A stretch of DNA of 64,000 nt from Vicugna vicugna (taxonomy: Eukaryota), in NCBI GenBank assembly GCA_013265495.1, contig MU057521.1, forward strand, positions 1,314,335 through 1,378,334. Direction: 5' to 3'. The notes under the pieces are model-generated. The model ran no database searches and had not been told where the DNA came from. It saw only the letters and a list, made by a program, of their open reading frames with translations. A program made the position numbers and the translations under genes. This document shows positions 1-64,000 of this stretch, in pieces (position 1 is the first letter of the stretch; every line of letters begins with the position of its first letter).

Positions 1-499
1 AGCGATAAGTGTTTCACCGTTTCAGGCTAGGTACACATACGCATAAAGACTCCTCCACACCCCTAGCACACACACACAGACTTCTGCCTCTTACTGGGAG
101 TCCAGAACCCTTTCCTTAGCCTCCTAGATTGGTAGGAGCTCTTGTATCATTTTAGCAATGGAGAGTTTTAACAATAAAAAACTTTGATAGGTTTCTATTC
201 TGAACACAAAATCTATAAAATTAATGTTAAAGCAAATAATTCTCATTAGTCATACATTAAATATTAAAATTTATTTGTTGCCTTAGTAGTTTAAAATGTG
301 AAAGGTTTTTGGATCAAAATTGAGAAAAATTTTATGAGAAATACATTCTAAATGAAATTTCATGAATGAGCATGCAAGAATTAAAAAAGAAAATATCTTT
401 ATAACTTTCTAAGATTGCTTTAGTTATTTGACTTTACCTTTTAAAAAAAAGTTCATTTTTATAATCTTATTTTTCCCATGATATTCAAATCTTCTACAT

Positions 500-1380
500 T
501 TATTTTTAGAAGCTTTATTGTAGAGAATTTCAAATATACAGAAAACTAAACATAATATAATGAATTCCCCTGTACTCAGTCACTCAGCTTGAACAGTTAT
601 CAATTCAGAGTCGATTTTATTTTGTCTATACCTACTTCCTACCCTCTCCCGTATTCTGGTATGCATCGCTAAAAGGTAAGTGCTATTTTTCTAAAACATA
701 AACACAGTATCATTATCATACCAAAATAACTCCTTTATATTATTTATTATCTGGCGTTTGTTCAAATTTCTAATTGTTTCATAAATGTCATATTGATTTG
801 TTGTTTCTTTTTTCCTTACAGTTTATTTCTTTGAGTCAGGATCCAACATTCCGTATATTACAAACGATTACTGCATTTCTTAAGTCTCCTTTAATTCATA
901 GGTTCCCCTTCTTTTTTTTTTCTCCATACAGTTTACTTGTTGAAGGAAATGAGTCATTTGTCCTGTAGAGGTTCGCACAGTCTAAATCTTGCTAATTGCA
1001 TTTCCCTTGTGCTGTTTAAAATGTTCCTCTCTATTTCCTATAAATCTGATAGTTGAATCTAGATCTAGAGACTTAATCAGAATCAGGGCATGGTTTTTAT
1101 TTGATAAAACTGCTACACAGGAGGAGGTATGTTTTCATTGTGAGGCGAATAATGTCTGCATATCTCCTTTTTTGGTGATATTAACATCTGTTAATGATCA
1201 GTGCTGGATCTACTAACTCTTTAGCAGTTACAAAATATATTACTCTAATTATATTATCCCTTCTTTATTTGTGAGCTGTAAGTCTTCAGTAAAGAAAACC
1301 TTCCCCCATAGGTACTACTGTCATCAAGTGGTATAGTTTATAAAGACAAGATAATGTTCATTTCTTCCTCTTTATGTACC
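500..1380 (-). mobile_element. Old L1 (L1MC-type) 3' end fragment
   Basis: tttattgtagagaatttcaaatatacagaaaa... typical antisense L1M 3' UTR; similar to the fragment at about 46100-46960. Confidence 0.55.
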
Positions 1381-1533
1381 AATTCTGAAAATAACAGATT
1401 GATTTATGCTCTGACCAGAGGCAAAAGGAAAAGAGAAAAGAGATGTCCATGCAGAAATATCTGCACTGTGCAAAGAGACGATAGTTTCAGAAAAGCATAT
1501 TTTGGGAACTGTAATTTAAAGCTAGACCACAGA

Positions 1534-1569
1534 TACCTCCTCTAAAAGTAAATAAGTAAACCTAACCCC

Positions 1570-1593
<24 letters not shown>
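1534..1593 (+). mobile_element. 5'-truncated camelid-type SINE tail with (TAAA)n
   Basis: tacctcctctaaaagtaaataagtaaacctaa...(taaa)n resembles the 3' part of the full SINE copies in this window; cacaga occurs on both sides. Confidence 0.55.
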
Positions 1594-1600
<7 letters not shown>

Positions 1601-1699
1601 GTATATGGGAGGATGATAGAAATAAGTCTATAAAGGTAGATGTACACCATTAATAAAGAACTCTGTATGCCACATGGAAGGTTTTGACATCTCATGCCA

Positions 1700-1915
1700 A
1701 AGTCAGCAAACTTTCTCTGGAAAGACCGTGAATATTTTAAGCTTTGCAAACCATACAGTCTTTGTCACAACTGTGCAACTGGACTCTGCTATCGTAGCAG
1801 TCAAGCAGCTATTGATGGTGTGGAAGTGAACAGGCATGGCTGCATTCCAATAAAACTTTTTTTTACAAAACAGACAACAGACTGGATTTGGCCTGTGATC
1901 CTTAGTTTACTAATC
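1700..1915. mobile_element. MER58A-like hAT-Charlie DNA transposon relic
   Basis: gtcagcaaactttc...aatattttaagctttgc...ggctgcattccaataaaactttt...ctggatttggcc. Confidence 0.7.
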
Positions 1916-1924
1916 CTTAGTAAC

Positions 1925-2025
1925 TTTGCTTCTCAGGCTTTAGGGTCCATCAGAATCACCTGGAAACTGCTGAGTGCCATCTCCAGAGTTTTTGATTCAG
2001 AAGATCTGGGGTGCAGCCTGAGAAC
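1925..2025. mobile_element. MER5A-like fragment
   Basis: catcagaatcacctgga...ccagagtttttgattcagaagatctggggtgcagcctgagaa. Confidence 0.6.
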
Positions 2026-2544
2026 TGGGGTGGAGGTGGATGAATGATTTCACTTGGAAAGGGGGCTCAGACATGGAATTAGACCAACATTTAAGAGGAG
2101 CTTAGCTGAGAAACAGGAGGCAAACCAAAGTAGTGCCAAAAACTCAAGTAGAGATTTCAAAGAGAAGGATTGGTGACCTTTCATCTGCAAGATGGAATGA
2201 TGTGGAGAGAGAGGGAAACGTTCAAGGACATAAGTCATTTTAGAGACAGGCCGAAAGTGAGGTTCTGTAGATTCAGTATCAACAAGCAATGGCAGCTGGT
2301 TGGCTATGCATCACAAAGGAAGGACCTGAGATTTCCCTGAAAACCTCTAGTAAGAAGACATATTACCTTCTAAAACTACTCTGTTTTTTAAAAATTCCTT
2401 CCGTATCCTGAGTTAAAATCTCCCTTCCTGTATCTACTGGCTAAAGCCGATTTTCATCATTTGGTGGAGGGGTCATCTTTGTCATACTGATAAAAATATG
2501 AACTCTTTTAAGAAAACAAAATGCTATAATGCATTGGCTCTTTA

Positions 2545-2675
2545 TTAGAAAGCTTTGTAAAATAAATGCCTAGGTCCACTACCGCAGGTGGAAAAAAATC
2601 AGAATCACTGACTGGGATTAGATCTAGGCATTCACATTTCAAAAAGTTCCTCAGGTAATTGTGATGTATATCAGC
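2545..2675. mobile_element. MER5-like fragment
   Basis: aatcagaatcact...ctaggcattcacatttcaaaaagttcctcaggtaattgtgatg. Confidence 0.5.
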
Positions 2676-3486
2676 AGAGCTATAAAGGTATATACAGCTC
2701 TGCATATATACCTCTTGTTTTTTGTTACAACATAGGTATCTGTTAAGTCTCCTAAATCTTCTCCAAACCAAACATTCTTCATTTCTTTCACAACTCTTAG
2801 GATTTCCAGACCCCTTATCATCATTGTTGCTCTCCTCTTAGAATCATTAAGACTTGATGGTATCTCAAGTATTATCTGACCCACAAAATTAAAATCATAC
2901 TTACCTTTTAACTTAGCACTGTTTTCTACAGAAAGAAAACAGCACTGTAAACCTTGAGTGTCAAAGAAAGGCATCACTAGGATTTGAAAGATGACTAACA
3001 CGAGATAGAAAAGAGATTTTTAGGTTGAGAATGATTTGAACAAGTAGACTAGGGAAACCTGACTCAAGGGGGTCTAGAAGTTAAGCAGTGATGGTTAGTT
3101 TAAACACACACACACACACACGAATTAGTTTCTCTGTTTTTTGAGTGTCATGCACTTTTTATCTTGTAGGTAGTAAGTGACCATTGAAGATATTGAGAAG
3201 GGGTGTGATATAAAGAAGTGATTATTTTAGAGGTAACTGACTAATGCAAGGAGGTCAGATCCAAGACTGTTGGAATAATTCAGTTGTAAATTATTGGCAA
3301 TAGAAATGAAAGTAAACAATACAGGAAGTGTTTTGGAGAATAAAGTCACAAGATTTGAAGATAGTTTGAAATAGCAAGAGAGCCATTATATTCATAGTTG
3401 GGAAAAGAGGAAAGTGATAGAACCACTGAGAAGACAAGTAAAGAAATAAAAATGAGGAGTTATTTCTAAAGTTAAGGTATGGAGAT

Positions 3487-3668
3487 GGGAGGGTATGGTT
3501 CAGTGGTAGAATGTGTGCTTAGCATGCAAGAGGTCCTGGGTTCAACCCCCAGCACTTCCATTAAAAGTAATAATAATGAATAAATAAATGAAGCTAATTA
3601 CCTCCACCACCACCCCCCCAAAAAACCTAAATAAATAAAAATAAAAATAATTTTAAAAAATTGTTTAA
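3487..3668 (+). mobile_element. tRNA-Ala-derived SINE (Vic-1-like, camelid)
   Basis: gggagggtatggttcagtggtagaatgtgtgcttagcatgcaagaggtcctgggttcaacccccagcacttcca head with Pol III A and B boxes; A-rich tail; degenerate TSD aaagtta. Confidence 0.85.
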
Positions 3669-4339
3669 ATAAAGTTAAAATATGAAAAAAGAAGCTTGAG
3701 ACATTGACTTTATCTAGCAAACAATAGTAATATGGGACTAACCTTTATGAAAAGTGTTGTGATTCAATAAATATTTTGGAGTCATCCTTAAGGAGATACT
3801 ACTTGAAACTTACAGAATGAGTAAGTTTTGTAATTGAAAAACCTAGAGCCAAATGCTGACCCTTATGGAGGATTACTCTGTGGGGAGAGAAAAAACAGTA
3901 TATATAAGAGGGGAGCAGTCAGAGGCATGCTGGGACAGACCAGGTTGAGATACTAACATAAGAGGAAAGGAGAGATTGTCAAGGTGGGCATCATGCTCAG
4001 ATACTTAACTGAGTAACTCACAGTGCGGACCTTTAAAACCTACGCAGAACCAGAAGTCCTTGGTCTCAGACCAAGATTTAGATTTAACAGATATCTGTTG
4101 AGCACCTGCACATCGCTCACTGCTCATTGTCTTTGATCAATACTCTGTTCAATAGTGTGATAAATCAACGGTATTTAGTAGTCATTTAGATTGTGCTTAC
4201 TCCCTACATAGAAGGTTGGTCAAAAAGGAAGAAGAAAAAGATTTGACATTGTTGATCAAAGCTAGTGCAGCTGGCAATCAGAGATATGTTTCTTCTCCCA
4301 AACCCCCAGAAAAGTATATGTTATGGGACTGTTATCCAG

Positions 4340-4645
4340 CACAGTACCAGACCTCACTGTGATTTGAGTTAGTTGTTTGTGAAAACAGAGGTAACATCTA
4401 TCTTCCAAGGTTTCTGTAAGAACTAAATGAAGTAATGCTGATAAAAGGAATAATTAACATTTATAGCATGCTGTTATGTGCCTGGCACTGCTAATAAGCA
4501 CTTTACACTGATACAATCCTTAGTAGCCATTTTATAGATATGGAAACAGAGATTAAATAACTTGCCCAAAGTCACACAGCTGGAAAATGACAGAACTGAC
4601 ATTGCCTTGTTCCAGACTGGCTCCTAATCACTACACCACACTGCT
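4340..4645. mobile_element. MIR SINE fragments
   Basis: cattttatagatatggaaacagag...aaataacttgcccaaagtcacacagctgg MIR core. Confidence 0.75.
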
Positions 4646-4826
4646 TCCTTTAATAGAAACGATGAACATGGAAGCCCCTGACCTAATATGATACCAAAAA
4701 CAACTATTCCATAAATATTAATTTCCCTTTTGTGATACCAGTTCAGAATGTTTATTAATGTTAATGAAAAAATTGATATTTTAGTTTTTTAATTGCTTTA
4801 CATGAATTTCAAAATTTCTTTCCTAG

Positions 4827-4947
4827 CTCAATGTCAATCGCTGCAAGCTTAGTGAGTGAAGATACAAAGACCAAGTTTTTGAACAAAATGGGTCAGTTGA
4901 CAACATCAGGTGCCATGCTGGCCAATGTGTTTCAGAGAAAGAAGTAA
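4827..4947 (+). CDS. RELCH: RELCH (KIAA1468) terminal coding exon
   Basis: Acceptor tttctttcctag|c; reads SMSIAASLVSEDTKTKFLNKMGQLTTSGAMLANVFQRKK then TAA at 4945-4947. Matches the RELCH C-terminus as I recall it; RELCH is the known upstream neighbour of TNFRSF11A. Confidence 0.93.
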
Positions 4948-6900
4948 AAGAAGGAAGGAAACCCCCAGTAAACACTAAGATGGACCTCAAGCAGACTGGT
5001 TCCTTGTACTTGAAGTACTTGCCTTTTTTATTTCCTTGTTTTATGTTCTTGCATTATAATTTTATCTTAACCTCCAAAGATATTTGCACTGCTTTTGATT
5101 ATTGCTGTATATCTGTTAATTTTGGAGTTATAACTGTGGTGATAGAAAATTGAGTTGATAGTCTGTACCAAGTCCCTCTTCTATGTTCTTGTCTCTCGGA
5201 ATAATTTTTTTTATATATATATATATAGTGAAGAGGTTTTTTTTTTAATTTTTGGATGGGATATTAGCAAATATCTGTATGATACACTAAGCTATTCAAT
5301 GGTACTTAAAATAATGTAAATCTGAAGTCATTGTTATAAAGTAATTAAAGTGGAGATTACTTAAGTATTTAAATTATGAAAGAATAATGCAGACTTTTTA
5401 TTGTTTCTTAACTGACTAGAAAGAGCCACCAGCATTACTCTGTGCCTTTTGGACTTCAGTTTGTGTGTCTGTAGGAATTGTATGCATTCCATTCACACAG
5501 TATTTATAATACTGTAATGAATTTGAATTACAAATCCTACAGTCAGTAGATAATAGTGAAACTTTGAACATTTCAGCACTCTCATGAATATTCTTTAAGT
5601 GCTATATAAACCCCCCCATCACTTACATGCATATAATGGACTTAACCTGAGTAAAGACAGCACATGGGGAGTGGTACCCAAGGTGAATTTTACAAACTGG
5701 TGTATAGTAGATTTAAATATTCAAAAATAAATTTAAGTAAGAAGAGCTAATAGTTGTGACTTTTTCCCCCAAATTGAAATACAGAAGAAAATACAGTTTG
5801 AATCTGAAATTAACACTTATTTACGTAAAACATTTTATTTAAGATGTTTTCGTATGATTTTAATTTCAGAGATTATCTTTTCATTCCTTGTGTTCCAGAG
5901 AAGTACAGACAAGTTAAGGACATTTGGGGGCTGCTTTTTTCCCTCTAAACTAAAATGACATTGGCTAAATTATTATTGAGTTAGTCATCACCTTGTCCCT
6001 TAAAGTCAGTGACTATTTTTGTGTTTGATATATATTTCTTAGAGTCTTAAGTAAGTGTACAGTTCCATGGAATTTGACAGTTGTCTGTAAAGTAATGCAA
6101 CTTGAAGTAGCAGAGTGGTACTGGACATAGAAAGGTGGTTGGTTTAAGGGGTTAATGTGAGGCCTTTTTGAAAAATGAATATTTTGGTAAACAGAATTCT
6201 CTTTTGAGCACAGCTGATACAAATGGGTGATTGTCATGTTTGTTGTATAAACTGGTTTAATACACTTGGAACATAGTTGGATTACATTGACTTCCTGGGA
6301 AAGCTAGCTTACCACACATTAAGCTTATAAAATAAGTTGCCATAGGCAAAGCCATTTAAAAAGTTTATTCTGAAATTATTTCTTTTACCTACAGTGAAAT
6401 AATTGTTAACTAACTAGTCTTTCTGGAAACTGTTGGATTCTAGGCATTCCTGAGAAATTGAAAGTGGCTACCTTTCATGTCAAAAATGTTGATCTATTAT
6501 AAATAAAATGTTTTTGCATACTTGTTTTGGTTTTAATTTTGGCTATGTGTATTTATTTTCATTTTGAAACACTATATGCTATATCCAAGCAAAAGGAGAT
6601 GACAAAGTGTATATTCATTAAAATATACCAATCTTTTATTTTAGAAATACAATCTATATAAATTACCAATATTTTAGTTTACTTTAACTAAAAGATTTTG
6701 TTGTATTTAAAATTTAACAAATACATTTCAGAGATGATTTAAAGAAAACATATTTAAATTCTCATTTGGTTTGAACTATAATAAAATTAGTATATTTGTT
6801 ACCTGGTGAATAAATATAATGTATTTTTAATGTGATAATTGTTATTAATTTGTGAATCCATTTATCTAAATGCTAATAAATTTTTTCAAAGGCACCAGCT
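4948..6900 (+). other. RELCH: RELCH 3' UTR (end approximate)
   Basis: AT-rich unique sequence after the stop. AATAAA at 6502-6507 followed by a GT/T-rich tract; further AATAAA hexamers up to 6875-6880. Confidence 0.65.
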
Positions 6901-9900
6901 AGTAAGATACACAGCATGTTTCAAGTGAGTCTCCCTTATTATACTGTTAAATATCTTAATGTCAGTGAGACTTCACATTTATTTTCGCATTGATTTTTTT
7001 TTTTTTGGTAAAATAGGGACTCTTTCAAGACAAGACAGACACTCATCACTGAGACTAAGAATGTTCTTCTAAAACAAGCTGTAAAAGTCCCATCCTCAGT
7101 CTTTTTAAAGCAGAAGTAAAAATGGTACAAATAAAAGCTAGGCTTACAAAGTAATGAAAAGTTAATTTGAAATTATGCTCCAAAGTAAGCACAATTTTTC
7201 AGAAATCCAAATGTGCCATAGTTGCCAGTTTTGCTGAATTATTCCAAGAACACTGAATGGCAGCACTATCTACCTCTGTACACAGTGTCCCTGACCTTCG
7301 TTTATTTGCATCAGTGCCCCTTTGAAAGATTACTTTGCTAAACATCGTATGGTCTTAACAACCTGAATTTGTGAGTAATTTAAGTAATTTTCATGGGACC
7401 TCAATCCAAGTTGCTATCAAACTTTTCTTACAGAAAAAAATTGGTTCAAATAGTCTCTGATAAAGTTTGGGGAGGTGAAATCAGTGTGTATTGAACTGTC
7501 TTTTCATGAACCCAATTTTTAAGATAACCTATGTTAGACCATCATTTGTTCTTTAAGGACATAACTTTCTCTAGACCCACTTTTTTGATCTTTGAACAGT
7601 AATAACTAACTGTAGTTAACATTTCAGGCTGATTACCAATTTCTTCATGGGTTTTTTTGTGTAAATAATGTATATTTAAAGAGCTTTGTAATTAGCCACT
7701 CTAATTCCTAAAATTCTCCAGATTGGCCAGGTAACAGAATTCCAACTTTATGTTGGATGTTGACTCTCTTATAAGCAAACTATGAAATAAATTTAGCCTT
7801 TCATGTGAATAGCCATGTGTTTGAAAGTTCTAATGTAACTTTACAGTGTACTTGGTTTTGTTACTATTTTATTTCAGTACACTTTAAAAATTAACAGATT
7901 GAAGATATATACTACCACTCAAAAATAATAAATGTATCTGGTAGATTTCTGCATATTGGCAAAAGAATTGGATTTTAGACGATTTTTATATAAGGGTGCT
8001 TCCTGTGCGTTTCGCCTGTGGAATCAGTGCTCTGATCACAGTGTGAGAGAGAGTGCCACGTCCCATCATTCATATTTTCCCTTCAGGACTAACTATAGGA
8101 AACTTTGTTTTGATTGCCTTCTTTATGGTTTACTTTGTTCGTATATTTAAGAAAAACCTGAAAATAAAAATTCCTGTGCACTGTATAAGACCATACCAAT
8201 CATAAAGTACACAACAGTTAATATTAGTAAGCTTAACAGAATATAAAAGAAAACTGTATTATGTGTTTTTGATAGTACACAGATAATTCCTTCAATTCTG
8301 TGTGGTAAGGAATGTAAATTATTTGCTTTTCTGCAAAGAGTCTTCAATAATATCTGGAAAATTCTGTCCAAAGCATGTCTATATTGGAGGACTGTTTTAC
8401 TATTTGAACTCCTTTTATTTCATTAAAGACTACTCCATTATTTTTATTCCAATTAGATCATTTCATGAATAGATTTCTTGAGGGACTTCAGTGTAGCAAA
8501 ATTTATGTTGTCTGTAAACTGGCATTTTGTGTCATTATAAGTATTAAAAAATTCTTTGTCAGTAATGTTATTTAAGGTTGTCATTTGTTGATAGAGTCTG
8601 CTTCTTAAAATTTTTAAACTACTATCTTAGTGGAAAAGTAGCCCTTTCTTCTACTGTTGGCATTTGCAGCCTTGGATACTTTTAGGTACGGATTTTCAGA
8701 GAAGCTAGCAATATTTTAAATACCTCTATGTAAAATACGCATTGTTGAGTAGTATTAATAATTTCTCATTGACTTTATGACTTCATCGGTGGTTTATCTT
8801 TATTTCTGATAATTACTTGACAATTCTTTAAATTTTTAGCTTTCTCTGTTCAGAAGCCTTCCATCATGTATTAAATAATGAACTTTAGAGTGAATACTTT
8901 AATAATGTGAATCATTTCCTAATTTATTTTTTATGTGGATTTTATCAATATAGTCACCTTTCTAACAAGTTATAACAAATTATTTTGTCTTACCACCAAA
9001 GAGCATAGAAATAATAACATACTTTCTATTCCTCACAAGACTTTATGAAAATTACACAATAGTAAAACTGAAAGTGCCTTAGCCCTTTGAAAGCTTTATG
9101 AAAGGTCAAAATGAAGTTTAGAATTTTAAATCACTGCATCGCTGAAGTGTGGATAACCCTCTCCCCCATACTTTTGTCTTCTAGTAAGTGAACAGGTTAC
9201 CATGCCAGGCGTGATGTACTGAACATGGCGGTAGAAGGCAGAAATCAGTTTTTGATTGTTAGTTTTGCCTACTTTAACCACTCCCAGAGTATCCAACCTA
9301 ATGAAGACTAGTAAGGTAAATTTGCTTTTTATTTACTAAAATTTGTGATTAAATTAAAATTTTCAAAGTTCTGCGTAAGTTAGTTTAATAGATTAGTTTT
9401 CCATTACATAATTTGTTTAGGACAAAGAGGAAAACTTGGAAAAGCTTTCCTCTTTGCAGCCCCACTCACATCTGTTAGTGTACATTTGATTCTTACAGTA
9501 ACTAGCTCCTTCGATATTTAGATTGAACTTCCAGGCTCCTTGTAATTAAACTTTTCATACTCAGGGAAGCAAAATAAGAACTAGCATTTTCTTGAAAATA
9601 AGTGGCTCCTAGTGTTTCCTAAAAGAAGGAAACCCTTCAGTTAACCATTGACCGTTAAAGTTAAAATCCAGGTTTCTTGCTGAAGCTACAGAAGTCTTCA
9701 AATCTGAGGAGGTATATGCTCCATATCAGATTTGGAGACCATTTTGCTTTCTTTGTCATACCAGAAAAACTCTTGTAATCATCCTCAAGAAATTACAGAA
9801 AGATGACAGAGGACTAGAGATGAACAAATGTCCTGATTTACAGATTTTGTACAATGTGGGTTACCATATAGTTCTCAATTTAAAAACTAGATATAAAAAC

Positions 9901-9914
9901 TGCAGGCTGGCCTT

Positions 9915-10004
9915 TTCTGACTGCCCAGCTCTTAAGTAACCCCTGTAACTCCCTCATCAGCCTGGTTTTTCTGTTTCATGGTTTTTACCAGCACTCATTT
10001 TCTT

Positions 10005-10045
<41 letters not shown>

Positions 10046-10170
10046 TCTGTCTCTCTCACTAGACTGAGCTCCAGGAGAGGAAATGTTGTCTATCCTTTTC
10101 AATCAGTGTTTTGAAGAATGCCTGGTGTATGGTTGGTACTCAGTAAACATTAATTGAATGAATGAATGAA
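9915..10170 (+). mobile_element. L2 3' end containing a T38 homopolymer (10007-10044)
   Basis: cactagactgagctcc...gaatgcctgg...gtactcagtaaacattaattgaatgaatgaatgaa L2 terminus. Confidence 0.75.
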
Positions 10171-10439
10171 TTATTGAGCTTGGAACCAGTTCTATGCAAG
10201 TTCTCTAGTTAGATTAAAAAGATGATTATAAGGATCTAAAACAGTATGAATTTACTGATACTACATTCCAAACTAACCTAATGTCCTTTCTGTAGAGCCA
10301 TTATATACTGATAAGAATTGTGTAGTCTTGTGCATTTTGAGCTTAGCAAAGTATTTGACTGTTTCTCATAATGTCTTTATTTATGGGGTAGAAAATATGG
10401 GTAAATAAAAGTGTAAATAAAGAGTTGTGCCATGTGAGT

Positions 10440-12640
10440 ACCTATATTGTGCCAGGCATAGGATGCAATGAACATAGCTTGCAGCCAGGCAAGGAAGCAA
10501 ACAGGTTGAGAGAGAAAGACTGAGGAGGATTACCTTAATTAGAGTGATTACTGAAAGGCCCAAGGTAACGTTGTACCTTAAAACTAGGAAGAATAGGCTT
10601 TAACCATGTGCAAATAGGGAATAAAGGACATTATATGCATGGGCCTTGGTCTGTTCAAGGAACTGGAAAAAGAAAACCAGTGTGGCTGGAGCATTTTGAA
10701 TGAGATGGAGAATCAAAAGATGAAATTGGAGAGGAGCCGAGCCAGATCATTACAGGGCTTTGTACACTATGGTCAGAAACTAGAAAGGGAAGCTTTTGCA
10801 TAGTTGAAGCAGTAGAATGACTTGGTCCAATTTACATTATGGTTAAATATGCTTAAGCTTGGTGAGAATGCTCTGGAAAAGGGCATGAGTAGAGGCTGCA
10901 GTCACCCAAGCAAAAGATGACAATGGCTTGGACAAAAATGGAGGGGAAAAGGCATCTCTGAGAGAGATTTTGAAAGTAGAATTGGCATGACAGGTTGGGC
11001 ATGAAGAGTGAGAGAAAGAGAAAAACCAAAGATGTCAATGAGATTATGGCTAGAAAAACTGAGGAAATAATGGGTAATGACAATAGTGAGGAAGTGAGGT
11101 AAGGAACCAGTTTTAAGAGTCAGTCTACAGTTTTGTTTTAGATGTGTCCGATCCAGTATGTCCGAGAGTTACCTGTGTAAATGTCAAGTAAGAAGTTAGT
11201 TATCCAAGTCTGCATCTCAGGAGGGGTCAGGGTTGAAGCTGTAAATTAGAGAGTCATCAGTATTTGAATAAAGCCATGGAACTAAATGAGACGGCCTGAG
11301 GAGAGAGTAACTGTGAAGAAGAGGATCCAGATCTGAATCCTGGGACACTCTCATATTTGGAAATTCAGCAGAGCAAGAGGAACTACTAAAAGGTTCAGTT
11401 GGAATGTACAATAAGATAGGGGGAAACCAAGAAAGTGTAGCGTGCTCCTTAGTCAGGATGAGGGTAGATCTGAAATCCATTGGAAGATTCAAGTCGTTGA
11501 TGACTTCAACAGTAGTTCTGGTGGATTGGTGGAAATAGAAGCCTGATTGGAGTGGGTTAAAGAGAGACAATGACTAGAGAGGACAACTCTTTGAGGGAAT
11601 GTTGCCATTAAGGGGAGCGGTAGTACCGGGAGCTACAAAGGAACGTAAGGTCAAGGAGAGCTGTTTAGTTAAGTTTTGTAACAAGAGAAATTAGATTATG
11701 TTCATATGCTGATGAGAATAAACCACTAAAGTGAGAGGAAGTGATGAAGCAGCAGCAGTAACAGGCATCAACTGTGAGTGAAATCCTCGAGAAGACAAGA
11801 GGGTGAGGTCCAGAGCACAAATGCAGCCTGGCTGCCACTGTAACAGGAGAGAAAGCAGAGAACAGATACACTTGGAGGTAATTTGGTAGAGGTGGTGGTG
11901 GGAAGATTTGGGGGTTTCCGTTTAATTTCTTCTCTTCTCAGTGAAGTATGAAGCAAAGAGATTAGCTTGGCTGGCATGTGGAAAGTATTGGAGGTTTGAG
12001 AAGAAAGAAGGTAGAAATGGTTGTTTTCAAGAATGGCAGAATTAATAAGTGAGGGAACTGTAGGACTGCCAAGCAATTTTTGAATTTCATAGTAATTATG
12101 AATTTAAAGAAAGCCAGTTAACTCAATGTTCTTATTTTTTTTCTTCCAGACAATATTAGCTGTTCAGGAGCAGATGTGAAGTACACATACAATAAAGTAA
12201 AACCAGGTCTGGGTTTTTCCAGATGCATAAGAGGAGGAGAAAAGACAAGGATATTAAAGCTCCTTGCAAAGAAAAGATTATAGTGATGGACCATAGAATC
12301 TAAACTGGGAAAGGAGGAAAATGAGATACTGGAACGAGGAAGGAAATAAATAATCTGAGGAATGGGTCTCAGTAAAGTAAAAAATATGTAAGTGAACTGG
12401 AAAGATACTTTCTTTGAAAGGAGAAATGAAAAACAAATAACATACCTGTTCTACCTCTAAGCTCTAAGGAACAGAGGTTTGTGAGAACAAAATTGAAAAG
12501 CCTCCACTTAAAAGCATAGCGGGGAAGGTGATGTCTTAGGGGTAGCCAGGATTCAATTAATACAAGATGAACAAGAGACCCTTCAAGAGAAGAGGTTGAG
12601 GATGTAGATGAGAAATCTGAAGACAGACCTTGAGTTCCCA
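10440..12640 (-). mobile_element. Degenerate L2 LINE body
   Basis: Purine-rich + strand; minus-strand ORF fragments such as LFNPLQSGFYFHQSTRTT and VSQDSDLDPLLHS resemble L2 reverse transcriptase. Confidence 0.75.
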
Positions 12641-12929
12641 GACCTTGAGGTGTTGGGGAAGGAGAAACATTCTACAGTCCTGTGATTAGTTCTCCACCTT
12701 TAGTGCTCAGGGGGTGGAGGGGGGCGGTTAGAGACTAAGTAACTTTAAGGAATGTTCAGAGTAGCTCAAGAGTAAGACCTCTGGTCAAAAAAAGCTTGGG
12801 CTTCTGTTCAGTGAGGGAAGCAGGTTTGTGATGGCACAGTAGACAGTCTGAGAAAGTGGTTAGTTCCTCTAAGCTGGAAGTATAAGGTCCTTTGGTCCCC
12901 TGTTCTCTCTGCCAATCAGAGTGTTGTGG

Positions 12930-14260
12930 ATAATGGGAAAGCTTCAGGTTTCTCAGCATTAAGTATGTTGTTAGCTGTTGTTAGCTTCATCATTATTGTT
13001 TCAATTTTCTGTTCTCTTTCTTTCTCCCTTTCTTCTCTTCTGATACTCCCATTATGCATATAACTTTTGTAGTTGCCCCACAGTTCTTAGATATTCGGTT
13101 CTTGTTTGTTTGTTGTTTGCTTTTCAGTCTTTTTTCTGTCTGCTCTTCAGTTTTGGAGGTTTCTATTGATAAACCCTCAAGTTCAGAGATTCTTACCTCA
13201 TCTGTGTTCAGCCTATGAATAAGCCCATCAAAGTCATTCTTCATTTCCGTGCAGTGTTTTTTCTCTCCAGCATTTCTTTTTCATTCTTTCTTGGGATTTC
13301 TATCTCTCTGCTTACATTGCCCACCTGTTCTTGCATACTGCCTACTTTATCCATTAGAGCCCTTAGCATATTCATCATTTTAAAATTCCCAGTCTGATTA
13401 TCCCAGCATACCTGCCATGTCTGGTCTGACGCTTGCTCTGACTCTTCAGACTGTTTTTTGCCTGTTAGTATGCCTTGTAAATTTTTCTTGATAACCAGGT
13501 GTGATGTACTGGGTAAGAGGAACTGTTGTAAATAGGCCTTTATTAACGAGGTGGTGAGGTGTTGGGGAAGGAGAAACATTCTACAGTCCTGTGATTAGCT
13601 CTCCACCTTTAGTGAGCCTGTGCCTCTGGATTGTGAACTTCAGGTATTGCTCAATTTTTTTCTCCCCCTTTAGGTGGGACAGAATGGCAACAGTGGGCTG
13701 GAGTGGGGTTTTCCCCTTCACCAGGCTGGTTAGGCTCTGATAATACCCCAGCAGCTTAGGCTCTGAGGTTAATTAGCTTCCCTAAGGGTGGGCCTTGTTA
13801 AGAAGAACAGAGTCTTCTGGTGTATTTCAAAATTGCTCCCTCTCCCCTCCTGCCAGAGGCACAGAGTTTTCTCTGATACCTACTGTGAAACCCTGGTCAA
13901 GGCGCTGGAGGAAAAACTCACCAAAATGTAGGGAATGCTGTATGACTGGGTCGCACTGGAGTTTTTAACTCTCCGACTTGTCCACTCTGGGCCTCCAGCA
14001 ACTGATCAATTACAGCTCTGGTTTTCCTGCTGCAGTCCTGGTTCCCACAGAGGCTATAGCTCATGAGTTTCTGCTCTGGTAACTTATGATTGTATTTGCC
14101 TGTCAGTCTCTCCAGTTTGGGGGGCAGTGGCATGCCCTGTGACCTCTTTGGGTTTAGGAAGATTCATTGATTTTTCAGTTTGTTCAGCTTTTTACTTGTC
14201 AGGACAGAGTGGTGACTTCCAAGCTCCCTACATGTGGAACCGGAAACAGGATGCAGCAGA
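12930..14260 (-). mobile_element. L1 5' region/ORF1 fragment plus short ORF2 piece, antisense
   Basis: Minus ORFs MMNMLRALMDKVGSMQEQVGNVSREIEI and MKNDFDGLIHRLNTDEVRISELE resemble the L1 ORF1 coiled coil. Confidence 0.8.
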
Positions 14261-14289
14261 GATTTTTTTTTTTTTCCCTAATGCAGAAC

Positions 14290-17200
14290 ACAGAAAAGAG
14301 AGTAAAAGTCAAATGGGGCAGGAGAAGAGAGAGATTGGGCAGAAATGTTGTTTGAAGAGAGAATGGCCAAGAATTTCCTCAAACTGACAAAAAAAACATC
14401 AAGAAGGCCATGAACCACAAACCTGATAGATTCAAAGAAAACTAAGCCTACGTATGTTATAGTAAACTTGCTGAAAACCAAATTCAAAAAGAAAATCTTG
14501 AAAACAGCAACTGTGAAACTGATAGTTGACTTATCAACAAAAAACAAAGGTATTGGATTTTTTTAAATGCTGACAGAAAATAACTGCCACTCCAGAACTT
14601 TATAGTCAACAGAAATACCTTCTAAAATGAAGGCAAATTAAGATACTTCTGGACACTCTGCTGCCCTCTCCCCCCAAAAAACCCAAAGCAGAAAACAGAA
14701 TCTGTTACCAGCAGGCCCACACTAGAGAAAAAGAAAAACCAGAAAAAGTTATTCAAGCAAAAGGAAGTTTCCTCAAACTATGTGATAACTTAGAGATGCA
14801 AAAAGAAATAAGCAATAGGAAGGGTAGATATATGGGCAAAATTTTTAATGTCTTATAGGATTTTAAAGATACGTACCCAAGAAAAAGAGCACACGAGGTG
14901 GGGACAGGGTGTGATTGATATTAAAGCAGTCTAAGTTTCCTGAATTGCCCAGGAAATAATAAAACTACTTTCCCTTAGACTTTAGCAAATTAAGGATGCA
15001 TGTTGTAGTCTCCAGGTAACTATTAAAAGAATGTCAAGCTTATAGAGAGGAAGAATAGGGTGATTTTTTAAAATTTTTTTTTCAGGTAATAGCTTCAAAA
15101 TATATTAAGTAAAAAATTACAGAACTAAAAAGAGATATCATCACACGGTCATAGTAGAAAGTTCTTATGTTTTTAACCCACTCCTCTCAGAAACTGATGG
15201 AAAACAGTTTAAAAATCAGGGAGGACATAGAAGATTTAAACAACACAATTATAAGTTTGACCTGATAATCTTATGAAGAACTCTGTTGCAAAAGAACTTG
15301 CAGTTGCAAAGTACAAGTTATTTTCAAATGTACATGGAGCATTTAACAAAATGACTCTAAGCGGGGTCACAGTGCAAGTCTTTTCTATAAGCGTCACAGG
15401 ACTGAAATCCTGCATAATCTGTTCTCTGACCACAGTGGAATTACGTTATAAATTAATAACAAAAAGGTAACTAGAAAATATCAAATGTTGAAAAGGTAAG
15501 CAATGTGCTTCTAAAAGAAACCATAGGTTAAGGAAGAAGTGACAGTGAAAATTAGAAAATACTCTTATTTAATAATAAAAATTCAAAAATATCAAACTTA
15601 TAGGCTGAAACTAAAGCCATGCTTATAGGGAGCTGTACACATAGCTTTAAATACATAAATTAGAAGAAAGGTTTAAAGTCAGTCATCTAATGTTCATATC
15701 AGTAAGTTGGGAAAGAACCGAAAGGAGGCAGAAGAATCAATAAAGATCAGAAATTAATGAAATACAGAACTCAAACATATAATAGGGAAGATGAACAAAG
15801 CTGAAAATTCTAAATAATTGAACTAATAAATCTGATTAAACTCCAGCAAGACTTATCAAGAAAAAGAGAAGGCATAAATTACCAGTATTAGAAATTAAAA
15901 AGAAGAAACCCCTACAAATGCTACATTAGAAATATGAGATTTTTATGAATGACTGTATACTAACAAAGTTAAAAGATTAGATGGAATGACACATTCCTAT
16001 TTAAAAACAAACACATAAACTACTTATCAAAACCAACACAAAAAGAAATAGAAAAACTCTGTAGTTAAAGAAACTGAACTTGTCATTTAAAACCATGCCA
16101 TGAAGAAACCCCAGTGTCCAGATGGCTTCATCAATGAATTCTACCAAATACTTAAGGAAAAAAACCACCATTTTATACACTTCTTCAAAGTTCTTCCATA
16201 TATTTCAGTCTTGTTCAGCATAACACTGACACCAAAACTTAACAGGACCCAATTCAGAAAGGGAATGACAGGCCAATCTCTCATGAACATAGATGTGGAA
16301 TTTCCTAAACTAAATATTAGCAACCTATGCATCAAAAAATAAATAACTAAATAACTAAATAAAACACCTAGGAATAAACCTACCTAAGGAGAAATGCTGG
16401 AGAGGATGTGGAGAAAAGGGAACCCTCCTACACTGTTGGTAGGAATGTAAATTAGTGCAGCCACTATGGAGGACAGTATGAGGTTCCTTAAAAAACTAAA
16501 AGTGGGCTTACCATATGATCCAGCAATCCCAATCCTGGGCATATATCTGGAGAAAACTACAATTTGAAAAGGCACACTCACCCCAACATTCACAGCAGCA
16601 CTATTTATAATAGCCAAGACATGGAAACCACCTACATATCCATCGACAAAAAATGGATGCAGAAGATGTGGTATGTGTACACACACACATACACACACAC
16701 ACACACAATGGAATATTACAGAGCCATAAAAAAGTGAAATAATGTCTTTTGCAGCAACATGGATGGACCTAGAGATAATTACATTAAGTGGAGTAAGTCA
16801 GAAAGAGAAAGAAAAATATCGTATGATATCACTTATATATGGAACTAAAAAAAAGATACAAATTTTATTTACAAACCAGAATTAAACTCACAGACATAGA
16901 ATATAAACTATGGTTACCAAAGGTGAAAGGAGGGGAGGGATAAATTAGGAGTTTGGGACTAACATACACACTCCACTATATATAAAATAGATAAACAACA
17001 AGGACCTACTGTATAGCACAGGGAACTATATTCAATTTTTTATAATAAGCTATAATTAAAAAATATGTATATGTACATATATGTACAACTGAATCGCTTT
17101 GCTGTACACCTGAAACTAACATTGTAAATCAACTACACTTCAATAAAAAATAAAATAAAATATTAGCAATCTGAATCCACCAACGTATAAAATAGCCCTA

Positions 17201-17580
17201 ATATCCTTCACCAGTGAAATGATGAATATAGTGTGATACAGTCATATACTGGAATGCTTTACAGTAACGACATGGATGACTCCCCCAAACATGATATTGA
17301 ACAGAAGCCACACACAAAATAGTTCATACCATAGTGTAGACTCCATTTATATAAAGTTCAAAAGCAGTCAAAACTAATCAGTGGTATTATAATTAAATTT
17401 ATCAAGAAAGATAAGTGGGAATGCCTAAAACGGAACATGAAGGGGCTTTTGGGGTGCCAGTAATGTTCTACTATATGATTTGGGTGCTGGCTACATGCAT
17501 GTGTTCATTTTATGATAATTCATCAAGCTGTACACTTTGTGTATGTTATACTTCAATAAAAATATTATTTAAAATAAATC
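14290..17580 (+). mobile_element. Old degenerate L1 (ORF1 end, ORF2, 3' UTR), interrupted by a younger L1
   Basis: A-rich; peptide relics KKPQCPDGFINEFYQILKE and YKLFSNVHGAFNK; 3' end ...tatgttatacttcaataaaa near 17560. Confidence 0.8.
16324..17157 (+). mobile_element. Younger artiodactyl-type L1 3' end with TSD
   Basis: aaatgctggagaggatgtggagaaaagggaaccctcctacactgttgg...gtaaatcaactacacttcaataaaaaa; TSD aaatattagcaa at 16312-16323 and 17158-17169. Confidence 0.9.
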
Positions 17581-19497
17581 ATTCCATCTCAATCTAGATA
17601 GCAGCATCAGTTGTCTATTGAGCCAGTCTGAACCTAACCAATACAACGTTGCCATCAGTGTAAAGGATAATCCTTGTCCTTTAGTTCATGTCTAAGGGAT
17701 AAACAGTCACTCTCCACCATATTATTAAGGTAGGGTTAAGAAGGAAGTAGAGGAAATGCAAATTAAATCCTTGTGTCCACTTGAAACCATTTTATATATA
17801 ACAAAATATCTAGAAAGCATGTGATAACTACAACATGTACAGTTTAGAAATTCATTTATTTTCAATACCAAAATAGAACTATAGAACTGAAAAACATTCT
17901 TGTCTACCAAGGCAAGCTAGGTGCCCATGTGTACAGCTCAAAAGTCTTCCTATTATGTTTGGGTGTCATTATGTGATAGTATTGCACCTTGATTTATCTG
18001 TAAGTGGACACTGATCAATGGTTTACTTTTGTTTAAAAAGTGTTTTATGTAGGCGAGGTGAGAGGAAGAGCAAACCATAACAAGGTAGGTAATAAAAACA
18101 TTTGTATTTATTAGTAAGTTTTCACTGAAAGATTTGTAGTCTTATGTTTACCTAATAACTCTGCTTTTTATACATTCTCTTTAGCTCTGTGCCAGTAATT
18201 ATTTTTGTATCACCATGTGAAAAAAGTTATATGAACTGACTAATTCTCATTCTTGCTGACATTTATAAGCATTTCATTAACAAGATTGTGCCTGTTTTCT
18301 GGTGCCTAAATGAAGACTGTTAAAATGTAACACTTAAAAACCACCCGCTAGAAACAAAAATAATAGCCATACTTTTATTTTACCTTTTTGATTCTGAAAA
18401 CTAAAGAGTTCTTGCAGAAGTGGGAGTGGTGGGGATTTCCAGGGTGAGGTGCACACTATCCATGTAAAAGAGTTTTCAAATAAACTGATGATTCCTATAT
18501 TTGTATAATGTGTTTTGTTTTTCCATGGAATAAATAAATAAAAAAAATTCATTGTCAACTGATTACTTTTTAAAATTTGGAAATGTTTAACTTTAATAAA
18601 TGTTAAAGCATCTATTATTTAAAATATATTTTACATTTATTACATATAACCAAAATTTAATTGTACATGTGCTTATAAATGTGAGGGTTTTAAAAATCAT
18701 AAGTAACATTTAAATTAGTTTCTGTCAATGATGAACAATCTCTTTAGCTATATAGTGTGTGCATCCTTCACTTAATAGGGAAAAATAACATTTGGTTTAA
18801 CTTACTTCCATGTTTCTCATAATAATGCTATTTATCTAGGAAAGATGATGTCCTCAAGCTCATTTTAGTGGATTTTGTTGATAACAAATTTATTCTACAT
18901 TAATCTTCATAAAATATTTGAGTTATTTGAGTAATAGTTTTGTAAATATAGAAAGTCTTTAAAAGTAATTTCATTTTTTTAATTAAACTTTTTTTTTTAC
19001 TAGATTTAATATGTTAACGTGGACATTCTATTGTTCAAAGTGCTTCCAAAACTGGCACACTCACCTCTGGGGCTTTCCAAGCAGAAGTTTTAAGTCCCCT
19101 AATCTTTTCTGAAAAAAGAAGGGGGTGATGTTGGAAATGTGCCAGGAGTCAGCCTTGGTATTTCTCTTAAAGTGCCACAGTGAAAGTACCCTCTCCCACA
19201 AGTCAGTTCCTTTTATCAAAATCATAATTTCACACCACCACCATTGCCAGAAAGCCTGTCTCCACAATCAAGACAACAGTAGGCCAGTTACACATTTTTA
19301 AAATCTGTACTTTTGACCATTCCTGTACTTACTTCCTCTGAGTTTCAACATCTATTTACCAAATTTACACACCTGTCAGTTAAAATGCAAAAGTAATTTT
19401 TCCTCAGTGTAAATAGCATAGGAATATCAAAAGTTAAAATTAGTAGTTTCTCGTTTCGTTTTTGCAACTCATCTAGTATTAAAAATTTGGTGCTTTA

Positions 19498-20020
19498 AAA
19501 GATGAATGGATAAAGGATATATACATACATACAATGGAATATTACTCAGCCTTAAAAAGAATGAAATATTGTCATTTGCAGCAACATGGGATCTAGAGAT
19601 TATCATACTGTGTGAAGTAAGTCAGACAGAGAAAGGCAAATATATGATATCACTTATATGTGGAATCTAAAAATGATATAAATGAACTTATTTACAAAAG
19701 AGAAACACTCACAGACATAGAAAACAAACTTCCAATTACCAAAGGAGAAAGTGGGGGAGAGGGATAAATTAGGAGTGTGGGATTAATAGATACACACCAC
19801 TATATATAAAACAGATAAACAACAAGGATTTACTGTATAGCACAGGAAACTATATTCAATATTTTGTAACAAGCTATAATGGAAAATAATCTGGAAAAGA
19901 ATATATATATAAAAGTACGTAAACTGAGTGACTTTGCTGTACATCTGAAACTAACAAATATTGTAAATCAACTATACATACAGTTCAATTTTTAAGAAAA
20001 CCTGAAAAAAAGAAGAAAAA
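19498..20020 (+). mobile_element. Artiodactyl-type L1 3' end, 5'-truncated
   Basis: Similar to 16650-17150; A-rich tail; imperfect TSD aaaaatttggtgcttta / aaaaaattggtgttta. Confidence 0.88.
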
Positions 20021-20029
20021 AAATTGGTG

Positions 20030-20245
20030 TTTAGTGAAGCAGAACTCACACTCCAGGGCCAGACATTTGAATCCCATCTCTGTCACTTCTTGGCAAGTAA
20101 CCCTAGGCAAGATATTAACCTCTCTGCCTCAGTTTCCTCATCTGTAGAATGGGACTAATAGTAGTACTCCTTATAAAGCTGTTGCGAGGATTAAATGAAT
20201 TTGTAAGTGTAAGTATGCTATTAGTGTTTACTATTATTATTGTCT
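20030..20245 (+). mobile_element. MIR SINE
   Basis: ttaacctctctgcctcagtttcctcatctgtagaatggg...gttgcgaggattaaatga. Confidence 0.85.
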
Positions 20246-20479
20246 GTCCAGAAACTTCCTTTGCTTATATAAATAAAATCATGTTTCTGATTATTGTTTA
20301 CAAATATGTGATGATATAACTCTGTAACGTGCTTCTTTTGCTATGATATGGAATTGCTTTGTCAAAAGCACTTAAAATTTTTTAATCAACACTACCAGAT
20401 TGTTTTCCAAAAGCAAAAAGTAACTGGGCAGTGCACCAACCGGGCTGCAAAGCAGAGAGTTGCAAAGCAAGGCAACTAG

Positions 20480-21300
20480 CGTGGTGACAGTAACACAAAG
20501 GTGGGAGGGGAAGATGGAAATATGCTGTTCTAAGGTCCTTACAATATACCTGAAGTGTCAGAATTTTATCTGAAGGTAGACTGTGATGTCATAGATGCAT
20601 GTTGTAAACCAAGAGCTAAACAAAGCAAGAGATACATAAAATAAGCTAACAATAGAGAAAAAAAAAGAATCCTAAAAATACTCAAAACATCCAAAGGAAG
20701 GTAAGAAAAGGGAAAAAGGAGCAAAGATGGAACAAATAGAAAACAAATAGCAAAGTTCACCATATCTATAATCACATTAAATGTGAATGGCCTAAACACT
20801 TCAATCAAGAAATAGAGATTGTCACACTGGATAAAATGAAAAAGCAAGACCCAACCATATGCTGTCACTTTATATAGACATAGATAAATTAAAATCGCAG
20901 CATTAGATACACCATGTAATTGCTATTCATAAGAAAAGTGAAGTAGCTATACAACTAATATCAAAGGCTCCGGAAGACAGAATTTAACCACTGATCAGGG
21001 AGGACATGTAATAATGATAAAAAGGTCAATTCAGCAGAGACATAATAATCCTAAATGTTTATGCCTCTCATCAGAGATTCAAACACGTAGGGGGGAAAAT
21101 CCTGACGGAACTTGAAAGGAAAAACAAAGCCACAGTTTTTGCTGGAAATCTTCACAACCTTCTCACAAGGAGACAAAATCACTGACTATTTTAACCAACT
21201 TGACCTAACTGACATTTACAAAACACTTCAACCAGCAACAGTGAAATACAGTTTTTTCGAGTGCACATGGAATATTCATGAATATACAGCACATGCGGGG
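20480..21300 (+). mobile_element. Old L1 fragment (inter-ORF and ORF2 endonuclease region)
   Basis: ataatcacattaaatgtgaatggcctaaac, caagacccaaccatatgctgt, NQLDLTDIYKTLQP. Confidence 0.8.
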
Positions 21301-21389
21301 CCAAAAGTAAGGGATGTTGATGGCTCTGGAACGCTAGGAATTCAAACTATATTCTACTGACAAGAAACAAGCGTTTTCACTCAAAAAGT

Positions 21390-22760
21390 TATCTATGCGA
21401 AGGCTGGGCAGACGCGTGCCCCGGGCACCACCTGGAAGTGCGGCGCGGGGCGGAGACAGCGGCGGCCGGCAGCCGGGGGGAGGCCGGAGGAAGTGTCTGC
21501 TGACCGGAAAAGTGGACGAGGACACTGCGAAGCGTGCCGGACGCTAGAGTGGGTGATCCTTTCACTGTTGTCCAGGGAACCCCCAGTGGAGATCCTCGCC
21601 TCGTTAACTCCCAGACGCGGGCACCCACTTTGGGAGGCCCGGCCTGGATGCCTGACAGACGAGTCGAGGCGGGCGTGGGGCCGGGCCAGGCCGCCGGGCG
21701 GCTGTCCTTCCCCGGGCATCCGGCCCCCGAGTCCCGGGAAGCAGGCCAGCCACGTCTGCGACCGTGAAAGGCACCCTAAGGCAGGTCGCAGGCAAACCTG
21801 CGCTCGAGGGCGCCCAGCGGGGCAGAGGACGCGGGCGGCGGGCACGGAGAGCACCTCAGCTCCCACCCTGTCCCTCTCTGCACGCGAGGGAAGGAGACGT
21901 CGCGCCCCGCGCTCGGGCCCCATCTGGCGGGCGCGGCGGGAAGGGGGGAGCCGCCCGGGCGGGGACAGGTGCCGGGGCGGGGCGCCGCGGGGCGGGGCGC
22001 GACGGCGGGGCGGGCACTGGCCCCGCGCGCCCGGCGGCGCCGCCGCCCGCTGCCCGCGCTGCTCGCGCTCTGCACGCTGCTCGGCCTGCTGCAGGTAAGG
22101 AGGTCGCCGGGCACCCTCTGCCCCCGCCGCCTCGCGGGCGCCTTCCCCGCCCGTCGCTGCGCTCCTCGGAGGGCCGCCCGGGCTCCCGCTCCCTGCGCCC
22201 GACGCCTCCACGGGAGCTGGGAAAGGACGGGGCGCGGCGGCTGCCAGACGTCCTGAGACCTGGACGGAGAAGCAGGAGCTGAAGATTTGAGGGCGGGGAG
22301 GGCGGAAAGCTGCGGCGCTGCGAGTTGGGCGGTGGAAGGTGGAAAAGGGCGAGTGGAGGGGTCTTAGGGCGCAGAAGAGGGGGTTGCGGGACCCCAACAC
22401 CCAGACACTGGCGCTTACAAAAGTCCCACATAGTAGCAGGCTTTGGTGGTATCGTTAATTCTCACATTTCTGGAGCACCTACTAGGTGCCCCCTCAGAGT
22501 AGCCGCTGCGGACACAGCGGCGTAGACACAGCCCCTTCCCCTGCGAACAGAAAAAGCCAGGGAAAAATTGAGTCGCAGACAATACCCGTACTAAGTAACC
22601 ATCGTAAATGCGATGTCTCCTTTCGGGCCATTTTGAGTTCCCCAGGAGCTCGCCGTAACTTGGGCTTGTAACTGGGCTTCGCAACTTTTCCCCAACTGTT
22701 TCGTTGGTTGTCTGAAGACTAGAGCGATCATCGCCTCGTGGGGATGTCTAGAGCGTGTAT
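21390..22760. promoter_or_regulatory. TNFRSF11A: CpG island / TATA-less promoter of TNFRSF11A
   Basis: Very high GC and CpG density; several GGGCGG Sp1 boxes at 21957-22014; ETS-type GGAAGTG cores near 21434 and 21489; overlaps exon 1. Confidence 0.9.
22017..22094 (+). CDS. TNFRSF11A: TNFRSF11A (RANK) exon 1 coding part, signal peptide; first codon is CTG, not ATG
   Basis: Reads (L)APRARRRRRPLPALLALCTLLGLLQ, then donor CAG|gtaagg, phase 0. Matches the RANK signal peptide MAPRARRRR...LQ. Confidence 0.88.
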
Positions 22761-24879
22761 GGGAACAGAATTTGGTAGTTTCTTCAGAAAAACTGACATC
22801 AGATTTCTTTTTTAATGCTCCCCTCTTTTTTATGTCTCCTTTCTCCCCTCCGACTGCCCCCACAAAGATTTTAAGGCCCACCAGTTCAGTATCTACCCGG
22901 AATAACATGGAATCGCTTATCCTTAGAAACTCTTTGATGATGTTAGGACAACATAGTATTTGCAGTTGGAGACACCAAGGTACCTGGGGTGCTTGAGCCA
23001 GTGGTGGAGCCAGAAACACCCCTGTTCTCCGTGACCTCAGCCCGGGATGGGGCTGGGAGGGGCAGGTGGGCCCAGCAAGGCAGTAGTGAGTCTCACTGGT
23101 GCCGGGCGATTCTGGGGCTCCCCAGGCGGGGATGCACCAGGGGCTCCCCTGGGGGCCTTTCCCCCTGGAGTATCACGGGGCTGATAAAGGGCTTCAGCAT
23201 GAAAAGGGCTAGAGGTGCCAGAAAATGAGCACCTTCCTAGATCCGTGTCCACATTTCCGGCCCCCCTAAAAAATGTCTTTACTAGATCAATCAGTACCGT
23301 CTCTAAGTAAATAAAGACAGTTACTGGTTTTCTGTCCTCCTGGAGGTGCAGGAAACCCAGCACCACAAATACTGTAAGAGTCTTGTATACTTGGAAGTCC
23401 CTCAGAGGGAAGGGTAAATGTTGGTGGTTTTCTGGGTTTCGGCAGTTTCAGATTTCCCTTCTCTGTTAAAACTGGCTTAGGTTGTTGTTGGCATTGTTAA
23501 GCAGAACTGCACAGAACCCTGTGAAGACAGGAGAGAGGCACTTGTAGAACTGTATTTGGGTGAGAAGGAGGGGATGCCAGCCTGGTATTACGGCCTCGAC
23601 AGAAATAACAGGAGTGGGCGGGAGCAGAAAATTCTCATGAAAATTCAGTCCATTTCGTTTCTACTTGTGTGAATCTCTAGGAATGGTTAAAGGAAAAGAA
23701 GGCGGAAAAACCTAATGGAATTTTTTTCATTTTAAGCACTTCTGGTGTTGCTTAATTAAGTGTTCAACAGGTTGGACAGGGTGCTACCTTATTTGAACTA
23801 AGACACCAAGACTCCAGTGAACAGCTAACCACCTGAGAAAAACCTGCTCACTGCTCACAGTTTAAAAAAGAATCTCACATTGTTATTGCAAGGCTACATC
23901 CATATATGTATAAAATACAGTAGGTTCTAACATTAACAGCAAATGCTATCAAAACATTTAGTTTTCATTTTAGGAATCAGTCCTAAAACAGTGAGTTTTT
24001 TTTCAAGCAACTTTACTGAAACCAAATAATGGGGTACATTTTTCTTTAAGAGAGTCTATATAATCATTTTCTAGAAAGTATAGCTATCTGTACTAACGTT
24101 TTTATATGGAGAACATAGTGTCTTTGTGGTTTTAAAGACAACTGTGAAATAAAATTGTTTTACCTGGTTGGAAAAAAAAACACATTTATTTTTCAGAGAT
24201 ATCTTCAGCAAGTGCCGCCTCCCCTCCCTTTCCCTTTTGGCTACTTGAATTATGTGCATTTTTAAATCATAGCTAAACAGGAAACACTCAAATGATGTTG
24301 GGATAGCTCTAATCAAATGATATGTTTGTGCCCAGTCTCCCTAGTGGAAATCCATTAATTCTGAAAAGTGAAGCTTGATGTAATGTTGCAATATTTTCCT
24401 CCAAAGATACTGTGGTTTCAAGCACTCTGTATTCAACTACTGCTTATTTGGCCAACCTGTTGTATTGGTTCAAAAAAAGGAATTGCATTGGTGATCCATT
24501 GATGTTATTTATCACAGTGGGGGGTATTGGTTTTATAAAATAGTTGGCAGAAACAGCTTCTAGAATGCTTTATCTGTAAGTATTGTATTTAGTTTCATTT
24601 GTATTGTATTAAATCAATTTCAGCTTACCTGGAAGGCTGTAAGTTTTGCTTTTAAAACATCTCTGTGATATTTCTGTGCACCTGTACATGTGAGGGAATT
24701 TGTGTTCAGACATAAGGAGACTATTTGCATACAGAAAAAAAAACCATTTAAAGTTTTTATGTTGATAGTCCTGTTGTTTATTCCAGTTAAGAAACTATAG
24801 GAGCAGGTTGTTTTCATTAGGGTAATTGATCACACACCCATGTGTATCCTCAGTTATCCAAGACCTAAGGGCAAATTCA

Positions 24880-25420
24880 CTCATATCCAAGCCAGCAAAC
24901 ATTCATGGGATGTAAAACTTTGTGCTGGTGACAAACAAGGTGAAGACATAGCTGTGTCCTCACAGGTCACAGTCCAGTTGAGGACAAGACGGGTGAAGCT
25001 GTGATAATAACTACTCAGCCTGTGATATGAGAAGCACAGGGCAGTGGAGGGAAGGACAGAGGGTATAGTTGGAGGAATCACGGAGGGCTTTTGGAGGAGG
25101 GGGCTTCTGAAGTGGTCTTGGGAGGATGAGGAGGAAATCAAGGGTCAGAGAAGGAATGATTCCAAGAGGCAGTTGGGGAAGAGAGCTTTCTATTTAAGAA
25201 GGTGGTGTGAGTGGGTTAGGCCTAAAGGAATCTTGCCAAAAAAAGAAAAAAAAATTTATGGCTTTACAGATAGCACAAAGCTTAATGGCTTAATTCGAGA
25301 AACCCAATGACAGGCAGGACATTAAACATTTATAGTTTTTGAGATAACTCTTGTATGGCCCTTGTTGAGGTGCTAAGGTAGACTGATCAAAAACAGATAG
25401 GCTGCAGGTCCCTGGAAAGG
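24880..25420 (-). mobile_element. L2 fragments
   Basis: cactcatatccaagccagcaaacattcat...gtgctggtgacaaacaagg; purine-rich. Confidence 0.5.
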
Positions 25421-26439
25421 CCTGTGGGGAGACCCCGCAGAGGAAATCCCCGGGTGGGGCTCAGGGCCCTAGGATAGGTGGGTGCCCGCACCTGCCCAGC
25501 TCTCTTCCTGCCCCACCAGCCCCTCCTAGAGGGAAGACTTGGCTGTATGTTAATACTTTGTTTGGAGAATCACAGACTCAGGGATCAGTGTCCTTTTGTT
25601 GATAACAGATATTTCGAATGCCTCCCCCATTATTTCCTTCCCACCACTTCCCCCGAAAATGGCAAATCTGTAACATGAACATGTTCTCTGTGTTGATAAG
25701 GAAATATGAACTTGCTTTTTCAGTTATCTACCAGAAATTCTTACACCAGGAAAACTGAAACAATAAAGGTGTATCTTTGAAGGTCAATAAATCAGTGTTT
25801 TATGAGGCCATGAAAAGGGGAGTTCCAAAGCAGGGCCTCCTTTGCAGAGGGTGTTGTTTAAAGAAGGAGCTGCCTGAACTTTCTCTGCCAGGTCAGTATT
25901 AAAATTTCCCCCATGGTATTTTCCTATTTTTGAAGTGCATGGAAAAAGATATTAGTGCTTTTCCCACATGGTGAGTCCAGAGGACGGGATGCTGTCTAGG
26001 CTGTTCTTGCTGTGGATGAGGGTCTGCATCCCTCCCTGAAGGTCCTCAGCTCTAAGAGTGAGCATCTCCCCAGGGCATCTCCCCTCGGCCAGGTGCCCCC
26101 AGAACAGCCGGTAGCCTGGCTGCTGTCTCCCTGCAGCGACCTGACCCCAGCCCTCAAGGGAAGGAGACCTAACCCCACCTGCACACACGCAGAGCCAGCC
26201 TGGGTGGGATTCTGTCCGGCAGGTGATTTTCCGTCCAAGCACCTGTACATTCTCCACCTGGTTTGCCAGAAGTCCGGCACCTTCTCCTTGTGTTTCTCTC
26301 TGGCCGTCATGGGTGGGCTTCCTCCAGGAACCGCTGCTAGAAACACCGGTTTGAGCTCAACTCATCCTTTCCAGCCCCCAACCAAAGCCCTGAGCTGGAA
26401 GAAACCAAGAGTGAGACAGTGGACTTCAGCAAAACATTA

Positions 26440-26745
26440 GGCCCGGTCGGTCTGAAGTTCTCAGCGAGCTTTTGAGGTTTAACGCAGAGTGGGCGGCGCC
26501 CGAGCTTCCGCACGGCCCGCATCTGGGTCCTCGTTCCCAGAGGCGCCGCCAGGCTGTCTCCTGCAGCCCGACCCGCCTGCTGGCCTGGCAGCTGCCGCCT
26601 GTCTCGCTGGGCTCGGCCGGCGGGGCTGGCGCGGCTGTCCTCACGGCAGCGCGGTCAGCCGCCTGAAGCACATTCTGCCTGCACGTGGGCTAACTTTCTG
26701 TCTTTGTTTTGTGGGCCACCACCGACTTCCGGGTACGACGCTCAA
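26440..26745. promoter_or_regulatory. Small CpG-rich patch in RANK intron 1
   Basis: Dense CpG; CACGTG at 26682-26687; ACTTCCGG at 26725-26732. Confidence 0.5.
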
Positions 26746-29424
26746 CAGTGAGAAATGAGATTGCGTTTGTGCTCCATGTGTTCCTTCAGTTCAACAAAGT
26801 GATCGCCTCCTCCATTTGGGACGCTCTGCAGTGGGGAGCTAAGGAGGCAGAGAACCGGTGCACAGCCCTGGAAGCGCCCAGTCTAGGCACGTGCAGACGT
26901 TAGAAGGCAGGGGGACACTTGTGTCACCGGAGTGCTTTCAGAGTGTGGGGAGCACTCGGGCTAGACTGTTTAACTAGCCTGAAAGTGCCAGGGAAAATAT
27001 CCTCTTCTTCCTTACCATGCGGTTGTGTGTGTCTAAAGTACAAACAGAGGGACAAGACGACAGCATTGGGCCAGGGATTTGAGGGTGGCTCGTGCTCTGT
27101 CTGGTGGTGGGAACACTGGGGAGGCCTGACAGGGTGCAGTGTTTTCAGGCAACTGTAGAGGACAGCGTTCCTGGACTCCAAGAGCAGGCGGGGAGAGAGG
27201 CAGAGCCAGCACTCAAGGGCCTTGGGTGCCAGGAAAATAGTTTAGATTTTATCTCGATATATCATGAGCTGGGGAGGGACTGATCTGATTTGTGCTTTAT
27301 GGAGAAGGGTGCCCGGGGGCAGGCCCAATAAGGAGGCCACAGTCTCTGGTTTAGGTAGAGCTGGTAAAGGCTTGAATCAGGTCAGGGATGGGGTAAGAGA
27401 AAGAAGCCAAATGCACGAGCGATTTCAGAGCCAGCGAGCTGTGATAGGTGCTGAAGATACCGGGGCAAAGGATGTGGTTGGACTGATTATGAAAAAAAAT
27501 GTGGTAGATGTCAGAACAAAACAGCTGACCATTTTGATTGTATTTTTTCACAGTTTAATAAGGAAATTTCTGTCTTAGTCCAAATCAAAATCAGATCAGG
27601 TTCAGGTTCAAGAAGGATTTTTTTTCCCTCCCCCAATGAAGAAGGATGCTGTTGAGGATGTGGACTCACACTTGCTTTGGATTATGTTGTTGAGAGGCAA
27701 AGTTCCTTAGACTCCATAGAGGTGAAAACAAGCAAAGAGCTGGCCCCAAAGCATTGGGATCTGCAGGAAATGTGTGTGCTCTGGAATGGAGAGCCATTTC
27801 CTGACCGAAAGGTGTCTTTAGAATTAGAAGTTCAGGATGTAGGCAGAGTTTTAAAAACTCAGGACTAAAGAGATAAGCACCCCGTGATCCCCAGAGGGTC
27901 CCACGTCAGCCCTGACCCATGGTCTTCCCACACTGGCCTCAGATGGGACACCTGCCCTTAACTGAAGCACTGTTTACCTTGGACCCGTAGCGCGGCAAAA
28001 ACTTTTCACTTGCATGAAACACATTTTCCTGGTGGATGTTAGTGCCTCAGATGAATGTTTCCCTTCCTGTCTGCCCAGCCCCCTTGGGCCTACCCTACCC
28101 GAAAAAGTCCTAGGCCAGCAGGTGACCCAGATGCCTGTCTGGCACAAGCAAAGTCAGAGAGCTGCCAGGTTTCCAAGGGTCAGGAAGAACCGACTGCAGA
28201 AAGCACCCTTTCAGTTCATCGGAGTAAGAATAACTTATTACATTTCCTGTTCAGCGTTGAAGAGTACATGGCACTTCCTCCAGCTACCAGAAATTTGAAG
28301 ACTTTCCATTAAAAATGAGGAAGAAAAACTTTTAACTTTTCGTGAATGTGACGGTTAAACCTGGCAAGTCGGGAGAGGGCGTGTGATATCACACAAATCC
28401 TCTTAGCACCACAGAGTTTGCTGGCTTGGGTTCTCATTACCTCCCCCAAATGGGAAACAAGCCACTTTTCTAAGGTTCTGATTTTTTAAAAAATATTTGT
28501 TCCTCTTAGGGATGTAGTTAGCAACTGACTTAAAAGTATATTCTTAAGTAGCACAGTCAGCTGCCAAACTCATATCCAGTTGAAAAAAAAAAAAAAAACC
28601 TATCCAGGGCTCTCAACCTTGTACCCAAGCAGGATCTCGTCTGAAACGTTCAAGGTAATTGAGAATCCATTCCATTTTTCAAGCGTAGTAGAGGTCATTC
28701 ACATCCGCCCTTGCTAATCCGGTGCATCATTTAACAGTTCCCAATGTCAGGACGTTCCCTAGAGCAGACCTAAATCTAATACTATGCCACGATGTGACCC
28801 CGTTGCCTCAAATTTGTTCTTTCATGGGGTAGAGAACAGTTGGTCAACATCATCTTTATTTTTGTGTTTCTCTTGTTGAAGCTTGTCGGCCCACTGCTTC
28901 CCCTTGCTCGGGTTATTCATTCTACTTCCTTTAACCTCTCTGTCAGCGTTTTTCCTTCCAATTCTCAGGACCCTGGTTTTGCACTCCCATAAAGCACTCT
29001 GGAAAACATCAGATGTACCCCACGTGGCCTGTGCCCAGGAAAGCTCCCCATCTAGTTGGGAAGATAAGATAGCACAGTCCTCATGCCTTGCAGATAAGTG
29101 GGTTTAAAACTGCTAAGACATGCAAGCAAGGTTCCGTGGAAGCTCAAAATAGGAGGGGATTGCAGCGGAGAGCGGGCAGGTAGTGCTTGTCTGGGACTGG
29201 AAGGACAGGCATGATTCTGAGGGCAGAGAGAGCAGAGAAGGGGACAGAGGTGGGGACAGGCAAAGCCATACAGGAGAAAATCAAGTCCTGTCCAGCTGTC
29301 TGGAGCCCAGAGCTGGCCAGAGACCAGAGACAAGGACAAGCTGGGATAGGAGAAGTTCCTGGTTAGTGGTGAAGGGCCGTGTGAGCAAACCTTAGGAGGG
29401 AGTTAGGACTCTGCCCTGTGGAGA

Positions 29425-29603
29425 GAGTGGCCCCTGGACCCAGCGTCTGCAGCACCTAGGGATGTGTTAGAAATGCACATTGCCAAGTCCCCTCCCCCAG
29501 GCCTACTGAATCAGAAACCCTCAGAGTGGGGGCCAGCAACTTGGTATAACCATCTCTGCAGGGGATTCTGATGCACGCTTAAGTCTGAGAACCACTGCTG
29601 TGG
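29425..29603. mobile_element. MER5A DNA transposon relic
   Basis: tgttagaaatgcaca...cctactgaatcagaaac...ggggattctgatgcacgcttaagtctgagaaccactgc. Confidence 0.8.
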
Positions 29604-32600
29604 ACTTAGGATTCCGTAAAGAAGGTTTTGAGCACAGCTGTAAGTGAATATTATATGATTAATTTCTTAAAAGCACCTGCCCTTTGTTGAATCCGCACTG
29701 TGTGCCAGGCATGGGCTAGAGGTTTGACACAGATTTTCTCTAATCCTCACTCTCCCTTGCCAGGAAGATGAGAAAACTGAAGCACAGAGAGGCCCAGTTT
29801 GCACAGCTCAGAAAACAGAGCTGAAACCCCTCCCAGGCTTCTGCTCCAGTGGCATGGCCTTGACCCTTCAGGGAAACTGCTTATGCAGTTGCCTTTATGA
29901 CGGGGTGGGGAGCAGAGAAAGAGACCTCCAGAACTAGGGGAACAAAAGCAAATTTTTTTTAGTGTTTTGGGAAATAGCATAACCAGATCTGCTCAAGGAT
30001 GTCCACTCATTGAGGGCTTTCTGTTATTAACTGTTATTAAGCAGAAAGAAAAATGCTGTGTCTTTAAGACTACCTGAGTTTGAACAGACACCCTCAGCAT
30101 TCTCAACATAGGGTCTGTGTGCTGATTGCTCCCTGACTCAGGAGGAAAAGAAGTGTGACATACTGAATCATCTCTGCCACTTCCCAAAGCAAAGGCATCT
30201 CTGACTCCTCTGTGCACCCTTCCCCCACCAAAAATAAGCTGTACTATATCCCTGCACCATAGCCCTGCTCCTGCTTCTGTCAAGACAGTTCACAGGCTGG
30301 TGTTTATCCCACTTCTGCCACCTGCCAGGCCCTGTGCTGTATGGGGTGGCAAGGGAGGGGGTGACGGGGAACAAGGCCTCCAGGTCTCAGGGCAGCAGAC
30401 GGTGAGAGGTTAAATGTAGTTCTATTATATTTTAAAGGCTCTATATGTCTTAGTATTACCACAGTAACCATGAATTTGGGGATATCGCTCTTGGCCCAAA
30501 TGACCGGGGCTCCTACTTTGATGTCTGTATCATGGCACAAATCTAAATCCACGGTCTTAAACTTTAACCCATTAATTTCTAATGGTCACAAGTTTTAAAA
30601 AATTAAAAAATGAAACCATGAAAACGTGCCCCCTTCCTATGGGCTTAGGTTTTCCTTGCCCCAGTTGGTGTCCCTGTGACCAGGCCATTGAGGTCCTACT
30701 TGTGTGTAAAACTACAAATGACCAAAGCACTAGAATGCACAACCGGTCATCTTCACTGGGCAGAGCAGTCCTCACGGGCAAGAGAATGCAGGAGCGATGG
30801 GCGCCTGGCTGACCTGTGCCCGGACAGTGAGTCCAGAGTGGCCTCATGACAGTGGCCTCATCCAGTGTGAGGCATTCTGCTCCCTGTGTGAGCGACAGTG
30901 TCAGAGGCCGGAGCAGCTGTGTTGTGTGTTAGGTGGACCTGTGTTCTATCCTGATTAGAAAGGGAATTTGAGCCCAGGAAGAGATTTCTGATCTTGATTT
31001 TGCAAACCGCTCCCCCTAAGAGTGTCTCTAATTTTGCCCCAGATTGGTGGAGCCTTTCCAAGTTCATGCTTGGGAGTGTGGATTTGATTCTGAACTAGTA
31101 GGAAACTATTATAGGCTTCTGTAAAGGGAAGTTAAAAGATCACAACGGTCCTCCAGGAAAAATTATTCATTAATTTACTGAGAATCTGAGCATTCGCTGT
31201 GTGCATGGCACTGTGCCAGGGTACTTATCACGAACTGTCTGAGCAGGCTGCCTCATCTCTTTGTGAAGTAGCAGGGAGATAAGGGAGATAAGGAAGGGAA
31301 AGCCTCCAGCCATAGGGTCTGGCACGCAGTATGTGTTCCATAAGATAAATGGTGTCTGTATCCAGCCACGGGAGAGGCAGTTCTCATGTCCATTATATAG
31401 ATGGAGATAACTGTACAGAGTCTGGAGATATGAGAAAGTACTGGCTCTTGGTCGTTAATGTCATCTCTGACCTTGCTACTCAAAGACCAGCAGCAACCAC
31501 GTCACCTGGAAGCTTGTTAGAAAAATCTGCATTTTAATAAGATTTCCAAGAGATTCTTTTGCATGAAGGATTGAGAAGCACCGGTCTGTGAACATGGCAG
31601 TGGAGGAGAGTCAGATTCCCACGCTTGGCACAGGGTGGTGCTGAAAGGTACTGAATAATATTGGTTGGTTGAATTTGTTTTTAAAAAAAGTTGAGGTCAG
31701 TTGTGGCTGAAGCAAGACAAGGTGAAGCTCAACTGTGTTAATCAAATTAAAATAGGAAGAAGAGGGACAAGTTCAGATGAATCCAGGGATAGTGCTGGAT
31801 GTGGGATTTCAGGTCTCGAAAAGCAAGATAGGTGAAGACTGCCCGGCATGGTAATGATTATTCCAGAAGCCGGGGCAGTGGTGTCTTGTGACCCAACCCC
31901 AGCCATCATGACATGGTCAGTCTCCCCACTGCATCTTCCATCCAGGTCCAGCATCTTGGGGACTCCTGCTATGTAGCCAGCACTGGCTTAGTCCTTTGGG
32001 GGAACTTCTAGTTGAAGCCCTTGGATATGGCCACAGAGGACAGTGGAGGCTGTAAGATGTGGTTACATGGGGTGCGTAGTAGGATGATGGGAAGGGTAGA
32101 GGATATCTCAGGCGAGTCTCTGGGCGAGGCTCCTCAGAAGAGGCTGGACGTGTGCCAAGCCCGAGAGAGGGCTGGCATCTGTCTTGGTAATAAAGGCGGG
32201 GAAGGCTTGAGCAGAGCACAGGGACAAGGTCGACCCTTGAGCGGCTGCGGTTCATAGAGTGGCGTGTGGGTGAGCAGTGGGTGAGGAGCAGACATGGGGA
32301 CTCAGAACCAGGTGAGGGGGCTTGGAATGCCAGTGAGTGCAGAGTTAATCAAAGACTCGAGCAGGGAGTAGCCCTGAAAGTGGTGTAGGGACATCGGTTG
32401 ACAAATGTTGGGGACAGTGAATGGGGGAAGGCAGACGGTATGCTGAGCGCCTCATTGCAAGGCTACAGTCTACCGGGAAGGGCAGACACACAGATAACAA
32501 CTACAGTGCATCAAAGGGGTTGGGATAGGAGACTGTCTGGGTGGATGCCAGACCATCTAGTACAAGGGTCTAACCAGTCAAGGTGGGAGATCTTCGGTCA

Positions 32601-32794
32601 AACCAAAATGGCCAGCATCAGTGATTTCACATTTCAGCCTAGTTGACACAGGCTCGAAGGTTAAGTAGGGCCACAAGAGTGGTCTGAAAGAAATGGGGAG
32701 CAAGGGGCTGTAGTGTGATTTAGGCCTGGGATCCTGGGCAGGGCTCGTTGAGGAGAACTTCATCTTGGCCTTAAACGATCTCTGACCTTGCCAC

Positions 32795-32925
32795 TTAATC
32801 ACCAGCATCCCCTGGGATCTTGTTAGAAATGCAGAATCTCAGGCCCCACCCCAGATCTACCCAATGAGTATCTGCATTTTAATTAGATTTCCAGGTGATT
32901 CTGTGCACATTTAAGAACCACTATA
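32795..32925. mobile_element. MER5-family fragment
   Basis: cttgttagaaatgcagaatctcaggccccacccc...ccaggtgattctgtgcacatttaagaaccac; a shorter similar relic lies at about 31470-31590. Confidence 0.7.
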
Positions 32926-34039
32926 CTTCACTCTGAGAGCCAGGGCAGTCTTGTCCCTTCCCCGGCCACTTTGGGGGCTTGAGGCCTTCTTAGCTTGGTC
33001 CACCCCCGGAATAGAGACAGAACCTGGAAAGGTCCTTGACATCCAGCAGACCAGGGCCTGCGTGGAAGCACAGGGGTCATTAATGCTTCCAACAGGAAAG
33101 AAGAGAAAGCAGTTCTCATCTCAGATGAATAAAGGGTAAAAAAAAAAAAAATTCAAGAATGGCAAAAAAAAAATATCCTTTCACACTGGGAGAATAAAGG
33201 GGCATTCACCGGAGCCTGTGGGGTGAGGACACAAGGACACGTCAAACCCATCCTGATTATCATGTTTAGGAAACAAACGTTCCTTGCGCCTTCATTTCAG
33301 GTAGCCCACAGCTGCAGACTTTTTTCACCTTTATCTCTCCAGAAGACAAAGAAACTTACAATTAAAGTTTTGAAACGCAAGGCTATTTCTTCATTTTCCC
33401 TTGAGCCATATGTTTTCTTTTCTAGGAAGAGAGATAATAAACGCATTGTGGAGAAAGGAAGAAAGAGAGATGAGCAAAAATCAATAGCCCTTTGATAGGC
33501 TCCTGTCTGAATAAGTACACTACTCTTTTTTTCTTTAAAAAAGAAAGCTTATCTGGAATCAAGGTGGTCAGGAAAAAAAACGCTGATGGGGCCATAAAAA
33601 GCAACTTTCAAGACAGATCATGAAGTTGATTGTTACGTTTGCTAAATCAAAATGGTGGATATGCCAAGACTTCCTATAGCCACAATTACTTTACATTTTT
33701 AAGGTTTTTTTTTAATCAAAACTGATTTAAGTCAGGTTTTTTCTTTCTGTGTATAATACCTATTTTTTAAAAATATCTCATGGCAACGTGGTTAAGATCA
33801 TAAATTTTGGGTTTTATCACAATTAAAAATAAAAATTAAAAAATCTTAGAGCAAATGTATTTCCTGCCTGGTGATAAAAATACCACGATGTGCTTATTAT
33901 TCAAAACGTTATGGGGTAACAGCAATGTCTCATAAGAACCTAAAGTCAGTAGCACACAGTCTGGGAGCTGCAGGCTCACATTCACTCGCTCTCTGGGTAA
34001 ATTATGTCATCGGTCGTGTGCGGTTGGTTGGTTTATACA

Positions 34040-34415
34040 CCAGCCTCCCCTTGCTTCGCTCGTTACACAGGCCTTCCTGCAGTTCCTGGGCAAGGCGGGC
34101 ACGCTCCCTCCCCCAGCATTTTTATGCTTTTTTACGTCCACCTGGAACACTTGTCCTCCTGACGCCTGCTACTAGCTTGCCTCTTTCCCTCTGCTCGAAA
34201 GTCTCCCATCTCCTTGCTTATCGTGCTTTGTTTTATTTTTTTCATCACGGTCATTACAACCAGATTCCATTACGTGTTTTTTTTAAATTGTCACTCTTCT
34301 CCCATGGACTATAAGCAATTCTTCTCTCTAGGGTCCTTCTACTGTAGCCACAAAACCTAAAATTGTCTGTGGCACATAAGATGTGTTCAATTAACATTTG
34401 AGGAGCAAATGAATG
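34040..34415 (+). mobile_element. L2 3' fragment
   Basis: ggactataagc...tgtggcacataagatgtgttcaattaacatttgaggagcaaatgaatg. Confidence 0.55.
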
Positions 34416-34427
34416 GGTATTTAATTT

Positions 34428-34545
34428 AAAAAAAATTTTTTTTGTAGGGGAGGTAATTGGGTTTTTTAGAGGAGGTACTAGGGATTGAACCCAGGACCTT
34501 GTGCATGCAGAGCATGTGCTCTACCACTTGAACTATACTCTCCCC
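34428..34545 (-). mobile_element. tRNA-Ala-derived SINE (Vic-1-like)
   Basis: gggattgaacccaggaccttgtgcatgcagagcatgtgctctaccacttgaactatactctcccc; tatttaattt on both flanks. Confidence 0.85.
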
Positions 34546-34819
34546 AGCAAATGCATATTTAATTTGTCCCACTTGTAGGTTGTAAACTCACTGAGCATAT
34601 CTTACTTAAGTGTTAAACTTCCTAGATGATTTTGTAGAGAACCATGCACTGATGCTATTTAGGTTGGGAAAGTTTTTCTAAAATAGGAAAATCAAAGATT
34701 TCTTTCAAGATGGTGAAAGGGTCCTACAGCCTTCTGGTACATTTCTGTCCTCTCTAGTGAGTCAGTGCTATTGACAGCTAAACTAAGTCCTGTGAACAGG
34801 ACCAGGCAAAATTAAATTA

Positions 34820-35715
34820 CCCCACAAAAATGGGCAAAGGACTTGAATAGACATTTTTCCAAAGAAGATATACAGGTGGCCAACAGATACATAAAAAGAT
34901 GTTCAGCACTATGAGTCATCAGAGAAATGCAAATCAAAACCACACAGAGAGACCACTTCACCCACATTAGGATCGATATTATGAAAAAAAAAAGAGGGGG
35001 GATAACAGGTGTTGTCAAGGATGTGGAGAAATTGGGACCCTCGTGCATTCCTGGTGGGAATGTATTAAAATAGAGCAGCACCTATGGAAGATAGTTTGGT
35101 GATTCTTCAAAAAGCTGAATATAGAATGACCATGTGACTCAGGTACAGACTCCAAAGAACTGAAAACAAGGATTCAAGTAGCTATTTGTGTGTCGGTGTT
35201 TACTGCGGCACTATTCACAATAGGGTGGAAACAACCCAGATGTCCACTGACAGATGAATGGATAAACAAAATGTGACAAGTTCATACCATGGAATATTAT
35301 TCTGCCATAAAAGGGAGTGAAGTTCTGACCCATGCTGCAATGTGGATGAACCTTGAAGACCGTGCTGAGTGAAATAAGCCACACAGATAAGTACTGTGTG
35401 ATTCCACTTACTCAGGGTACCTAGAATAGTCAAATTCACAGAGACAGAAAAGAGAATAGAGGTCACCAGCGGCTGGAGAAGATGGAGAGTTATCAGTTAA
35501 CTCCAGGGTTCCCAGGAGTGGAGGGGACAATGGGGAGTTACTCTGTAGTGGTTAAAAGCATTTCTTTTGGGGATGATGAAAGTGTTCTGGAAATAGATAG
35601 TGGTGATGGTTACAGGACATGGTGAGTCTAATTAATGTGACTGAATTGTACACTAAAAAAAATGGCTTAAATGGCAAATTTTGTTTTTTATATATATTAA
35701 TTTTTCCCCAGTAAA
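34820..35715 (+). mobile_element. L1MB-type 3' end
   Basis: aaaatgggcaaaggacttgaatagacatttttccaaagaagatatac...gttctggaaatagatagtggtgatggtt. Confidence 0.88.
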
Positions 35716-37764
35716 AATGGTTTTTAAGTAAAGTACTCCAAAGTTTTTAAAGAATGGGCGATCAAAGGACGGGCATAAAAAAGAGCCAAATTCAGTGTTT
35801 AGCGATGGAGGCAGCCCTTTCTCACCTTCCTGAAATGGACCACTTTCTTTGCTCCTCCTGCAGATCCAGACTCACTGCTTTGTTTGTTCATGCCAGCTCT
35901 TTACAAGGTTATTCCTTCCCTGAGACACTGGTCATTCCTGCCATAAGACACAGTTCATTGTCAAAGGAGTTTGCACTTTCTTAGTGGCCCTTCTTATTCT
36001 ACCACTCTTTGCAGCTGCCTGGTTGCCTCTTCCTCTGGGCCCCGAAGCAGCCCCTACCCCGTCCCAGCGTCAGAGCACCCCCAGGGTCTCCCCACCTGGG
36101 CTGGCCCCACCCCAGGCCTCCCACTGCGCCCCCTCCCATGCCTCACTTCTCCCGCTCTGCCTCTGCCTCTCTCCCTGGCCTCCCTCCCGGCCCTGTGCAC
36201 CTCCCTCTGTGATTCCTTCCCCTGACTCCCGGGTGGAGTTCCCTCTCTGTCCCTGTTCAGGACCAGTGAGGGTTGAATCCAGGGATGTGGTGGAGGTTGG
36301 ATTTTTCCAGGGCACCTGCTCTTGCATTCTTGAGTGGGTCTCTTGTTAGTCTTCTCTCCTCTCTATCTGCCTGTGTTGTCCGGCGCTGGACGCTTTGAGA
36401 GGGTAGGTATGGGCTCATTTCTTTGTCCCACACCAGGCCAATCCCTTGCATAAGTATGTGAGCTCAGGGAAGACGGCTTTGAAGGTGTGATGATAGCAGA
36501 GCTTTTTAAGAGACTGGTGCTTTTGATTATTAAACCCTTGACTAGGCCAAAATTTCTCTTATAAAATTTCACATGGTCATAATCATGTGAAAAGTCATTT
36601 TACAAGGTGAAGGCAAATGATTCAGGCAGAGGAATGACTGGCCTTACCTTACTATCTGCACCGTGAGTAAATCAAGTCGCAGCCCCCTTATGGGGGGTGG
36701 TCAGGATGGGGGGAAGGGGGTCGATTCATACTAGTGATTTTCAGTGAGACCAGCGGGCATTGACCAGCTGTGATGAATGCCTTCAAGGTGGAGTTTTGAC
36801 TACTCTTTATCACTGGAAACACATTCATAAAATGCATTTTTGGAGTGTCCCAAATCCCTCAGTAGCAGGTCAGTTATAATCTTTGTGACAATCATAATTT
36901 CCTTCACGTTCTTCTCTTAACAAACTAGACACATCTTTTCACATGGTACCAATCAGAGAACAGAGTGTCACTTTGAGCAGCAGAATTTTCTTTTTCAAGA
37001 GCTGTATATAAAATTTATTTCTGTAAAGTAAACTGCAGTATTTTAAACACTCAGGGAGTTTTCTGTTGAAACCCTCTGATTCTCTGTACCCTCTTCTGTT
37101 ATGGCTTTGACCACGTACCTGGCTGGTATGACTTGGGGGTCTTTGCATTTTTAGCGTGTTCCACCATTCAGTGTCTCCCAGGGAGCTCAGGGTGATCTGT
37201 TCAGGTGCCCGGAAGAGCCCCCAGAGCTGTCCTTTTATTCTCGGGCTCTAATTGATAACATACTATCTTCATAGGCACTTGTGTAATGTTGTTCTGAAAT
37301 GAGAAGCTTTGGTTTGTGCAAAAGAGAAATCACTCTGAGGTTGTCTCTGTAAATCTATAAGCTTGAAATTCTGCCTGTCTAGTTTATTTAAAATGAAAAT
37401 GTCTAGAAGGGCACTTGGTCATAACTAGGCTCAGTGTGAATTTAGAGAGATCACCGACAGAATCTAGTGGCTACTTTATCAGCAGAGGCTTTGCGTCAAG
37501 GCTCTCCCCGCCCCCATCCTGGCTTACATCACTGACTGAAGGGAGGCGACAGTCTTTTTCCCTCCACCCCCTCAGGGAACGATCTGATAAAAAGTAATTG
37601 ATGCTCACCAGCCTACTCAGGTGCGCACAGTAGCAGCCTCTCTACCAACGCCAGCCAGGTGTGCGCCTCTCAGCTGAGTGACGGACACGATGACTGTCCC
37701 ACTTTGTTCTCCCAGCAACCTCCTGGAAAGGTCCTTCGCCTCAGAGTGAGGAGGCAGAGCCTTC

Positions 37765-37900
37765 AATTTTACTGAGTGTTGACACTTGCCGATGCTACAT
37801 CATTTACATGAATTATCCCATCTCATCCTCACTGCAGTGGGATGGGCACAATTATTAGCTCCATTTTACAGGTGAGGAGACTAAGGCTTCCAATTGGCTT
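37765..37900 (-). mobile_element. MIR fragment
   Basis: attattagctccattttacaggtgaggagactaaggc. Confidence 0.7.
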
Positions 37901-40900
37901 TTCCCCCGTGTCTTCAGATTGTAAAAATGTAGACAATTTTGTTGAAGAAATGTCAGGCATTCTTCTGTCCAGGCCAGGCTGGAAGCTCAGTCCTGAGAGC
38001 TGCCCCGGGTAGAAGAGTCCTGCCCTGAGGCCCGCCGGCCCTAACCAGCCAGTGGAGCCACCTGGCCAGGTGGCCTCCTCCCGCCTCCCATATTTTTCTC
38101 TAGGCCCCACCCGCCTCTGCTCCACTAAATCCCTACGTCTGGCGTGTTGAGCTTGACTTCAGTTAGTATTTGATTTTTCTGTTTTCTGCAGAAACCTGTC
38201 TTATCCGATTTTTTAGCTATAAATTACTGTGACATCCGCTTCCAGTTCTGAACTTGGAACTGAGAAGCATCACAGTGGGATGCTTTCCTTCCTGTAACAA
38301 ACATGTGACCATGGCCATGGCGGAGAACAGAAAGCTAGGTCGAATAGAGAAGGGAGCTCCTGGAGGAAAGGACCTAAGAAAAGGGGCCAAATTGAGCAGG
38401 TCCCCCAGAGCATCTCAGTTTAAAGAGTCTGCATTTTGACTCACTAACTGAAACATTTTCAGGGGAGAAACTTAGACCTTGTCTCTGGCCTGACTTCCCA
38501 GCCAGCAGAGAAAAAAGACATTCAAAGAAGTGGACAAGAGGGACAGCGTTTGTTTGCAGGCTCCTCTGATCTATGACTGCGATTTTTTATTTATGTGTTG
38601 TTTATTTGTTTGTAGAAAACAAAGGCTTCAACAAGGAGCAATTTCCTGGCGTGGCACCGGCAGAGTGAAGCCGCTCCCTTGGTGTCCTGGGGAACACAGG
38701 TCTCCAGGAATTGGCTTCTAGTCTCTTCTGGGTTGGAGCACTTCCAATCGTGACTTTGTTTAAAGGATTTTTTTTCAAGGGTAGCAGGACTCTTAAGTGA
38801 GGTGTTATTTTCATGTTCAATAGTTTCTCTCTCAAGAAAAACCACATCTTTCAGTTCCACTGTAACATTCAGAAGTTTGATATCATCTTTACTTAATTAA
38901 CAGCCAAATTCTCAAATATGGTCATGGATGATACTTTATAAAATAAAACCTATGGAAAATCCCTCATTTGTTCTTCTGGGCTGGGTTCTTTTCCTCTTGA
39001 TTTGACAGGAGAGACCAAGCTTCTTTCTGTTTTATTATCTGTCAGCATGAATTTTCAGTAGAGCAGGAAAGTAATTTTAGTATTTATAATGACTTTCACT
39101 ACAATAGGGTTGACTGACAGCACAAAAAATAAACGTTTAAGTCAGACTTCCCTACAGGCTTCCGAATACGGAGCCTTTAGTCTGTGTAGCTCCGCCAGCA
39201 GAAATGTTTTGTTTCTTCAGCTTGGGGTTTTTCAGGATTAGACCTAATAACATGGTACTGCATCAGGAAATCAATCCATGGAATTTTATAAAGAGTTTGC
39301 TCTTATAAAAGCTTTATAAAATAAAAATTTGATTTACAATTTATTATCTTCCCCCTGCTTTGCAAAACCTTGCACAGACTGTGGACTTGCTTATTCCAAA
39401 AGAGTTTGTCAGCCGTTAAAATTAAATACCAGCCTGTATGCCCTGAAACAAGTATATACACAACAGAAAACACGCAAGAAAGTGAGGCAACAGATGGCGG
39501 ATAAGTCAGCTGTATTGTCTTGCCATTTTAAGTCCTTTTTTAAGGCTTTCCAAGGAATTCATATGGCAGGGGGTGGGAGGGAGATGTAAAGGGTATTTGC
39601 TATAAACAGACTCCATTGTTTCTTAAAAATTCAGGGCAAGTCTGTTAGGAAACAGAAGTTAGTCCATGTAAACTCTGTGAGCCAAACATTATTTTTGTAG
39701 TTTATCGATTAAGAACTATAGTAGGACCCTGTCAGTACCTGGGCTGGTTTTTTATAAGACTTCTAAGTACCATAAATCAAATTGTTCCCCAAAACACAAG
39801 TGCTGCGACAGACCTGATCCCTGCTGGCCTCCGAGGCAGCTCTTCTACAGATTAGACCCTGAAGGGGTCACAGATGAGTACTCTGCCTCCAGGAGGATGT
39901 GCCCCTAAATGGTCCTGTTGGTTACCTGTGGGGAGAGGTGGCCGGGAGACAGTGGGATGGATCCTTCCCCAACAGCCTCTTGCACCTTTTGAATTTTGTA
40001 TTATGTGACTGTATTCTTTATTCAGTAAATCGACATTTTAAAAGTGGTTTTACTTTATTTGCTTAATGGAAACAACAATGGTTCAAAAGCTCTATTGTTT
40101 TAGAAAGAAACAGATCAATCCTGAAGGCAAACTAGGAAACAAAAAATGTAGATAACTAAAAGTTTGTACATCTCAACTCACTTACCGAAGGCCTTCTGTT
40201 GCTATATCTAGGGCTAAGAGAGGAGGCTGTAGGTGGTTGCCAGAATTACCCCATTAACTGAAAATCTGCAGCCTTATGCTAAATTCCCTCCTTCCCTGGG
40301 AGGTTACTTCTGAAACACTTAAGCAGGAACATGTTTTTGTCAAATTACTGCCTAACTAGGATTGCCCCCAATAATAAGAGCTTCCACTGCACAACTACTG
40401 GGAACTTGGTCTTGGGGAATGGCGTCAGGCCCAAATTCTAGAAGTAGAGGGCCAGAGGACCAGGAGGGGTTTGGGTGGCCTAGGGGCGCTCCCAGCTGCT
40501 GGTGAGATGGTAGACTGCAGAACAGAATCTGTAGGGAAAAGGAGGGGTCCGACTGGGAGGGGCTGAAGGGTTCATTCACACCGAAAACATGCCATCCTGT
40601 GGATGTTCTTGGCAGGCATCCAGCCATCATAGAGATCTAGCTCAGCCTAACTGGAAGCCGAGCCCAAGAAGGTGGGACTCAGGGACTTGGGATCTAGTAG
40701 GCAGGCAGGCAGAGCCACTCTGACCTGCAGCATCAAGGGACAGTTACCCAGGGGATCAGCGAAAATGAGCAGCCAGGGTGTCCAAGATCTGGATTTCCTA
40801 ATAGTTATGAACACAGAGACTGCTGTGCAAAGGGCAAATCACGGGGAGCAGTTCCTGGACTTGGAGCTCAGGATCAGAGTGAGACCAGCACAGGGCAAGC

Positions 40901-41150
40901 TTCACATGCTGTGTGAGGTCTGGGAAGCTGCAGATCCTCTAGGAAGAGGGTTCACCCTAGAGCTCCAAGTGGAGGAAAAAACACAGAGCTTCTTGGGAGC
41001 AGAGAGCCAGGACAAGAGAGGAAAAACAACAAAGACACATCTTGCCTTCTCCTGAAGGTGTGAGCATCGTAAAGAGAGTTTTTCAGATTATTTTTATTTA
41101 CTCTCAAACCATATTTCCTTAACTATACCTGTGTATGTATGTTACCTTTT

Positions 41151-41279
41151 TTTTTTATGGTGGGGTGAGATAATTACGTTTATTTATTTATCTATTTTTT
41201 GATGGGGGTACCGGGATTAAACCCTGCACCTCGTGCACGCTAAGCACATACTCTGCCACTGAGCTATACCCACCCTCCC
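41151..41279 (-). mobile_element. tRNA-Ala-derived SINE (Vic-1-like) with TSD
   Basis: TSD atgttacctttt at 41139-41150 and 41280-41291; antisense tRNA-like head. Confidence 0.88.
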
Positions 41280-41499
41280 ATGTTACCTTTTAAGTTGTAT
41301 ATTTATTGCCATTTTGAAGGTTTGATGGTATATTGCAGAGTATATGATATAACTCAAGAACCAAGTAGGGTTCAGTTTAAGCTGTACCTTAAATTAGATT
41401 AATACCATTATTTCCTGCCTCACCGAAGCAGATTTTCCCAGTAGCAGATTTGCTGCTACTCCTTAAAAGATCTGTAATCCTATAGCTCTGTCACGTAGA

Positions 41500-41612
41500 C
41501 ATCTCAGTTTTGGGGAAATGAAAATGTTCTGAGATTAGACATCAGTGGTGGTTGCACAACTTTGTGAATATACTAAAAACCACTAAATGGTGCCCTTAGA
41601 GAGGGTGAATTT
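41500..41612 (+). mobile_element. L1MB 3' terminal fragment
   Basis: gaaaatgttctgagattagac...ggttgcacaactttgtgaatatactaaaaaccact. Confidence 0.75.
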
Positions 41613-43461
41613 TATGGTATGTGAGTTATATCTCGATTTTAGAAAAAAAGAAGACATGTCCAAGTGTAAAGTCACAGTGAGCTTAGGAGAAAGAAATGAA
41701 TTCTAAGGAATAATCTGTGAAAATCTGTTTTAGTGCAAGGACATCTGGTCACCTCTGGAATCTGTGACTTCCTCAGTTTTGCCAGGAGGTGTTAAGCCCC
41801 TGGGTTAGATGGTGGATGGATTGAAGGAATCACAGCCATGCTCCTAAACGTGTAAACAAATTGTCCACACATTCAGGTAGATGATGCTCACCAGGTACCA
41901 GAGTTTGGAGCAGCCTGACGGTGCTGCTAAGCTGCTGCCTCAGGGGAGCCCTTTTACCAAATTCCCCTAAAAAGAACCCGTGTGTGTGACACCGCCAAGG
42001 TCTGTGCTTATCTTAGAGAGACGCTTGCAGCTTTCTTATAGGTCAGAAGCACTTGATAATCTTTAACATCTGAAATACAGCCCAAGCACGCATTCCTCTT
42101 GTTTGCCTTTGTCATCAGCGTTGCAGGAGCAGTCACGTATCAACTGACTGCATTCAGCTGCACCATTTTGCGTCCCTACGTCTTTCTTCCACGTGCACAC
42201 ATCACTGCGCCAGACACAGAGAAACTGTCATGATGCCTATAAAAACAGAGAAAAAGAGACCAGAAAAGAGAGGAGGAAGTGATTTCTGTTACATCATTCT
42301 TCTTAATATCCCTAGGCTTACAGTGTGGTCCTTAAACCCTATCACGTGGTGAATGTACTGACATCAATCTGCATTATCTGGGGTCCAGGGAGAGTGTTAG
42401 CCGGGCGTAGGAAGCAAGTCCAAATACAACCTTCCTGGCACACCTGGCTCCAGAAAAACATTTGAAATTCTCATCGACCTCAGAGTAACTGTCCCTGTCC
42501 CCATCCCTCCTGAAAGCCAGGGGGAGGGTGGAGCAACCCACCTGCTCTGCTTAGCTGACCTGGGGTTTTCTGGCTGTGATGTTTTCTGTATAAAACTTTC
42601 TTCCATAACTGAGATATTTTGAGGATGCATGGCTTCTTCCAAGCCACGTTATTGCTACACCTTCCATCCGAGCTCTTTAGCATGCAGGCGAAGCCCACCG
42701 ATTGCTTTGTCTATGATTGGTACGGCCTCCCACAACTCTGCTGATGGTCTCCATTGCCACTTCCACCCCACCCCATGTGTCACTTCAGACCTCAGTGTCA
42801 CTACCATTTGAACATTTCACTCTACCAAAGAAGCCTTCTCTGCCCTGCCTCTACTTCCACCTTTTTCCTCATCAGGCCGATTTCTTTTTAACCAGTGAGA
42901 CTACTCTTGTCACATCCCTTAGGACACCTCCCCTGGCCATCAGCTGAGGTCAGGGTCCCCCTTCCTGCCTGAATGGTAGCCCACACCCCGGTGTGTGGAA
43001 GCCCCTTGAGGACAAGGTTGTAATTTTGCATCCCCGGGACCCAGCAGGAACTTGACCCTTGGTGTGCATGATGTGAAGTCTGTTCAGCTCAGCCCAACTC
43101 TTCCGTTTCACCGTTCAGTTTCTAACACAACCGCCTGTCAACAGGAGTTTGTGTTGTTTTTCTGACACTGACGCTGATACGGAAAAGAGCTCTCCTGCAG
43201 CAAACTGATAAGAATCTCTGATTGATGGTAGGGGACCTGGCTTTTTGTTTTGTTTTGTTTTGCTTAGATGAGCAGATTTGGACATTAATGTTGGTATTAG
43301 AATCATATAGAAAGGAGACAGAGTTTCAAAAAGCTGAAGCAGCCTGCCTGCTTGGGATCCCTCAGCCGGCAGGTGGGCAGGATTCCTGGCTCCAAGCCCA
43401 CACGCTTCCTATGACCCCATTTTTTGCTGTCCCATTTTTAAAATTCTCTGCATGTTTAAAA

Positions 43462-43703
43462 TTTTTTTCATTAATTATTTTTTATATTGAAGTATAGTCA
43501 ATTTACAATGTTGTGTTAATTTCTGGTATACAGCATAGTGATTCATTTATACGTATATATTCCTTTTCATATTCTTTTTCATTATAAGCCATTAAAAGGT
43601 GTTGAATATAATTCCCTGTGCTATACACTAGGACCTTGTTTTTATTTTATATATAGTAGTTAGTATCTGCAAACCCTGAACTCCCAATTTATCCCTCCCC
43701 ACC
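43462..43703 (-). mobile_element. Short artiodactyl-type L1 3' end with TSD
   Basis: ttgaagtatagtcaatttacaatgttgtg...ctcccaatttatccctcccc; tgtttaaaa(a)ttt on both flanks. Confidence 0.85.
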
Positions 43704-44229
43704 TGTTTAAAAATTTAAAAGGTAAGCAGTATTAAACATCCTTTCAAAATCAGAGATAGCTTGTAAGACCACATTTGACCTGGTATAATATACGTATTAA
43801 GGGGCCCCACTCTGTCTTTCAACAGTTTTATGACCAACATTGACTGAACACATTATCCACCATGAGATGACACAGCAGTGGGACAGATTCTGTATGTGGC
43901 TTATGTCAAGCAATTTTCAGCCTTCTGTGTACCGTTTGTAAATTTCCCTTTACCCATCCTATTACCGTGAGCATAACCGACATATTTTAAAATGCTTAAA
44001 AGCGTTTGATTCCAGTGTCAGCTGATTTTGCCCATTGTTGGGAGAAACAGGCTACAGTAGGAAAGTGACATTTTGGCTGGGGGGTGGGGGTGATATTATG
44101 CAGAGCAGTTTCAGGACTGTTTATAGTGGTTTCTTACTCTTTTCAGAAACGTGAGTCAGTAATTCTCTTTCTGTTTTCTCCAGAAAGAAGCTGTGCCTAA
44201 TCTCTACCTGACGTGCATTTTCTCTTTAG

Positions 44230-44311
44230 GCGACTTTCCAGATCACTCCCCCGTGTGCCAGTGAGAGGCATTACGAGCATCTTGGACGATGCTGCAGCAA
44301 ATGTGAACCGG
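44230..44311 (+). CDS. TNFRSF11A: TNFRSF11A exon 2 (CRD1)
   Basis: tttctctttag|[31 protein letters not shown]; donor G|gtttgt; 82 nt. Confidence 0.95.
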
Positions 44312-44985
44312 GTTTGTACTTCTAAACCTCCTTTCATTGTCCTTCCAAGGTGGGTGGGGCTTTTTTTTTTTTTTCCTAATCTGAGGAATGATTTCTGTCC
44401 TGTTAGATGAAAAAAGAAATTGGTTAGGCTTTTTATCTATGTCACTCTGAACACAAAAACCTTTCTCTCAAAAGATGAAATCATTTAAAAATCAAAAGCA
44501 GTTTCAGAAACTGGTACTTGAATTAAGTAGCTGCTGGAAGATGAATTAAATACCTGTTTTCCAGAACGCTATTTGAGAAGGCAAGATGGTTTTTAAACAC
44601 CTCTTCTGGCAGTTTGTGATTCAAACTTTCAAAATAGGAAATGCCACTCTTATTTGAAAGTATTCTTTTCACAGAAATTTTTGGGGACAAGTATACTGGA
44701 ATTGTTGCTGCTAAAAATTGTCTAAACCCTGTTATAACTTCCCCCCACACCTGCTCAGGTGTGGAAGGTGGACTGGTCACCATGTCCCAGAGTTTTCTGC
44801 CAGAACATGGCCAAGTATTTCTATGGCCTCAGGAAAGCCTCAGGTCCACAGGGTCCTCACTCAGCATTCTGGGGAGGGCAGAGTAGCTTTGAGTCAAAGG
44901 TGTTTACCTTATAACAAGATCCTTTAGCTATTTCAGCTACAAATGCTTCTTGGATGTGCAGAACAAAGATCCATGTGTATGTGAG

Positions 44986-45008
44986 TGTGTGTGTGTGTGT
45001 GTGTGTGT
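44986..45008. repeat. (TG)n microsatellite
   Basis: Seen directly; other CA/TG runs at about 3104-3121, 16679-16707 and 53354-53379. Confidence 0.9.
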
Positions 45009-45483
45009 CAAACAAAGTTAACCGTGAGCCCACAGTGTACGTAAAACAAAAGTAGTTCACTATCCAGATTGACAGTAGAGAGGATTTGAAGATGGGAGGG
45101 GAGGGGTGAGATGAAGTTCCTCTTGCTTAGCTCCCAGGGAGCCCCTCAAGTCCTGCCGGCACCAGTTTGAAAACCATTGTTCTTTTCCTTAGTCAGCAGA
45201 GGTTTTGGGCTGGAAAGGGTGATCTTTTACTTAGAAAAATGAAAAGGCCGCCGTGACCACAGCCACAGCACACCCAGGAGAGGTTATCTGAGTCAGCAGG
45301 TAGGCCTGAGAAGCCGTCACTGTGACTTGTGGCCACACTTCACGTGTCGTTCCGGCTGTGGGGGATGTCCTGGGATCGTGATCAAGGAAAGGGTTCAACA
45401 GACTGGTGCATTTTTGTGGACTTCTTGGTTTTGGGGGGAGAGTGTATTTTTGATTGGTGCATTTTTTCCCTTTCTGCTTTAAG

Positions 45484-45609
45484 GAAAATACATGTCTTCC
45501 AAATGCACCGCTACCTCTGGGAGCGTCTGTCTGCCCTGTGGCCCAGATGAATACCTGGACACCTGGAATGAGGAAGATAAATGCTTGCTACACAAAGTGT
45601 GTGATACAG
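45484..45609 (+). CDS. TNFRSF11A: TNFRSF11A exon 3 (CRD1-2)
   Basis: ctgctttaag|[44 protein letters not shown]; donor G|gtgagt; 126 nt. Confidence 0.97.
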
Positions 45610-45809
45610 GTGAGTCAGCCATGCATCAGCGGGAAGTGTGGATAAAGGACAGTTTCAGATACAGCAGTGCTGTCTCTTTGGAGGCCCATAGGAAGGCATG
45701 TGGACCACAGACCCCCATAAGGATATGCTTCAGACCCCAGAAGCATTGTGTTAAAATTCTTCATGTGGGACTGCTCTCCTGGAATATTTTCGTGTTTAGT
45801 CCTGGAACA

Positions 45810-46000
45810 TGTCTTACGGTTGACAAAAGGTTTCCACGTGTGTTGTGTTACTTAATCCTCACAAAATCCCTATGAGGGAGCCCTGGTCATCCCATGGTAA
45901 AGGTGAGGAAATGGAGACGAAGAGGGGGTGAATGATTTCTGCAAGGTTACAAGTGAGAAGCGGGACTCCAAACCAGATCTGAGTCTCCAGTCCTTTTCTT
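45810..46000 (-). mobile_element. MIR fragment
   Basis: cttaatcctcacaaaatccctatgagg...aaaggtgaggaaatggagac. Confidence 0.7.
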
Positions 46001-46069
46001 AAACCATCCATGTCTTACTGATGCTACAGTTTGATCGCCTTATCAGACTGCTACAGGATTTTTTGCCTC

Positions 46070-47130
46070 AAATGTTTTTTTAATTATAGCTTATTTGTTT
46101 AGAACAGGGTCAAAATGTGTCTCTTAAGTTTCAACCTAGAAGCTCCTTTCCCACTCTTTCCCATTCAGTTAGTCTGTTGAGGAAGCTGGGTTGTGAGTCC
46201 TGTGGGGTTTCCACAGTCTGAACTTTGCTGGTTGCAGTCCCTTGGTCACACTGAGTGTGCTGTTCTGTCTCCTATATTTCCTGTAAAGAGGTTGTTAGAT
46301 CAAGAAGGCTGATCAGAATCTGGTTTGGGTTTTTCTGCTTTGTTTTTGGCAAAACTCCTTCGTAAGTAGGCATAATGTGGTTATGTCAGGGCTCACAAAG
46401 TAGCTGCCTCTCTCCCTTTTGGTGACATTAGCCGCTGTTGATGATCATGGCCTAGATCCATTTTCACTAGGGGCTGCAGTGGGGGGGAGGGTATGGCTCA
46501 GTGCTAGAGCACATGCTTAGCATGCACAAGGTCCCGAGTTCAATCCCCAGTATCTCTACTGAAATAAATAAGTTAACCTAATTACCACCCCCCCAAAAAA
46601 CAAAACAAAACATGGGAATTAGGGGCTGCAGAAAGGTCAAACTCCATCATCCCTTCTTCATTTATTGGCTGGGATGCTTTATAAAGGGAAACTTCCCTCA
46701 TCCACTGTTTGTTACTCTGAAGTACAGTATTTACAGGAAAGACAGAATGAATGCTTGGAACTTGATTTGCCACTTTTTAAAGTAATGACTTGACCACCAA
46801 GTTTTCTCCAAAGGATTTGTATGAATATTATGAACTCATGCATTTAGACGTATTTGAAGTGTTTTAATCCATGGAAGTTACAAGTTTTACTGGTGCTTAG
46901 AGTATCTCCCCTCTCCCAGGTGGCCTCCATGTCTTTTGATACGATCGCAGGTGTCTTTAAGAGCTTTCTTGCTTCCAGGCTCATCTTGGACATTCCTGCC
47001 TTGAACTTGGAATCAGCATTGCTTTCAGCAGAACATCTTGTCCAGCGACCTCAGTCTGAGTGCTCGGGAGGCTCATTGCTACAGGATTGATCCTTATTTA
47101 CAGGGTTTTTCCCCAATAAACAGAACTAGG
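46070..47130 (-). mobile_element. Old L1MC-type fragment, interrupted by a SINE
   Basis: Similar to 880-1340 (tcctgtggggtttccacagtctgaactttgct vs tcctgtagaggttcgcacagtctaaatcttgct). Confidence 0.55.
46480..46619 (+). mobile_element. tRNA-Ala-derived SINE (Vic-1-like) with TSD
   Basis: Perfect TSD taggggctgcag at 46468-46479 and 46620-46631; A and B boxes present. Confidence 0.9.
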
Positions 47131-47671
47131 AAATAAATATTTCTTAAGCATCATGATTTTTCTAAAGTTTTAGAGACAGCTGGCAGATTTTGGCCAGAGA
47201 AGGTAACATGGAAACTCCACTGAGCAGAAGCATCTGATCAAGTCTTTTTTCTTTCCCACTGCTTAGTAATGAGCTTGACTCATCGCTGTCTCTTGGAAAG
47301 AAAGATTCACCATGTCTACTGCCAAAATTGATTAAATCCCCAAACCTGGTGCATTAAGATATTTTAAAATATGTCAGTATTTTTCATCACCACACAGGCT
47401 TACATTTGAGTGGGATACTGGACAAGGAAGTGACCCTTGTCCGTCTGTGTTTCCAGACATTATGTCCATGTTTAGGCATGTTGGCCTCGGTGCTTCGGAG
47501 CTGACCCCGGCCCCGGAGAGTGACACAGAGGGAGTGGAGATTTCTCAGGTTCACCAAGCTCTGCTCTGAAAAGAATGGGAGTAGGAAGCGTCCACTCCCT
47601 GCTGCTTGTGACTTGAGATGGTGAAGGAGGAGCAGGTTTCTGGTTGTTTGGTTGGTTCCCCCTCAGAACTC

Positions 47672-48023
47672 TGTCCCTGGGTGGTTCGGCTGGACTGCTC
47701 TAACAGAACACCACAGACTGAGTGACTTAAACAACAAACGCTTATCCCTTATGGATCTGGAGGCAGGAAGTCTGAGATCAGGGTGCCAGCATGGTGGGTG
47801 GGGTGCTTGGTGAGCACCCTCCTCCTGGTTTCAGGACAGCCACTTTCTTGTGTCCTCACGTGGTGGAGAGCAGAGAGGAAGCATTTCTGCCGGCTCTTAC
47901 TGTAAGGGCACTAATCCCACACGACCTGATCACCTCCCAGAGCCCCACCCTCTCGTACCATCACACTGGGGCTTAGGATTTCAGCATATGAATTTTGAGG
48001 GGACACAAGCATCAATCTATAAC
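47672..48023. mobile_element. MLT1A-like (MaLR) solo LTR
   Basis: caccacagactgagtgacttaaacaaca...tctggaggcaggaagtctgagatcagggtgccagcatgg...ttcagcatatgaattttgaggggacaca. Confidence 0.82.
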
Positions 48024-48147
48024 TCCTATAAGTATTCAGGAATATAAAGTACGAGGGACAACCCAGGTGAGATGGGGTCCTCTAGGGGTGAAAGATTTGT
48101 TTTAAATAACGTAACTGTGTTGTTTCACATGTGCATGTGCAGACAGG

Positions 48148-48794
48148 CAGTTGCTTCTTGTTATTCCCATTGTGTTCTGTAAAGTCACCACAGACATTGA
48201 CCTGGCAGCTACTGAACCTCCGCTCCTGGGGGAAATACAGGGCTAGGTTCCTGTCAGCTGCTGGTCACAGCGTTTTTGTCAATCAGTCAACACATAACCT
48301 TGTTTTGTGTTTCTGTTTAAAGACATTTTATTTAAGAAATATTTTGATTCATTGACAATGAATTCACAACAGGCAGCATTGTAACTCATCCCTAAACAAA
48401 GTTTATCTAAACATGCATTTTCTTCATAAGACACATCACAGCCTTCTTGGGCTGAGGGACACTTGATAGCATCTCAGTGCTACGCATGGGGGCCATTTTA
48501 AACAGTGATATTACCAACAAAAAGCACAAGAATGCCAAAAACAGGACACTACATAGGCCACAAAGAGGACACTGGTTTCCAGTGTGAGAACCGAAACTAG
48601 AAGGCAGAGTGTCACCCCATTTGCCCTCAGCTGGAAACATGCATGTCCAGCCAATGGCTCAAAAGTTTTGCTGTCCTGCATGTGTCTGAGAATGACCGCA
48701 AGAGTGCCAAGGGTATCGATCTGCGGGTTGCTGTTACATTTTAGCCAGTAGACGAAATTGCTCATGTGAACCAGCAAATATTGAAGATCTACTG
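48148..48794. mobile_element. MER82-like (TcMar-Tigger) non-autonomous DNA transposon, near full length
   Basis: Starts cagttgcttcttgttattc and ends caaatattgaagatctactg (degenerate TIRs); internal sequence matches MER82 as recalled. Confidence 0.75.
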
Positions 48795-49258
48795 TGTGTG
48801 TGAGCGTTTACCTCTATGCCACAAAAACTGGAAAGAAAGAGCCAGGAGATTTGGAATAAGGAGAGAGAGCTTTGCTGTGTGTTGTGAGAAAAGACACAAC
48901 TGTGTTATTCTAAGTATCGGGGGAGAGATTAATTCCCAAGCGTGTCCCCAGGCCCAACCTCCTGACTTTGACCCCTAATCTGATTACACAGGGACCCCTG
49001 TTTTCAGGACTCTGAATTATACTATGGCCCAGCAGGATCCCAAGATGAATCCCCAATCTCCAAAAACCCTATTCTCTTAGGTCCAATCTAACATTGCTGT
49101 TGAGAATGTTTATCACATTTGAATTTACTAAAAATCCAGACTGTGAAGTTGACTATTTTGCATCAGCCAAAATAGTCAAAGATCATAAACTCCTGAGGCC
49201 CTAATCCTCCCACTAACATGAAAACTGACTTTTAAAAAACCCCACAGGATTCGTTATT

Positions 49259-49299
<41 letters not shown>

Positions 49300-49357
49300 A
49301 AGAAGAAAAGGAAGGAAGGAAGGAAGGAAGGAAGGAAGGAAGGAAGGAAGGAAGGAA

Positions 49358-49439
<82 letters not shown>

Positions 49440-49485
49440 AGAAAGAAAAGGGAAGAAAAAAGAAAAGAAAAGAAAGAGAAAGCAA
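49259..49485. repeat. Compound microsatellite (AG)n(ACAG)n(GGAA)n(AGAA)n
   Basis: Seen directly. Confidence 0.97.
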
Positions 49486-49711
49486 AGCCCACTGGGATGT
49501 TTTAGTGCCAGCTCAAAGTGTGTGTGGGTGAGTGGGAACTGGAGAGTTCCTGCATCCAGGGGTCCTGCCTGACTCATCCGTCCACGAAGCTGCGCGGGCG
49601 CTGCACTGGGGCGGTTTGGGGCCAGGAGGGTCAGAGTTGGTGGCACGAGGCGGAAGATGTGCATCCACACTGCCCCCCGCTGCCTCGCCGCCCTGTCTCT
49701 CTCTCCCGCAG

Positions 49712-49855
49712 GCAAGGCCCTGGTGGCGGTGGAGCCCGGCAACCGGACGGCCCCGCGGCGCTGCGCCTGCACGGCCGGGTACCACTGGAGCGAGGACTGC
49801 CACTGCTGCCGCCGCAACAGCAAGTGCGCGCCCGGCTTCGGCGCCCGGGATCCGG
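49712..49855 (+). CDS. TNFRSF11A: TNFRSF11A exon 4 (CRD2-3)
   Basis: ctctcccgcag|[49 protein letters not shown]; donor G|gtacgg; 144 nt; contains NRT sequon. Confidence 0.97.
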
Positions 49856-51960
49856 GTACGGGTTGGGTTCGTGCATCTGCCAGCTCTGCCCTAGCCGTGC
49901 AAGCGCCCCCAGGCCAAGGCGGGCTTCCCGACAGCTGCCCGGCGTCACCACACTGCTCCCAGGGAGCTGGCGGGTGTGGGGGGTGGGCTCTGGAGGAGCC
50001 TGAGGGTCCCCGGGAACTGACCCCAGGTTAGGTGCCTCCAAGGGAGTGTCAGCGCTCGGCCCACGTGCTCTGCTCAACACTCCTTCTGTGCAACCTTCTC
50101 ATCCCCACTTTGGTGGGGAACTGGATCCTGCAGGGCCCCCCGAACTTTTTTAAAAAACGTGTGCACCCCCTTAGAAGAATTTTGAAAATCTGAGCACCTC
50201 CTGCCGTATTTTTGACATCTAAAAAATTGTATTACAAATTTAAGGAGTTGCTAAGGACTTAGTTTCCAGGGAATTGGAACAGCAGTTTAATGCTTTAAAA
50301 AATATTCAGTGGAATCTCAACCACAGCAATTTGACACCCATCATCATCCATTTAAAAATACCCCGATCCTCTTAAACTATTGGAAATTTTATATAGTTCT
50401 TTACTACCCTTTGATTTGTATCCATTTCACCATCCCCGCAGAGTTTTATCCTAATATATTTTTAGGCTTGGAGGGTTTTTACTAATTACCTTTTCATACT
50501 CTTACACATCAAAAAAATATGGACCTTTTTGAAATTTTAATTTTTAAAGATTTCCTGTAACTCAAGGTTCTGAAAGTTAAAAACATCTCTTTGGGGCTGA
50601 GGTGTTACTACAGTTATTATTACACAGTTGGTCAAAAAATGAATATACTTTGTTTTGCTATAATTATAGAAGTGAAACACAGGATTGGGAGCATTAAAAT
50701 ATTATTCATTTCATTCCGTACTGAGGAAAATAACCATCACAGCGTCTAACTGATACAGTCAGTCCGTATTGTCAAATTATCAACTAAACAAGACTCACTG
50801 TCTCTGGGAAGAATTCTGACTTGGTTTTTTTAATTCTAAAATAAATCTCCCTGTGACAGCCTGCTGCCTTTTTAATTCTGGTTGTAAGACATAGGCAAGA
50901 CCCAGAGCCTTTCAGAAAGTGTGTTGCCTGTGTGAAAAAAGTGTGCTGCACCCCTTTTGCTTTTTTTTTCGGATCTGTGTCCTCTCTGCTTTGCTCCTTG
51001 GTGCACTCCTCAGCAATAGGTGGAGGGTACAGGGAGTGACGTGGATGAATGAAAACTTCACTCCCACCTGACCTTGCAGGATATTTGAACTCAGAACAGC
51101 TCAGCCTGATCCCAGACATCCCATTTCTGTTGTCACACCCTTGCCCTTTATAGATAGGGAAAGACAGAAGCTATACTGAGGTGCTCTGAACGCAGGAGCT
51201 TTCCATCACCCATACTTTGACTTGTTGCTCTGTTTGGTATCTCGGAAGTTTGGCACCATGGTAGGATTTGGAGTAGGTAAGAAGTGTGCCTTCTCTTATA
51301 AAGTGAAAGTAGTGTGCTTTTGAAAGGGGAAAAGAAAAAGAAGAACGTGCAGGATGCCCCCAGCAGGTCAGTGTTACGAAGAGCAGATGTGAAAGTCAAG
51401 TGTATAGATATCAACGCCTTTCAGGCTCTTGGTGCTTTGCAGCCCCTTAGGAAGTCTTTGTTTTCTGGGTTAATCTTCTCGAGTGTGTTTATCTTTTTAA
51501 AAACTGTTTGAATGAATGTGAGTGACTAGCTTTTAACTACACCTTTGCTAATATTTCAAAGCAAATCAAATCGCTAGAATAAGGGATGGGGTACCCTACT
51601 TATTGAGTCAATTGCAGAAATCAAGAATGTACTTCCCCCTTGACTTTGGACAAAGAACATATTAAGTTCTTATTTTAGTGTTTTTATTCATGAAAATAAA
51701 CCACAGAAGTGCTGCTGATTTCAAGAGTAATTTGTGGTTTTGGCACAAGCCAGTTGCCTGATTATAATCTCATGTGTTAGCCAATGTCCTTCTTTATGGG
51801 CATCAGCAGAGGTCATCATGTGTCAATTGCAGTAAAGGCAATAGACGTAGGAAATCTGAGACATTTCCTATTTTGATAATGTAGTTTATGAGAAATATGA
51901 GAGAGCTGAAGACAGCTTACTAACCAGAACCAATTCCTGCTTTCAGTGCTGTGGCTTAAG

Positions 51961-52162
51961 GCAGGGGTCCAAAATCCATCCCAACACTTGTGTTTGTGTA
52001 AATAGAGTTTTATTGGAACACAGCCACATTCATTTTTTTTTCACACATTCACTGTGTCTGCTCTCATGCTACATGTAATCTGCAGATCGCAGAAGGCCTG
52101 AAAAGCCTAAGATATTTATTATGTGGCCCTTTACACAAAACTTCTATTACCAACCCTTGGTT
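51961..52162. mobile_element. MER58-like relic
   Basis: gtaaatagagttttattggaacacagccac...aaagcctaagatatttattatgtggccctttaca. Confidence 0.75.
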
Positions 52163-52317
52163 TAAGAGAAAGTGACCTGTAGTGTAGGGTAGTTCTTTTT
52201 TTTCTCCTTTCAGTTTCTGGGGTTTTTTTTTTTTGAGAAAACTTTGTTGGCATTCTAAGACTTGGTTGGACTGGTGAGATTATAGATCAGAAAGGTTAGG
52301 ACAAGAAGTTTCCTTTA

Positions 52318-52440
52318 TTTTGGGGGGATGAGGTAATTAGGTTTATTTATTTGTTTTCTTCTTGCTGGAGGTACTGGGGATTGAACCCAGGACATTGCGC
52401 ATGCTAAGCACACACTCTACTACTGAGCTATACCCTCCCC
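52318..52440 (-). mobile_element. tRNA-Ala-derived SINE (Vic-1-like) with TSD
   Basis: TSD caagaagtttccttta (52302-52317) / caagcagtttccttta (52443-52458), one mismatch. Confidence 0.9.
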
Positions 52441-52893
52441 ACCAAGCAGTTTCCTTTAGAAGCAGTGAACAGGCTGCCATTCTCTGTAGACAAAGGCTGA
52501 TATAATCCCCAAAGGGAAGAACAGACAGGTGCTTGGTTAAAACAAATCAGACAGCAGGTTTCATGGCCAGGAAACAAAGCATCAGTGACCAGGACGGTGG
52601 CTCTGACCAGCAAAGGGTCCAGATCAGAGAACTGGACCTAATTCACATCTGGCATTTGCACTTTGATACCAGTTACCCTTCTGGGCACAGTGCTGTCACC
52701 TGCTGTGGGATCTCAGGTCTCCGAAGCCTATGGGGGCTGAAGCCATCAGCTGCAGGTGGCAAGGGTGGGAAGGGGGAGGCAAGGGGCAGGGGGGCAGCAC
52801 CTGATTGCTGGTCCTGTGGACCATCATCCTGGCCGATCTCTAAGTGTCCTCGTTTGTCTTGTGTGTTCTTTTGTCCGTTTGTCTTTTGGACAG

Positions 52894-52987
52894 TGCAGCT
52901 CAACAAAGACACGATGTGCGAACCCTGCCTCATGGGCTACTTCTCTGACACCTTTTCCTCCACAGAGAAGTGCAAACCCTGGACCAA
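52894..52987 (+). CDS. TNFRSF11A: TNFRSF11A exon 5 (CRD3-4)
   Basis: ttttggacag|[33 protein letters not shown](N); donor AA|gtaagt; 94 nt. Confidence 0.97.
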
Positions 52988-53429
52988 GTAAGTGACAACA
53001 AAGGAACCTAGAGGGAGTTTGCTGACTTTAAACAACTCAATCTCTGGCTGTCTTGTCTGGGTTGAAAACAGACTGATTCAGTGTGGTGAGGCCTCCTCTG
53101 GAGCCATGTTCACGATGGAAAAAGTCTGTCAGTTGGGCGTAAGGAAGATAAACCTGTCCAACCAATCGCCAACCTGATATGGGCAGGCTACGTAAGACCT
53201 GTTAGATTCAGTTTGACTGAAGCTTTGGCTACAGTTGCAGCTGCTTTTTCCCTTGTTTTAACTTTAGTTGCAAATGATTTATGACATTTATTATCACTCA
53301 TGATTCCTACTTTTCCCAGCTTCCCAACACCACTGGTTTATTTGTCCAGAGGGGTGTGTGTGTGTGTGTGTGTGTGTGTTATATGTGCATATGGAAGCAT
53401 CCTGTTTAAATGTTTACCTACTTGGGTTT

Positions 53430-53685
53430 TTTTTTCCCATAATGTATCCTGAATGAAGCATTCCATATTAGTTCACTTAAATCTTTGTAGCTTTTTATAG
53501 CTACATAGTATTTCATCATAGAGCTGTACCATAATTTCATAAGTTATTTAGTAAGTTCCCTATTGATAGTCATTTAAGTTGTTTCCAGTCTTTTGCCATA
53601 ATAAATAATTTTGCAATGAATCATCTCATCTGTATACTATCTTACGCTTCTATGAGAGTGTCCACAGTGAAATTCCTGGGTCCTT
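53430..53685 (-). mobile_element. L1ME-type fragment
   Basis: ttttatagctacatagtatttcat...catttaagttgtttccagtcttttgcc. Confidence 0.65.
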
Positions 53686-54151
53686 TGGTTGCCTGCTTGT
53701 GGTTGAATACTAATAATCAACGTCATGATTCTTTCATTCCCCGATATATAAATTCTCGTTAAATATTTATTTTCTGATCGACTTATCCAACTTTTATTTT
53801 CAAAAGGTTTTCCGTGTTTTCAGCTTCAAAAGAATATTCGTCCAAAGTTTATCAGTTAGCCGCAGTAATTGAACTTGGAATTGCCTTCACTGAAGACACC
53901 AGTCTACCCTCTTTCAGACCATGCTCTCAGAGTAGTCTTAGAGAGCACTGGTAGCAGTTACTTTTGTTTATTTATTTGTCCACCTTAATGATGTGTGGAT
54001 AGGCACTGGGGATTCAAACATCCATGAAGAGTTAAGTTCCTCTCCCGAACGAGCTAGCAATCTAGTGGGGTAGCGCATTTTGTAGCTTAAAAAAAAAACC
54101 CAAAAGATAAGAATATAAAACCAAAGCACTTACTTACCTTTCCCCTCACAG

Positions 54152-54246
54152 CTGCACCATTCTTGGAGAGAAGGAAGCACATCATGGGACCAAGAAATCA
54201 GATGTGGTTTGTAGTTCTTCTCTGCCATCTGCAAAACCACCAAAAG
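54152..54246 (+). CDS. TNFRSF11A: TNFRSF11A exon 6 (CRD4 and stalk)
   Basis: tcccctcacag|C; (N)[31 protein letters not shown]; donor G|gtatgt; 95 nt. Confidence 0.95.
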
Positions 54247-55307
54247 GTATGTTTCATAGAGCAGGTTGGTAAGTAGATGTGCCCCAGTCTAGTAAGTTCT
54301 TCTAGATTTCTCCCAAATTGCAGGCTGTGTCGGGCGGGGTCCATCTTTCCCTTTTCATCTCATCCTATCTATGGTCAGCTCAGTATTTCATTTTTATCAG
54401 TATTTTAATTCCAGATGTGTTGTTTACTTGATAATTTTCTACTCTGGAATGGATAACTAGTCACTTACTCATATATACAAAGAAAGAAAAAGAACATGGG
54501 GCTGCAAACATAAATTAAAATGTCCAAATATGGTAGGGTGGTGGCGGGCACAGTAGGGTATCTTTGGCAGATTCTGGTCACCAACCAGAGTTAGCAACTT
54601 ATTTAGAATATAGATATCATTATTTATGGAACATTTTGTTGATCAAATTAATCTTAAGGACAGTTTCAAAGATTGGCAGGAAGTTGACCATTAATGGTGG
54701 ATGCTGGTTATCCAGGTGAGTGTGGAGGTGGGTCCAGGTATCACAGCACAGGAGGAGCATAAGTGGCAAGAAGACCTTTCTAATGAGGCAAGAGAACCTG
54801 GGCCACAGAGTAATAGCGTGAATGAACTTGGACTAAGAAAATCGAGGGTTTAGTTTTGACAGTTTGGGAAACAGGAAAACAAAAACATCAAAGAGTTCTG
54901 GATAAGGGGCTCCACAGTCAGAGCAGCGTTTTTAAAAGACTGTTACGAAGAAGGAGCCCATCCTCCTGGAGAGGTTGCAGCGTTCTGCAGGTAAGCAAAG
55001 AGGGAACTGGATGGTGTGGTAAACCTGCCTGGATACTACTAAAGTAGGAGCATTTAAAGACGGCCCTGGGCTGACCTCCCTCAGGGCACGACGCTGACGG
55101 GCAGGACCAGCCACGTGGTGGGTTTCACCCTTCCCAGGGGGAGCTCTCTGGGACACACGTACAGTCAGGGTCGGGAACTTCCAACTTCTCTTCCTCCGCA
55201 CCAACATCCTTGATTCTGGGGTCTGGTTGAAAGCGTTTTGCTTTCAAATTTAGAGAGTAAAAATAAACGATCTTTAATGCTGTTTTTCTCATTTTCTTCT
55301 GACACAG

Positions 55308-55421
55308 AACCCCAGACTTACTTGCCCAGTTTAATTATCCTGCTCCTCTTCATCTCTGTGGCGTTAGTTGCTGCCGTCATCTTCGGTGTTTACTACAGGA
55401 GAGAAGGGAAAGCACTAACAG
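55308..55421 (+). CDS. TNFRSF11A: TNFRSF11A exon 7 (transmembrane domain)
   Basis: tctgacacag|[40 protein letters not shown]; donor G|gtattg; 114 nt. Confidence 0.96.
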
Positions 55422-56599
55422 GTATTGTGTTCGTGGTGGTTTTTGAAATTGAATCTTAAAGACAACAGGTACCTTTCTAGGTGTGTGCTTTGAAGATGCA
55501 TGTTTTGCTTTCTGACTGCCTCTAGGGTGATCTGTTTAAACTAAAGTGAAACACACTTTATACCTAATTCGTTGTTCTCTGGCAGAACAAACATCACTGT
55601 GCCTGTTTACATGTAAACAAAAAGGTGGAGGAGACTGAAGACTGTTGTATGAATTATGCAGCGTCAGATATACAGGGGTTGCATTTATTCTAGAATACAA
55701 ACATTTTAAATGACTTAAATTAATTACTTAATTATTTAAATTAATTACTTAAAACAGAGACAAAATGTTCAGGTAAGTGGGAGATGGAAATTTTTGACTG
55801 GGGTGTTACCTTGATGTGTGGATTTAAAATTCTGAAAGTAAGTTGTCTTATACAGTAAAATTTAGGTGCTCAATCTTAGAATGAGTGATCAAGTGTTACC
55901 TTGTCTATTGGGAATGGTTTTTCCACAAAAAAATGTGTTTATATATATAGTTTCTTGTAGCACCACGTCATGCTTGACTTTTATACTACAAAGCTAAGAA
56001 AGTGTAATTTTAAAGAAAGGACTCAAGGTTCATGAAGTTTCCTAAAGGTGTTTCGTTCTCTTTTGAAGCACCTGCGGCCTCACCGTCCTTTCCCATTTTT
56101 GGCGGCTCACTTGTTTATCTGGACCGCCTCTGCTTTGCTGTGATTCCATCAGTTCTCCCACAGTCACACCCAGGGACTTCACACAACCCTGCATACTTAC
56201 TATTTCCATCAACATCACATTACCTAATGTAACACTGGGCAATCAAAAGATTAATTAAAGAGGGAAGACGGTGATTATAGATGCCAGTGTTAAGCAGAGA
56301 GTGTTTGAAGAGGAAAAGTTGCAATTCACTTTTTAGGAAGTCTGTTCATTATTGAATATTGTTATTTAATGCAACTTCACCTTCCCAGCATCATGAGTGG
56401 GGATTTCAATAACACACATTCAGATGACGCAGATCACTTGTGTAGTCATGTTTATGTGAGATAAACAGACTTCCGATGTTTCATTCTTTAGTTTTTGTCT
56501 CTGTGATAATCTCTTACCACCTTACTTTCCCAATGCCAAGCAAGGGCAGTAGGCCTGCCAGTCACTGAATTGGGATGTATGACTGTCGGATTGTCGGCT

Positions 56600-57220
56600 C
56601 TCTCTTCATCCCTTTGTTCAACACCTGTTTATTGGCCACCAGGGACCAGCCAGGCCCTGGGATCTCAAAACGGATCCACACACATAGAGCCAGTGCCCTC
56701 ATGGAGGAAGCTTCTCCTGGGCACAGCAGATGTTGAGCTCACAGAGTGAGGCTGAGTGTGGAGAGGGAGGAGCAGAGCTCCAGGTGACAGAGTTGTCTGC
56801 GCAGCATCAGGGTCAGCCAGGGAGGAGGCAGGGGGAGCCACATCTGAAAAACAAGTTGAAATTCACTAGCCCGAGGGGAGCCAAAGAGACTCAAAAGCGT
56901 TCCATGTGGAGAGAATTACTTGATTTGGACAGAGCAGGGCAAGCTGGAGGGACTGAGAGAAGGTTAGTGCAGCTGGAGGAGAAAGTCAGGACCAGTGTGA
57001 GATGAAACTGGAAAGGGAGGCGTGGCCAGCTGGTACAGCCCTGCAGGCCTCGCTGAGGACTATACACCTCATCCGTAGCAGAGGGAAGCAAAAACATCCC
57101 TCTAGTTTTAAGCATTTGGGTATTTTATTAACTGAAACAAATTTGAGGGTCCAGTAAGTGTGGATGCAGACCAACCAGTAAGGAGGGGTTTTGCAGTCAT
57201 CCAGGAGGGAGATGGATAAT
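56600..57220 (-). mobile_element. L2 fragment
   Basis: ttcaacacctgtttattggccacc...gccaggccctggga; purine-rich downstream. Confidence 0.55.
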
Positions 57221-57379
57221 CATAGTATTTTTGAATAACAATCACCTCTGTGTACAAATGTTATTTTTTGTACCATCTGTAATTGTCTAGTACTGATCCC
57301 TACAAGGAAAGGGCTGCAACTTCCCTTTTATTTGGACTACCTTTATTTTTATATAATTTTTAAATGATAGAAAATAGGC

Positions 57380-57690
57380 ATGAATAATAATGATGATCAC
57401 AGCAGTAAGTGACATATATTAAATATTTATTATGTCCCAATACCGCTGTACACCTTTCACATGTACTAACTCAGTCTCCACAACAGCACTGTGAGGGAGG
57501 CAGCATTTTTTCCCCCATTTTATGATGTGGGAACTGAGGCTCAGAGAAGTTAAGTAAACCAGGCAAGGTCACATATTAGGTATCATTACCTATTACTATG
57601 ACCTGACCGTCCTCCAGTAGAGAAGGGACAACCTCTTGGCTTTTGTCTTGGAAGGCAGCTGTGCTCACCACCATACCACCAACACTTGCC
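57380..57690 (-). mobile_element. MIR SINE
   Basis: cccccattttatgatgtgggaactgaggctcagagaagttaagtaa. Confidence 0.8.
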
Positions 57691-58371
57691 TCTAGTCTTT
57701 ACAGAGACTTCAACATCAAATATCCAATGGAGGTGGGATAAAATTTTGTCTTTGTATTATATACATTAATAGATATTTTTTAATTCATAGATTTAATTTT
57801 TAAGTTTCATCACTTCTATTTTTAAAAGTTAAGGAAGAGGTACTTTGTGTATGTCACAGAACATCGTCTTCTTTCTTCTGAGAAGCAGGGGGGTACAGTG
57901 GAAAAGGATTTGGGGCCCACTGGAACTCAGTGGGGTCTGACACAGCCTTCCAGCGTGCACTTTTATTGTACATATGTTTGCACTAGTTTACTACAAAATC
58001 AGTCTCCTAGACCCGTGTCACCTTTGTTCCCCTATAATACCTAGCCACGTCCCTCATAGTCAAAGAAGATTTGCTGAGGGCAGCTCTGACAGCCTTCACC
58101 GTGTGCCCAGAGGTATTCGATGGAACGGCAGGGGACCATATTTTGCTTTACATAGATCAGAAAGCTCTGTTTTTGAAAGGAGGGGCAAGATGCCTTCATT
58201 GCCTTTAAATTGGTTGATTTTTCTTTTAAATGTTTTCACTCTCAGGAACTCTCAAAGATTTGCAGATGGCTGTGTTTAAAGACAATATTGAACTGACATA
58301 GTGGGCAATAATACTGAATTAGAAATAGGAGATAATATTATGAGGCCTTTATCCTTACTTTGTTTTTCTAG

Positions 58372-58424
58372 CTAATTTGTGGCACTGGGTCAACGAGGCT
58401 TGCGGTCGCCTAAGTGGAAATAAG
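58372..58424 (+). CDS. TNFRSF11A: TNFRSF11A exon 8
   Basis: tttttctag|CT; ANLWHWVNEACGRLSGNK; donor AAG|gtaaat; 53 nt. Confidence 0.96.
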
Positions 58425-58744
58425 GTAAATTGAAGTCTTAAGTACTGTTAACGATTTGGCTGATATAACTATTATTATTCAAATACTGAGCCCCACTGGG
58501 AATGGGTACTTCCTTGAGGGGTCGGAACTGCAAATCCCAGGATTGATGCCTACGGAGTAACCCAAAGCCCAAGTCAGTTCTCATCCTAAATGCTGTTTTC
58601 TTGTGTTTCATCCCATTGCTGTCCTCTCTGTGCCCATATGTTACTTATATCATTATTTTAGTGCCAATCTTGATCGCTTAGGACAGATTCCTGGGCGGGA
58701 AGAGCTGCCACATTCCTTTACTCTGTAGTTGTGTTGGTGGCTTT

Positions 58745-59660
58745 TACTTTTGGTAGAATTTCAAAACTATAGGAAAGCAGTAAGAATAGTACTAAAAACT
58801 TCCACCTCCCTATATGCAAATGCACCAGTTGTTTGTCTTTTCACAATTGCTTTATTATTTGCTCTCTGTGTGTACATGTGTATGTATATTTTTTTTCCTC
58901 TTCAACCATTTTGGAGTGAACGGCAGACATCGGGCTCCTACGCCTTTAAATACTTTCCTGTGGATTTCTTACGAACAAGGACGTTCTCCTATATAACCAT
59001 AGTACATTTATGAGAAAATTTTTAAAACGTGTAGTAGTGGTACAGTACTATTATCTAATCTACATTTGATCTGAAAACTTTATTAATTATCCCATTATAT
59101 CCTTCAGCTCTCTTTTCTAAATAGATATAAAGGTATATAAGTTTAGGTATAAAGATGTATACATTTTAAACCCAGAGCTCATCGAGATTCCTCTTGTTGC
59201 AGTCCCAGCACTGCAGGGTTCATTCTAGCCTTCCCCTGTCTTGTCTCTGAATCTTCCCTTCTCCAGCAGTGTGAAACCTGCCTCCTGTTACTCTCACCAT
59301 GCTTACTCAGTTCCAGAATACACAGAAAGTAGTGTCAGAATCACTAAGCCACCCCACAGCAAAAAACAAAGCCACCAACTGGAGTTGTTTGTTTACGGGC
59401 TTTGTCTAAATTTCTGTCAGGAGTACAGGGACTGAATCCCGTGTTCTGAAGTTATTAGAATTAGCTCTCCCCCTTGGTTCAGTGTAAACATGCTATTCAT
59501 TTGCAATGCAGCTGGATTCATCAGTTTCTGGTTGTACACCATTTGCGGGTTCTCCCCCACCCCAAGTCTTAAATAACCCAAATAAAGTGTCACAGTGAGT
59601 ATTCCATCTGTACTTGTTATGGTGGAAATAATTACTATAAACACAATTTTCAGCCGCTCT
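58745..59660 (-). mobile_element. Old L1MC-type fragment
   Basis: ttttggtagaatttcaaaactatagg...ttaaatactttcctgtggatttcttacgaacaaggacgttctcctatataacc. Confidence 0.55.
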
Positions 59661-59723
59661 TAGCAGAACCATGTTCTAACAACACTTGTATTAATGCTCT
59701 GCCTTCTGAATTCAAATCAGCAG

Positions 59724-60480
59724 GAGTCCTCAGGCAACAATTTTAGCTGCACTCACGTGGAAGCCTCTAGTCAGCGTGAAATCTGTGAGAGTGTTTTACT
59801 GCTGACTCTGGAAGACAAGCGGTTTTCTGAAGATATGTGCTGTCCAGACGATGGTGGTGCCTGTGGAGGGGGTGGTCCCTGTGCCCAGGGAGAAGATACC
59901 AGGATGCTCACCTTGATCAGCGAGACTGAGGGGGACCCCTTCAGGCAGGTTCCCATGGAAGATGAATATATGGACAGGCCCTCCCAGGTCCCAGACGCTA
60001 TACTGTTACTCACTCAGCCTGGAGGCACCTCCACACCGCCTTTCCCTGAACCCCTGGAGGTGGGGGAAAATGACAGCTTGAGCCAGTGCTTCACTGGGAC
60101 AGAGAGCTTGATGGATTCTGAAAGCTGCCACTGCGCCCAGCCCCCGTGCAGGACTGATTGGATTCCTGCGTCCTCTGAAAAGTACTTGCAAAAAGAAGTG
60201 GAGGGTGGCAATTGCCCCCACTGGGCAGCCAGCTCCAGCTCTGCAGATGGCTGTGCGGGCTGCGGGAACCCTGCTAGGGAGGACCGGGAACCCCTGATGG
60301 GTTTCCCCCAAAGTGGACCCTTGCCCCAGTGCGCCTACGGCTTGGGCCTTCCACCCAAAGCGGCTGACGGGGCAGAGACAGGAGGCCAGCCCGTGGACGG
60401 GGCTGATGTAAGGCTTCCCGGCTGGACGAGGGGAGGCCCTGGGTCTGGAAGCCCCTCCACTGACCAGCCACCTGCATCTG
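59724..60480 (+). CDS. TNFRSF11A: TNFRSF11A exon 9 (cytoplasmic tail with TRAF6-binding motifs)
   Basis: tcagcag|GAG; ESSGNN...[11 protein letters not shown]...[20 protein letters not shown]...QPPASG; donor G|gtaagt; 757 nt; lies inside ORF 59694..60488. Confidence 0.96.
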
Positions 60481-63319
60481 GTAAGTGACTCTGCTGGTTT
60501 CTTCTGAGCAAAAATGCCTGGTCTTTGTGCAGCGCCTGGGGGCAAGTGTAATACGCCATTCAGGGAAGACAGAAGCTAACGTGGGGAAAGTTCAGCTCCA
60601 GCGTTTTCCCCTGATGAGCCTCTTCACTGGGTGGGTTTTGATTCAGTCCACGTGTCGGGTTTGTGGGCCATACCCCTGGGACTCTCCCTTCGTTTATCCG
60701 TGTCCTATGCCCTTTTGTGTTCAGGCTTCTCACAATGGGGTTAGACTTTAACTCCCAGCCTTGATCCCTGAAGACAGTGTCAGGATTGACCTCAGGACTG
60801 GCTGAAGTCCAAGTGTTCCCTTAGATTTCTGGTTTTGGGTTTGTTTTTAAAGCAATCTAGGCCTCAAATCTCCCCCCAAAAAACTCTTTAACAAATTTCA
60901 GAATAAACAAAATTGCTTAGTTAATCCTTGCTTAATTAATTAATATTTATTGAGAGGAGCTTGTTGATTCTAGGCCAAGATAATGATGCAGTGAGCTGTC
61001 CTGTAATACATTATGTGAGAAGCATCTTTTATCACCACTGCATATATTTATGGAACCAGGAGGATAATTTTACAATTTAAAATCATTATAGAGATTTATC
61101 GTTGCACCACTGCTTGAGTATGGCTAGCCCACAAATTGTAATATTATAACTCTTTTCTGTGAAGGTAAAACATCCTGTTTTATTATGTAGTTATAAGGAA
61201 CTTTGCCACTGATGGTGCGGGCTTCCTCTGGCTCTGGAGATTATTTGCAGTATGTGTGGGGGGTCGGGGATCAGGAATCTCTTCAAAAATCTTCTGAAAG
61301 CTTATAGACGCTCTACAGAAAACCGAATCTATGAATATATAACTATTTAAGGGGATTCGCAGAATCCTCCCAGCCTCCAAAAAAACATGGACCACCTTTA
61401 TCCTGGGATGCATTTTGCTTTTTCTTTCCTGCCTCTTTAAACTGCAAGCAGGTCTAGGTGCTGGTCTTTGAATTATGTTACATCTCTGAGGCAGCTCCAT
61501 TGGGCCCTAAACAGAGTCTGTTTTGCCTCATGCTGATGCTGGCTCCTGGCTTATTTGGTAGAAAATGTCCTTGAATCTGTTTTCCAAGCTTTGTGGTTTT
61601 CTGCACACAGATTCACTGATGTGTCAAGTCTGTATCAATTCTCAGTCAAACTGAAAGGAGGAGATAGGCTCGGGGATATTTTTCAAAGAACTGATGTGTT
61701 TATTCTTCCAAAGACCTCAACTTTTTTTTTTCTTTTTTTAAGATTTTAAGGAGTTTCCATGTCTAAAAGTTTGGCTCTGTCATTCGTTTGTACTGTTCTG
61801 TCTCTTTTCTAGAGGTTACTTTTCCTCCTATTGGTTGCAGACACACACAGAACACGAATGTTTGGGGCTGTGGGGAGTGGGAAGGCGGTGTGGCAGTGGC
61901 CGTGTCTTGTGACACTGCCAGGGGACAGACCGGTTTTTCCGTGGCTGACATCAGGAAGGTGACATTTGCCGCTGTGTGAAAATCAGCAGCAGTTCTGGGA
62001 AGAACAGGGTTAGCCAAATTGAAAGAGATCATTTTTCCTTAGTGTCATGAAAGCAAGAAGTCTGGTCTGAGCTCTCCTGCAAGGAGTTCAAGCAGGGCCC
62101 ATGTCTGCTTTCCTTTATCCTTTATTTCTCCAGTGCTGAACGTCTAGGCCTGGAGAAAAGAAAAAAAAAAAAAAAAGTGTGTCATCAACTAAGCGGTGTT
62201 AATTTGCAAAAAGTTTACACTGCTTTTTCTGTCTTCCTCTGATGCTCAGCCACATAAAACATCCGTTGAGAGTCTGCTCGCGGACAGACGCCAGCAAGGG
62301 AACTGGATTCAGGCGAAGCAGCAGCCAGATTGATTTTTGAGGCTGTGCTGTTCTCTCCAGAATTACTTCTACGTGAACCAGCCTTCTGGTTCCTGGTCAG
62401 CATAGTACTTTCTCATTATTCTTTTTTGTGAAGTGCCATAATTTATGTTCTATAAAACGTGTGAAAGAGGATGGAGCTGGGGTGAAAGTTAAAGAGTAGG
62501 GGATGGGGTTAATCCTGTGTGATCTAAAAGCCACTGTGCTCTCAGGACTTGAGGGAGGTGGCCTTTTTATTGGCTTTTGGATTTTTGTATGTGAGTATTT
62601 AAAAAAAAGAAAAAGAAAACTTACAACCAAATCAAGTGGTTTCTGCAGAAATGACATGGTTGGACACTTCCCCAGTAGGGAAAATTATCTCCTTTGCACC
62701 CAACTTCCTTTTGAAGAGAATGATAGTTCTTCAAAGGGCTCCACAAGTGTATCTTTCAAAATGAATACCCAGTGGTAAGTCTATTTTAGCAATGTAACAG
62801 CTCTTAAAGGACAGGGAGGATTATCAGCAAAAACCAGTGAAGGGGGAAAACATACTTGCGGTTTTGTCTTGCGTTAACCATGTTTTAATTTACGTCTTAA
62901 ATTATCATCCTGATGACATGATGGTGGTTACCTTACTTACAAGCCCTTTCACCTGGAGTTTGGAGAATTCTGTGTCTAGAAAGTTATTTCATGTGAAAGA
63001 AAGAACAACTTCTCATGATTAACGTGCCGCTAGTTGGCCAGTGACTTGCTTCAGGCTCCTGAGATCACTTAATTGGTTCAGATATTTCTGAGCTGGAGAG
63101 AGAGGTTTATTTGCAGGGCCCACAACAGTTCTTAATGAAAACAAGCTATGTGTTTTTCTGTCAGATCTTTATTGAGGGTCCACTGAGACAAGGAGATTCG
63201 GAAAAGCTTGGAAAACAAGTAGGGATTGGTGCGAGGGAGTGGGAATGGACAACACAAAAAGAATCAGTAATTTGAGAAAGTGAGGCCTTCCACGGCCCAC
63301 CCCCTCTAACGTGCACGCT

Positions 63320-64000
63320 CTTGTTCCCCTTCATCTGCTCACCCACTTCAGTTTGGCCAAGACCTGTGCTTTCGGTGGAAACCTCTCCCTTTCCTGCTTC
63401 TGCACTGTAACGTGCTTCCCCTGGCAGAAGCCACTGTCTTGGCACTGCCCCCTTTTCCAGAGAGCCCAGTTCCTCCTGTGCTTCAAGTTCCAGCTCAAAT
63501 GCTGCTTCTTAAACCAGGGTCGCAGGTCAGCTGCCTCGGTGGCCTCTCTCCCTTCCGTGTCCTCGCCAGCCCCTGGTAATTCATCTTGGCATCGTTCTCA
63601 GGGAGCCCAGCATGTTCACACCTGTATCCACAACCGTCTCTAGGCAGCCACGATCAATCGGCAGGAATTTCCATGTCCTTCACCACACCTGATATTTCTG
63701 GTCTTTCCTAAGGCAGCTTAGTCACAGTTTGCTAAGTGAATACATGTTCAGAAGCTCATTCATTCATTCGTCCAGCCATGAGTAACTAGAGGAGCAAGAG
63801 ACCGTATCTCCTGTTTGCTCCCTGACTCACGTTCAGCCTCCACCTCTTCTGTCTGTTCTGGGGAGCAGGGGTTCAGGTGGGGGATGGAAGGACTGCCACT
63901 AGCTGTCCTGGACAGACTTAGGTGTCCTGGGTAGAGGCGGCAGAGATGACAAGTAAGGAGGAGCTTGTCCGTCCAAGTGGCACAGATACACCCAGGCTGA
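63320..64000. mobile_element. L2 fragments in opposite orientations
   Basis: cttcaagttccagctcaaatgc...; cattcattcattc at about 63757. Confidence 0.5.

Follow-up and report, generated by a model that had tools for sequence, protein, structure and literature searches.

Does the gene for RANK (TNFRSF11A) in this stretch of DNA lack its initiator ATG in the living animal, or is the codon that stands in its place a product of the assembly? RANK is needed for osteoclast formation, lymph-node development, and lactation. The stretch that we analysed (64 kb in all, referred to as the window) holds exons 1-9 of the gene on the + strand, and at the initiator position (22017-22019, + strand), where orthologues encode Met, direct reading of the sequence gives CTG in the context GGCA-CTG-G. 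In RANK orthologues an initiator ATG heads the signal peptide; here it is headed by CTG. For a single-codon difference such as this one, the question is whether the base call is true, not whether the change could have arisen by chance.

We used the RefSeq alpaca RANK protein XP_072808308.1 (628 residues; P0001) as the reference and compared it with the genome by tblastn. An earlier note, made from the letters of the window alone, had identified the gene as RANK and assigned its reading frame, and the tblastn alignments bore out both. The coding part of exon 1 (22017..22094, + strand) runs CTG GCC CCG CGC GCC CGG CGG CGC CGC CGC CCG CTG CCC ... CTG CTG CAG, then gtaagg, which places a GTAAGG donor at 22095. 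It encodes the signal peptide LAPRARRRRRPLPALLALCTLLGLLQ, in which 25 of the 26 residues are those of P0001. Exon 2 lies at 44230..44311 and exon 3 at 45484..45611 (both on the + strand, placed by tblastn), and the splice sites of exons 1-3, read directly, are GT/AG. Exons 4-9 follow on the + strand at 49711-49854, 52893-52985, 54150-54245, 55307-55420, 58371-58424, and 59721-60485, which are approximate tblastn limits, and all of them are identical to P0001. Exon 10, likewise identical, is found on the same scaffold 5 kb past the window (G000:C317:1383360-1383719). A long purine-rich microsatellite (GAAG/GGAA-type, reading KERKKERKK... on one strand) occupies 49229-49572 of intron 3, adjoining exon 4 on its upstream side.

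Exon 1 has a single match in the assembly, and the gene is a single-copy RANK of ten exons. P0001 carries PF00020 and PF18278, and exons 2-10 are identical to it, so the RANK domains are present in the gene studied here. At E ≤ 1e-10 we found 128 homologues, and those with a source name are mostly TNFRSF11A. We saw no decay elsewhere in RANK, that is, in exons 2-10, and the identity of exons 2-9 to P0001 by tblastn agrees with the earlier description of these exons as intact.

The CTG stands in a frame that offers no other conventional start. Walking the RANK frame upstream from 22017, we reached a TAA (21777..21779, + strand) without passing an ATG, as the earlier note had described. Near-cognate codons in frame upstream of the CTG include ACG at 22002, GTG at 21969, and CTG at 21924. 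No ATG in any frame was found from 21649 to 22400, and across 21300-22400 the only ATGs, all frames considered, are at 21314, 21320, 21395, and 21648. The last of these opens a 43-codon reading frame in weak context (21648..21779, + strand), which ends at the same TAA that closes the RANK frame and would be an upstream open reading frame only in transcripts that start upstream of 21648. The bases that flank the CTG are G at -3 (22014) and G at +4 (22020), which upholds the strong Kozak-like context that had been claimed for it. Past the CTG, in the spliced exons 1-3, exon 2 supplies the first ATGs, at 44289 and 44301; these lie in frame 2, not in the RANK frame, and open reading frames of 5 codons and 1 codon, respectively (MLQQM and M, each followed by a stop). 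The next in-frame ATG is at 45492 in exon 3. It corresponds to Met57 and lies past the signal peptide, so the earlier statement that the next usable ATG skips the signal peptide holds on the spliced sequence.

The CTG is present in the assembly and is the only coding difference from the annotated alpaca protein. Across exons 1-10, 627 of the 628 codons agree with XP_072808308.1 and codon 1 is the sole exception; within exon 1 the only mismatch is M1 versus L, as expected from the earlier claim that CTG replaces the initiator ATG. Exon 9 is 100% identical to XP_072808308.1 and 97% identical to Camelus proteins. Alpaca and Camelus RANK differ at 9 of 628 residues, and at all nine the window agrees with alpaca, which identifies its source as a South American camelid.

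XP_072808308.1 is encoded on a contig of 38,006,940 bases, and the scaffold that contains the window (G000:C317) is one of the 12,405 pieces of its assembly. The possibility that this scaffold is itself the contig behind P0001 was ruled out by its length of 2,190,025 bases. Because the two contigs differ, two independent assemblies disagree at codon 1, a disagreement that we judged via the annotated protein, i.e., at the protein level and not the DNA level. We take the Met of the RefSeq protein to stand for a genomic ATG on the assumption that NCBI automatic models require ATG; a literature search for Gnomon models with a non-ATG start found no supporting publication.

Of the 12 proteins in the 90% cluster of P0001, five start MAPRARRRRR (alpaca isoforms X1-X3 and two Camelus sequences common to the dromedary and C. 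ferus records). Two superseded dromedary versions begin MAPAPGGAAARLP, also with an initial MAP, and the other five members have a Met57 start, have an upstream-exon start, or are older models. P0127 and P0123, from alpaca and Camelus, are models that begin at Met57. As annotated, Met is the camelid state at RANK codon 1. Since the alpaca and Camelus models start with M, CTG is not a general camelid feature, and at the protein level we found no conservation of a non-AUG start codon in these relatives.

The two superseded dromedary proteins (P0128 and P0130) bear on the reliability of this exon. They read MAPAPGGAAARLP where the current models read MAPRARRRRRPLP, and they carry MAPAPGGAAARLPALL versus MAPRARRRRRPLPALL in the current P0121 and P0122, a compensated -1/+1 frameshift inside exon 1. 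This pattern, as seen in the protein sequences, suggests that the same GC-rich exon had been misassembled at base level before. Of 120 RANK cluster representatives, 63 have an N-terminal M and agree with MAPRARRR in at least 5 of its 8 positions; the remaining 57 have other or truncated N-termini (for example, felid MEFGDSLF and rhinoceros MKVTFQ), which suggests that the GC-rich exon 1 of RANK is often missing or unusable in assemblies.

Protein collections also offered an indirect view of the DNA at this position. A search with the antisense 353-aa open reading frame of the window against 1.84 billion representatives returned a single match, P0179, whose 90% cluster has one member. P0179 (349 aa) comes from a Logan contig of 3855 nt from a distant mammal and is an antisense open reading frame over the RANK promoter, exon 1, and the intron 1 CpG island; extreme-GC DNA of this kind stays open in all six frames, and the gene call is spurious. 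In this antisense frame, P0179 reads ...GARGH and the window reads ...GARGQ, i.e., CAT (ATG) versus CAG (CTG). The ATG-started version of the antisense frame was not found in the protein collection by exact look-up. When the + strand reading frame across exon 1 was used as a DNA proxy in a protein search, it yielded 370 candidates, none of them significant. The N-terminal 95 residues of P0001 gave 47 matches among shorter proteins with no evident camelid exon 1 fragment; the Logan/ENA fragments among these 47 have at most 95% identity over about 40-44% of the query and were taken, by coverage, as exon 3 reading frames. Scanning metagenomes with a wobble-tolerant pattern of the exon 1 end and its donor gave 0 matches. 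Literature searches for TNFRSF11A with alpaca or camel found nothing on the camelid RANK start codon among the titles listed.

The CTG sits at the peak of a CpG island (21300..22500; GC 0.70, CpG observed/expected 0.89), where GC reaches 0.86 at 21900-22099. A cluster of GC boxes (21957..22013, + strand) has GGGCGG at 21957, 21975, 21990, and 22008 and GGGGCGGGG at 21974 and 21989. It stops 4 nt 5′ of the CTG, consistent with the earlier observation that the GC boxes abut the coding sequence, and three tandem CGGGGCGGG-type units lie immediately 5′ of the CTG. Across the island (21361-22461), all six frames are open for 158-353 codons, and continuity of a reading frame is therefore unusable for detecting frameshifts there. 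The predicted RNA fold of 21990-22094 (105 nt) has an energy of -66.8 kcal/mol and a z score of 0.30. This is no better than that of shuffled sequences, so we claim no specific start-promoting structure around the CTG. The window itself contains 0 runs of N; 160 kb sampled elsewhere on the scaffold include one N run of at least 4334 bases and another of 68.

We then compared 58 words sampled from 21800-22400 with sequencing runs. In 14 DNA-type runs (X1-X14, lamine whole-genome data from six studies) under five organism labels, 0.86-0.97 of the words are present, with 0.93-0.97 in X1-X3. None of these runs has all 58, and eight runs from five studies have a fraction of exactly 0.93; these fractions weakly hint that this assembly differs from the runs at one or two sites of its own. 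The same-sample runs X21-X23 hold next to none of the 58 words. RNA runs hold 0.22-0.40 of them. One RNA run, X18, yielded a contig with a depth of 23.7 that joins 22066-22095 to exon 2, which confirms the donor; this spliced contig begins at 22066, 49 bases short of the start codon. Two unspliced contigs of low depth from the same run cover 21526-21691 and 21716-21866 (depth 3.3 and 2.5, respectively). Possible sources of these two contigs are transcription from further upstream, pre-mRNA, and carried-over DNA of a close relative. Compared with the window, they read T for C at 21798 and 21818 and have one additional G after position 21618.

On balance, these comparisons of sequences lead us to read the CTG as a base-level discrepancy of a draft scaffold in DNA of 86% GC and not as a real change, and CTG as the start of RANK is probably not a real feature. 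Several results favour an assembly error. The agreement of 627 of 628 codons with the protein of an independent alpaca assembly breaks at codon 1, the closest annotated genomes (alpaca and Camelus) give Met, and the dromedary models show prior miscalling of the same exon. The scaffold is a gapped draft and the site lies in 86% GC, while the rest of RANK shows no decay. The lack of any run with all 58 words, together with the recurring 0.93, adds weakly to this. At minimum, a single base explains the difference, through substitution of C for A or insertion of a C between the A and the TG. As an assembly flaw, it could have arisen by miscalling A as C, by calling an extra C within A-TG, or by a minor collapse of the tandem GC-box repeats. 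With an assembly error of any of these kinds, the animal would make a normal ATG-initiated RANK.

The locus resembles the errors and dropouts seen in extreme-GC first exons of vertebrate drafts in its GC content, its gapped scaffold, and the confinement of the difference to exon 1. Unlike the usual dropout, in which the exon is missing or frameshifted, a single base is hit, and it falls exactly on the initiator. Other results also argue against an error: ACTG is not a homopolymer and is not a typical site of indel errors, and other runs confirm at least 54 of the 58 words taken from the 601 bases around the site, so the neighbouring sequence is accurate in other respects. In addition, of the nine codons that differ from ATG by one base, CTG preserves initiation best, a bias that a random error would not have. 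We nevertheless judge an error at codon 1 somewhat more probable than an allele. The earlier note had likewise placed an assembly error first and a real allele or CUG initiation next, and the Met of the alpaca and Camelus models and the dromedary frameshift support the same ranking.

The principal alternative is that the sequenced animal truly carries the CTG as an allele, whether private, rare, or (if its taxon is other than that of the RefSeq alpaca) fixed in its taxon, and we regard this as a credible reading of the locus that falls short of an even chance. RANK deficiency is recessive, so an animal with one copy of such an allele would be healthy. Outside codon 1 the gene is intact, as would be expected for a recent or tolerated change, and a tolerated variant would tend to look like CTG, the near-cognate that best preserves initiation. 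The sequence around the codon is also permissive. The CTG is a near-cognate in good context (G at -3 and +4) with no in-frame AUG between it and the TAA at 21777, and because no AUG in any frame occurs from 21649 to the CTG, it would have no competitor if transcription starts downstream of 21648. Against a real allele, Met is the first residue of the RefSeq alpaca and Camelus models, so that CTG is not shared across camelids, none of the runs has all of the sampled words, and a change private to one assembly in DNA of 86% GC resembles an error. The leader, at -66.8 kcal/mol, could also hinder scanning, and it has no specific helper structure.

Published reporter measurements allow the candidate start codons to be ranked. 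In the complete reporter data of Diaz de Arce et al. (2018, NAR; PMC5778536), efficiencies are scaled to 100 for CACCAUGG, the strongest CUG sites come to about 50, and G at +4 raises CUG initiation about 10-fold. On this scale, the context of the CUG at 22017 (GGCACUGG) has an efficiency of 20.3, and that of the in-frame ACG at 22002..22004 (+ strand; CGCGACGG), 15 nt 5′ of the CTG, has an efficiency of 25, which is above that of the CUG (PMC5778536). The ACG may serve as an alternative near-cognate start, which would lengthen the protein by five residues. The two other in-frame codons score low in the same data, with 8.4 for the CTG at 21924 (CCAUCUGG) and 0.3 for the GTG at 21969 (ACAGGUGC) (PMC5778536).

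If the CTG were real, scanning ribosomes would start at the CUG at 22017 with Met-tRNAi and possibly also at the ACG at 22002. The product of 22017 would be native pre-RANK and that of 22002 would have a signal peptide with an n-region five residues longer; the yield would be reduced. Ribosomes that miss both codons would meet the two tiny out-of-frame reading frames of exon 2 and then Met57, whose product would lack the signal peptide and presumably be inert. The stronger proposal, that RANK is translated solely from the CUG at 22017 and the ACG at 22002 and that this camelid is a healthy natural hypomorph, we consider credible but less likely than not.

A precedent for the real-allele reading exists in human FNDC5, the irisin precursor, in which ATA replaces a conserved ATG and the signal peptide is retained. 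Raschke et al. (2013; PMC3770677) report confirmation of this ATA by genomic DNA, ESTs, and 5′ RACE. As in FNDC5, the change in RANK would be a lineage-restricted loss of the initiator in a type I membrane protein with a signal peptide, exon 1 has no other ATG, and the following in-frame ATG would leave the signal peptide out (PMC3770677). Unlike the experimentally confirmed ATA, the RANK CTG rests on one draft assembly. The two also differ in strength: the FNDC5 codon is a poor start, and its non-AUG initiation is reported to yield only 1% of full-length protein (PMC3770677), a figure that counts against a tolerated loss in RANK, whereas the context of the RANK CUG, at 20.3, is among the better near-cognates (PMC5778536). 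The CUG start of long c-Myc is similar in being a near-cognate with a purine at -3 and G at +4, used by scanning ribosomes with an efficiency that depends on context (PMC5778536). In c-Myc, however, the CUG adds an isoform beside the AUG product; in RANK it would be the sole route to functional protein. Known CUG starts are conserved across species, unlike the RANK CTG, which is contradicted by the closest annotated relatives.

The region is of consequence in human disease. Human disease alleles in TNFRSF11A exon 1 are signal-peptide duplications, and recessive loss-of-function alleles of the gene cause osteopetrosis. The change in the window resembles these alleles in affecting the same exon and signal peptide, a region that matters for RANK biogenesis. 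It differs from them in kind, since they are in-frame duplications or coding loss-of-function changes and the change seen here is at the start codon. A literature search for start-codon changes of TNFRSF11A in osteopetrosis, judged by title and abstract, found nothing relevant.

A larger lesion was proposed in the earlier note, namely the loss of tens of bases that included the proximal 5′ UTR and the A of the ATG; it could be a true deletion or a collapse of the GC-box repeats. This is a sub-case of an assembly error or of a real allele and not a separate outcome, and we consider it improbable. Alignment with P0179 requires a 13-codon gap in the window directly 5′ of the start codon, the whole upstream block is about 46 codons shorter in the window than in P0179, and the three tandem CGGGGCGGG-type units just before the CTG could drive slippage or collapse. 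However, P0179 is only 51-57% identical in a region of low complexity, which makes the placement of the gap unreliable, and such length differences are ordinary between mammalian CpG-island leaders. A one-base change accounts for the data equally well.

The earlier note had named an upstream exon with an in-frame ATG as a finding that would overturn its reading, and we looked for one in the window. The one candidate alternative first exon (PEKWTRTLRSVPDAR; 21504..21548, + strand) has a GTGGGT donor at 21549 and no in-frame ATG. It matches the N-termini of the Camelus models P0129 (PENWTRTLRSVPDAT/ATFQ) and P0126 (MPDAR/ATFQ), and the window codon aligned with the Met of P0126 is GTG (21534-21536). 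A true start in an upstream exon, spliced into or ahead of exon 1, is thus highly improbable even though P0126 and P0129 use the corresponding exon and RNA contigs cover 21526-21866, given that the candidate splices to exon 2 and bypasses the signal peptide, has GTG in place of the P0126 Met, and belongs to no full-length camelid model (all of which start at the exon 1 codon), that the exon 1 frame is shut by the TAA at 21777, and that the sole frame-keeping AG before the CTG (21967-21968) lacks a pyrimidine tract.

If the CTG is an assembly error, as we favour, one wrong base in an extreme-GC first exon can make an intact essential gene look start-less, and annotation pipelines would report a truncated RANK without its signal peptide. 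If the CTG is instead true, the loss of the only AUG would mean that the animal is the carrier of a disease allele, that it has a tolerated hypomorph, or that the gene depends on non-AUG initiation. It would then be a second FNDC5-like loss of a start codon in a signal-peptide protein, and it would inform both the dosage tolerance of RANK and near-cognate initiation.
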